Under the pieces are notes generated by a model. The model saw nothing but the letters and a program-made list of their open reading frames with translations. It was not told the DNA's origin and did not search any database. A DNA stretch of 63,944 nucleotides, filler included, from Reticulomyxa filosa (taxonomy: Eukaryota; Protista; Foraminifera): the NCBI GenBank assembly GCA_000512085.1. It is 25 parts of 25 records of this genome, joined end to end, with 100 filler letters (N's around TTAATTAATTAA, not from the genome) between each part and the next. Parts side by side here need not be neighbours in the genome. Positions count along the whole stretch, not along the records: positions 61,812 to 63,944 come from ASPP01032876.1; 24 more parts are not named here. One strand, written 5' to 3'. The stretch's first letter is position 1, and every line of letters begins with the position of its first letter. Below, in pieces: positions 1-63,944 of the stretch. Both the position numbers and the translations under genes were made by a program.

Positions 1-1012
1 TCGTCCGTCCAAAACAGCACCGAACGCACATATAGTTCGTTTTCTACGACTGCGAGAAAAACGCAGCCGACAGCGATAAAATCCCAAGCTAATGAAAAGG
101 ATAAGTCCGACCATGATGACAGAAAATTTGAACCGAATAGGCTTCCAAGTGATACCAATATTGGTAAAGGTATTGTTTGATTGTCCAACGCTACTGCCAG
201 TGGTGAATGAATCTTTTAACTTTTTTTTTAAACAACAAAGGAACTTTTAATTTTTTTTTAAAGATGACTAATGCTATGTGAACCAAGTCCCAAAGACAAT
301 AAACAGTCGAATACATTATACAATGACGCGGTTGACAACATACCATTTGGAATGGAATTCGTTTCAGACGTTCGGTCGCGTATCTATCAACATTTTTCCA
401 GTAGTACTACGTATATTGGATCGACATACTTGTGCAAGTTTGTTCTATATGACGACACGTCCCCTTACTCTCACATGCACACCGCCGTCGCTGTCTCTGA
501 CAATAATTCATCGATCAAATCACGACAGCGCATGATCTCTCTGTGTCCAAGGACTTACCCCTTCTCAAGACAAGGGACAATTTTTCGCTTCTGTCGATGA
601 TTTCGATTCATACTCCAGTACCAAGCCAACTCTATCCACAAGTTATATACATGTATATGTATATCCAAATGATCTCTAAAGTCTTTATGCGAATATTGAC
701 AGACGGTAAGAAGATGCAACATCCAAAAGGATAGTTGCTGAAGTTCTTGGCACGCTCAAATAATAATAAAAAACCACTGGAACTACGATATCTACTGTCA
801 ATAGCCACAACAGTAGCATCAGTGTGAGCACAAGTAACGCACATGCAAATAGTGATAACAGTATATACATTTTGGGTGGGCGTGGCCAAGACACGGCCAA
901 AGAGTCAAGTGCAATGCCGCTGCTAGTGATTGAGGAAATGCAAAGTCTGTCGTTCACGACAATGCCAATAAGCATTTGTCCTTTGCTTATGTCGCAAGGA
1001 AGCAACCTAATA
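1..1012 (+). CDS. Hypothetical S/T-rich protein, partial spliced gene (possibly frameshifted or a pseudogene)
   Basis: Coding-like blocks at 1-168, 264-640 and ~780-1012 are flanked by GT/AG and T/A-rich intron-like DNA. No domain recognised, and the frames do not join cleanly. Confidence 0.3.
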
Positions 1013-1442
1013 GTTGGGTTCAAGTTAATCAAGCGAAAAATTTTATTTTTTTTCTTATATATGTGTATACGGATTTTATTATTCAAGTATAATTATAAAA
1101 AAAAATAGAAAATAAAAAGTTTTTGCATGTGATTGATACTTCCATTCTATCTCACCCATTCTGATCGGGCCCTTTTTTCTGCAAATGGTAATACTAATTC
1201 AATGATAGAACTCAGTGACAGCTGTAACAATAGTAACAATAATAATAATAACAACTCCATGAATTCAATGTCCTTTATTTTTATTATTGCAATGCAAACA
1301 TCAAGGATTGACAGAATAGCCAGGTTTCATACTATAGCACATATATGTACGAATAATAATTATTATTATATATTTGTATATATGTATATGTTGTTTTGTT
1401 TACATAAAATTAAAAGTGGCTAGAACGTGCTAATTGTGTTTG

Positions 1443-1542
1443 NNNNNNNNNNNNNNNNNNNNNNNNNNNNNNNNNNNNNNNNNNNNTTAATTAATTAANN
1501 NNNNNNNNNNNNNNNNNNNNNNNNNNNNNNNNNNNNNNNNNN
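1443..1542. other. Artificial contig linker N44-TTAATTAATTAA-N44 (first of 24)
   Basis: Identical 100-bp linkers start at 1443, 6411, 7587, 8746, 11018, 12118, 18215, 19435, 22044, 26168, 27307, 28577, 29839, 32002, 33787, 37135, 43469, 44644, 46597, 50198, 53364, 54660, 57835 and 61712. The core gives stops in all six frames. Contigs often end in homopolymers or microsatellites. Confidence 0.98.
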
Positions 1543-1815
1543 CCCGAGTTCAAACCTTTAGAATAGGGACTTGTACTACACGTTCATTTTTTTTTCTTGC
1601 TACTTCGCAATTCATTCACTTTTGCTCATGTTTTAGTTTTATTCGTTTCATCATTTCACAAATTAATGGCAGTTTTAGATATGATAAAAAATTTTTTTAA
1701 TATCAATTATATCAATTATACCATTTACATCAACGTAAAAAAAAGGGGTAATTTTATTACTTAAGTAGTTTTGTGAACGTGAGTTAATTTAGTTTTACAC
1801 AAAACTAGAGAAAAG

Positions 1816-3353
1816 ATGACAGTTTTTTCTGCAATATTGATAGTGATTTCTTTGTTTAAAATTTCTCATTGTGAAAAGTTAGGACTGGACTTTTTGGTAA
1901 TGGGAGACTGGGGAGGGTCCTCCGATGCACCAAACTACACAACTACTGACGAGATCAGTACAGCATCTGTTATGGGAGGATTAGCAGAACAGTACCCGAT
2001 TGAATTTGTTCTAGGACTAGGTGACAATTTCTATGAATACGGAATCCGAGGAGATGCAAATGATCCAAGATTTAAAGAAGTTTTTTTTTACCTCTCTTGG
2101 CATACTTTTTTAATTGTATAAGCGGTCCCTCCCAAAGGTGAGGCTAAGAAAAAGAAAATCGTGTAATTTACAGGTTGTGAATGAACAATAGACATTTGAT
2201 GACGTATTCACGAGTCAATCATTGCAGAACATGTCTTTCCATTTCATTGCTGGAAACCATGACTGGCGAGGTTAGGCCACATTTTTGTATACATTCGTTG
2301 GTGACAAAAGGGAGTTATGAAAAAAAAAAAATCGAAAGGGAATGTGAGTGCTGAAGTTGCACATTCTGCATTATCCCAACGTTGGAAATTTCCAAGTTAT
2401 TATTACACATTGAGTTTCAATATTCCAGTCAATGTAAGCAACACTATTCAAAATTTGACTGTCGATATAATCATGTTGGATACTGTTTTATTAGTCGGAC
2501 TGAGGTGAGACTAATCTGTTCCTTTTCTCTGCTATCTTTTTTGTCTTGTTTGTCTCTCAATTTTATGTTCAACTAATATTTGACCCACATCGAACTTGTA
2601 ACTATGGGGATCAAAAATGACAAAAATAGCGACGACAACGATGAGTATTATTATAAACAGTGTGCGGAACAGGGAATTCCAAAAGACAAATGTCCGCTGA
2701 GTCAACCAATGGGAGCAGTGTTTGAAGAGGAATGGACATGGCTGAAAGCACAACTTGCCAGCAGTACTGCCAATTACATATTGGTATGTGGACACTACCC
2801 CATTTATTCAATTGCGGAACATGGACCCACTTGGTCATTGGTCGAAAAGTTAAAACCTTTATTGCTTGAATACCAAGTCAGCGCTTACATCAATGGACAC
2901 GACCATACCTTTGAATTCATCCAATTCGATTCCAAAGATGAAAAAGAAGATTATATTGCTTACGTCACTGTTGGTGGCTCGCATACTTGTGATTCCTCCA
3001 CTGCTCATAAAGTTTTGATAAATATATTTATTTTTTTTTTTTTTTTTTTTACAAACATCAAAATATGGTTCATTTTGTTTATCCAGTATAAACGTGTATA
3101 TTTATATGTCAATATATATCTTACATTTAATATGTGTATATACATATTCGGCCTCCCTGCACACACGTTTTTGTTGTTGTTTCCGTCGCTGCATTAGATA
3201 TTTGTTCCCGACAGTGCGCTTCATTTTCATGGATGCAGCAGTGGCGGAACTGCACGAGTTCACATAGAAAATGACTTGCAGTTTTTCTTTTATTATGGAA
3301 CATCTAGTCAAACTATTGTGTATGCTAGCCCTCAAATCAAACCCAGACACTAA
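1816..3353 (+). CDS. ACP5: Secreted purple acid phosphatase / tartrate-resistant acid phosphatase type 5-like (5 exons)
   Basis: Exons 1816-2079, 2192-2270, 2339-2504, 2630-3011 and 3198-3353 join in frame via GT-AG. Signal peptide plus all five metal-ligand motifs: GDWG, GDNFY, GNHD, GHYP, GHDH. Confidence 0.93.
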
Positions 3354-3756
3354 GTATTTGTTGTTTTAAAGTCGTTATCTCGCATTTTTTTCGTTTCAAT
3401 CAGTTTGTAAACTTTTTTTTACTTTTCTATTTGAAACTTAAGTCCTTCATAAGTAGCTATTTAGGGCTCTGGGTTCATTCTGTTCCAGTAATTCACGGAA
3501 TATCTTGCAATGCTTCGATGCTCATTTACGCCTTCTTCAAAATAAAGAATTTCTCACTCAAGCACTTTTTTTGTTAACTACGTCGGAAAACTAAAATCTC
3601 AAGCAAAAATATAATTAACGTTTCAAAGACCGTGTCCAATCTGTACAGGATCGCTTTCTTATAGTCATTAATAATTGTAGTCAAGTGATTCAAATGTGGT
3701 TTGTTAATGCTTTGAAACCACCGTACAAAAAGGGAAGACCCAGTTTGTATTGCTCC

Positions 3757-4935
3757 ATGGATGAGTCCTTGCCCTCCGACAAAACAAACGAGCCAGTGAT
3801 TCGGCGGCTTTCTAGTCTAACTTTAAGCAAAAAAACACGACCAAGTTTAAGAACAGAGCCATCTATTGTAAAAACAAGCCCAACGGACAAGAACACTGAA
3901 TTTTGGAACGACTTGTATCGTGAAGGAAATATTGCAAACATTGTCGGCAGAAATTATGACACTGTAATAACCAAAGAGGATGCAATATTAATATTATGTA
4001 ATTATCTCCATGTATCCGAAAATTATATAGACACAAATCATCCCTTAATTGGATTACTATCGAACCAATCGATTCGTTTTTTGCGACATAAGATCCAAAC
4101 TGACAACGAATTTTTCGAAACAGTCCGGCAATACTTGGGACAGTTAAATGAGAAGTACTACATTTACTCGTATTCCAATTTCGATGAATGCTGTGATAAA
4201 AGTACAAAAGTCGAAAATGACAAAGCACACAATTCGTTTTATCCTGCTCAGTCTCAATATCAGTCTCAGCTTCCATCTCAGCGACATATTCATACTGTGA
4301 GTGAAGACGCCTTCGAATTTGTCGATCCTGAGACCATGTACGAACAAGAGGAATGGGCGTTTGACGATCAACGTTTCGTTGTTGCTTACACGTATACAAC
4401 TTTTACACCGTATACAGAAAAATAGACAAGTGTAATACGATTGTCAACCAACTTTTTACAACCAAAAAAAAAAAACTATTTTTCTTGTTTCCCTCCCTCT
4501 TTTTTTAATTTTTATTTGAATCAAGGCTTCAAACCAATCGAAACTGATGCAGATGTGGAAAAAGAAGAATTGGTTGAGAATAATGATCACAAAGAAAAAG
4601 GAGAAATAATGGAAAAAGTGAATGAGTTGCGAAGCGCAAGAAAAAAAAGCGGACATGCGAAAATGAGCGCAAGCGGAAAAAGAAAAAAAAAACAAAGCGA
4701 AATAATGAGCGAACAAGCGTTTGAAGAATCTATTATTTTGACTCCGATGGCCAGTTTAAAGCTTGCTTTGGACGCTCAAAGTAATAGTGAGCACAGTGAA
4801 ACATCGCCCCAAGTTCGTCAGCAAACTTTATCTATCAGTGTCACATCCGAAAATGGGACTGTTTTTCAATTGGTTCCATTCAATGATTGGTCGTCCAATC
4901 CATTAGTTTTATCTTCCACGCCACCAAACAAATAA
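3757..4935 (+). CDS. Hypothetical protein (probably 2 exons)
   Basis: Long ORFs 3685-4425 (first convincing ATG, MDESLPS, at 3757) and 4441-4935 are separated by an A/T-rich intron-like stretch ending AATCAAG. No domain recognised. Confidence 0.55.
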
Positions 4936-7049
4936 ACGCTGATAAACATAAAAGAGATTTTTTGCAGAAAAAAAAACTTTTTTTTAATTTTATCTATGTC
5001 TTTGTCTTGTCCGATCATATCTGAACGGCTTTCTTTTTATCCCTTGTTGTTATGAAAAAAATTGGTGTTGTTCTATTTGATTTAGGTTTTGTTCAGTTCT
5101 CTTATGTTATTTACGGAGAGAAAATCAATGTAACTCTTTTTTTTTTGTTGTTGCTCGTTTTCTTTCTTCTGTTAGAAGCACAAAACAAACAAAAATATAT
5201 GTGTAACATACATGTATTATTATGTACACTGTGTATGCACATCTATATATTTTTTGCTGTTGTTCGTTTTTTGTGTTTCTTGGTTTACACTCTTTCTTTT
5301 TCCATATTTTATTTTACTTTTACTTTGGTGCACAACAACAAAAAAAGAAAGATAGAACACTGAACTGTGCATGTATCTTTGTATTTCTTGTGACATCCTA
5401 CTAATGTCACGACACGCAAACCCGAAACTTGGCGAAAATAAACACACATTATTTGTACAACTACTTTTTTTTCCAGTGTCGTTTCTCCCTAGTTTTTTTT
5501 GTCTGATTTCGGTGTGCGTGTTGTGCTGTGGAAATGGGAAAACGATCAAGTGTAAAGGTCGTTTGGATGCGTGTTTTGAGTTTCTTTGTCATTTCTGTTT
5601 AATTGTTCGTCATTATTGATCGTGTTTCCATTTGTCTTTGAACTATTTTTGACTGTTCAATTAGTGAACAATTAATTGAAGCAATACAAAAAGGTAAAAC
5701 TGGCTGCTGAAAAACACATCACTAATCATAAAGTATCTCTTCGCAGAAAAGCAAAGTACACTGAGATTTATTCACCTTTTTTTATCAATTGTAATATTAT
5801 TTTGCTATTTCAAAAGTAGTAGGCCTTTTGTCAGTTTAATTTCTTGCCCAATAAATGCAATACTTCCTCAAGATGAACAACATCAATTAGATGAATTGAA
5901 AACAATCATAATATTTTATGTATTTTACAAAACGTATACATTTTTTTCAATTTCTTTGTTCAGACAGTTAAAAATAGATAAACATTAAATCTTTTTGCGT
6001 TTGAGATTTCTCATACACGTTTCGAAAAAACGATTTGTTGAACGCCTTGCAAATGAAATACTGTATTCAAATATCTTATACTTATAACTGGCTCTACATT
6101 AAGAGTAAATAATTTTTTGATTAGCAAAGAATTATTACTTGTCCGTTTTGTCCATTATTTTCATTCAACACTCAAATGACAAGTATACAAAACGATCATT
6201 TACTGAAATAATGTAATAATGTAATGTCGATTAAAGAGATTGCAAATGTATCTATTACTTATATTGACATAGTCATATATTCGCGATAATATTGAAAAAT
6301 ACACTGTAAATTTGTTTCAATTAAATGATTTAATTATCTTATCATTCTGTCGTGCTAAATATGTTATCAGAAAACTAAAAATCAATTTTTTTTTAAGACG
6401 AAAAAAAAAANNNNNNNNNNNNNNNNNNNNNNNNNNNNNNNNNNNNNNNNNNNNTTAATTAATTAANNNNNNNNNNNNNNNNNNNNNNNNNNNNNNNNNN
6501 NNNNNNNNNNTACATTAATTGAAATTTACGAAAAACAAAAGATCAATAAACTTTTTACATTTTGCTAAAAGTTTCAAAAATAAAAGAGTCCATGTAAAAA
6601 AGCTAATGACAGAACAAAATGTAATACGAAAGGTTTTGCTCATCGAGCAAATTGAACCGAGTGAAAAATTGAATAAAAGAAAAAAATATCAGACAAATAC
6701 AAAGGGTATGTATGAGAAGTACTCGAAAAGGATAAGCAACAAAATGTTAAATAATGAGAGCCCGGAGTTTCTCGATATGCGGAGTTGAGCTACAAACACT
6801 GGTGTTGTTTTAATGTTTTTTTCAATTTTGTAAAAAACACTCTTTAGATGCAGAATGATGTAAAAATAAATGAGCACTTTAAATGTTAATAATAGACCAA
6901 TCTAAATTGGATAATTGTACTTGTTTCCATTTACAAATTAAAGTATTGACCCAACAAAGTTTTTAAGCAATCTCCAGGTCTGCTCTTTTTTTGTAAGGTG
7001 TAACTTTAATTTTTTAAAAAAGTAAAAAGAAATACAAGAGATTGAGAAC

Positions 7050-7516
7050 ATGAGGTATGCTTTTGTTTCCTTGACCGTATAATCTAATGTAGCTGCATTT
7101 TCTTGATTATGACTTAGTGGACGTGCTACACGAAACGAACTCATTCAAAGCATTAAAGAGTATCCAAATTGCCAAATAATTGAAGAAAACAAAGAATTTA
7201 AAATTGATTTTTGCGTCCAAGACAAGAGTCAATTTCACTTGAAAATGTTTGGAGTGTGTTTTTCCTTTGAGACTTCTTGCGCATAAATATTTGTTGTGTC
7301 AACAGTTCTTTGCCTAAATCTTTTCCAAGAGACCCTCCACAATTAGTACTTCAACCAGTAATCGATTTACCTTGGATAAGAAAGAAGAATGGTACTATCA
7401 TTTATAAAAGATTCAATAAAAAATGGAAAGCTGATAGCGCACACTTGATTAACTTAATAACAGAAATCAAATCAAAGGTGGAAGGATTTGTGGAGAAAAA
7501 TCAATCACCAAAAAAA
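7050..7516 (+). CDS. VPS37A-like N-terminal UEV-like domain protein (ESCRT-I), 5' part
   Basis: Spliced translation MSGRATRNELIQSIKEYPNCQIIEENKEFKIDF...HLKISLPKSFPRDPPQLVLQPVIDLPWI...LINLITEI matches the UEV/UBC-fold LPxxFPxxPP signature, with no catalytic Cys. Truncated by the linker. Confidence 0.6.
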
Positions 7517-7787
7517 GTGTGAAAATTTTATTTATTTATTTAAACAAATGCTTATTCCAACATCTACACTCTTTTTTTTTTTTTTTNNNNNNNNNNNNNN
7601 NNNNNNNNNNNNNNNNNNNNNNNNNNNNNNTTAATTAATTAANNNNNNNNNNNNNNNNNNNNNNNNNNNNNNNNNNNNNNNNNNNNAAGCAATAACAAAA
7701 AAAAACGCCATGACAATAAAAGAAAATACAAGTTTTCTGACCGGGTTTCTGTTGGATTAGGAAAAAAATATATAATATAAAATTCAG

Positions 7788-8718
7788 TGTATACATTTCA
7801 ACCGGCTGATATGACTGAATCATGGAAGGAAAAGGTGGCAGAACTGCGGAAACAAAAAGGAAATGATGTTTGTGCAGATTGTGGACGCAAAGGTGAACGA
7901 GACTACTTTTCTGACGTTTGTATTTGCATGTTGCTACTTTTTTGTGTATTATGGTTATGGATTGAAAACGTGTGGGTGGGGACGAACAATGAATGTAACA
8001 GATCCTGATTGGAGTGTATACAATATTGGCGTATTTGTGTGCATTGATTGTGCGGGGATTCATAGACAATTAGGTGTTCATATATCCAAAGTGAAATCAG
8101 CCACATTGGACTCATGGAATGATGATCAAATCCAGGTAATGGTGATGTCCTTCAAAAGTGTTCACTCAATTCCAACTTCAATTTTTTTTTTTTTTTAAAA
8201 AAAAAAGAGGGGGAAAAAGGGGGAGGGGGGGAAGAAAGAATTGATTCTTTATAAGAAGATAAAAATAACTCTATAACAAACTGAGTAATAAATAAATAAT
8301 TGTAATGATTTATTTATTATTTGGAAAAACAAATGTTGGACAAAGGGAATGAAAAGCAAAGGAAATTTACAAATGAAACAATTGTATGAGGCATGTTTAC
8401 CAAAATGGCATATGACACCCAAAGACAGTCCTCTCAGTGAGTATAGAAAATGGTTTATTCAGCAAAAGTATGCCGAAAAAAAATGGATGAGAAATGACGA
8501 TGAAAAGAGTTTTATTTTGTATTTAAAATATTTCTTTTTCCCTCTCTCTTTTTTTTTTTTTTTTTCCTTTTTGTCCATTCTGTACATGTACATATTCTCG
8601 CCCTCCCCTCCCCCCCTTTTTGGTGGTCTTGGACCCGTCAATTGACTTTTTCTTGGCCTAATTGAATTAAAATACAGAAGATACAGGAACCCATCCGGGA
8701 ATAAGCAAAGCGCCTGGG
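7788..8718 (+). CDS. ArfGAP domain protein (ADAP/SMAP-like), partial
   Basis: Exons 7788-7892, 8002-8135 and 8346-8508 give [50 protein letters not shown]...[10 protein letters not shown]...[11 protein letters not shown], the canonical CxxC-x16-CxxC-x4-R ArfGAP motif. Confidence 0.93.
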
Positions 8719-8887
8719 GTACGTTTTTTTTTTTTTTTTTTTTTTNNNNNNNNNNNNNNNNNNNNNNNNNNNNNNNNNNNNNNNNNNNNTTAATTAATTA
8801 ANNNNNNNNNNNNNNNNNNNNNNNNNNNNNNNNNNNNNNNNNNNNCCCTCCCCTCCTCCTCCTCCTTCTTTTTTTATCTTTACTCAC

Positions 8888-9268
8888 CTTCTTGCAGAAA
8901 ATGCAATGTGGCAAATAATCTTTGAATCTCATGCATAGACTCATTGATTTCCACTTCGTGAGATAACTTTTCCATAAAGACATTATTGTACACTGGCTTG
9001 CGAACATATTTCGCTCCATATTCTTTTGCTTCAAAAAATCTCTCTGATTGGCTTATTCTTCTCTCATATGCCTCATTTTTTTTAGGCACTTTCAATTCCG
9101 TGCTCTTTTCATTTACAAATGCTACTACACCATGTTCAACCTTCCGCTCGTGTATATTTTGCTCTGTCTCGTTATATTTTTTTCTATTTGTTCTGCATTT
9201 CGAGTCAACTCAATATTCTCATTTTCATTCAATTGTGTTTTCAAATCGTCCTTTTCATTGCTCATCAT
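8888..9268 (-). CDS. Hypothetical protein, first exon (likely homopolymer frameshift)
   Basis: ATG near 9268 (MMSNEKDD...), a frame change at an A-run, then KPVYNNVFMEKLSHEVE...HFLQE ending at a GTGAGT donor. Confidence 0.35.
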
Positions 9269-10622
9269 TCACCTAACCCGAAATGGAGCAATCAAAATAT
9301 TAATCTTTTTTACTTTGTTTATCTACCCCTTCCCCTAAGCTGTCTACACAGGCACGTTTGCATGTTTTCCAATGTCATCATTTTCATTTTAACTCATCTT
9401 TATCTCATTTATTTGTTTATTTTGTGTATTATGTTTCTGGCATTTCTGTCAGTTGCTGTTCTCTTCACTGCTTATTTTTTTGTATAATTTATTGATTAAA
9501 CTCATATTATTAAATGACATGTACCAATCAAACTGAAATTTTGTATTAAGGCGTGAGCCTCTTGCCAGTTTACACTTTCAATAATTTTCAAAATTAATTA
9601 CTTGCCACAAGAGAGAAAAAATATATCGTTTTAGAGTGTTAAAATGTTTGGTTTTCTGGTCTAGTTGACTATCTTCTAGCCTTGATATATCCAACTGGGA
9701 AAGTAGTCCATAATTACTAATCCTTTGTTATATGTTATATTTTTTCTTTCAAACTTCTTCTTATGAACAACATGTTCGTCTTCCTTGTCACGCTCCACTT
9801 TTTGCCAGTCAAACTCGGCTTGTGAGTTTTTCATATTAAAAATCTAAAGAAAGGAAACGTTGTGCTGAGATTCAGACCAATTTTGTGAAGACGTAAATTA
9901 TCGTGTCACAATAATTTGAAAGATTGAAGTTGTGGAAACAAAACGAGGTTCATAAATTGAGACATTCTGACGTTCTACAAACAATTGTTGAATGAAAACA
10001 TACGCGTTGTTTAAAAGTTTGCACAAAAACGCCACCTATGAAGACGATCAAATTTTTCCATGGAAAATAGATATCTCATCATTTTTAAATGTATCTACAT
10101 GATACAAAGACAAAAAAAAGATTTGAAATTTCTGTAACAATTCGGTAATTACTAGAAATTTTTCAAAGATTCCATGAAAACATGACCTTTTTCCCAACAA
10201 AAAATCAATTCACTAATTTCATACTTAAACTCGAACATTTGTTTTTAAAAAAACTGATCATCTTCATGAAATAGTGTTTTATTCAATTTTTAGAAAAGAA
10301 CAATATAGGAATGGCGAAGCTATACTATTCCATGTATATTGTCCGCATATTATTTTGAGATAAATCGGTCATGGCATACTTTAATACAGTTTTTCTATGA
10401 GAAGATAAATAGACCTTCCCTGCTTTACTTGCAAAGTTTTTAAGCAAGAAAAGACGACCCTGTTAGTACGTAGTGAGCTCAAACAAAACAGGAGGTTTCC
10501 TTCTGTAAGGAGCACTACTTTCTTTTGGATAAGACCATTTTACGTCTTTAAAATCTCATTTTCTTTTTTCTCTAGCTCTAATTGTTTTTCTAAATTGAAC
10601 AAAGTATTTTGTTAGTGATAAG

Positions 10623-10900
10623 ATGGAATTAGCAAAACTTGAAGAAGCAACCGAAAGCAAAGAAGAAGTAAGAATAGATGAGGATTGGTATAACAAGTTT
10701 ATAGAAAAAAGAGAGAAAAGAACAAAAAAGACTCAGCACAAGCATCATGGTCGTGTATGCTACGTCGACCCAAATGAATTATTTCCGCAGGCGACGTACT
10801 ATTTATCGCAGCGAGCACACCGACCCAAATATTACACAGAAATTCATGAGCAAGAGCCGTCAGCAGTACTAGCAGAAAAAAAGGCATCACAAGCAGAAGG
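10623..10900 (+). CDS. Hypothetical protein, first exon
   Basis: ATG-initiated 94-codon charged ORF ending at a GTGTGT donor-like site before the contig end. Confidence 0.4.
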
Positions 10901-12217
10901 TGTGTGATACCATACAAAAAAAAAAAAAGTGTTGACCATGAAGAAGGAGGGAAGGGGTAGAGTGATTTCGTGAGAAAATGTAGCACAAAAAAAAGTCTAC
11001 AAGCAAAAGCAATCACANNNNNNNNNNNNNNNNNNNNNNNNNNNNNNNNNNNNNNNNNNNNTTAATTAATTAANNNNNNNNNNNNNNNNNNNNNNNNNNN
11101 NNNNNNNNNNNNNNNNNTGATTAAGCCAACCAAAAAAATGCTACGTCAATTTGTCTTTGTTGTAACGATACAGCAAGTGTTTTGTTTCGGACATCAAGTA
11201 AAAAAAGCTTTGATGTTGCAAATTTCGGTAAAAGAGTTATTAGTCTTTGAAAAAGTCTTAGCAGATCTTCAATTGTCATTAGGATTCACCGAACAAATAA
11301 ACTAAATCCCTATTACATTACAACGGTTGCAACCACCTCCTTACCGATGTGTAGCATACCGTGCATACTTATCCATCAAACAGATAATTTGTTTTAATAT
11401 GGAAATTGTGAACTTTTTAAAGTATTACAATTTTTTGTAATGTTAACTTGGCACATTTCTAAATACAACAAATACTACCCGTAAAAAGTAACATTCCAAT
11501 TGCCCTTGGAGAGGTTAAGGACAAACGCATTTTCCGCAACATGTGCACGTTCGCCACAAAATAATTCTTTTTTTTCATTAGAGAGTAACGACATAGTAAA
11601 TAACAATCAATTTAATTTAACTTATCAGCAAAATGTGAGCAAATATCAGCCCAATTTGGTCATATCCTACCAATGCATTTATCATTTCATAGCATTTGAG
11701 TTTCTTCATGTAATGAAACGAAACTTAAAGATTTCAATGATTAGAAAGAAAAGAATGTATATCGTTAGGAATTACTGACTCTAGAACTTGTGTTTGTGTT
11801 GTTTTGGAGAAACAACAATAATGACAAAGAAAAAAATAAAAAAAATCGAACCACTCCCCTTTTAGGTACCTTTTCTGTTGTCTAATTTTATTGTTGTATT
11901 TTGTCAACACAATTTTAGTTTTGATTATTTTTTCTGTAGAAAACTATCTACAATGCAATTTTCTTTCGTATGACAGTTTTTTTTACAATTACAATTGTAT
12001 AGTGCAAATTTCAGCTGTATGTATCAAATAATGTCTTTTTGTGAAGAATACCATAGAAACTTGATGTTTGTTTTGTAGAGAGAATGGAGTAGACTAAGTG
12101 TAATACGAAAAAAAATTNNNNNNNNNNNNNNNNNNNNNNNNNNNNNNNNNNNNNNNNNNNNTTAATTAATTAANNNNNNNNNNNNNNNNNNNNNNNNNNN
12201 NNNNNNNNNNNNNNNNN

Positions 12218-12297
<80 letters not shown>

Positions 12298-12303
12298 GTT
12301 ATT
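12218..12303. repeat. (ATT)n / (ATCATT)n microsatellite encoding poly-N/ND on the minus strand
   Basis: Perfect tandem repeats directly visible at the contig break. Confidence 0.9.
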
Positions 12304-12990
12304 GCCATTGCTGACACCATTCCCACTGGCATAAATACTCTTCTCTGTTGTCGTTTTACAGTTGTTACTTTCGCTTGTGGGTGATACCTGAGTTGTTGAT
12401 GCTCCCCAGTAATGCAAAGTGTGATGCACAAATCCGATTCTTCTCATTTCTGTCACTTTGTTGCTGTTCGCTTTGTTTCGGTTGCTTTTGCGCGTACTTT
12501 CATACGCTTCGCATAATCGCGCATCTTTTTCTTCCACTTGAAACTCGACATTCTTTCCTGCCATTGGAATTGACAGGATCTTTTCAAAACAAACAAACAA
12601 AGATATTATTGTTTTTTTCTTTTTAGGGCTCGGTGAAACAAATACATAAATACATTATAATACAAAACTCCTCTGTCGAGATGCGATTGCAATCGAATGT
12701 ATCCGATAAGTGTATCTCTCTTTTGCGGGTTTGCGCTTTGAAATGTAACCAATTTTTTGGATATATCATCTGGCAATCTCAATGAGGCACAGTAATGTCC
12801 TGTCAATAATTCATTCGTATCATCCTTATTTGGTATCAAAAGAATGTCACTGTTTGAAACATTTAAAAACATTTGGGGACTATCTGGATTCCTATTTTTT
12901 TTTTAAAAAAAGAGCTTACAAGGTTTTTTGTTGGTTCAGCAAAAAAAGTTTTTAAAATTATACAAATTATTAAGTTTGAAAAGAGTCATT
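12218..12990 (-). CDS. Hypothetical spliced protein with poly-Asn/Asn-Asp tract, partial
   Basis: Exon-like blocks 12670-12890 (MFLNVSNSDILLIP...GYIRLQSHLDR) and 12218-12580 (LSIPMAGKNVEFQVEEKD...NNNNDNDND). Confidence 0.5.
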
Positions 12991-13810
12991 TTTTAAAAGG
13001 TTCTAATTTTTGCAAATAACTATAAAAATTTCATTTAATAAATAAACTCAATCAAATTAAAAGATTGAACTACAAAAACAGTAAAAGAAAATAAGAAAAA
13101 ACTGACAGCAAAGATAACAGTCCTTCAACTTTGTCATGTGTCCATTTTTGTTTGACGTTCACATCTGTCAAGCTGCGCAAATCTTGCAATGAACATAACA
13201 TATGGAGACAACATCCGATTTTGTTCTAGATTGTCGGACTGTAGCGTTTGATTGCAATACTAAAATTGAAAACTATTAATAGACTCAGCTCTAATGTGTC
13301 ATGTAAAATTCCCAGCTCAGCACTATATAGTACTTAATCGTTCGACTATTTCTTCTGAATAGTTACATCCCGAAATATTAGCTTATGCATTCATTAGTAC
13401 ATTGAACAAAAGAATGAGTAGTAATCGAATATTTAGTTTGAAATAACCAAAATTAGATATTTAAAAGCGTACCCCACAAATCAATATTTTCGATAATGTT
13501 TAGTAACTTTTGCAATGCAACGAACAAAAACTGTTTACGAAAATTGAACTTTTTTATTATTATTGTCAAGGGTGACGTTCACAAGTGAGTAATTTATGAA
13601 ACAACGTTTCCTCGGAATAATTGATTTTCGTAATGAATTGATCAAACAAACAAAAAGAATTACATAAAGGATATCCAAAAAGCCTTTTTCAAAACGAAAC
13701 AAAACAAAAACACAATTCTCCAAAGAAAACAAACAAAAAATTAGCTCACCCATATAAAATACAAAAGAACAGCATAAATCTTTTGTGTTCCTTCCTTTTT
13801 TATTATCGAA

Positions 13811-15691
13811 TTAACAAGCTCTTTTACTCATTGTTTGAACTTTTCTTTTTGCTTGTAATGTCTCTCCGTTCCACTCTCCATACAACACATCATAAATTTT
13901 CCATGCCTTTTCATAATATTGAAACGCCATTTTAATATCTCCTTTTTGTTCAAAAGATAATCCCAAATTCCAACATGATCCACCAATATCTTTATTTAAA
14001 TTTTGAAAAATGTTATTCCTAATATTTAAAGATTTTTGATAAAATGAAATAGATACATCATATTGTCCTTTATAATAATAAGCAATGCCTAAATTATGAT
14101 ATATTTGAGCAACAATAGAGAATTGAATTCCAAAAAGAAGTAATAAAATATGTAAAGATTTTTTATAAAAATTGATAGCTTGGTCATATTGTCCTTTATC
14201 ATCATAAGCACTTCCAATTAAATTATAAGAAATGGCAATATAGGGATGACAATAAGGATTATTACTATTATTATTACTAGATCCAAATTTATCAATAGAT
14301 ATTTGTAAATGTTGGTACAAATAAGAAATAGCATCATCAAATAATGTTTTTTCAATACATTCCTCTGCTTTTTCTTCAAAATTTTGAAGTTGTAATGGAA
14401 TATCATAGTGAAATTTTTGATTCCATTCAATAAGCATTATATTTTGTTTTGATTGTAAATCAATCATACAATTTTTTGTAAAAAATAACTGTGATGTAAC
14501 ATTCACATTTTGCTTACATTCAATTTTACAATTTATCGCATATATATTTCCATCGATATTTATATTATCCAATATTATTAATTTCTTTTTTATTTTATAT
14601 ACATAATATTCTCTGTATTCTCTTTTTTCTATTTTTGATGTATTTATTAATGTAATTAAGGAAGAGTATTCATTTTTATAATTTGAAATATTATTTGCAA
14701 CAATAACCAATCCTTCTTCATTTTTTTTAATCATTTCTTCAACCATTTGTGATGCATCTACATTTGCTTTTCTCCATTTTCTATTCCAATGTTTTTTAAA
14801 ATTTAAAATTTTAATCTCATCGTTATTGCTGTTTATTGATATAGTGTTATCTTTATTTTCATCATTATTTATTTTTGGAATTAAATAAATTGGTTCAATT
14901 GAGTTTATTTCTTGATTAAAAACAATATTAATCACTTGTTTGATGACAAAATCAAAACTTTTGTTAATATCCCTTTCAATAGTTTGACATAAAACTTGAG
15001 TAAAATAACTTGGTATTTTTTCATTGTCATGTTCTAAGATATCCACCATTGGTCCCAACGATGTATTTACAGACATCGTAAACATATCTTCATCTTGTTT
15101 ATACCATACCTTCCTTTGGACTTTATCATAGCAAATATTTATCAATATCTTTGGTTTGACTGAACATATATTTTGGATCTCTTTCATTTTATTTTCAGTT
15201 GTAATCAGTGCATCTCCATTTCCATTTCCACACCATACAAAAATCAATCCATCATAATTATCACAATGTTTGGATATTAAATCATTCAAAGTTAATGATT
15301 CTGTCATCTCAAAAGTATTGAACACACGGAAACCAAATTTGGACTGAAAAAGTATTTGTAATGAACAAAGATCTTGCCTTGCATTTTCCAAATATGATTG
15401 TTGTTTAGATTCCATTGACCCTGTTAATAATATCAATGGATTTGTTATTTTCATTTCTTTTTTAAAATAAGCATTGAAGTGGAACTGATTATTTGCAACA
15501 ACTTGTTGAAGTTGATCGTCTGTCTTAATCTCGCAATTACTGTGATCAGTTATTTTAATAAACACATTTCCTGGTTGATTCTTTTTACTCACTTCAATGA
15601 TTTGTTGTTGCAAAGTTTCAAGTGTTAAACAGGCCAACTCAACAAGATAGTCTTTTGAGTCAATGGTGACGGTTACTCTTACAGAGGACAT
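13811..15691 (-). CDS. Intronless 626-aa protein: PB1/ubiquitin-like N-terminus + degenerate caspase-like (peptidase C14) domain + TPR repeats
   Basis: C-terminal 42-aa TPRs (AISYNLIGSAYDDKGQYDQAINFYKKSL; AQIYHNLGIAYYYKGQYDVSISFYQKSL). Residues ~84-270 follow the caspase pattern: D..L..LF...GF.V, DGLIFVWCGNG, KPKILINIC, SYFTQVLC. Confidence 0.85.
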   Translation of the reverse strand: MSSVRVTVTIDSKDYLVELACLTLETLQQQIIEVSKKNQPGNVFIKITDHSNCEIKTDDQLQQVVANNQFHFNAYFKKEMKITNPLILLTGSMESKQQSYLENARQDLCSLQILFQSKFGFRVFNTFEMTESLTLNDLISKHCDNYDGLIFVWCGNGNGDALITTENKMKEIQNICSVKPKILINICYDKVQRKVWYKQDEDMFTMSVNTSLGPMVDILEHDNEKIPSYFTQVLCQTIERDINKSFDFVIKQVINIVFNQEINSIEPIYLIPKINNDENKDNTISINSNNDEIKILNFKKHWNRKWRKANVDASQMVEEMIKKNEEGLVIVANNISNYKNEYSSLITLINTSKIEKREYREYYVYKIKKKLIILDNINIDGNIYAINCKIECKQNVNVTSQLFFTKNCMIDLQSKQNIMLIEWNQKFHYDIPLQLQNFEEKAEECIEKTLFDDAISYLYQHLQISIDKFGSSNNNSNNPYCHPYIAISYNLIGSAYDDKGQYDQAINFYKKSLHILLLLFGIQFSIVAQIYHNLGIAYYYKGQYDVSISFYQKSLNIRNNIFQNLNKDIGGSCWNLGLSFEQKGDIKMAFQYYEKAWKIYDVLYGEWNGETLQAKRKVQTMSKRAC

Positions 15692-16181
15692 TGAGACTTG
15701 GATTCAAAGTATTTTACTTCAGGTAAGAGTCACAAGCTATAAAAAGAAAGATAATTGAATTTTTTTTGTAAAACAGGGACAAAAAAATAAGTGTGCGTTT
15801 TTTCGCTTCGACCTTTCCGTTTTTTTCTGTGGCATTTATTTCCCCTTTTCACCTTTTTAAAAAAATTTTCATGAAAGATAAATGAACACATAATGGTTTA
15901 TCACGTTTTTCATTATTGAGTTGCTTAATTGTTCTAAAAAAAAATCGAAGAATGTAATCAAATATCCTTAACATGGAACGAAGTCTTTATTTTAAATGTC
16001 ATGAGACAGAAGAGTCGAGAGTGCGAGTCGTTTACGTTTCATTTTTTAAACAAAAGAAATTGAAAAAAACAACTTTCAAAACAAAAAAGTTTCCAACCAT
16101 ACAACAAACAAAGTCACTACTGCACAAACTAAAGTCCATGCAATTGCGAAAACCCAAGTTGTATGTTTGCACACAACCTTT

Positions 16182-18214
16182 TGTTCAATGCAGAGGTTGT
16201 TGAATATTTCTGTTCCACTAACGCCAGCGTTTCTTCAGAGAGGGTTGCGTTTCTAGTTTTGCTGGCCCTCCATTTCTGTTTCAGTCTCTGCAGAAGTTCC
16301 ATATTCGAGTTAATATTTCATATCTATGTTTTCAAAGTCTCCTTGCTTCCAATGGGTAGTCTGCTTCATTTGCAGTGCATCTAATGATCTGAGTGCAATC
16401 TTTTTCCACAGGAACAAGTTGTTCTCCATTTTGATTTACTCACCAGACAAGCAGTAGGATTTGCTTTACCATTTTTGTAAATGCCTTTGTTCTTCTTCAG
16501 TCATCTCCACTGATCATTCCGGTTCTTGTAACTAGAGAGAAAACAACACATTAATTCAAATTACTTAGAAAGAAAGATAAACAAAAAACAAATGATTTTT
16601 AGCTTAATGACTTTGAGCAAATTTTGTATTGACCAATTGAATTGTGACATATCACAAGTTTCATATCTTCCATCAAACCAGCATGGACTGCATACCAACT
16701 TGCATCACTGAAGTGTGTCCATGCACATCTGGCGTGTGACATCGGAGGCACATAGAATATCATATCATACATGGAAAAAAGTGACGAACACCAATACCCA
16801 ACCAATATCCAATCAGTCAGATATTTTCATATAATTAATTTTGGGAGTGAAAGTTGTGTTTGACTGGCAAACACATAACACTCCATTGCTACTTGTGTTC
16901 ATTGTTTCCACGTATAACATCTATATGCACATTCAAGGAATTTATTCTGTTGATCCTCTTCATCCACATTGCCTCTGTCCACGGTAGATTCATACTTTTT
17001 TTGCACTACTACGTCGTCGTTTCTATTTCACACGATTCATTGCTGCTTGTCGTACTGTTTGAAATAGTCCGACTTTATGTTTGCTTCCACTTTCCTTAAT
17101 TCTTATCTCTCTATCCAAAGTTAAAAGAAATAACTCCACAACGAAAGGGTCCATTTCACATTGCATTGGCTGACAATATGTTACAAAGGACGTATAAATC
17201 CACATCGAGAGTGAAATACGACTACTTTCGTCCATTACATGGAACTTCTATCCTTTGCCACAATGGATATTTTCTGCGGAATAACGACCACTTCACTATC
17301 TCCACAATTCTCTGCATCACATTTACATTCACTACAATCACAAAAAGGTTTTCTCGTTCCTTTCTTTAATTGTATGGATCGATTTGTGGATTTACCACAA
17401 AGCTAATCCATTTTTGGAATGTAATTGCGACATTTTGTCAGAGCTGGTCAATCACATGGTTGCAAATGTCGATGGATACTGATTTGTCACCTCCTTCATT
17501 CTCGATTGTTGTGATGGCTCGTACATGGGTACCTCTGGCAATGGCTTCGCTCAAATTGATTGCCTCTAAATTCGTGTTACCACATGGAAAAAGGCCATGA
17601 TCACATCGACGACCATAAATGTAACCAAGTGTCTGCGAAAAGCACTCAATACCACATGTAATCGAGAATAAGGTATTCAATGCTTGCACAACAATCAAAG
17701 ACAAAATATTCAATGAAATACTTATTACATATGCTGACACGCTGTCTTGAACCGCTTGTTCATAGTCGCGCTCATCTGGATGCCAATGTTTCAATTGGAT
17801 ACAATCTTTTGGAATTATACAGCCGCAGGAGAAGAGCCAAATAATGACACATTATTTACTTTTCCGTATATGTCAATAATAACAGCGACCACCTCCATTG
17901 CGCTGATAGACAAAATAGTCAATATTCAATGTTGTGGGTTTGTTGTATAGTTCACCACTGGACCGAATGACTTGGTTGTGAGCATTGCACGGTGCTACAT
18001 GAAAATGGCAGCATTGACCCATTGTCGTCCTGCCATATTTGCACCAGATGAGGTTGTGCAAGCGTCTCCATTCGAAAGCGATATTGGACCATGTGGAATT
18101 TGACTTTGTGTCTTTGTCTGGAGGATTATTTGTTTCAAATGAGATTAATTGCCTTTCAGATATGACAACGACTATCCACACGTATCTTGGTACGACGTCT
18201 TGAAGGCGGTGTTT
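16182..18214 (-). pseudogene. Decayed coding-like island of unknown origin (possible retroelement relic)
   Basis: GC-richer than its flanks, no homopolymer introns, and many short ORFs broken by stops and frameshifts. Weak RT/RNaseH-like words: FMVVDVIMAFFHV and HFSDASWYAVHAG. Confidence 0.3.
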
Positions 18215-18370
18215 NNNNNNNNNNNNNNNNNNNNNNNNNNNNNNNNNNNNNNNNNNNNTTAATTAATTAANNNNNNNNNNNNNNNNNNNNNNNNNNNNNN
18301 NNNNNNNNNNNNNNGATATGAGGACAATTCTATAGCAAAACTCAACAAAGCCAATCGATTGTTTATTTTT

Positions 18371-18814
18371 TTAAAAAACAAATTCAAAGCGATATCGTTC
18401 GGAATTCTCTTCATTATCATCATCTCCATCTTCTTGCTTCATCGTGCTTGATACGATTTTCGCACAATCTTCCACCGGTTGCCCTTTCACGTGGAACGAT
18501 TCTCGTTTGCTTGACTTCCACTTAAGTTGTTTTTTTGACGACATCTTCTCTCTTTTCTTCATTGACTTCCATTTCTTCGCAATTCCAGTCGCTGCCACTG
18601 TTGACGCCGCAATGTTGATATTGGTTTCACTTTGCGCTATCTCACCACATTCTTTTCTTCTTGACGAGCTTCCTTTCGTATTTAGCGGCCCAATGTCCAG
18701 ATTGTCTGATATTGATCTGAGAGATTTTGCAAGACTGTTTCCGTGCCAACATATAATCGACGTCTTCCAACTGTGAACTTCATGCAATTCCGTCGCCATT
18801 GTGATGATGGACAC
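18371..18814 (-). CDS. Hypothetical protein or pseudogene fragment
   Basis: 147-codon ORF with plausible charged composition. No domain recognised. Confidence 0.3.
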   Translation of the reverse strand: MSIITMATELHEVHSWKTSIICWHGNSLAKSLRSISDNLDIGPLNTKGSSSRRKECGEIAQSETNINIAASTVAATGIAKKWKSMKKREKMSSKKQLKWKSSKRESFHVKGQPVEDCAKIVSSTMKQEDGDDDNEENSERYRFEFVF

Positions 18815-18842
18815 GACTTAAAAACCTAAAATTGCGAATACG

Positions 18843-19434
18843 CGCAAGCATACCGTTAATTAGGTATTAGCGATCAGTCACTATCATCAATTGCTCCATG
18901 CCCACGTTTTTTTTTTATCTTTTTTTTTTCTTTTTCCTAATATTTTTTTCTTTTTTCCTACTTTGTTATCTTTTTTTAATTTTATTTTTATTTTCCATTT
19001 TTCAACATTTTGATTTCTTTTTTATTTTTCTTTTTCATTTTTATTTTTTTTCAATTTTTCTTAAATAAATTTATTTCTATTTTCTTTTCCCCCCATTTCT
19101 AATTTCTTCCCCCTTTTCTAATTTATTTGCCCCCCTTTTTCCAATTTATTTGTACCCCTTTTCCCATTTATTTTCAAACATTTTCCCAATAATTTTACAT
19201 AATTTTTACATTCATTTTTTTCACCATATTTTGTCACCCCATTTTTTTTACATTCAATTTTTTCCACTTTTCTTTTCCCAATTTTTCAATCATTTTTTCC
19301 CTTTTCCACCCTAATTTTCAAACTAATCTCAAATAAAAATAAAAATACAAACAATAAACTTCAAATCTTTTTTTTTGATATTGAGCCATATTAAACACAC
19401 ATTTACGAATTGAATAATTTTTAATTTAAAAAAA
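18843..19434 (+). repeat. Dispersed repeat copy (terminal motif + T/C-rich low-complexity arm)
   Basis: Shares a terminal motif (inverted relative to 29560-29600) and an internal CTCAAATA...AATCTT...TATTGA...CACAT block with 28677-29600. Confidence 0.5.
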
Positions 19435-20870
19435 NNNNNNNNNNNNNNNNNNNNNNNNNNNNNNNNNNNNNNNNNNNNTTAATTAATTAANNNNNNNNNN
19501 NNNNNNNNNNNNNNNNNNNNNNNNNNNNNNNNNNTTATTGTTGATATTTTTAATTGACATTTCAAAATTTTGATATTTAAATTGGTGAAAAATTTGAGTG
19601 CTTTTAAAAAAGGAGTTGATGTTGGTATCAAACGATTGACTCAAGCATAAAAGTTTCAAATATTTGAATTAATATTCTACAGTATATGCTATTGCATTGA
19701 TCACTGATTTCTTTATTGTGTAACTCAATTTCAATTTCATCTGGTTTCTATATAAACCTTATTAATTACAAGCATTGTAAGTATGTGTTTGACTCTTAGC
19801 TTATCTTGTTTTATATCTTAAATAAAAACAATCAGACATCTCGTACATTGCTTTCCAAGCCAATAACTACTTCTAAATTGTGGAAAATTGTCGATATTTC
19901 AATCGAAAATATATCGAAATCGATTTTGTAATTCTAATGATATATATTCACGTTTTGACCTGAATTGTCCAAATCACAATATATATCAAAATCATTGTCT
20001 GTCTAACTTGTTTCCTTTCGCTTAATATTAGCAAAGTTTAAGATTTACTTTGTTCATATTGTGACTAAGCTTGCAATCAGCATTTTGATCATATTGGTCT
20101 ATTGCAACTTATAAATTTTTTCCAATTATATTGTTAGCTTATCGACCTTTTCTGTAACATTGACAATTGCTATATTCTGATTTTTGTCGAATGTATTGTT
20201 TTTGTATACTTAATTGACCTAATCTATTTGTGATATATCTTGTTTTTGCTTTTAATTTATTTTTTTAAATTTTTGTTTAAGTTCATTTCGTTCTTTTACA
20301 CTTTAAGTGAATAATCTTTATTGTTCACTTAATTTCAACTTTTTGCAACTTCACCGTGTTCTTTATAACTTTTCAATAAAAAACAAAAACAATACGAACT
20401 AAGACGAAAACAATGAAAGAAAAATTAATTTAAGAAAAGTTTTGAGAAAAAGTTCAATGTTTCTACAAAACAACCGAATATAAAAATTTTGTTCAGACTT
20501 ACGCAAACAAAAGTTTATTTATCAATAATTACTAATATTGCACAACTGAATAATTTCTTTGTATGTTCAGTAGTTAATACAATTTGTAAATGTATAAACC
20601 AATCGTATTGTGTTCGGCCTGAAAACTTAGGCTACGTTGCTGTATAGCTAGTGGTTAGGGTTGTGGGAAAGGTTTTGAATAGTTGAACTTTATCAAGTAT
20701 ATTGTAATTTTCTCGTCATTTTTTTCGTACAGTTAATTAAAGAATCAGAAATTATTTTGTAAATGCAATAGAGGTGTTTACTAACAAAGCAAGAGATTGT
20801 GTTATGATTCTCCAAAAGCAACCAAGAGATCAGAAAAGAGAGGAATAAAATTGGCACAAAGGCCATCAAA

Positions 20871-22006
20871 TTATTCAAATTGCGGATCACCATAGCCGGA
20901 ATACTCTTCCGATTTGGGTCGAATTCCAATCATGAACATTTTTCTCAAAAAGCGTTTTCGATAGAATTTGGGATCGACAGCTGAAATGCCATTTTTATCT
21001 TTGCATCTACAATAGGCCTTGAACAAGCTTTCCACCTTTTTTTCGGTATTCCATTTCTGCAACATGTCGATAATGCCAACAAAGTAAATGCCTGGACCTT
21101 CAATGACTCGAGCACGTACAGCACCCTTTTGTTCCGCGACCTCCTTCATGCTCGCGTACGTAGGTGCGCGAGGACGTACAAAGCGTTTGATGCCAACATC
21201 TTCGGGCATGTTGCGATTGGTTCTGAGAAGATCAGGGAAGAATAGTTCTTGATCTGCGTTTGCATCGGAATCATTGTTATTTTCCAACAAATGTTCCTTC
21301 CTTTCTTCGGTTACATCATTGGCGACGAGAGGTTTGGGATCTCGTTGATGCCTTTTTTGGGTATCAATCTTTTTGGGATCGACACCAACATAATAAATGC
21401 CCAAGAGCAGTGAGTAATCCATGACTTGTTGCTCCATCAAAAATTGGGTATCATGCACCAATCGTTGGAACATTTCACTGCTCTGTCCCGGATCCAAAAG
21501 CAAAGCTTTTTTCAAATCTTCATCTTTCATTAGCTTGCCCAACTCCACATGATGATTTGTGTGTCGGTCAATCCAAGACCCTTTCAAATCGTACTTTTCA
21601 TGAGGTTCGAGATTGGGAACAAATACATTAGCCAACACGACAAAGTAAATTTCTAAATTATACATCTTCAACGAATGAAATCCTAAAAACTTGTTCAAAT
21701 AGCTATGCGGGTGATTTTTCATGTGCTGAACAAGTGGCTTCAGCAGATTCAACAACAACTGTCCCTCCTGCTTCGTCACCGTTTTGATCATATATTTTGC
21801 ATCCAACGTATAAAAAAATAGCGCCCCACTGCGACCCTCACTAAATTTGGCGACCACGTCCATCAAATTCTTTTCTTCCGCCCCTTGCTGGATCGACTGC
21901 AGGTAATCTCGATCGCTAATTTTGTACACGGACGTGCGCAAGTATCGAAATGCGTGGGGACAATAGTCCGTGAACGGAGCCTTCAATGCATCCGTTTCAT
22001 CCAAGT
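20871..22006 (-). CDS. Phosphatidylinositol-4-phosphate 5-kinase (PIPK catalytic domain), 3' exon
   Basis: Motifs FTDYCPHAFRYLR, SEGRSGALFFYTLDAKYMIKTV, YDLKGS, MDYSLLLGI and GIIDMLQKW. Confidence 0.96.
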
Positions 22007-22143
22007 CTGTTTGTTGCGTCGTCGTTGTCGTTGTCGTTGTCGTNNNNNNNNNNNNNNNNNNNNNNNNNNNNNNNNNNNNNNNNNNNNTTAATTAATTAAN
22101 NNNNNNNNNNNNNNNNNNNNNNNNNNNNNNNNNNNNNNNNNNN

Positions 22144-22500
22144 AATTGCATCACCGAATAATGTCATTAGCGCCTTTATTTCTTTGGTATTCTTATTTGG
22201 TTCTGTGTTATGCTGCATTCCTCCCAAGAGATCTCCACTCTCCTTATATACAAACCTCTCCTGTTTTGCGTCATCGTGTGTGCAAATACACACACAAATT
22301 TCCTCTTTGGTCTTATGTCAAACATAAACAACATTTATGTTTTTCAAAATGATGACAGAGAAAAATTGGGAGGTAAAGAGTGGGGGAAAAACAAACAAAC
22401 AAAAAATAATGTTAATATGGTTACCTGAATAAATTGAACTGATATTTCTTTCTGTATTCCAACGATATGTACGTCGAATGTGCTAAAATACGTTCGTTTC
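22144..22500 (-). CDS. 5' exons of a lineage-specific expanded-family gene, partial
   Basis: Exon ending ...ISVQFIQ|GTAACC and exon QERFVYKESGDLLGG...KEIKALMTLFGDAI running into the linker. Confidence 0.35.
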
Positions 22501-23329
22501 AAAATAATTGATTTTTCAATCACTATAGTTTTTATTTTGTTTTTTTTTTTAACCACAAAAGAAAAAACGGAGAAACAATTTTTCACACCTGCTTTCATTA
22601 CTGATACTAAGTAGGTTTTTGTAGAAGATTATCTTGCAAGCAAGGTTCAATACGATTCAATCTTGTATGTCCTAAAAAAAAATGCTTTAAGGGACACAAG
22701 TTTTTCATTGGAGGATACTATCCGTGTTTGAGGCAGTGTCATTTTTTCAATAGCAAAAAATTTATTAACAGCTTGGATTCTTTTTACGTAAATTAAATGA
22801 AGTAAATGTTTTTCATCGATCAATAAAAAAATAGCTCAAACATTTTTTTTTTCTCATTGAACATTCGTTTGCAAATTTTTAACTCATTTTGATATCTTCC
22901 AGATGTTGCATTAAAGATTTATTTATAGTCAGAAATGATATTATAGATGGCCATTCTTTTTCACTTCGTTGAAGCCTTGACAATTCATTATTTCTGGTCT
23001 TTTAAATAGACTGTTTTAAGTTTGTGCATATCATGTCAATACAATGATGAATTTAATTTTTGTCTTAGTATATAACCATTAATACTATTTTTATTTCCAA
23101 TATACAGTAGATTGCAAACAAAACTGCAATACCTAAATGCATTATATTAAGAGAATCGATTTTCTTCATGAAAAATAAAAATTTAAACTTAATTTTTTTT
23201 CATCTGAAAAAATGACTTTTTTCCAATTATCTACAGTCTAGTGTTTATATAAATTTGCAATTAGAAAAAAAATTGAAATAAAGCCAATTGCAAGTCAATA
23301 TTTCTCTTACTGGTCCTTGAAAATAGAAC

Positions 23330-24330
23330 ATGATAAAGAAGAAAAAGCAATGTTTCAGTTTTTGATTGAAAATAATATGAAGAATATGACAGATATTTTA
23401 GACAAGTTTTTAAAGGAGTATGTACTTTGCAAGACTTAATGATGTATAGAGAAAAAGAAATTCACTTTTGTTTCTATTATTTTTTTTTGTTTGTTTTTAA
23501 AAGAAATGAACTAAAAAACAAAGATAGGTGTGCAAACGCTTAAACGTTGATGTATTGAGTAAAGTTGATTTTGTAAGGTATTATGTAATACACAAGGAAG
23601 CCGTGTTATTATTATGTCAAAAACGAAAGGCCAATCATTTCAACTGTTATACTAAGTAACGATGTATAATGACAATTGCAGTAAATTTTCGTAGAAAAAA
23701 ATTTTATATAAAATAGACTAATTTATTCAGCAGAAATTTAAAGAAATATATGAAATGATTGGTCAGTTGAAACAAAAAGAATCACAAATGAAACAATGTA
23801 ATACAACACTCAATCAAGTAATGGCAAATATCAATTTTGACACAGAAGAACGAAAAAAAGAAATAGTCAATTTGATTCAAGAAACATCTCCCTTTTTAAA
23901 CGCAGTAGATTCAATTGATATAATTCAATCTGATTTACTGTTGATATGAACTTTGATTTAATTTTTCAAATTAGTGTTTTGTTTTGTTTTTTTGACAAAA
24001 AATAATTATATGGTGTTTTTAAATAGTCGTTCCTTGAAATCTTAAATTTGTATATGCTTTGTCTATTGCACAAGAAATTCAACACGTTATAGAACATCAC
24101 AAAAATGATCCAAGTGAAAATAAAGATATGAAAGATCAGAAATTTAGAAGTCCAGTTCATTCTCAAGTACAATATGCAAACCAAAAAAAAAGTAAAAGGC
24201 TCATTTAAATAAAAAAAAAGCAAAAAAATTATAAAAAAAGTAAAGCAAAGTATCGACGAAGCTTTCAAATTTGATGAATTTGACGTCATGCTTTCTGGAA
24301 AAGGTAATTTGAGCAGACACAATAAAATAC
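23330..24330 (+). pseudogene. Degenerate SAM-like + coiled-coil gene
   Basis: Fragments MTDILDKFLKE.V/TLQDLMMYREKEI..CKRLNVDVLSKVDF (SAM-like) and a coiled-coil ORF at 23755-23949, interrupted by frameshifts and stops. Confidence 0.35.
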
Positions 24331-25568
24331 ATACAAGTTAATTTTTGTGTATTTGTGTTATATAAATTTTTGCTTATTTGGAATGTGGTCAGCAATATGA
24401 TAGAAACCTTACATTTGTAATTTCTGCAACAGATATTACACAAAGAAGTAATCTGGATAGACATCTTAAAGTTAATATTTTTCTTTTCTATGAAATATTT
24501 TTAACAAATCAAATTTGATAAACTTTATATTGCTGTTCTGCAAAGTTGAAGAAATTTATTATTAGTTACTGTTAATTGTCTTGTAAGTTTTTTTAATTAA
24601 AAGTTTTAATATAAACTATAAAATGAATTTATGCTTTTTACCTCTATCACCGTATAATAAAAAGAAGTCAATAAAAAAAATAGATTTCGTTTCAAAAAAA
24701 TTATATCTTTGACATAACAATTATACAGATCCTTAAAAATACTTTGCTAAATAATAAAACTCAGGATCCAGGTAAACTTATTATATTATTTATCGAATCC
24801 TAAAATCAATTATATATGATTTAATATATGCTTTATAAATTAAAAATAAATTATAGAAGTTTAAAGTTTGTGTTTCAAAATTAGATTTAATGTTTGATTG
24901 TTGACAAGATTTAAAGAAATTTTGACACAAAGAGATTTTCTTACTTTTGTATTACACTTTGTAAAAAATATAACAAACAAATTTTGCTTATACAACACTA
25001 ATAACAATTTTGATACAAACTTTTTTCAAAATAACAATGTAAACTTAAATCTTTGAAACGTAATTTTTTTGCACAAAGAAAAAATTTGTTGATTTAATGA
25101 TATTGCAATTTAATTTTTATTTTTATTTTATTTTAAATTTTGGAGATAAGAATATCAAGTTCTTTTATTAAAATTTCCACAAATGAGGAGCCCGTATTTG
25201 TGCAGCACACATTGAGATTGCCAAAGTGGAGTGGACAAATCCTTCAAGTCTTGGGTTGATGTAATAGTTTGAATTTGCTCAGAAGATTTTGTATTGTGTT
25301 TTGATTACCCGTCATTGTCGAAAAACTATTAAAACAAAAATATGTTTAAAGTTAGTTAATTTCTTAGTTGAACTATTTCCTCAATATTTTTGCAATTTTG
25401 AGAAAGGATATCATTAATGATTTGATCGGATATCTTTTTGAAACTTTGGGCGTTTTTTTCGTGTTGTCACATATTTTTGATGTTCCCTTCATTGAGCTTA
25501 AAAAAAAAAGTTCAAACATTTCTCATTATATGTCGTCGAATGCTACCTTGAATGAAAAAAACAAGACA

Positions 25569-26167
25569 ATGACCACTCTTAGCAATGAAAAACAAACTTC
25601 AGCTCAACTGCCACTAGTCAGCTTTTTAGAAACTTGATTGCTTATGTTTTTTTTGTATTTATTTAATTTATTGTATATACTTTATGATTGAATCAGGCAA
25701 AAGAACAAGAAATCCAAATCATTATTCAGCATTGGATTCGAATATTAAATATCAAATTAGGATGGATTAATAATTTTGACAAACTTGTTGTCGATTACGT
25801 TATGTTGTTTTTTTTTTATTAAAATAAATAGTGCAAATAATATTTATCTATAATCACAATTAACACAGGCAATTAATTTTTTCATATTTGACACCTTCCA
25901 TTCGTCATCCAAATTACTCAAAACATTTACTGGACACACTAATTATTTATGGAGTATTGATTATTCAGTATTTGATGATAAACAATTCATTTGTTCTGGA
26001 TCAGAAGATAATACAGTCTGTGTATGGGATATAGGAAATATCAAAAAAATCCAATCATTCAATAGACATTCAAACCCTGTATATTGTGTAAAATTTTCAC
26101 CATATCATTATCATAACAATCACCAAAATGTCATTTGTTCTTCATCAAGTGACGAAACCATTCGTTT
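25569..26167 (+). CDS. WD40-repeat protein of the expanded lineage-specific family, 5' part
   Basis: Exons 25569-25616, 25697-25798 and 25869-26167+: MTTLSNEKQTSAQLPL / AKEQEIQIIIQHWIRILNIKLGWINNFDKLVVDY / ...SSSKLLKTFTGHTNYLWSIDY...CSGSEDNTVCVWD. Same exon structure as the paralog at 62434. Confidence 0.92.
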
Positions 26168-26267
26168 NNNNNNNNNNNNNNNNNNNNNNNNNNNNNNNNN
26201 NNNNNNNNNNNTTAATTAATTAANNNNNNNNNNNNNNNNNNNNNNNNNNNNNNNNNNNNNNNNNNNN

Positions 26268-27306
26268 GTGTTTGCAACGGTATATTCGCTATTTGATTTG
26301 CCAGAAGCTCACGCAAGATAACAAGCAAGTGGTACTAAAGCAGCTGCGAAAACTGCCATGGGATGAAAGCGAAACAAGGGACTTTGTCATTGCTACTTTA
26401 TTTGACGTTCGCTATTTGAAATTTGAGTTTTGTAAATCATATTGTATTATCTATAATACAATATATATATATATATATATATATAAATATATATATGTAT
26501 ATATATATATATATTTATATATATTTATATGAATGTATTTACTTATATGAAATGTTTGCTTTATAGTCGTATTGACTCAGTGGCGGCCATATGCTCTGGC
26601 TTAGATGTGTTCCACGGCATTGGAGCGGAAATCGCAGATGCGATTCTCGAGGAAATTCGATTGGGCCTGGAAGAAAACGACTTTAACCAAAACCAGCCGC
26701 GTCTGACGTATATGAAATATCTTGGCGAATTGTACGCGTACAAACTTATCAACACGCAAGTTTTGTTTGATACGTTGTACTTGCTCATCCGCTTTGGTCT
26801 TAACGCGCAGCTTCAGTCCTTGGACACGGAAAAAAACTGGCAAGAGGAAGACGTCATTGTCAAACACTTTGGCTATCGCAAGTTGGATGGCGAAGAGCAG
26901 AAACCTTTCCTCCCCAGTACGGAATGGAGTGATTTATTTCGCATTCAATGTATCTGTCAATTGTTGGAAACATGCGCAAATTATTACAGCAAGTTTTGTT
27001 TTATTTTGTTTGTTCTTCCTCTTCTCTTTTCCCTCCTGCTCCCTTTCTAAAACATCACACAAGTTTGTTGAATGCATGTACAGACGTCTAAAAAGTCGCT
27101 ATGATCGGTTTCTATTGTATTTCCAACAATTTGTAATACTGAAGCAACCTCTTCCGTTGGATATCGAGTGGTGGGTCGACGAAATGTTCGACAGATATCA
27201 CTACAAAAAGCTTGCCAAATGGGAGGATGTGCAAGCAGCTATCGCGACAATTGAATCTGCAGAAATGATCAAATCGGACGTCACGCTTGCCGACGACGAC
27301 GACGAC
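26268..27306 (+). CDS. UPF2: Nonsense-mediated decay factor UPF2, third MIF4G domain and start of the acidic tail, partial
   Basis: VLKQLRKLPW, EEIRLGLEEN, KYLGELYAYKL, FDTLYLLIRFG, DLFRIQCICQLLETC and DRFLLYFQ...PLDIE are UPF2 MIF4G-3 signatures. Two GT-AG introns. Confidence 0.93.
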
Positions 27307-28676
27307 NNNNNNNNNNNNNNNNNNNNNNNNNNNNNNNNNNNNNNNNNNNNTTAATTAATTAANNNNNNNNNNNNNNNNNNNNNNNNNNNNNNNNNNNNNN
27401 NNNNNNTTATTCACTTTTCTTGAGTAATGATTTTTTTCCAGAAGAAAAAATTTTTTCCCTTTTTAGAAAAGTTCTTTTGAGCGTTACAAATGTAGTTTGG
27501 CTTTCTTTCTTTAAATAACCTAACAAATCAAATTTCTACAACATGGGACTCGCTCGTGAAAGTTCCTTCACCAATGCACTCCTCTGCAAAAATGCAACAG
27601 TTACCGAAAAAGAAAGAACAGAGTCAGCATAAACCCAAGACACTCAAAATAACAACATTATTCGAAAAAAAGGCGCCATCATCGCGGCCCAAACAAATTG
27701 TCTATTGTGCTCTCCCTTTCTCCTGATATTGGAAACATTCGGTTTGATGTTGTATATCTATCTTCACAGTCGAAGCGATGACACCAATTTCATGCATCAA
27801 GCACTTTCACAACAAACAACAAACTGAATATGAAAAAGAAAAGGTCCGTCTTGAATTTTTTCTTTCTTTCTTTTTTATTCTGCTGTGGATTAGAATTTGA
27901 TTTTTTGGTTTGATTATATTGTTTGTACTTGATTTTACGTTCAAATACGAGTCCACATTTTTGCACACCATATCTTGTTGAAAAATTGTTTGCTCCATTC
28001 GTCAACACCAATATCAGAGCATTTCTCTGTGACTCTGCATCACTGACTACTTTTGACTTTTATTTTTTAAAAACAGTTTACTTTTGTATTTCCAATCACA
28101 AGTGAAAATAAAATTCCAACAGTATTTCGAGGCACATATTCATAAAAATTTACACAAAAAATAAGCACATCTGCTATGTGTTTAAAGAAACAAATGAAAA
28201 ATTTTTTAAATGTTATATGTTCATTTTAACAGAGTGTTTCCTTTGGTTGTCAAAAAAAAAAAAAAAAAAAAAGGCTAAAAAAGATGGGAACATCTCCAAC
28301 TGCAATAGAAGAAAATTTTTGCCCAAATTGTGGTATCGCGTCAGTTGATACAAAACTAAAATCATGTGTTCGTTGCCATCTTCATATTCAGCCCTCACCA
28401 ACAAAGCGACACTGGCTTGGAAATCTAGTAAAGTAAAAAATGTGTTTTTTTTTCGAGAGTGAAACAACAACACGAAACACTACAAAATAATAATAATAAT
28501 AATAATGTTCGATTTACTTTCATTATTCAGTATCAATCATCAGAGAGTCGTCCAAAGATAATACAAATGAAGATCANNNNNNNNNNNNNNNNNNNNNNNN
28601 NNNNNNNNNNNNNNNNNNNNTTAATTAATTAANNNNNNNNNNNNNNNNNNNNNNNNNNNNNNNNNNNNNNNNNNNN

Positions 28677-29600
28677 TTTTTTCTTTTTTTTCTCTTTTAA
28701 TCTTTTTTTTCATTTTTTACCATTGCCATTTTTTTTTTTCATTTTCAAATATTTTTTCTTCTCATTTTTATTTTTTTCATTTTCTTTCACTCCCTTTTTT
28801 CTAACCATTTTTGCATTTTTTTTTTCCCCTCCCTTTTTTCTACATCCCTTTCTTTTTTCCCAAATTTCCCAATCCCTCTCAAATAGAAAATAAAAATAAA
28901 ACATAAAAATAAAATATAAAAAAAACTTTCCAATCTTTGCTATTGAATCCTATAAAGCACATCAACAAATAAAAAATTTTTTTCATTTTTTAAAGAAAAA
29001 AACAAAAAACACACCTTGACTGTGAGCTTAAAGCTCCAATTCCAATCTACCTAAATTTTTTTCTTTGTCACATTAGGGGGAGGGGGGAAGGAGGAACAAA
29101 TTTCTTTTTTGATGGGGGCATGCCTATTGACACACAAACATTCGATAAAAAAAAATTAAAAAAATAAAAAAATAAAAATACAAACTCTTTCATTTTTTTT
29201 TCAATGCGGGGTGGCTTCAACCCCGAAGTTTTTCTTTGCATTGAGTGGGGATGAGGATTTACACAATCATTTTTTTTGGAAAGACGGGTTGCGGCTGTTA
29301 ATCAAAAAACAAACAAAGTAAATTTGTCAAAAATAAAAAATATAAATATAAATATAAACAAACCTTTTATACTCCTTACGGAGACGGGGAGCCTTACCCC
29401 ATATTCAAATTTCTTTTTTTTTCTCTTGCAGAATGATGCACAGCATCCAAATAAAAAGACATATTTTTTTATTTTTGCAGAGTTTGCGATCTGTTCAAAA
29501 CAAAACAATTTAAGTTGAAAAATAATTAAAAAAAATAAAAAAGACATACTAGTGTTTGCGAAGATGGTGACGATCACCCTAATTACGGACTGTTGCGAGA
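28677..29600. mobile_element. Non-autonomous repeat/MITE-like element, same family as 18843-19434
   Basis: T-rich arm, shared internal block, A-rich arm, then terminal GATGGTGACGATCACCCTAATTACGG (reverse complement resembles 18843-18888). No coding capacity. Confidence 0.4.
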
Positions 29601-30071
29601 AGAGACAACCAAAGAAAGAAAAAAAAAAGACCTTTTTTTCTTAAGTAAGACATAAACGCACAACTCATAAATGTTGATAAAAAAGATGCAATTTGCAATT
29701 TTTTGTAATATTTTGAAATTTTTGACAAAACAACTTGAAAAAAAATAATTGTTCAAATTTTTGTATATTATTTCATTTTTGATTTGTGATTCCAAAAATA
29801 GATTAACCACAAATAATTGAAAATTAATTTTTTTTTTTNNNNNNNNNNNNNNNNNNNNNNNNNNNNNNNNNNNNNNNNNNNNTTAATTAATTAANNNNNN
29901 NNNNNNNNNNNNNNNNNNNNNNNNNNNNNNNNNNNNNNTTAAAATTAATAAAAGTACAAATGCACATACACACAAAAAATTTTTTTTAAGATGGTTGATT
30001 AAAAAAAAAAAAAAAAAATTTAAATATACACATGACATATAAGAGTTATACATTACATACATCTATATACG

Positions 30072-30104
<33 letters not shown>

Positions 30105-30109
30105 GCATA

Positions 30110-30705
30110 CAGACACAATTTAAACTTTGCATTTGGTCCTGCTCACTTTCATCAGCTCCATTCACTAACTTCACACTTCCACCTTTTGGTGTTTTTATTC
30201 TCATATTTTCTATCAATTTTTGACTTGCCTTTGTGATGCTATTGTCTTCAGAATTTTTGCCATTTGTCTCGGCCACTTCCAACTCCTGTGTTCCCACCTT
30301 TTCTTTACTTCTTTCCACTGGGCTGTTTGGAATGCTTATTGACATCTTGTTTCTATTTCCCAACACTGCATCCGAAGATTTCACCTTCTTATTGCTGCCA
30401 CCTTTTCGATGCTTTTTTTTGAAATAGATGCTAGTTGTGTCAATCCCTGGATTGCTTGGTGTCTTTGCATCTGTACTTGGTCTCGTTGGTGTCTCAAATA
30501 CATTCGATAATAGACTTATGCTCTGCCGTTTCTCTGTGCGTTCATTGTTGTCGCTTCCGTCTCTCTCCAAATCGTTTTTGTCGTCGTCCGCTTCATTTTC
30601 CCCCATTGTCATGCTTAGCTCTTCCAACATTTTTGCTCGGTTTGCTTTATTTCCATTTTCCATTGAAGAAACAACGTCTGTTTTGGTATTAGATGATTGT
30701 GCCAT
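30110..30705 (-). CDS. Hypothetical low-complexity protein, first exon
   Basis: ATG-initiated ~200-codon S/K/N/E-rich ORF running into an intronic (ATATGT)n repeat. Divergent from the RRM gene. Confidence 0.55.
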
Positions 30706-31118
30706 GTTGCTTCTGCATCACAAAATTCAAAAAAAAACTGTAAACTTACTTCTGGAAAGAAAACTGTTCCGACCAGAAACAATTATAGTTGTGCTCTTTT
30801 AAAAATATTTCCTCAAAACTCTTTGAAAAATATTCAAATGAAATCCAGGACTCAACAATTACCTAAGCTTTTGTGCATGCTTTGCATATTTTAATATTTT
30901 TCAAAGAGGAGAGTTGAAGAAAAAGCCGTTATATCATCAAATATTTTTTATTTGTGATGGCGTGTTTGTCATTAGCACGAAGAATAATTTGTGTTGCCAA
31001 TCACGTTAATTAATTTTTAGGTACTTTGGTTTCAAATACTAAACAAAAAAAGACAGCAGCAAAAGAAGAGAGGTCCTGTTTCGTTAACAACTTTTAAAAA
31101 ACATAGGTGGAAGTTGAA

Positions 31119-31850
31119 ATGGATGGAACTCCTTTGGATCAATTGCAATTTCTGTTGCAACCATTCGATAGCAAAGAGCTTCAAGAACTTATTTTAGACA
31201 TATGTAAGTCTGAACCTGAAGGCAGCAATCCTTTCACCCGGAAAATTCTGGAACGCTGCAAAATTCACCGTAAATGGTGCAAACTCTTTGTCCATCAACT
31301 ATCCTACAAAACAACCAAAGAAGATTTAGTCAAAGTTATGATTTTTTTTTTTTTTTGAAGTAACAATCCCGAAAGTATAATGCAGCAAAGCTATTTCTGT
31401 CATAGAAAGAAAGACGACAATGAACAAAAGAAAAGGACTTTTGTTTTGCCTTCTGTTTATTTTTTGTGAAACAACAATGAAAACATAGTTTTATTCGCAA
31501 TTTGGTAACGTGACCGAGGCAGTAATATTGATGCACAAGAACGGCAATAGCAAAGGGTATGGATTTGTTACATTTGCTAATGCTGATGATGCAATTGCAG
31601 CGTCAAGAGTTTTCTAACAAAAACAAAAAAAAAAAATTGAAAAAAGGATCGATAATTGGATTTAAAAAAAAAAAAAAAGGAAGAAGAAAGAAAAATCGAC
31701 GGCCGAGTGACTCATTGCACTTTAGCGTGGCGAGGTAACCCTAAGAAACAGCCAAACCCACCATGGTCTCCAAACACGAAAGAATCAGTGGACGACCGCC
31801 GCTTGTTTGTCCATCAATTGGCCTGGAAAACAACTGACGAAACCTTGAGG
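31119..31850 (+). CDS. Two-RRM RNA-binding protein (UBP1-associated protein 2-like), partial
   Basis: N-terminal LQFLLQPFDSKELQELI helix, RNP2 KLFVHQLSYKTT, RNP1 KGYGFVTF, KIDGRVTHCTLA, and a second RNP2 RLFVHQLAWKTT. Three exons. Confidence 0.85.
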
Positions 31851-32133
31851 TTAGTTGAGACAGTGAGAAAATGAAAGCGTCAAGGAGGAAACTGTTTGTG
31901 TGTATTTCCTCTCAAAATGGGCCTTTCGAATATGCGTCAATCATTTTTCAGTGTGCCCTGTTCTTCTCCCCTTTTTTTTTATTTTTTTAGTTTAACGTAG
32001 TNNNNNNNNNNNNNNNNNNNNNNNNNNNNNNNNNNNNNNNNNNNNTTAATTAATTAANNNNNNNNNNNNNNNNNNNNNNNNNNNNNNNNNNNNNNNNNNN
32101 NTATTATTATTATTATTAAAAAAAAAAGATCAA

Positions 32134-33717
32134 TACTTGTCAAAGTGGTTTTGTGTCTTTTTCCACAGAGCCTGAAAAGACACCATCGCTCCAGCGGACA
32201 TGGTCGAGGTGAGAAACATTTGACTGGAAGTAGCGAGGGACTCGGAAGCGAAGGAAGGATATTTTTTTTGGGCGCCTTGAAACATAAGGAGCCCTCCAGC
32301 AAAGGTTAAAATGACAGTGGAAAACAAGGAAAACCAGGAGTTGAGAGTATTGTTCAAAGCGTTCATGTACTCCATGGACATTTGTTTCCAATGGACTTCG
32401 TTTCGAAGTTGGCAAAACTCTTCCACCAATCGTGGCTCTTTGCTATAGCTACGAACTGTGCGTATATTTTCGAACCCCTCACGACAAATCTGAAACAGGT
32501 CGTGGTTCAATTTTTCGACTACGCGAATATTCCCGTAATGAAAGCGACTGAACAGCATTGTTAAATATGATAGTGGCCCCAACGTGCTCAATGCCAGTAA
32601 TGTGAGTCTCCAAGACAGCGACCAGCATATGTATAAACCTCCAATAAAGCCCGCAACTGACCATTTTTTTTTGAAAAAACGTATAAACATATATAAAAAG
32701 ATTCAAAACAAAACAAAAGCAAGTATTAACCATCATGAATGAATGAACCGACAATGGTTTGAAATGGTGCCAACATATCTCGCAAACCCCATTCCAATCG
32801 TTCGGATAAACTTCCGACACTCGATCCATCAAAAAACACAGTATCCTGCGCCATAATGCGACTACACAAAAAACAACAACAATTGGAATCATACTCTTTC
32901 TTGTAATTATAAAAAAAAAAAAAAAAAAGAAATCAGTATACGTAAAATGAAAAAAAAAAAAATAAATTTGATTGTTACATTAACTGGTATAACATTTGTT
33001 GTATTTTACAATAAACTTGCTCTTTGGACTGATTCATGATCATTTTGTGTATACTTGCCAAAGCTTCAGACACAATAGTGAAGAGGACAAACTTTTCAAT
33101 GCTCGCGACAAAAGCATCCCATCGCATTTCCAAAACCAAATCCAGCAGCTTTCCTTTTTTGGAAGGCATGGTCAGCTCTAAGTACGTATTCAAAGACATG
33201 CAAATCATCCCAAACAGCAGCCACCATCGGTGAGGGAGATAAAACTCAAACAATCTCGTCAGGTATTCCATGACGCCGACTTCAGCATCCTGCGACATCG
33301 ATACGCCGCTATCACTTCGTAACTGGTTCTCGGCCACGGCCCTTGCTTGGTTGCCACTCTTCCAACATTTCTTGCACACATCAAAATCGCACTTGCTGCA
33401 GCGATACCCTTTCTTTGAGATCTTTTCCCAGCACAAGTCGCAAGTGGCTCGTAACGTACGCAAGTACAACGCGTGAGTGTGGATTCGCGGATTGAAATAC
33501 TTGTTATCCGACTCCGTACTGTCTTCGATGTACAAACGACATGCATAAATTTCCAAGTGACACAACGCCACGACAATTGCAAACAACACGATCATTGAAG
33601 TCGAGTCGTCACTGAAGATCGTTATCTTAAACCCGATCCATGCTTGAAAGCATGTCATGCTTGTGAATAATAGCAGCCACAGCGTGCCTTGCCAAAACTC
33701 GGCTATATCTTGGGGAT
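32134..33717 (-). CDS. ABCB (TAP/ABCB10-like) transporter transmembrane region with an N-terminal C1/DC1-like zinc-binding domain, partial
   Basis: IMAQDTVFFDGSSVGSLSERL, SWRLTLLAL and EGFENIRTVRSYSKE are ABC_membrane motifs. HTHAL...CDLC...YRCSKCDFDVCKKC lies upstream. Three exons. Confidence 0.9.
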
Positions 33718-33973
33718 CTTGATTGTTGTACTTTTTTTTTTTTTATTTTGTTTTATTTTATTTGAATTTGAATTTTATTAACCCTTNNNNNNNNNNNNNN
33801 NNNNNNNNNNNNNNNNNNNNNNNNNNNNNNTTAATTAATTAANNNNNNNNNNNNNNNNNNNNNNNNNNNNNNNNNNNNNNNNNNNNTTTTTTTTTTTTTA
33901 AAGATAAGAATTGTGCAAAAAAAAAAAAAAAAAACAAACAAACAAATAAATAAATAAATAACGATAGAAATAG

Positions 33974-35690
33974 TGAACGAGTTGCAGCATGGCATTGAAG
34001 GATTTGATTTGAATATATCACAACAAATATGTGACGACAATCAACCAACACAAATGCAAGACGCCGGAAGCTACTTTGTCATGAGACACATGTTGAATTA
34101 TCCTGGTCCATGGACAGCACTGATGACAGGACCAGACTGTTATGGATACAAAGTGTCCGCTGAAGCTGTGAAAAAAGATAAAGTAATGTTGTTATTTTTT
34201 TTTAGTTTTTTTTTTTTTTTTTTTTTTGAACTATAACTCGTCACACTTTTTTTCAATACACACATACACACGTGACAAACCCCCCTTTTTTATTTATAAA
34301 AATATGGTTCCATCACATTAACAATTTATGAACCCTCTCTCGCCCTCTTTGCAAATCTTTCTGTATTTTTATATAGCTTTCATTTTTAAAAGTATTGTGT
34401 GTTTGTTTGTGTTTTATATATATAAAAAAAAAGTACGTCTTGGTAGGAACCTATGGACAAAATAATGTAGAAGGTGTTTGGGAGCACACATGGATGAATC
34501 GCAACAATGCATTAATCAAATCAAATCTCAACTTTGTTTCCGGAGTATGTCTCTCTCTCTCTATCTTCAAATTGTCATTATCAAAGCAAACAAAAAAAAA
34601 AAAAAGAAAATGAACATTCAAAAAAAAACTTTTAATTTTATTCAAAAATTCCAGATTTTTCTTGGTTTTTTTTTTTTTTTAGGAAGAAAAAGGGGGAGGG
34701 GAAGAGGGAACAAACAAAAAAAAAAATTATTTTGAGGTCTTATGTTTTTTAGTGTTTCTTTTGCTGCGTTGCCAAACATAGTTCAAATCGCCGCAGCAAC
34801 AACAAATGGAAATGATGATGGGTGGAGGAGTGCGCTTTCCGTCCGCTTTGGGAAATTTGGACTGCAGGTTCCCAAAACTTGCTTGCCGGGTCAGATTTGA
34901 TATGATAAGCAATGGTTATGTTTTGTTGTATGAAAAAAAAAAAAAAAAGGAATCAAAAATCTTTTTATTGCATATACGTATACAACACGAAAAATGTGTA
35001 TTGTATTATTGTCTATGTGATTTTTTTTTTTCCTCCTCCGTTCTTCCATTGCTCCTTTGATAAAACAAATTAAAAAAAAAAAATCGCAAAAAAAAAAAAA
35101 AAGAGGCATCGTTGTCTTTCAATCGAAAAATAACCAGTCGATGGGCTCTTGGAGCAAAAATTGGTACTTCATATGACGTCCGAAAGTCGTGGCTGGAATT
35201 TGGAACTCGATATGAGTTTGGGGCATTGAAAGCTCAAAGTAGACCATATCAACACTGCATTGAAGCATTGTGGCGAAAAGACAGTTGGCTTTTGCAATTA
35301 TTTTACACCAACAATGTTACTGATAATTTTGCTTTGACATCTCGTTTGTCATGGCAAATCGGGACGACGGACAAAATACAGTCGTCAATTGGATATAAAG
35401 TTTTGTAATTTTTCCTTTTTTTTTTTTTTTTTTTGAGGGAATACATGCATGCAATTGTTTACTTTAAACTAAACAAATAGTTTCAATTTGGAAAAGCGTT
35501 AGGCGCAGGCAAGACAATTATTGGTGAAATTGCCTCAGACGGACGCGTATGTCAATCGATAACACTGCCTCTTTTGCCAACAATGATGCTTCGTTGTTAT
35601 GGTGAACTAAACCATTGGACGACCCCAGAGTTGATGCAAAGAGGGTTGGTACCACATAAATTTGGTGTCCAACTTAACGTTCATATTTGA
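33974..35690 (+). CDS. TOM40: Mitochondrial outer-membrane import channel Tom40 (porin-3 family), 5' end missing
   Basis: Five exons. IEGFDLNISQQI near the N-terminus, amphipathic beta-strands (SFNRKITSRWALG, SSIGYK/FQF), and C-terminal GEIASDGRV...GELNHW...HKFGVQLNVHI*, typical of Tom40. Confidence 0.82.
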
Positions 35691-37329
35691 ACCATTTCCG
35701 CCCAAGACATCAAAAAGAAAAAAAAAAACAAGACTCAATGATAAGAAAATCATTGGGTGTGTTTCGCTGTTGTTGTAAAGTTCGGATACGAGCAAAGAAA
35801 ACAAAATCAAAAGATCGAAAACATATAAAGGGAACGCACAGTAACAAATTTGTTGTTTGTTATGCTTGTTTTTTCCCTTACAACTGGTGACGACTGGTCT
35901 GATCCACAATAAACTGACCACTTTACGTTTTAGATACTCACATTCTTTTGTAAGACAAACTATCTGGACTCTGTTGCACTGCTATCAACTGAACTTTTTC
36001 TTTGCTTTATTCAAATTATTTGCTGTCGCCTTTGTTTCACCTTTTTTATTCCAAAAAAATTTTTATTTTAAGTAATAACACTGACGCATAATTTTTCTAA
36101 TCCAGCTGTTATAACACGGAACGTTGCAGTACTAATAAAAAATGCCCTTTCGTAGCGGTAGAAATTTCCGAAAGTTAATGTTGCCATCCTATTATACTCT
36201 TTAACATGTATAAAATAGTAAGTTGTTGATATCTTTTTCTATGTCGGAATTGGTAGTTTTTATGAAAGCGTGGACAAAATGTAAATGTTGAAATGGTATT
36301 CTTGAGATATACATTTGCAGAGTAAATACAAATCTATATACTTTTCAAACGCTAAACATCAAAGCCATTTTTGGATCCGCAGTATGTAAATATTATCTGA
36401 TTGTAAATAATTATAAAGATTGATTTAGTGATCTTTTTTCTGTCGTTTGTACATTAAAATAGGACTTATGAATATAATCTTGCTTAATGAAAAATAACAT
36501 TTGATATCACTTTTATTTAAGAAATTTCTTGTGTTATTGTTTTTTCAAATCTTTACTTTATGTCAGCACATTTTTTAAGATGAAATGTTTCTTCATAGAG
36601 AAATGTAATCCTCATAGATTACATTTTATGTCCCCGGTTTTTAATAATCAATATACAGTCCTATACGATTACCAACTTCGACATCTGTTTTAGACAAATG
36701 TAAATATCGTTGATAATTTTCAATATTTTTTCGTAATAAGTGTTAGCTTTTCAAAATACCAAAATCAATGTACAATTCATTATTAGAATATTTAAAAATA
36801 TCATTAATTATTTACAAATAATCGTTTCAATTTTACAATGTCACGTTCTGAACAAGTTAACCCTTATAATTTGCTTTCGTACTTATCGTTCATGCAAACA
36901 ATGCAATGAATTTATCATATGATTTTATTGAATGCTAACTTGATCTTTTCTTTTTATGTGCGTTCGGCAATTGTTTTGAATTGATACATTATGATTCTAC
37001 GAAACAAAAAAACAATAAAAAAAACACTTAAATTTATTTTTTGAAAAAAGAATAATTTTTGAAATTACAAATATGATAATAATTATTTTCAAAAAGTGTT
37101 ATGCATGTGTGATTTTTCGGAACCACCCCCCTATNNNNNNNNNNNNNNNNNNNNNNNNNNNNNNNNNNNNNNNNNNNNTTAATTAATTAANNNNNNNNNN
37201 NNNNNNNNNNNNNNNNNNNNNNNNNNNNNNNNNNTAAATGACTAACATATAAATTTCACACACAAACGAGTATAATATATTGAATGTTATTTTATAAAGA
37301 GTTTTCAGTTAGCGAACAAATGATCTTTT

Positions 37330-38262
37330 TCATGAGAGGAAAACACTGTCAACAAACAAACACAAAGCAAGCCATTGAAGATTTTCAAACAAAGGAGAAT
37401 CAGATTTTGAAAGAAAAAGTTAATAATGAAGAAAACATATTATTTCACACATAATCAAACGACATATAGTCAGATAGCTTGTTGCAGATAAATTTGAAAC
37501 TATATCAGACATTAAGAAGCTGTTACAAAATTAAGATAACGTTGTTGTTTCCAGACAAACGGTCAGCATAGCGCTTAAGACTATGGTGATACTGCTATAA
37601 TAAAGAAAAAGAATTTGTACTTATCGTAGGATCATAAAAAACTTCTATTATAATTTGCAAGAGCGTACAAAGATTGGAAATATAATGTTCTATGACTAGA
37701 CAAATATGAATATACATAGCAGCGATAGTGTTCGATATATTTGGAAAAAGCCTGAAGGCCATTCCGATGGAAAAACAATGCGTAAATCTAGAATATTAAG
37801 TTAATGATCATTATTGTTTGGTCTTATATTGGATTTTGATTAGTTGGCTGTGTATGCATAGTTGATCGATTGCTTGATTCTTCATTATATCAAGATATAC
37901 TTGGCGCTGAAATGCTTGGTAGTGTTTAATCTTGCTTATGCGACACAGATAATTGGATTTTTCAGCAGGATAATGTGTCATTTAACAAATCGATATTTAC
38001 GCAAAGATAGTTTGAATAGAATGAAATAAATCTGATTGAATTCACTAAGAACAGTCATATCTAAATCATATTGAGAACATATGGTGAATCTTAAGTGTAC
38101 AGTTTCTCAGGAAGGCCTTTTTCTACCAAAGAAGATCTTTTTAAGGAGTTTGGCAAACAATAGTATAATATAGAAGTTGATTTATTTGAAAAACCAATTG
38201 ATTCTATGCCAAATGTAATGCGTGCTTTGATCTAAGCTAAAGGTGATACCACCAAATGGTGA
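37330..38262 (+). mobile_element. Degenerate Tc1/mariner (IS630-Tc1) transposase
   Basis: Broken frames retain FARAYKDW, IIVWS, LDSSLYQDIL, WIFQQDN (37954-37974), LNHIENIW (38061-38084) and C-terminal AKGDTTKW*. Many stops. Confidence 0.85.
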
Positions 38263-39045
38263 TTGATATTGTCTTTTATGATTTTGATTGTAAATAAAGT
38301 GCTTTGTGGAAAAAAAGAGCAATATTTTGGAATTTTAAAACATTTATTATATCAATAGTTTTTTAAGTTCAAAAAGTGAACTTTTTTATTAACTACAAAA
38401 AATTTAATAATTTTAATTGTATAATATAAATCAACAAAGATATAACTATCAAATTTTAGGCAATTGAACAACAGTATAAGTTCAATATATATGTAAAATT
38501 ACATACATGAAAACGTAAACTAACTAATTTTGAAAAACAAAAAAAGTTGGCATTTGTTTTTGTTTGAATTAAATTTTTGCAATTATACAGAAAATGCATA
38601 TCAATGTTATTTTGAAAGCTGTTATATGTTAGCAATGAAAGAGTAAAACAGCTAGTGACATTTGAAGCTAGAATTTTTTGACAGTTTAAGATAGAAAAAT
38701 AAATTAATAAGATTGCAAATTTTAATGTAGGAAAATACCAATGTTTTATAAAATGCTAAAAATATTTGTGATTGATAAAAAAAAAATGAAATACTTTTTG
38801 AAGCAGTTGAAGGTTTGTTGATGTTTAAATAAATTTTGAAAAAAAATGTTGATTTTTGACTAAGAGACTTAAGTATCTTTAAAGTACCGTTTTGCTACGC
38901 TTTTGTCCCTACCTTGTTTTTTTTTCCGATAATTCTTTTTGTTTGCTGTCGCGAAATGTTGCAGTTTTTTGAACACTGGAACTAATTGTGTGTATGAATT
39001 GCATTTTTTTTAAAATTAGTCTTCTTTTTTTTTTAATTGCGCGCT

Positions 39046-39705
39046 ATGGATAAGTTGAAAGAAGAAGTTGCCGAGCAAGAACAGCAACGAGCAAAAGTTA
39101 AATCAAAAATCCAGCAAGAGTTGAATGAACCTCAGCTTGCTCTTGACATCGCAAAGAAAAAAATTCAGTGCATTTCTAAGCTAAGTCTAATGGAAATTCG
39201 GTATTTGCGTGTAGTACCAGAGTTAATGAAGGAAACTTTGCTCGCCAGATCTTATTTATTGAATCCATTATGTGTGACTGATAAGTCTCGAGATATATCA
39301 AAGTTTATAAAAGATATGCTCGATTTTGACGTTGCAACGATAACAATGGAACAAATTAAGTACTTGGAGAGCAATTTCACCAATTGTGTGGAAATACTTA
39401 GCAGAGAGAGAGTAACTAAACTCATTGAATGTTGGATAACACGATATGAGATATTCCACGAATGTCCACAATATTTAGTAGATATCATGTTGCAATATAC
39501 ACTATTAACAAAGCTGGAGTGGAAATTTCAAAGCATTGATAGGCAAAGCAAGGTAATGGGAGCTATTGCAGACTGGATAATAGCTTGTGTTAATATTGCA
39601 AAAGTACTTCACCGAATTCAGCCACTTCAAGGTGATCTTGATCGTTTGAACGTATCTATCGCATCCAAATATGATGAACTTCAAGTTCTACAAGCAACTT
39701 CATAA
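39046..39705 (+). CDS. Stand-alone dynein heavy-chain stalk / microtubule-binding domain protein with a ~43-aa insertion
   Basis: EPQLALDIAKKKIQCISKLSLMEIRYLRVVP...FIKDMLDFDVATIT...IDRQSKVMGAIADWIIACVNIAKVLHRIQPL aligns with dynein CC1-MTBD-CC2. It has its own ATG and stop, no intron, and no AAA exons nearby. Confidence 0.8.
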   Translation: MDKLKEEVAEQEQQRAKVKSKIQQELNEPQLALDIAKKKIQCISKLSLMEIRYLRVVPELMKETLLARSYLLNPLCVTDKSRDISKFIKDMLDFDVATITMEQIKYLESNFTNCVEILSRERVTKLIECWITRYEIFHECPQYLVDIMLQYTLLTKLEWKFQSIDRQSKVMGAIADWIIACVNIAKVLHRIQPLQGDLDRLNVSIASKYDELQVLQATS

Positions 39706-40441
39706 AGTTAATCGATTCTCCACATTCTGCCAGTGGTTTTTTTTTTTTATCAAGTCATACATTGCAACATGCACAAAAGATATTTGAGCTATGACCACGA
39801 CATCAAATATATTGCATGTTTTGGCAAGCTGCGAGTCAAATGCACATTTATTTGTTGTCCATTCAGAATTACTAAGCTTTTTTTTTTTTTTTTTTTGGAT
39901 AAGTGTGTGTGTTTAATATAACTCAAAGTTTATCCTTTTATTTTTGATATGATCAAAAAATTTTCTTTGTATTACAGATACAGATTGCGTATCCAAGTGT
40001 GCAAAGATTAGAGATTATGATCATAACTGACAAAAAAAAAAAAAAAAAACGAACGGTCAAAGTGAAATAAAGTTGACATCGACATATGTATCAAACAAGT
40101 TCATAACAAAAGTGATAGCAAAAAAGTTACAAATCGATAATAGGGAAAACAACCATTAATTAGTTTTTTTTTTTTTTTTTTGTGAGAAATCAATCAACTC
40201 TCTCATTTGGAGAGGAAGGGCAAGAATGCTCTGATTCATTTTCATAGGAGGAAAAAAACAATCAAAAATGACAAAATTAAAAATAATAGTGTGAGAAAAT
40301 GTTTTACTTTTTCTTCCACTTGCAAGAGGACAGCAGCACATGTCTGGAGTTATGGGTTCGTCTTGCTTCATTGTTTTTGCTATTTTACCAAACAATGGCA
40401 CAACAAAAAATAAAAAGAAAAGACCCATGTCTTTTTTAAAA

Positions 40442-40708
40442 TTAAACTGGTGTTTTGCTTGTAGACAATTTTTTGGAGTAGTCCACAGCACTGTCATTGT
40501 CGTTAGTAATAAGACTTTCCATTGATCTGACAAAGGCATGAAGCAATCGGATTTGACTCTTGTCGCCTTTTTTGGGTTGCAACATCTTTTCTACAGTGGC
40601 AGCAAACACCTCTCCTTCGTTCACAGCAATCCTAATTAATTCGTGTCGTTGGGCTTCGTCTAAACTTAAGAACCATTCTTTCAATGACACATCCTCTTTT
40701 GTTGCCAT
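40442..40708 (-). CDS. Small (88-aa) helical hypothetical protein
   Basis: Clean ATG-to-stop ORF (MATKEDVSLKEWFLSLDEAQRHELIRIAV...) with coding-like composition. Confidence 0.5.
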   Translation of the reverse strand: MATKEDVSLKEWFLSLDEAQRHELIRIAVNEGEVFAATVEKMLQPKKGDKSQIRLLHAFVRSMESLITNDNDSAVDYSKKLSTSKTPV

Positions 40709-41061
40709 TATTTTAAGATTCAGCACTATGCTGTTGTTTTCCCGGAAACTGTAAAGTTCTTCTAAAAAAACCAGCATATTGTAAAAGAATTTTACCTATT
40801 GTGGTTGAGATTATTGTAAAAGGAATTAATTTCTTTGAGTACTGCAAATTAAATTTTAATAGATATATTCCGACAAAGAAAGCGTACTTTCCAGCAAAAG
40901 AAAATTTATAGTGGCTGATTAAAAAAAGTGATAGGAAAGTGCTCGCAGTAATAAATAATATAACTTTCATTTTTTTTTTTCCTTTTTTCCTTCTCTTAAC
41001 ATGTAAATGCGCACAAGACGGTTGCGTTGTAAAGAGTATACATGGTTTGGAGTCGCATTAC

Positions 41062-42306
41062 TTACATCAAAAAGTGCAAGACAAGAGCAGCAAAGTCGAC
41101 AGCCCAGCCAAGACTTTTCAAGTGATAGCATCGAATCCAATGTCTTAAGATGACATTGACTTCTTTTGGAGTGCACTTTTTTTTTTTGTTGTACCAAACA
41201 AACAAACAAAAACCAAAGAAGCAATAGATAACCAGCACTGAAACAAACAAAACAAAACACAAAAAAACACCAACATGTTGACATTTAAAAATGAAATGAG
41301 TGTTTAAATGTTGGCCTTTGGTGTCTTGTCCTCCGATCAAATGGAAAACAGGTTCTCCAACTCGAGCGACAGCAACCGATCCGTTAATGGACAGAGGTAT
41401 TTTATGAGGGTATCTGGTCCACGTTTTGCAGTGCACATGAAATACATGGACGTCATCAGAGGACGTCCTCCAGCTGCCAGAGTAGCCCCCGAGCACAATG
41501 AGTTGGGGTTCGAGGAACACATACGTATAACGTTGTTGCATAAGCACAGAGTGGAAGGACTCGGTTTTTTGTTCATCGAACGTAAACCGGTTTGCACTTT
41601 GGTCATATCGGAACGTATACATGTTCCCATCATGGAGCAGCAAAAAATGATTGGGTGCCAATAATACAAGTCCATGGAAGTGCAACTCGGACACAGGCAA
41701 ATGACTATCTTGCACATGTTGCACAAAGGAAAACGAGCGTAAATCAATAATGTCAATGTTATGTGGTGGGTGTGTGACAAACAATAAGTTATTGTTTTCA
41801 CCACTTACCAAACCACGTGCATCTGTCCAGTCTTTGTTTTTATCATTGCTTTGCTTTGATTCGACAATGATCCATTCATTGAATCTCTCACCCTCTCTTG
41901 CACATGTGCCCACACTTTTCCACACACTTTGGTACCTCAGCACCAACATATGCGTCGCTGTCCATTCCCCATCTCCTCCCAATGACACCAATGTTGTGTA
42001 CCTCTTTGCTGTCTGCTCTTCGCATTTTATGACACTGTGTCCATCCAACTCCACCTCTATCGGGTATGCACATACCTCTTTGTATTGACGCTTTGTCACG
42101 TGGTAGGAATAACATTTGCTCATAAAGTATCCTCCACAGATCAGAATTTCGTCTTCTACCGACACGCATTGCCCCAGCCAGAGCTCCGTTGGCAACGGTG
42201 GCAGTGTCGCCACTATTAAAGGATTCTCCAATGTACTTTCACTCGTCATGTCAGGCAACTCCAGACGTTTCATTCTGTCTTCTTCAGCTTCATTTTGATT
42301 TAACAT
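41062..42306 (-). CDS. Kelch-repeat beta-propeller protein with C-terminal HWIR-LGW motif (2 exons)
   Basis: Kelch GG motifs (ILICGG..CYSY, LVSLGG, LIVLGGYSG, FHLIGG). A 99-nt GT-AG intron at 41176-41274. The last exon encodes CTPKEVNVILRHWIRCYHLKSLGWAVDFAALVLHFLM*. Confidence 0.9.
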   Translation of the reverse strand: MLNQNEAEEDRMKRLELPDMTSESTLENPLIVATLPPLPTELWLGQCVSVEDEILICGGYFMSKCYSYHVTKRQYKEVCAYPIEVELDGHSVIKCEEQTAKRYTTLVSLGGDGEWTATHMLVLRYQSVWKSVGTCAREGERFNEWIIVESKQSNDKNKDWTDARGLVSGENNNLLFVTHPPHNIDIIDLRSFSFVQHVQDSHLPVSELHFHGLVLLAPNHFLLLHDGNMYTFRYDQSANRFTFDEQKTESFHSVLMQQRYTYVFLEPQLIVLGGYSGSWRTSSDDVHVFHVHCKTWTRYPHKIPLSINGSVAVARVGEPVFHLIGGQDTKGQHLNTHFIFKCQHVGVFLCFVLFVSVLVIYCFFGFCLFVWYNKKKKCTPKEVNVILRHWIRCYHLKSLGWAVDFAALVLHFLM

Positions 42307-42627
42307 TTTTTTTTTTTAATAATATCTGAATTCTAACACTGTCTCTCACGGCTGAAAGAAACTAAAAAAACTGCAGTCGGAGAAAAGTAAGACTAGGTTA
42401 TTTTGCTATTGTTAGTCCGAACTAGACTAAAAATTCCTCAGTATAAGTTATCATTTTTACCGTCTTATTTGTAATTGAATTCTTTGTTCAAAATTGGTTT
42501 TGTCGTTGCTGTGCACTTTGTTTTAGAAAAGAGTACTTTTAACAGTTTTTCTTGAACCAAAAAATACCTATTCAAAACCAACAGTACGTCTTGAACACTT
42601 ACAATATCCCTGTTATATGGGTTCAGA

Positions 42628-43342
42628 TGTCTGTGGATAAGAAAAAGAAAAAAGATAAGCCACGGTCATCATTTGATTATCTTCGAAGTGTTGCCACAGC
42701 ACAAGCGTTTTTGGGCACAATTGAGGCCAAGAAACACGACTACACAATAATTTACCACAGTTTGGGGGGGGGGGGTTGTTTTTATCCCTCTACACAAAAT
42801 GGGGGGTCACAAGTCACTAAAACTCAAAATAGGGGAGGGGAGGAACAAGAGTTTTGCACTGACTAAATACCGAAGCAAAAAAAAAAATTGGAGGTAAAAA
42901 AAAAAAAAAGAAAGAAAAAAGACGACAACATATGAAAATAGATCGTAGTCGTACATTATGCGAAACCCCGCGAGGTCAGAAGGCAATTTCAACACGAATA
43001 TCGACAACACAACATAATCATTTTTTAATAAGCAGAGGTAATAGTAATGGAGACAAGCAACGAGCAAATGGTACAGACGACGGACACATAGGAAGCCAAA
43101 GTGCAACCAGACACAAGAGCAACAGTGTGAAATCACTATCAACCAAACAAGTGAACATTGCATTTGACTTTGAAAAGAGTGATCCTCCGGCTACCAATCT
43201 CGCCAGACCAAGTATCAAGCAAGACTATCCCACAAAAATACTTGCCCATCGACCTGCATGTAGCACCGCATTTACACCGGAGGATTCGAGTGATGATCAG
43301 AGTTCTTCTCATTGTCCAAACTATCCATCCGATTCCGACAAG
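42628..43342 (+). CDS. Hypothetical protein, 5' exons
   Basis: MSVDKKKKKDKPRSSFDYLRS...TIIYH splices (phase 1) into NRSRTLCETPRG... Low complexity, truncated by the linker. Confidence 0.45.
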
Positions 43343-43568
43343 GGTTTGTTTGTTTTTTTTTTTTTTTTTTAAACATGCTCCTCCCCCTTTTCCCCCTTTC
43401 CACTTGTTCTTCTTCGCTGTTCCCAAAAATTTCTTTCTTTTTTCTTTTCTTTTTTTTTTTTTTTTTTTNNNNNNNNNNNNNNNNNNNNNNNNNNNNNNNN
43501 NNNNNNNNNNNNTTAATTAATTAANNNNNNNNNNNNNNNNNNNNNNNNNNNNNNNNNNNNNNNNNNNN

Positions 43569-43608
<40 letters not shown>

Positions 43609-43663
43609 TCAAAAAATATAATAATTTTTTTTTAAAAAAAAAAATTATTATATTTTAATGAAG

Positions 43664-44626
43664 GTATGGAGGGAGGGATAGTACTGAATAAAACGATGGA
43701 CTCATTAATTGGTTTGCTGTCCCTTCCGATGTCATTCAAACAGAGAAGCGGAAAGGAGAGTCCCTTGAAAATGCTTTCGTGCGAAGATGCAAATACAAAG
43801 AAGGAGGGACCTCCGTTTCTAAGCGAAAAAGACATCGACACGTTCAATATTATCAACACCGCAAGCCTGTGCACGATTTTCCCCTTGCACTTGATTTTCG
43901 AACATTGGCTTTGGCCGTTGCTCCACTATCGAATCAGATATCAGCGACCGCAACAGAGTCTGTCGATTGGCAAGGACTGGACTTGGACACAAACGCGACT
44001 ACACTTTGACTCAATGAAGTGTCTTCGAACCCCTGTCAATCCCTTTGTTGATTGCACCGATGCAACGGACCACAGGATGGCCAAGTATATTGTTCCTATT
44101 ATTATTGGCTCCAGTTGGGGGTCAGGTTAGTTACTCACTCTATTTTTTTTATTTGTTAACAAAAAAAAAAAAAAAATTATACGTACATATATAGGAGTAA
44201 TAATTGCAAGAGGGGGACATATATTGACGAATGCTCACACGATACAATCGTACTTGGTGAACGGCAACGCAAAAGACCCGAAAGATCGAATCCGATTGCG
44301 AGATGGCCTTTGGGTGAGAGTTGGTCTCCACAGTAAGAAGTATCCCCCTTCGAATCTCCAGGTCGACGATCGCACTTGGTTCCACGCGGAACTCAAATAC
44401 ATAAGTACAAGTTCGGGACCGTGGGACCTGGCCTGGCTCCAAATCTCGCCCACAAATCAAAGGTATCCGGACATGCACTTGGAATGGCTCGACCTCCCTG
44501 GAATCACTTTGCCGTCCAAACATCTCTTCCACCGAATCGTGTCAAACTATTACTCCACCAATGTCTTTGCCATTGGCTTTCCTTTATTCACTCCTGAATT
44601 GGGTCTTCGAAGGATCTTAAGCACCG
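43664..44626 (+). CDS. TYSND1: Peroxisomal processing protease DEG15/TYSND1-like (trypsin-like), internal part
   Basis: Exons 43664-44125 and 44195-44626: GMEGG, WGSGVII...HILTNAH (catalytic His), WDLAWLQI (Asp), VFAIGFPLF. Confidence 0.82.
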
Positions 44627-46696
44627 GTAACAATAAATAAATANNNNNNNNNNNNNNNNNNNNNNNNNNNNNNNNNNNNNNNNNNNNTTAATTAATTAAN
44701 NNNNNNNNNNNNNNNNNNNNNNNNNNNNNNNNNNNNNNNNNNNGTTCCAACGTTGGAACCGAAAGGGTTTGAAAGCGTTGAGAAGAAGTTTACAAATACC
44801 TGCAAAAGCTCTAATTATTGCGTTGGTTTCTTGCTTTTTTTGTATATGTTCATATATTATTTTAAAAAATTTTGAAACACTGGTCGTTATCACTACAAAC
44901 AGGACATAGCAAGGAAGATGTGGATATATTTTTTGACAGCAAGTTATGTATCCACAAAGGGCAAAAAGTTTGTTCCAAATGAGTGTGAAAGTCTTCGAAC
45001 AATTTCTGGAGACATTCTCTAACAAAAGAGGAAAGTGGAACTCTATAGTATTTCATAAACGTCATCCATAATCTTACTACACGAACAAAGGGATGAATTA
45101 AAATTGTGCATCCACTTCGTGTTCTTTTTACTATTTTGTTTTTGCTTTTTTAAAATTTTATTGTTCTACCTTTGCTGTTATTGCTAGTAGAATGAAGTTG
45201 TTCACTGATTTTTTTCTTCATTAATCTAAGACACGCTATGCGTATAGAGATAATTTTCCAATTGTTGAATTTCGTTAGCCAAAAGTAGCAACAGCCAAGT
45301 AACTCTCAACTGACGAGACATTGGCTTTTTTAACTTTTGATTGCGCTCCTCATTGATGAAATAACTTATGAAAATGAACCAAAAAATTTCAATGAAAAAA
45401 TGCATGATTCTGTATTTTTCATTGAAATTGTTTTTTTCAAGGATACTTTATACAGTTTTTAACTTTACATAATATTTTCTTCTCTTTTTTTGTAAGTGTG
45501 CATCTTTTATTCCGATGCTGAGTACTTCAATTGCATCGAGCATTAAATACTTCTCCTCTGAAGACACTAGGTGTTCAGCTACACCGTTAACAGTATGGTG
45601 TATGTTATCCGCACTACTTTTCGGTAAGTATTTTTTTAAATATTCGTTGATATGCATTTGTATCGTCATTGGATTTAACTCGCTCTGAACACCTTTTCGT
45701 TATCAAGCATCTACGTCAAATCAATCTATATCTTCGATATCTTGTAAAAATCAGATTCGATTGCTAGTTAGGCCATTGAACACAGACATTGTATATCTCT
45801 TTGATCCCTCTTTTTACTTAGTTAATTTATTAAAATGAAAAGTTTCTCATCATTTTTTCAAAAGTTTTTCATAATAAAAATTAAATATTTATCTCATTTT
45901 TCTCATCTAAACAAGCCATTACCATTATTTCTAATATGTTGGTAATGTTTCCACTTGTTAAAAAAATTGACAAATTTTCAATTATTATGTGTTATCTTTG
46001 CATGAGGATATTTCATAAAGAACTAATTGTTAGAGTAAAAATAATTATATAAAAATTTTTTGATATTGTAAATAATAATAAAAATATTCTTGCTCAAAGC
46101 ATTTTGCAAGATATATCATCATAAAAGAACAACACACTTTCAACCCAAAAATCGTTATCATTAAAAAAAAAAAAAGACTTCCAAGACGGAGGCAATAAAC
46201 CTCGGATGAACTCAAAAAGCTTCGGATGATTGCATACAGTATTCATTTTTCAAAACTTTTCTTTAACCATAAGGTCACTCAAATGCTGTAAATATGGATT
46301 ATTGTGTTGTCATACATTCATGACATGACCGCTTTTTATTAGGGATTGTTCACGGGCAAAGGGTTCTTGACCAAAAAAAATCCTTTTTTTAGGGCTAAAA
46401 GCCTGCTGGAGAAGCCAAGAGCGGTTGTGATTGAAAGCGGTGATCATGGATAATGGCATCCAACAAAATTGAGCTCCAAGAAATATTTCAAATTTGGAGT
46501 TATAATCGGATTGGAAATACATCCATATAGGAACGTAGAAGTTCATGCATTGTACAGGCCAATCCTACATTATGTTCATTGGAAGTGACGAATTTGNNNN
46601 NNNNNNNNNNNNNNNNNNNNNNNNNNNNNNNNNNNNNNNNTTAATTAATTAANNNNNNNNNNNNNNNNNNNNNNNNNNNNNNNNNNNNNNNNNNNN

Positions 46697-46779
46697 AAAA
46701 AAAGGGCAATAATGAGCGTGCTTATGATATTAAGCTATGCTATGGTTTAAAAAATGGTTCTATTCGTATTTTGGGGTAG
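46697..46779 (+). CDS. 3' end of another WD40-family gene
   Basis: KKGNNERAYDIKLCYGLKNGSIRILG* matches the family C-terminus (NLFYGSQRGCICIWG*) of the gene at 62434-63827. Confidence 0.65.
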
Positions 46780-47984
46780 TATCTTTTTTCATGCAAAAAA
46801 ATTTGTTTTTGAGATATTTGGTTCTTTTGAAATGAAGAAAATTTTTCCCAACTGAACAATGCAAATATTGTAAAATTTCCATACTTTGTTCAGCCTTTCA
46901 TTAAAATAAAGTCTTCACATCAGCAAAAGAGAAGAATTGAAAGTATGTTGTTATGTCTCTAATTGCTGATCTTTTCGATAATGTAGTCATCATTACGTTT
47001 TCAATAAAATATGTTTTCATGTTTTTTGAATTATGTTGCTATTATTTTTGAAAAAAAGGCACCATTGATCAACTTATGCGTTTTGAAATATAAAGATATT
47101 ATTATATGTTTAAGTAAAAATATCTTGTCAATTTGCTTTTGAAAAAAGACTCGTTCAATTCTTATGAATAAATTTTTTGTTTAAATTTACTAAGATTTTT
47201 TTAAGTTAAAGACATTGACAAAATTTGTTTTGATTTCAATTTAAGATTATTTATTTTAAAATTTGGAATGTTGTTTGATTTTTTTTTTCTTTCTAATAAA
47301 AAAAAAGAACAATTCATTTATTAATTTATGAATAAGTCACTTGATGTTTCAAACGGATGAAAAAAAGTAATTATTGACAACTCTATTTTTTTGTATATCG
47401 AGTAAGTGGAAAGAATATTATTTTTTATTGTTTTGCACAAATTGTGATAATAGCGTCGTTTCGTTTTTATAATGGATACCATTCACTTCAGTTCTAAAAA
47501 TGGCAAAACAAGATGTTCAAAAATTTATAGATCGAGTATTTGTTGATTTTAACTTCGTACAAATGAAAAACAATAGTAGATTGATTATTTATTTTTGTGC
47601 GGCGAAGATGGAAATATACTGTTGGCAAGAAATGGAAAACATGTATCAATTGATAAAATGCAATTATCGTTTAATTAGTGTACATAAATTGCTGTGACAG
47701 GACTATAGTAATAGACAAGCAATTTTCAATACATAGCAGTCGCCTTTACGATTCACCTTTTTTTTGCTCAGTTTTCTGTCGTTTTATTCCTTAACAAAAG
47801 CGTGATAAAGTTCATACACGATTATTTGCTTAAGTTAGTATTCTTTTGACATGCTATTATATGAAACAAAATTGCCAATACAAATCTTTTTTAGTTTGAA
47901 AATGTAAATTTTTCATCTTGTAAACATTCGCTTCGTATTTATTGTCCTAATTGCAAACTTTCAAATTTTTTCCGAAATTGAGAA

Positions 47985-50197
47985 TTGAAAAATGTAGTTT
48001 AAGTCTTATCAGTTGCAGTGTTTATATTCTTTTAAAAAATAATATTATAAAAAGTGTGATGAATGTGAGTTAATCAGAGTATAAATAAAAATTCAAAATT
48101 GATATTATTTCGTAAAAATGTCTCCAATTGTTGCCGAAGTCAAGGGCATTCGATATATATATTTTTTATTTTTTTTCATTATAATCACTATTGATCATCA
48201 ATAGAAAAATTTCATATTTATACACTTTTCATTTTACGTGAGTGACACTTCTTTTTTTTTTTGAAGATATATTTTATGCCATAATAATGAATATCTGAAA
48301 TTATTTCTTGAAGTTGTTTGTTCTACAAAATATTGATGACAATTTTTCAATAAAAAAAAAGCATTTTTAAAGTAAATTTTTGAAACACTTTTTTGTTGTG
48401 TCATAACAAACGAGACAGTAAAAATTGTTTGCAATATTAATCAGTAAATGTCAATACACATTTTGTAGCTGTACTTCACTTTGGTGATTTATTGTTGAGT
48501 AAAAAAAATTTGTTATAATGCCTTCATTTGCATATGTTTTTGGAGAAAAGATACAGACGTAGGAGTCTTCATTACTTGACAGTCAGGCTTTGCTTTGTTA
48601 TTGATTTGTCAAGAAAAATATATATGCATATTATCAAATTGCGCAATATGGCATAGTTTCAAATTGAGAAAAAATTGTAAGCTTTATGTTCTGTCAGATT
48701 CATAACAATAGCTTTATTGATAATAACAGACAATACCCTTTTACTGTTGGAGACGCGTCAAATAGTATTCAGTTTCAAGCACTTTGTGACATGTGATTTT
48801 TGTAAGATGACAGGAACATCACTTCACTCTTACGGACTGATAGCTCAAAAATTTTTTAAATAATACAAGCAATAAATGATGAACATTTCAAAAAAGGAAT
48901 ACTTTTACAATGTAATCACATGCCTTATTACATTTTTTCCGACTATTTAAATCGGTACAAAAAAAATTTAGAAACATAATTTGTTTGTCAAAATTTTTAT
49001 CATTTTCTTTACTGAGTATACGAATGGTGCTGATTTTTGAGAAAATAGCTCTACATTGATGTACTACATGAAGTGGTCCTTTAGATATCTTATTATTGAA
49101 CAAACCATGAAAACACAATTAAAAAAACAGTATGAATAATCAATTAAAAAATATTGGTGCATAAAGCTTTTAAAAAATAATTTCTAGTGGCACTCACGTT
49201 GCCACCTTGAGCTGAAACTGAAACAAAGATATGATTTCTTAAAATGAAATTGCTCCAATATCTTCATTGTGCATTCTGTAATCGCGCAATGAAGGAAAAA
49301 ATGTCAAAAGTGAAGTGCAAGTTTATTTATTAAATCTGTTTTGTCATTTTTTCCAATTCTTTAATTCATCAAATGCACAAACGTCATATTTTTCCTTTAT
49401 ATTACGCTACTTTTTTTCATTGACTGTCTTTTGCACTAATCTTTTTCTAAATTGTGAATATTTTTGTCATTTCATTGAATGAAAATATATTGTTATAAGC
49501 TATTCCTTTTCTTCCATAATTGTTGTTTGATGTTTTTGGGCGTTCATTGATTTTTTTGGGGTAATGATGCACGAAGACAGCACGTACAACTTTTTCAAGT
49601 TAAAGAAATATTTCGTCAAAAAACTGACACATTTTTTTGTCAGATTCACATTGAGAAAAAACTTATCTCTCGGCTAAATAGATCACTTGGCATGAACCAA
49701 AATGTGTAAGTAACTAAGATATCCTTCATAATTATACAATCGCAAAATGAAAAAAAGCTACGAATTCCAGATTATATGTTGGCATGCAAATTCTAATTGT
49801 TTGACTTTATTTTACTTAGTTTGGAAAAATGCTAAACAGAAATCTCTATTATTATTATTCTGTCATGCAAAACGTGTTATCACAAACAAAAACAATTTTC
49901 TTAAAAATATTTGTAAAAATTTCAAAAAAAGAAGTGTCACTCACGTAAAATGAAAAGGGTATAAATATGAAATTTTTCTATTGACGATCAATAGTGATTA
50001 TAATGAAAAAAAATAAAAAAAATATATATCGAATGCTCTTGACTTCGGCAACAATTGGAGACATTTTTACGAAATAATATCAATTTTGAATTTTTATTTA
50101 TACTCTGATTAACTCACATTCATCACACTTTTTATAATATTATTTTTTAAAAGAATATAAACACTGCAACTGATAAGACTTAAACTACATTTTTCAA
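47985..50197. repeat. Long inverted repeat (arms ~47985-48265 and 49921-50197) around a ~1.65-kb non-coding spacer
   Basis: The arms are reverse complements over ~280 bp, with at least 3 substitutions plus homopolymer-length differences. The right arm runs into the linker. Confidence 0.93.
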
Positions 50198-50319
50198 NNN
50201 NNNNNNNNNNNNNNNNNNNNNNNNNNNNNNNNNNNNNNNNNTTAATTAATTAANNNNNNNNNNNNNNNNNNNNNNNNNNNNNNNNNNNNNNNNNNNNAAA
50301 TAAAAAACAAGTGTTTGTG

Positions 50320-50787
50320 TTAATCCATTTTTTCGTCGGTCGAAGATGAAACAGGCAGTTTGGGAACATTCCCAGACTGCTCGTCCACAGCAAATTCTGG
50401 AAAGCCTTGCTGTGAACTGTTTGTAGAACTGATCACAGGATGACTTGTTTCATTTTGGGTACTGGGTTCGATTTCCATTTTCTCTTTGTCGTTATCGCTT
50501 TGTTGCAAGGATTGCATTAGATTATTGTAAGGGTCGTTCACTGGGGGTGCGCCTCCAGGCACCATTAAACAGACATTGTTGCCGTTCAACAAAATAGAGT
50601 CCAATTTTGTCACTTTTTTTCCTTCCGGGGTTATCTCATACTCCGTCACGTCTTCCAGCACCATGTTCACATAGTCGTCAAAACCACGCAATATTCCTAC
50701 CATCTCCTTGTCACCTTTCATTATTATCCATATTCGCGAACCTATGCATTTATCAATCAATTCTAAAGGCAAGAGTTTGCTCGCCAT
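50320..50787 (-). CDS. LSM5: U6 snRNA-associated Sm-like protein LSm5 with C-terminal extension
   Basis: [46 protein letters not shown]...[14 protein letters not shown]. Intronless. Confidence 0.97.
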
Positions 50788-51566
50788 TGCAGTATTATCT
50801 TTTTTTTTTTGAAAAAATGTCCCTTTTTCTTCCCCTTTTTTTAAAAAAGAACATTCACTACCCTAAGTTTCGTTTGAATTGTTTACTAAGAAAAAGTAAA
50901 AAAGATGTTTTAACGCTTCGACGATCCGTCTGTAATGATGGAAAAGACTGCATGATCAATAGGAGAAAAAAAGGTGAAAATTAAATAATTTGGGCCAGGC
51001 AGGGCAAATTGTTTTACTAAACAAAAAGCAAAAATAAGCCGATGTTATTGTTGTTGAAAAAGTTGCCTTCTGTCTTATGGGCCAAATAAATAAACTTATT
51101 TCATGGAGGCTATGAGTTGTTTATCCTTCCTCCCATTGGTTGCAAAATGTTCAATTTTTTTTCAATCCTTCTCTCTTAAATTGGAGGGTAGTTTCAGAGC
51201 CAGCTGCCATGACAAAGTGTCCCTTTTTTTTTTTGGCGCACTTCTTTGATAGCATATGCAACATATAAGAGTGCATATGTAATATGTAAACGTACATGTA
51301 CATTCAATGGACAACATATATGTATATATTATTTACCAAAGATATTATACTCTAGTTAAAAAAAAAAAAAAAAGAGCACCATATTTTGAGAAATCGACTA
51401 CATGACCAACAAAAAAATAAATAAATCATTCACGTACACACAGGAAAAAAACAACACATATTCAATAATTGACCGAAAAGAGCCGTGATAATGATTGATA
51501 TTTGGAAACGTAGAGGAAAAAAGTGAAGATATAAAAATATAAAAATATGTATATTAGAAGGAGCGT

Positions 51567-51817
51567 TCAAGCAGAGCTAAAAGAAAGCACAGCAGCAAGA
51601 ATGGCAACGAAAATGATGATAAGTAGGACACACACTTTTTGACAAGACTCTCTATGTTTTTGACATTCTTTGCAATATGGCGTGCTCCTTTTTTTCTTTT
51701 CACATTTGCATATTTTCCACCCCCCCCCCCCAACAACACAACAATAACAACCGCGATACAAAATCAACAAGTTATTTCAAACAAACAATGCATTGAATTG
51801 ATTTCATTCATTCATTC

Positions 51818-51851
<34 letters not shown>

Positions 51852-52365
51852 CATTGGAAAAAAGTTAGTTGTTTTTATATTGTCAGTTCAGTCATTTAAT
51901 TCCGTCCATGTTTTACATTTTCATATGCCAATAGCCAATTGATGACAATAGTATTAATAGTCGTGTGTGCGAACAGGAAAATAACCACCCGCACAAAAAC
52001 AAGTCAAAAAAAAAAAAAGGAAGAGACACTAGTATAATACCATTACGCAATGGCCATCTCAAAAAAGCCATTTCTTTTTTTTTTTTAAAGTTTTGTGTTT
52101 GAATATGAGGACAACATATATATACATATACATATATATATATATATTATATATATATGTATATGCATATATATATACCTTTTTTACAAAGCACTTTGCG
52201 AGTGCCAGAGTGCACTTCACACATTGGTTCGTGACAGGCCCTGCATACTGTTCTTGTCTTTTTGTCACAATGTGCGCATTTGCGGGTTTGATCTTTTTTT
52301 TTTTTTGAACATTAAAAAAAGTTCAACTATTAACCCTTCCCTTTCTCTCTCCACTCTTTTTCTTC

Positions 52366-52396
<31 letters not shown>

Positions 52397-52673
52397 CATT
52401 GCTTGCACATACATAAGTTCACAGACCATGATGATTTGCATTGGATTTGATCAGTGGCACAGTCGGGTCAATTACTGCTGGCACATAACTGGCTAGTAAT
52501 GATCCACAGTTGCTGCAAATAGTAGCTGAAAGACCTACGCTTGTTCGTCCACACTTTGGGCAGCTGCGGACTTTACTATTGCCAGATTCCACACCCAGGC
52601 TGTGCGTATATGCTGCCACTGGTGCTATGCTATCTGCCAATTTTTCAAAAGGAGGTTCTTTTTGTCCTTCCAT
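51567..52673 (-). CDS. Cys-rich zinc-finger protein with C-terminal transmembrane anchor (spliced)
   Basis: Exon 1 CPKCG...CSNCG zinc ribbon, exon 2 CAHCDKKTRTVCRACHEPMCEVH, last exon YCKECQK...VCVLLIIIFVAILAAVLSFSSA*. The middle junctions are tentative. Confidence 0.55.
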
Positions 52674-52852
52674 AGTACTTTGAGTAGTATTATTATTTTT
52701 TTATAAAAAAAGGGGGGCAAACGTCTTTAGTTTACGTTTTGCGTGTTTAAATGTCAGTTGTTATTTTTTTCCCAGTGTAAGTTGCTATTTTCAAAATAGA
52801 AAATGTACTTTAATTTCGTACAATGAAACTTTAGAGCAACACATCAATTTAC

Positions 52853-53070
52853 TTATTCTATCCACATTTGAATTGGACCAGTCAAAGATCCTGATACAAT
52901 GGTATTTCCATCTGGTGAAATATCTATAAGAAGATGATGGAGATGGCAATGAAATAAGGTTTTAAATTTGAATCATTGCAAAAGAAAGGAAAGAACAATG
53001 AGCAAACATTAGACGATTGCAGTATTAATTTATTTTATGATTCAGGCAATCTCATTTGCGTTTGGGATGA
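52853..53070. pseudogene. Two WD40 C-terminal relics fused back to back on opposite strands
   Basis: Minus 52853-52927: DISPDGNTIVSGSLTGPIQMWIE*. Plus 52930-53070: FKFESLQKKGKNNEQTLDDCSINLFYDSGNLICVW (frameshifted). Confidence 0.6.
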
Positions 53071-53659
53071 ACACAACTGATAATTTTTTTGAAAAGACAT
53101 GGATAAATTTGTTTTCTCCAGTTTTCATTTTAGAATTTGGAGTGTCTTTTTGAATTAGAGCTTTAAGAAATCTAAAAAGGATAAAAAAATTTAATTTGCA
53201 CAATTTGAACTGCTTTGGATTAATTTACTTCAAATCAACATTTGATGGATACAATTAATATCAATCTAAATGTATTTGTACTTTAAAAGACATCTCACAC
53301 TTGGAAGATAAATACACACTACTCAGATCTTGTTATAAATAAAACAAAATGTAGTGGTATTCCNNNNNNNNNNNNNNNNNNNNNNNNNNNNNNNNNNNNN
53401 NNNNNNNTTAATTAATTAANNNNNNNNNNNNNNNNNNNNNNNNNNNNNNNNNNNNNNNNNNNNATTTTTCATGGAGAAAATCAATTATCTTCATAAGGTA
53501 GTATTTTATGCGTTCAGTTTTCTATGCAATTTACTGCAGCGATTCAATAAATTGTAATAAACTGCAATAAAAGAATAGAATTTTTCTCAAAAACTAATAA
53601 AGATACAAGATTAATTTTTTTTTGAAACATATCGAAAATCCCAAATGAAATTCAAATGC

Positions 53660-54260
53660 ACATTTGCTTGTCATCACTACAAATACAATAGAATACACTT
53701 TTCTTCATTTCATCTTTGAGCACATCTAAGTACAATTGTGAGTCAATAGTGCAATTAATTTTTGTAGCCCAGTCAACTATATTTGATAATATACAACTCA
53801 AAAACATAAAATTATATCTACATTATTGACATTAGGCTAGCGCGAAAGGATACATGCTCGTTTTCTAGTCACCAACAATTGTTTTCAGTCACTGTTGATT
53901 TGTTTTATGCTAGTTTCATCGCTGAACATAACTTTACGCCAATTTCAGTTGTCCAATTTCGATACTTTAATGCAAATTGAAGGCTCAATCGACGATTAAA
54001 CCTGCAAGAAGTGGTTTCTTACCTTTAAGACATCTATTTAAACATTGTAATTTTAAAATTCATCTTAGTTTTTGAATTTTCAATTTCTGTCTTTGTCTGA
54101 CAATATCTATAGCAGTCGTGCATTATATGTATAAATTAATCTTCATTTGCATATCATCATATGCAGACCACTTTTTTTGTCTTTGTGAGTAATTTTTCTT
54201 GTTGGCACACCAGTAGCTGCAATTTTTTTATGTAGCATACTAATAAAATTCTTGTCAACG
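53660..54260 (-). mobile_element. Degenerate Tc1-family transposase
   Basis: Fragments GVPTRKITHKDK, KKPLL, LQFALKYRNWT, WRKVMFSDETS and IDSQLYLDVLKDEM, with stops and frameshifts. Confidence 0.8.
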
Positions 54261-54759
54261 AAAAATTCTCTTCTATTCTCTATTTAAGACTAAATATTTT
54301 CCAGTAGTTACATTGCCAGACATATTTCATACTAACTTAGCTTGTTTGACATTTTCCAGTACAATACAAGCTGATAAGTCTTTAAACGATGAAATTAGTA
54401 GAATAAGTGAAATAAAAAACAATTACTAGCTTGGATGAACTATACTTTTTTTGAAGACTGGATGTTTTGGTGAACTTTTTGGCAAAAACGGCTTGCGTTA
54501 AAGATATATTTGAATTACCAAAAAATCTAATTAATGTACTTTTTCAGCAAAGTTTTTATTCGTTTCTATTGCAAAATCTTATTATTTTAAAAAATATTGC
54601 AAAATACAGTAGATCGCAAAAAAACTGCCATACCTAAATGGCACTATATGAAGAGAATCNNNNNNNNNNNNNNNNNNNNNNNNNNNNNNNNNNNNNNNNN
54701 NNNTTAATTAATTAANNNNNNNNNNNNNNNNNNNNNNNNNNNNNNNNNNNNNNNNNNNN

Positions 54760-55236
54760 TTGCACCGGCTGCTGTGGCAACACCGAAAAGTGTGGAACAA
54801 GAGCAAAGATTGCAATGACCCGGTGCTCAAGATTCTGGCGACTTTGGGAGCACCTCCGGGGCCTGTCAAATTTTCGGACAACCATCTTATCAATCTCCAG
54901 CTGCGTTGTCTCAATAACAACAACGACGACGACGACGACGACGACAACAACAACAGCAATGGTGATGACTATGACCACAAAAGCAACCATTTGGACTCCA
55001 AAGAAGACAACAAGAACAATATGGCAAGAGATTATATCGCCAACGTCCGAGTCAATGAAGACGCCTTGGTCAATCAAGTCCGCGAAAAAATCAAAACTAT
55101 TTTGGTGAACGACTCTGTTCCCGAAATGTTGCTGGAACAGTGCAGAACCTCATTACGCACATATCTTCAAGTTTATATACATATATTAAAAAAATATGTG
55201 CATTAATTTTTATTATTACATAAAATACAAAAAATA

Positions 55237-55270
<34 letters not shown>

Positions 55271-55997
55271 TGTGTGTAAATGAAAATTGCACTCATAGGA
55301 TGTGAAAGTATGGGCGAAAAAGAATAACAAGTATCAAGTAATACAAGACTGTGAAAAGGCAATGCAAGGGATAGAAAAGTACCTTCGGTTGAATCACATG
55401 GACTCGAACAGCAATACGCAATTCAACGAATTTCTATTGGCGTACATATATGAGACACGGGATATGAAACGTCGAGTGGACCGGTTTCATGACAAAATAA
55501 AAACAGTAAAAAAAGCCCGCAACATTGTCGCCGATCGCAACAAGTATTTGGAAAGCAAATTGAGTGCGTACCAGCAATATTTGGCCAATATCATGGACGT
55601 CGATCATCATGGACTTGGCTCCGAACTTGTTGGAACAAAGTATACGTCGAAAAAAAAAGTTAAGCAAGTCAAGTTTACTCATCAAAAATTATTGCAGCTC
55701 CGTGTCATTGTTGAAGTCGATAAAAAAAGTCTTGATGCACAACGGCTCAATCCCAATAATTTACTGTATTACTTTTCACGCGGAAATACTTCTGATGAGT
55801 TTCAGTTGGATGTGAAAAGCAAAGTCAGCTTTGCTACGAAAACCGATGTGTTTGCACAACCCTTTGTGCTGTCTTTTACCAAGCTGTTGGAAATGAAAGA
55901 CAAACATCACATGCGTTATAAGTTGGATATGTTCACTTTCCATACTGAATATTTGGTGGACTTGTTTAATGACCATTTTTTGAAGAATTGCAAGTAA
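54760..55997 (+). CDS. IQGAP-related RasGAP C-terminal (RGCT) domain protein, 3' part
   Basis: Exons 54760-55170 and 55299-55997. RNKYLESKLSAYQQYLANI, VKFTHQKLLQLRVIVE and LSFTKLLEMK...FHTEYLVDLFNDHF match RasGAP_C/IQGAP C-termini. Confidence 0.82.
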
Positions 55998-58009
55998 TAT
56001 AACTCCCTGGATCATGTCAAGGAAACAAAGGGAGAGAGGGCTGAGGAGGAAGAGGAGGAAAAACAACAATAATAAATAAACCTTGTAGTTGTCCAAGCAA
56101 CATTCCAAGTGTTGGTTCTTTGTTCTTTGTTCTGTTTTTTTTTTCTTCCCCTTTTTTTTGCATTTTGTGAATGGTAACTAGGTTCTTTTACTTGTACTTT
56201 GTCTTTCGTTTTTTTATTAGAGATTTTTCTTTTGCTATCTTTTTGATGTAAGCATGCAAAGGTTCTGTTCTGTTCCCTGCAAACATTGCAAATCTTTGTT
56301 TCGATATGCACAACGATTCTCATCTCAACATAGCCACTTCGCAAAAAATAAAAAAAAGACTATCATCTGTACTATCCTTGATTTTGATTTCTTTTAAAAA
56401 AAGGAACTAGCTTTTTTCGTTTTTTATTTTTGTACTGATATCCAAGAAAACTACAACAACTAAAATTGATGAAAACAAACACAATCAAGATATATATAAT
56501 CTTCCAAACCGATTAAAATTTTTATTGACTGTATTGATTGATCTAACTTTTTCTAACTTTGTTATTGTATACTTTTTGCTAAAAGAATTTATGCAAATTT
56601 TCTAAAAAAAAAATGAATAACTAAAAGGGTTAAGAACTTTTACTAGTTTCGTTTAAAGCTTTTTTTTTTGTTTATTAGTTTTCTTTTTATATTATGAAAG
56701 CCAGAAAAGATGATGTAAAGCTGGCCAATAAGTTAAATGTTTTTTTTTTAAAGTTAACTTGATGAAAGTTAAACCGCTCATTCTGAAGAGACTCGACCCA
56801 ACGGCATCGAGAAAATGTAGCTGGTGAATGATATTATTGTCTGAACTTGTTCAATTGTTAAAATGATGAAAGTATAACTTTACTTAAACATCATCGATTT
56901 AACGGCATTATTATTTTTTTTAATAATGCTACTTGATCTTCAACTCATGTTGCTTTTTTTGATAATAATATATATTTGAAATTAGCTATATTATTAAATT
57001 TTTTTACCTTTTTTTTTTTGTGAAATTGAATTTTTATTTTTATTATTATAAATGATTGATTAAATGAAAAAAGTGACTCCTTTTCGTTTAAAAGTTTTAC
57101 TTGGTTCATTCAACAACACAGCATATTTCTCAAAGCATTTTGATAGATCTTGTTGAAAATAAATATCTTTTATACTTTTCTACCAAGTTCAGCAAAGTAT
57201 TGTCTGTGACATCGCGACCAGGTATGAGAGATCGTCTTGATGCATTATCTTGTCGAATTGATAATGCAAACACCAAAGCCAATTTGGAGAGATTAAAAAA
57301 GTTAGATTTATCGGCAAAGATATAGAGAAAAAATACACAATAATAATTTGAAACAGAAGCACTATATTGTTAAAAAGATGAAAAGGAAAGCGATTAAATA
57401 ACAACTACACATCCATTTCATACAACAGATTTCAATGTAAAGTTGCAAAAATTGGAGTATACGTACGCAATGTACTCTTGGTAAAATGCTTATGTACCAC
57501 TACAGTGCGTTAAAGCGGTGAAGGAGTTAAATTCTTTACTTCATAAAGGAGAAGATGTCATTGTGTCCCCGGATATGTTCCTTTTCGTCTATAACGAAGT
57601 CACTCGATTAATTCGTGAAAACCATTGGACTGATTTTGAGTACTTGTGTTCGACGATGCAAAAATAGGCTAATTCATGTGCACGCATTGGAACACTGTCT
57701 TTTTTTTCTTTGTGTTGTGTTTTGTGGCATGGTGCTATTTCGTTTTTGTTATCTTTGCAAGCATGTGTATTAAAGGACTATCCTTTCTTAACGATATTGC
57801 TAAGATTCATCATTTATAATTTTTTTTTATGCACNNNNNNNNNNNNNNNNNNNNNNNNNNNNNNNNNNNNNNNNNNNNTTAATTAATTAANNNNNNNNNN
57901 NNNNNNNNNNNNNNNNNNNNNNNNNNNNNNNNNNTATCCTTTTTTTTTTTTTTTGTCTCACTCTTGTCCCTCCCCTTCTTGTTGTTTGACACAATCTTTC
58001 GAATTGTAG

Positions 58010-59098
58010 ATTTAGACGCGGTTGACCAACACAGCCCAATAATCAGTGCAATACATGAACCCAATCAAGCCACGCGACCCAACCTCGTTGCAACGAGCTC
58101 GTTGTTTTCTAAGCAGTCGTCACATCACAGCCAACAAACCACTGTCGTAAAAATGACAGCTCAGTCCAGTAACGATACTGTGTTACGACTTTCTCCGTCT
58201 CAGTTATTATAAATTACTATGAAAATAAGACAACCAAAAAAAATAAAGTTTTTTTTTTTTTGTCTTTTGATTGAGTACGCTTTTTTTTTTTTTTTAAATG
58301 CTGGAACAGATCACAACAAGATGAATTAAATCCAATCATTTCATTTCATCGCAAAACATCTTTCACAAACGATGCGATGCAAAGATTTTCAGCTCAAGTG
58401 AATCGACGACTCAGTGAACCACACACCCCACCGAATGCGACAAGATTGAACAGCGAGAGCAGCGGCAAACCTGATGCCAAAGCCACTACACTTAGTAAAG
58501 ATGAAAAACATGTACCCAATAAACCAAGCAACCATGACAAGAACGCTCCCTCATTTTCCAATCGTTCATTGGTCAATCCTTCCAATGACGTAGAAACGGC
58601 TGCAGACAGTAGCACTTTTCTGCCTCCTGTTGCTCAAGTACAGTTCCTGAGAAAGCGTCAGAGTCAAGAGCATAAAAATCAGTGTCAATCTCTCATTCAG
58701 TTTTGCAGTCGAAACTACTATTTGAATTTATTTTTTTTCCAATAGTAGAAAATTGTGTTTCTCCGTGTATCTCCAAAAAAAAATTATAGAGACGCCGACA
58801 CAAAGTTTAAAAAAATACCAATCAAGTGCCAGTTGGTCATAAATTGTTGGGACAGGTTGCGCCAGAGAGAAAACAAAGTTATCGAAAAACTCGTGAAGCG
58901 AGTGACGCGAAGGAAATTGAACTATCTGTCGCCAACACGCCTTTGAAAAAAATTGATCCAAACCTGAGACAATTGAAAGGCCATACTTTCAACAGCACTG
59001 TTGGTCATGCGTCTGAGTATGTACCAGCACAAAAAAGCCGTAGCAGTGTAAAAATGACTGCTGTTTCTCCTACTAATATAGCTCTGATGTACAGTTAG
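58010..59098 (+). CDS. Hypothetical S/T/P-rich disordered protein, 3' exons
   Basis: Three coding-like blocks separated by T/A-rich introns. No domain recognised. Confidence 0.5.
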
Positions 59099-59745
59099 CC
59101 GAGCGGGGAGGGGAAACCAATTACCAAATTTGCGGGTTATGATGGATAATGAATTTGCAGTAAGTGATTCCCAGAAATGTTCGACAGGCGAAGGACTTAT
59201 ACTTTCTGCGCGAATTGTTTAAAAAGGGATGGGATATATAAGTAGCACAATATGAAGGAAATCACAAAGAGTGCAAGCGTTCATATATGTGCTTTTATTT
59301 TTTTTTTTATTGTAATATGAATTTCTCGATGTCGTTTATTTTTGTTCTGTTAATCAAATGAGATGAACAAAACTCTCGATTCTACCCGATTAATTGATTT
59401 TGCACGGATCTCATTAATTTTATAGAGTAAAATGAACAACTTTGAATGAATGCAAGGAAAACGAGTAACTCAAATTAAACAAAGTTTAAAAACGTTGAAC
59501 AAAAATAACTTTCATAAAAAAAGGTTTAGTTGAGCCAACTCGCTCCCTGTTACTACCTTTTTCGCGGAAAGAGATATAAAATGAAAGCATTGCAAATGCA
59601 ATTGGTAACACAATGATAGAAAAACAGCGCTAACAATATCACAAAAAATTCACAAGTATAACAAATGAGAAAAAAAGATAAAAAAAACAACAACAAAAAT
59701 AAACAAAAGATCACAGAAGCACAAAAAAAGCCGATACGTTTCTTA

Positions 59746-61675
59746 TCACCTTGGTGTCTCTGTTCCGACCCACGAAGCTATTTAACACAGGCCCAAAAGT
59801 CTGTTACCACGTATACAAAAGTTAAAAAAGCACTTACCTGCCCAATCCCACCATCCTTGTCTCTGGTCATTGTTTTCATTGATACGTTGCATTTCTGATC
59901 TTATGATGGATTGCTGTGTTCTTACAGCTGACTGTGCTTGAATAGGGAGATCTTGTGTCGGTAAAGTCACAGAAATGGGTTGATAGGTGACAGTAGTTGT
60001 CTGACCAATAGCAGAATTGGGAGTAATATTACGGACATGAGTCATGCCAACACTGGACGGATGAATAATCCCCACAGATGGCTGAGGAGACATTGAAACT
60101 CGCGTTATCGGTCGTGTTTTTTGTTTATGTGTTTGTTTGTGTGAATTTTGGAACTATTGGTGTTTGTTAGTTGATCCACTGGCGTTATCGTCATAGTTTT
60201 GCCGACCGAGTTATGGTCATTGTTTGTGGTATTGATCAAAGTATTTGGGGTGGTTGGGGTTGTAGGAAGGTTCGTTGTTGGCAAGATATTTTGATAATTT
60301 AAAGTTGGAACATTTGACAATGTGTGGGAGTCACTGGTAGAGGAAACAGTATATACCAGCCTATTATTGTGATCAGGTGATGGCAACTGATAAGGTTGCA
60401 CATGGTGAAAAGTCATCACGGATGGTACATTGCCAACGTATTGTTTTTGTGGTGGCGATTTGATGACCGATTGTTGCCTCAGTGCGTACAGATTACCAGT
60501 TATGCGACGATTCTGTTTATTTTATTTTGTTTTGCTATTTTATTGTTTATTGTATATACATACATATGCATATATGTATATAATATAATATTTGCTAATA
60601 AGACAGGTGTGTCATGGTTGAGACTCTGCAGGGACTGGCCACTTTGAACACTGGTCTGGGAGCCCATGGATAGTCCACTAAAGTTCCGATCATGCAACGA
60701 TACGACGGTGTCTTTGCGTTTTTCTTTGCGTCGTTCTCGTTCTCTTTCATTGCCAAAGTGGCTGTATTGACCACTCCAATGGTTCGGAGTGTTGCTGGAG
60801 ACACTTGTGCGATTGTTGCTATCATCACTCATGTCATCCTGCCCCCACACAGTAGTGGACGATAGAGAAATCCCATAGGAACTTGCCACTTGCGCCAAAT
60901 GCGTATATTTTTTTTTTAATCGCCGTTGTTTGCGATCTTGTGTTTTCAATGTGTCAACCAAATCTTTTACTTTTTCTTCTAATTCTCCATTTGTTATTGT
61001 CATGTTGGCCAAATCTCTCATCACACGCTCTAACATCCATGATTTCTTATCTACTAGCAATCGCAAATTTCTGTTATTGTTTGTTTTACGCAAAAAAAAA
61101 AAAAAAAAATTATTTATGTACATGTATACGTATATACGAGAAGAAATATATAAATCAAAGACAAACTGATTCCAATCGACCAACATATCCATATAATCAA
61201 CCCATTCTTGGTTGGGCAAAGTACTTTTGTCAGTGGGAGGTGGTGGTGGAGTGCCTTCTTCGGGCAGCATGATTTGAGGCCAGGTGCGTTCTCCAGTCTT
61301 AGGATCGAGAAAAGAATATTTTTGGACCCATTTTGTATCGTCCATAATGTACACTTTTTTGATCCAGCGTCCATTATTATCCATTTCCAAGTTGGGATCG
61401 GTATCGACCAAAGAGGATTTGACCGTTGGCGAAAATATCGATACCTTCACATCTTGAATTTGCTTTTCAGCAGCGTGGACGGCTTCTTTCAACTGATTGT
61501 TCTCTAGCTTTGCCTCCTCCAATAGTTTATATAATGACTTCGTTGCAGATTCCACCGTAATACCGTCTAATTCCGCAATTTGCAATTGCACAACTGACTT
61601 ATTGGAATGCGAGGCCAAATGATGTCCTTGCTGCGTCGGGCTCAAGCTTGGAGTGCGGCTGCGTGGCGTTGCTAC
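59746..61675 (-). CDS. Coiled-coil / low-complexity protein, 3' exons, ending GWWDWAASWVGTETPR*
   Basis: Long ORFs 60500-61645, 60105-60419 and 59782-60093 linked by GT-AG introns. Heptad-rich segments. A final GTAAGT..AATAG intron precedes the stop at 59746. Confidence 0.65.
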
Positions 61676-62433
61676 CTATTTCATTCAATAATTTTCAAGT
61701 TTTTTTTTTTTNNNNNNNNNNNNNNNNNNNNNNNNNNNNNNNNNNNNNNNNNNNNTTAATTAATTAANNNNNNNNNNNNNNNNNNNNNNNNNNNNNNNNN
61801 NNNNNNNNNNNACAAAAAATAATGTCCTTTTAAATGGATGTCTAATAATTTATAATTTAAGAAACAAGAGAAAGAAGGAAGGACTTGACAATGAAACATA
61901 TTAGTGTCAAAATATAATGAATTCATCTCTTATTATTTTCTTTGAAATCTTTAATAAGTCTTAAAAATTTAGACTTATAAAATCAATAAAAATGAACTTG
62001 TTCTGTTGGCAATACAAATGTTTCATGCTATCAGTTGCAAACTCAAATAAGACAGTGATCTTTATTATCAACTATCAAATTTATTATATTACTTGATGAG
62101 ATTGACTTCATATTCATCAAACAATTTACTACATTGCAGGTCCGATCTTTAGTCAAACGAGCATTTGTGTTTAAATTCATTGGTGATGATGTAATTCCAA
62201 TAAGTTGTCAATTCCTTGTAAGGAAGTTGGGTCTGAACTTAGGAATACCTTTTTTCCCAAATTTACTGGTTACTTTTATTTGCTTTCTTTTATTTGATGT
62301 TTTTCTGTTTTATTTTCTTTATTTATCTCTTGTTACAGTTTGCTCGAAGGATGATCATCCTTAAAAAAAAGTTCAAACATTTTTCATCTTACATCTGAGA
62401 CATTATTAATATAAAAACAAAAGAGATTGGAAG

Positions 62434-63827
62434 ATGATCACCAGCAACAATGAAAAACAGTCTTCCACGCAACTCTCATTTGTAAGCGTCAACTAAGTCT
62501 TTTCGAAAACTAGTTGCTTTATGTTTTATTGTGTTCATTGTATTAATTTGTGATTGAATTAGTTAAAAGATAAAGAAGAAGAGATCCAAATAATTATTCA
62601 GCATTGGATTCGAACATTAAATATTAAATTAGGATGGATCAAAGATTTTGACAAACTTGTTGTCAATTATGTTATGTCTTTTTTATTTTTCATTAAAACA
62701 TTCATAAAATATATAGTATTATTTGTTATCATTTTTTAACGCAGGCAACCACGGTCTTTATGCTTGATACGTTTTCTTCATCGTCCAAACTACTCAAAAC
62801 ATTCACTGGGCACTCTGCTCGTGTGTACAGTATTGATTGTACAACATTTGATAATATGCATTTTCTTTGTTCTGGATCAACAGATAATACAGTTCGTGTA
62901 TGGGATATCGAAAACAACAAACAAATTCAATCATTTAATGAACATGTAGATTATGTATATTGTGTGAGATTTTCACCATATCATCACTATAATCACAGTC
63001 GCAATGTCATTTGTTCTTCATCAAATGATAAAACCATCCGTTTTTGGGATATCAAAGATAATCGACAATTGAAAATATATAATGAATGCACCACCTGGGT
63101 TGGTGGAATTGAATTTTCATCATTTAATAGTGGTAGATATTTGTGTTTTGGATCTGGTGAAAATAACATCAATCTTTGGGATGTTGAAACATCCAAGTCA
63201 TTACATTCTTTCAATGGACATGAAAGTGGTGTTTGGTGTGTGAATATTTCACCATTACAAAGTAATAACAATAATGATAGTAAAAGTAATATGATTGGTG
63301 TGATTGGTGGAAATGGATATACTATTTGTTCTGGATCACTGGATAATACCATTCGAATATGGGATATTGAAACAGCCAAACAATTGAATATATTCAAAGG
63401 ACATAAATTTATTGTAACTAGTGTAAAATATGGCTCAAATGAATTAGTAAATACAATATTATCTGGATCAAATGATACAAGTGTTCGTTTGTGGGATATT
63501 CGATCTGGTCAACAAATTCAAGAGTTCAATGGACACATTAGTTTAGTTAAAGCTGTTGAATATTCACCATTTATAGTAAATAATATCGAAGCTAGTGGTA
63601 GTTCAAATATTGTATGTTCTGGATCAATTGATAATACAATTCGGTTTTGGGATGCCCGATCAAATAAGAAGGAATTGTATACAGTCAATGGAAATGATCA
63701 AAAAGATTTTGGAATATCTTGTTTTAAATTTCTACAATTCAAAAAGAAAAACAGAAGCAATTATTGTAGTTATAGCACCAATTTGTTTTATGGTTCACAA
63801 AGGGGATGCATTTGTATTTGGGGATAG
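62434..63827 (+). CDS. Complete WD40-repeat protein of the expanded family, with N-terminal HWIR-LGW motif
   Basis: Exons 62434-62481, 62563-62670 and 62745-63827. About seven WD repeats (GH...CSGS.D.T.R.WD). Confidence 0.95.
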
Positions 63828-63944
63828 TGTAATTTTCCACAAAAAAACTTTGATTGCTTGATTCTTTTAAAAGAATTAAAAATAATTTTGCTCAATTAAT
63901 TAATATATTTCTACCTCTCATTAAACATTCGAAGAATATAAAAA

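What the first reader, a model, noticed from the sequence alone, without database searches (positions are those of the whole stretch)
62563..62670. A mobile ~32-aa 'HWIR-LGW box' on its own exon, attached to different beta-propellers: candidate undescribed F-box/SOCS-box-like adaptor system
Seen: the same motif occurs in unrelated scaffolds on independent contigs. At WD40 N-termini it reads EEIQIIIQHWIRTLNIKLGWIKDFDKLVVNY (62563-62670) and QEIQIIIQHWIRILNIKLGWINNFDKLVVDY (25697-25798). At the Kelch C-terminus it reads KEVNVILRHWIRCYHLKSLGWAVDFAALVLHF (41062-41175, minus). In both WD40 genes it fills a symmetric phase 0-0 exon (108 and 102 nt). In the Kelch gene it is the whole last exon behind a phase-0 intron, the geometry expected for exon shuffling. 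Established: a short helical box joined to a variable WD40 or Kelch propeller is how F-box and SOCS/BC-box cullin-RING substrate receptors are built. Inference: this is a lineage-specific docking module that plugs many diversified propellers into one common complex, possibly for ubiquitin-based or innate-immune-like surveillance.
Basis: partly seen in the sequence, partly recalled or inferred. Interest (0 to 1): 0.85.

Follow-up and report, generated by a model that had tools for sequence, protein, structure and literature searches.

The report
Conserved helical box on foraminiferal propellers
A 36-residue helix-loop-helix "box", encoded on its own small exon, is the constant handle of a very large Reticulomyxa filosa-only family of WD40 and Kelch-like propeller proteins whose binding faces vary. 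It matches no described domain, and its partner is still unknown.

Summary
Window 62563-62670 is a 108-nt, phase 0-0 exon with AG/GT borders, lying between a 16-codon first exon and a 7-blade WD40 exon.

- **Spread.** A profile built only from WD40-type boxes finds 190 clusters among 1.84 billion proteins (92 at E<=1e-10). All 20 hits whose source was checked are Reticulomyxa filosa.
- **Architectures.** There are three: box-WD40 (the bulk), Kelch-box-WD40, and Kelch-box-stop. The box is always N-terminal to WD40, C-terminal to Kelch, or both. Kelch-linked boxes cluster on the box tree, so "mobile" is overstated.
- **Known domains.** No Pfam or PDB sequence match was found (F-box, SOCS box, LisH and IQ all absent).
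- **Structure.** AlphaFold models in two contexts give helix-loop-helix at low confidence, outside both propellers, so it is not a propeller-closing element.
- **Conservation.** The box keeps 47-66% identity across WD40 subfamilies that are only 26-34% identical. Against a 93%-identical gene copy, box dN/dS is about 0.06 and the WD40 exon about 0.89. The variable columns sit on the propeller top face.

The constant-handle, variable-propeller picture is supported. The cullin-RING adaptor role is untested. A homodimer test gave no answer, and no RNA run was listed.

The parts
62434..62481 (+). Exon 1: ATG plus 15 codons (MITSNNEKQSSTQLSF), followed by a GTAAGC donor.
   Evidence: The same short N-terminus (MTTLSNEKQTS.QL) occurs in paralogs.
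62482..62562 (+). Intron 1, 81 nt, GT..AG, phase 0.
   Evidence: It is 95.1% identical in the near-identical copy L004.
62563..62670 (+). Box exon, 108 nt and 36 codons, phase 0-0. Invariant residues are W15, R17, G24 and W25. Near-invariant residues are I11, I21, I26, F29 and Y36. It is predicted as helix, then a loop around the LGW residues, then helix.
62671..62744 (+). Intron 2, 74 nt, GTTATG..GCAG, phase 0. Its position is shared with Kelch-box-WD40 genes.
62745..63827 (+). Exon 3: a short linker (ATTVFMLDTFSSSSKLL) followed by a 7-blade WD40 propeller and a stop codon. It carries two adjacent WDxR motifs (WDIR, WDAR). Paralog-hypervariable positions lie at GH+2, GH+3 and GH+5 and at SGS[x]D.

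Best explanation
The exon encodes a Reticulomyxa-specific helix-loop-helix module of about 32 residues. It is the invariant 'handle' of a very large paralog family of beta-propeller proteins.

The module sits directly in front of a WD40 propeller, directly behind a Kelch-like propeller, or between the two. It is not part of either fold.

Inferred: it most likely works as a protein-protein docking element. Its conserved, strongly hydrophobic face (W15, I11, I21, W25, I26, F29, Y36, plus the invariant R17) would be buried either in a common partner or in other box proteins. The propellers, whose top-face positions vary between paralogs, would supply the specificity. This is the same design logic as receptor families built from a constant box and a variable propeller.

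Shown: the exon structure, the family, the three architectures, the lack of similarity to known domains, the helical prediction outside the propellers, and the stronger constraint on the box.

Inferred only: that it binds something, and what it binds.
For: **Exon and gene model.**

**Family size.** Exon 3 has 1494 hits, and the listed top 120 are all R. filosa. The box HMM is found in 75 of those 120 and in all 150 listed profile hits.

**Architectures.**
- Kelch lies N-terminal of the box in 12 of 79 scanned segments and in 26 cluster representatives.
- WD40 lies C-terminal of the box in 88-89 of 99.
- Kelch-box-stop proteins share a conserved KYS[RK]xK tail.
- In a Kelch-box-WD40 gene the box is its own 99-nt, phase 0-0 exon (L002).

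**Structure.** The AlphaFold2 models of P0004 and P0237 both give helix, loop, helix with pLDDT about 41-75, while the propellers score above 90.

**Constraint.**
- Box identity is 47-66% across subfamilies whose WD40 domains are 26-34% identical.
- Against the near-identical copy L004, box omega is 0.06 and WD40 omega is 0.89 (Fisher p = 0.048).
- Amino-acid differences are enriched in paralog-hypervariable columns (14/33 against 32/323, p = 7e-6).
- Omega is 1.89, 0.85 and 0.31 for the hypervariable, middle and conserved column classes.

**Sister paralogs.** Some carry a TRAF-type zinc finger and coiled coil joined at the same point in place of the box.
Against: - No partner is known.
- The homodimer prediction gave no answer.
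- Low pLDDT could simply mean a flexible linker.
- Within the close paralog family the box (60-67% identity) is no more conserved than the WD40 domain (67%).
- The dN/dS contrast rests on one gene pair and four substitutions in the box.
- Omega of 1.89 at the hypervariable sites is not significantly above 1 (p = 0.23).
- No RNA evidence was listed.
Confidence: 0.5

Rival explanations
1. The box is a cullin-RING substrate-receptor handle. Either it is a DCAF-like H-box or helix-loop-helix that inserts into DDB1 (CUL4), or it is a divergent Skp1- or Elongin-binding box. On this reading the family is a repertoire of E3 substrate receptors.
For: - The geometry matches: an alpha-helical element directly N-terminal to a WD40 propeller.
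- The window-type family carries two adjacent invariant WDxR motifs in 74 of 75 members.
- An H-box helix plus two adjacent WDxR motifs is the bipartite DDB1-binding signature described for DCAF1 (PMC3928422).
- Foldseek alignments to beta-TrCP and Fbw7 span about 415-430 columns, so they include the N-terminal helices, although rmsd is 7-10 A.
- Expanded adaptor families with variable substrate domains are known for F-box and BTB proteins (from my own knowledge).
Against: - There is no Pfam F-box, SOCS-box or other hit in 66 boxes at E<=10, and no PDB sequence hit.
- The sequence shows no LPxE and no BC-box.
- WDxR is absent from 19 of 30 divergent box-WD40 proteins, including all Kelch-box-WD40 ones, so it does not travel with the box.
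- No Skp1, Elongin C or DDB1 sequence was available to test.
Confidence: 0.18
2. The box is a LisH-like self-association motif. Two helices per chain would form a four-helix bundle that dimerises or oligomerises the propeller proteins, possibly mixing paralogs.
For: - The size is similar (about 33 residues) and the prediction is two helices.
- The hydrophobic content is too high for a solvent-exposed hairpin.
- Sister paralogs carry a coiled coil, a known oligomerisation device, at the same position.
- LisH-WD40 is a common architecture (from my own knowledge).
Against: - There is no Pfam LisH hit.
- The spacing between the aromatic residue and the glycine is 4 residues longer than in LisH (a comparison from memory).
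- The homodimer prediction scored ipSAE 0.00.
Confidence: 0.2
3. The box is only a structural neck or linker of the propeller, with no binding role. Its conservation would reflect the recent origin of the paralogs and folding needs.
For: - Within the close family the box is no more conserved than the WD40 domain.
- It is always adjacent to a propeller.
- The predictions have low confidence.
Against: - The box keeps 47-66% identity where the WD40 domains have fallen to 26-34%.
- It persists as the C-terminal end of Kelch-only proteins, where there is nothing to link.
- W, R, G and W are invariant.
- Omega is 0.06 against 0.89.
- It is not packed on either propeller in two models.
Confidence: 0.12

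Closest known systems
DCAF substrate receptors of CUL4-DDB1 (H-box or helix-loop-helix plus a WD40 propeller with WDxR motifs; PMC3928422)
   Same: Both have a short helical element immediately N-terminal to a 7-blade WD40 propeller. The window-type family has two adjacent, invariant WDxR motifs.
   Different: No sequence model links the box to H-boxes. WDxR is missing in most other box-WD40 subfamilies. The box also occurs at the C-terminus of Kelch-like propellers. DDB1 binding is untested.
F-box-WD40 and F-box-Kelch receptors (SCF) and SOCS-box proteins
   Same: Both follow the design of a constant short helical box plus a variable propeller, in large lineage-specific expansions.
   Different: There is no Pfam F-box or SOCS-box match, and no LPxE or BC-box. 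The box is predicted to have two helices, whereas an F-box has three. It lies after Kelch rather than before it.
LisH motif (LIS1, TBL1, TOPLESS)
   Same: Both are about 33 residues, form two helices, and often precede WD40 propellers.
   Different: There is no Pfam LisH match. The loop is longer. Dimerisation was not shown (one search gave no answer).
Fungal NWD / HET-E WD-repeat non-self recognition family (PMC1805685)
   Same: Both are large paralog families in which a few positions per WD repeat, on the interaction surface, are hypervariable while the scaffold is conserved (paper read). Both belong to organisms whose cytoplasm forms fusing networks.
   Different: The fungal proteins carry NACHT and effector domains and show repeat-level concerted evolution. 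Here the constant part is the 36-residue box, no NACHT domain was seen, and positive selection is not demonstrated.
TRAF7-like zf-TRAF / coiled-coil / WD40 proteins
   Same: Sister paralogs of the same R. filosa WD40 family (P0074, P0053) have a TRAF-type zinc finger and coiled coil joined at the same point where the box sits.
   Different: The box shows no zinc-finger or long coiled-coil features.

Membership tests
F-box (Pfam PF00646/PF12937) | Sequence match to the F-box profile, including the LPxE-type first helix. | tested here: not met
   hmmscan of the window box and of 66 boxes at E<=10 gave no F-box family. The box sequence contains no LP motif.
F-box (Pfam PF00646/PF12937) | Binds Skp1. 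| not testable with these tools
SOCS box / BC-box | BC-box (S/T/P)LxxxCxxx(V/L/I) plus a Cul-box, located C-terminally. | tested here: not met
   There is no Pfam hit, and the box consensus has no Cys and no BC-box pattern.
LisH motif | Sequence match to the LisH profile. | tested here: not met
   No LisH hit in 66 boxes at E<=10.
LisH motif | A two-helix unit that homodimerises. | tested here: inconclusive
   Two helices are predicted. The homodimer prediction gave 'no answer'.
DCAF (DDB1-CUL4 associated factor) | An alpha-helical H-box or helix-loop-helix directly N-terminal to the WD40 propeller. | tested here: inconclusive
   A helix-loop-helix is predicted directly before the propeller, but no H-box profile exists to score it against. 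Resemblance to published H-boxes is from memory only.
DCAF (DDB1-CUL4 associated factor) | Two adjacent WDxR motifs. | tested here: met
   The window has WDIR and WDAR in consecutive blades. The pair is present in 74 of 75 window-type paralogs, but in only 6 of 30 other box-WD40 proteins.
DCAF (DDB1-CUL4 associated factor) | Binds DDB1. | not testable with these tools
   DDB1 exceeds the size limit of the complex tool, and no R. filosa DDB1 sequence was in hand.
WD40 beta-propeller | Match to Pfam WD40 and a 7-blade fold. | tested here: met
   PF00400 at E = 4.5e-39. The AlphaFold2 model of paralog P0004 has 7 blades with pLDDT above 90. Foldseek top hits are WD40 propellers.
IQ calmodulin-binding motif | IQxxxRGxxxR profile match. 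| tested here: not met
   Only 1 of 66 boxes gave a weak IQ-type hit (E = 0.16).

The most novel reading that the evidence does not exclude
The box is the common docking handle of a foraminiferal repertoire of hundreds of diversified propeller receptors (WD40 and Kelch-like). These would feed one shared machine: a CUL4-DDB1-type ubiquitin ligase, or a self-assembling signalling complex used for non-self recognition or allorecognition. Reticulomyxa is a giant organism with a fusing network, which parallels fungal HET-E/NWD proteins and nematode or plant F-box expansions. On this reading the system was built from an undescribed module.
Probability: 0.22. Interest if true: 0.85.

Novelty: new variant of a known kind. 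Interest (0 to 1): 0.6.

Why it matters
Almost nothing is known about protein-level innovation in Foraminifera. This work identifies a short module with several notable properties:
- It has no described counterpart.
- It has clean exon boundaries.
- It marks one of the largest paralog families in the only well-sampled foraminiferal genome.
- It has a constant box joined to propellers with hypervariable faces.

That design is typical of ubiquitin-ligase receptor families and of recognition repertoires.

The box gives a simple, testable entry point: one 36-residue bait should reveal the shared partner of hundreds of proteins. The work also shows that many public R. filosa gene models of this family are mis-spliced, so the family is under-recognised in databases.

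Tried and rejected
- **Pfam.** Scans of the box alone and of 66 boxes at E<=10 gave nothing consistent.
- **PDB sequence search.** The box profile gave only a chance-level hit to rBAT (E = 0.08).
- **ESM Atlas.** The feature search on the box gave no usable hit.
- **Homodimer prediction.** Residues 25-80 of P0004, two copies: verdict 'no answer', ipSAE 0.00. This is no evidence either way.
- **Foldseek.** The full P0004 model returned only generic WD40 propellers. The longer alignments to beta-TrCP, Fbw7 and G-beta have high rmsd.
- **RNA runs.** None was listed.
- **Region-restricted search.** The word-index search with the box of P0004 found only 4 candidates, which is useless for counting the family.
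- **Literature.**
  - The Reticulomyxa genome paper is not held in the library.
  - Searches for Reticulomyxa with WD40 or Kelch, and for foraminifera with WD40 and paralog, found no description of this box.
- **Rejected: integral propeller-closing strand.** Both models place the box as helices outside the blades.
- **Rejected: decaying pseudogene.** The window copy mismatches only 5 of 145 strongly conserved columns, which is the family median.
- **Rejected: frequent exon shuffling.** Kelch-linked boxes cluster on the box tree, with 8 label changes against about 24 after shuffling.
  - The spliced exons were not joined into one typed protein. The closest correctly spliced database paralog, P0004, was folded instead.

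Full report
**What is in the window**

The piece 61812-63944 holds one complete gene on the + strand.
- Exon 1 is 62434-62481 (MITSNNEKQSSTQLSF), followed by a GTAAGC donor.
- The finding's exon is 62563-62670. It has an AG acceptor at 62561-62562 and a GT donor at 62671. It encodes 36 codons: LKDKEEEIQIIIQHWIRTLNIKLGWIKDFDKLVVNY.
- Exon 3 is 62745-63827. It starts with ATTVFMLDTF and continues as a WD40 propeller to a stop codon.

Both introns (81 and 74 nt) are phase 0. Pfam sees only WD40 families in exon 3 (PF00400, E = 4.5e-39) and nothing in the box, even at E<=10.

**Organism and family**

Exon 3 has 1494 database relatives. The listed top 120 are all Reticulomyxa filosa proteins, with 61-86% identity.

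At least 65 of these 120 carry the same box in front of the propeller by a pattern search, and 75 by HMM. Most of the remainder are faulty gene models rather than true exceptions:
- Some start at the internal MLDTF methionine.
- Some read through intron 2 (NY|VMFF...).
- Some start out of frame inside the box exon (MILTNLLSIM...).

Correctly spliced paralogs use exactly the junction NY|A(S/T)T(I/V)F, which supports the window model. The 66-sequence box alignment A1 has invariant W15, R17, G24 and W25, and near-invariant I11, I21, I26, F29 and Y36.

**Where else the box occurs**

A profile of A1, built from WD40-type boxes only, was run against 1.84 billion representative proteins. It returned 190 clusters at E<=1e-3, of which 92 were at E<=1e-10. 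Twenty of the 150 listed hits were traced to their source, chosen among the weakest and the most atypical. All 20 are R. filosa.

The segments after the box are WD40 in 88-89 of 99 cases. Among the segments before the box, the only recurrent real domain is a Kelch-like propeller. It was found in 12 of 79 segments by Pfam and in 26 cluster representatives by BLAST. The other upstream stretches look like translated non-coding DNA.

Three contigs were read to resolve the architectures:
- **L001** carries two tandem Kelch genes. Their last exon is the box, behind a phase-0 intron, and they end four codons later (KYSRIK*, KFSKMN*). This short basic tail recurs in at least six proteins, so Kelch-box-stop is a real architecture.
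- **L002** (P0219) has a Kelch domain, an intron, a 99-nt phase 0-0 box exon, an intron, and then WD40.
- **L003** (P0237) has the same order but lacks the intron before the box.

The intron after ...[NK]Y is at the same place in box-WD40 and Kelch-box-WD40 genes.

On a tree of box cores, the Kelch-linked boxes are strongly clustered. There are 8 label changes against about 24 in shuffles, and 18 of 25 fall in one clade. Relatedness inflates such tests, so I read this only as "few events".

The simplest history is therefore a box-WD40 unit that acquired a Kelch domain upstream, or lost the WD40 exon, a few times. A freely shuffling exon is not needed.

**What the box looks like**

It gives a confident 7-blade propeller (pLDDT above 90). 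The box appears as helix 32-46, a loop around the LGW residues, and helix 55-77, at pLDDT 41-68.

The Kelch-box-WD40 protein P0237 gives two confident propellers. Between them the box again forms two helices (367-384 and 391-415) at pLDDT 44-75.

In neither context is the box a blade or a closing strand.

Comparison searches gave no link to a known domain:
- The PDB sequence search was empty apart from a chance-level rBAT hit at E = 0.08.
- Scanning all 66 boxes against Pfam at E<=10 gave three unrelated single hits, and no F-box, SOCS box or LisH. The only IQ-type hit was one weak match.
- The ESM Atlas gave no usable hit.
- Foldseek on the whole model returned generic WD40 proteins.

**Constraint**

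Within the close paralog family, the box (60-67% pairwise identity) is as conserved as the propeller (67%).

Two other comparisons do support it.

First, across distinct WD40 subfamilies the box keeps 47-66% identity, while the attached propellers are only 26-34% identical to the window's.

Second, the window has a 93-97% identical copy in contig ASPP01025312.1 (L004). Against that copy:
- The WD40 exon (93.0% identity) is less conserved than the introns (95-96%).
- Nei-Gojobori omega is 0.06 for the box (3 synonymous and 1 non-synonymous change) and 0.89 for the WD40 exon. The Fisher test on these counts gives p = 0.048.
- Columns that are hypervariable among 34 other paralogs lie at GH+2, GH+3 and GH+5 and at the x of SGSxD in every blade. 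From general knowledge of WD40 structure, these are the top-face interaction positions.
- Those columns hold 14 of 33 differences, against 32 of 323 elsewhere (p = 7e-6).
- Omega is 1.89 for hypervariable columns, 0.85 for intermediate ones and 0.31 for conserved ones. The value of 1.89 is not significantly above 1 (p = 0.23).

The window copy is not decayed. It mismatches 5 of 145 strongly conserved columns, which is the family median.

The same pattern, a conserved scaffold with a handful of hypervariable surface positions per WD repeat, is documented for the fungal HET-E/NWD recognition family (PMC1805685).

**Mechanism**

I commit to the box being a protein-protein docking element common to all members (confidence 0.5). 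The reasons are:
- It is too hydrophobic and too invariant to be an exposed linker.
- It survives as the C-terminal end of Kelch-only proteins, where there is nothing to link.
- It is not packed on its own propellers in the models.
- Sister paralogs (P0074, P0053) carry a TRAF-type zinc finger and coiled coil at the same junction.

What it docks to is open.

A DCAF-like reading is attractive for the window-type family. An N-terminal helical element plus two adjacent WDxR motifs is the bipartite DDB1-binding signature (PMC3928422). The pair WDIR/WDAR is present in 74 of 75 window-type members. However, 19 of 30 other box-WD40 proteins, including all Kelch-box-WD40 ones, have no WDxR. That signature therefore does not travel with the box.

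A LisH-like self-association is equally possible. The one complex job I could run, a homodimer of residues 25-80 of P0004, returned 'no answer' and is reported only as tried.

**Verdict**

It is unsupported in its specifics (mobility, cullin-RING ligases, immunity).

The box appears undescribed. There is no Pfam or PDB match, and nothing was found in the searchable literature. The R. filosa genome paper itself could not be read.

I rate it a new variant of a known kind, with interest 0.6.

Noticed in passing
window 61812-63943 versus L004 (ASPP01025312.1) 671-2986: The whole piece has a 93-97% identical second copy in the public R. filosa assembly, with an indel of about 185 bp upstream. It could be an allele or a very recent duplicate. 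The WD40 exon (93.0% identity) is more diverged than the introns (95-96%), and identity along the exon is patchy (84-100% per 90 nt). That could reflect gene conversion among paralogs.
   Followed up: partly
window 63495-63506 and 63648-63659 (WDIR, WDAR): Two adjacent WDxR motifs are present in 74 of 75 window-type paralogs (W, D and R invariant or nearly so among 34 aligned ones). They are absent from most other box-WD40 subfamilies. This is the DCAF 'double WDxR' signature.
   Followed up: partly
P0074, P0053 (R. filosa paralogs of exon 3): Sister paralogs have a TRAF-type zinc finger and a coiled coil of about 100 residues joined to the WD40 at the same point where the box sits. The architecture resembles TRAF7.
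   Followed up: no
P0022, P0040, P0031, P0095; P0236: Several paralogs start with MGNPISKK, MGNSVSKK or MGNRNTA, which look like N-myristoylation signals. The window gene (MITSNN...) does not.
   Followed up: no
public R. filosa gene models, e.g. P0001, P0023, P0025, P0008, P0121: Many annotated proteins of this family are mis-modelled. Some retain intron 2 (NY|VMFF...). Some start out of frame inside the box exon (MILTNLLSIM...). Some fuse neighbouring genes (P0121 has two boxes). Some start at the internal MLDTF methionine. The box is therefore under-counted in databases.
   Followed up: partly
L001 (ASPP01020642.1) 758-6869: Three box-bearing genes lie within 7.4 kb: one box-WD40 gene on the minus strand and two tandem Kelch-box genes on the plus strand. 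Box genes are therefore clustered. An out-of-frame WD40-like relic lies at 4837-5034 on the minus strand.
   Followed up: no
L003 (ASPP01003468.1) 2100-2130 versus L002 4590-4668: The intron between Kelch and the box is precisely missing in P0237 (…SQL|EIIQFV…), while the intron after the box is kept. Only the 3' border of the box exon is universally conserved.
   Followed up: partly
P0219 residues 1-313: About 300 residues N-terminal to the Kelch-like domain have no Pfam match and were not analysed.
   Followed up: no
window 63252-63330 (SPLQSNNNNDSKSNMIGVIGGNGY): A low-complexity Asn-rich insertion in one blade is the most conserved stretch among paralogs (about 80% identity), yet AlphaFold models the corresponding residues 238-253 of P0004 at pLDDT below 50.
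   Followed up: no
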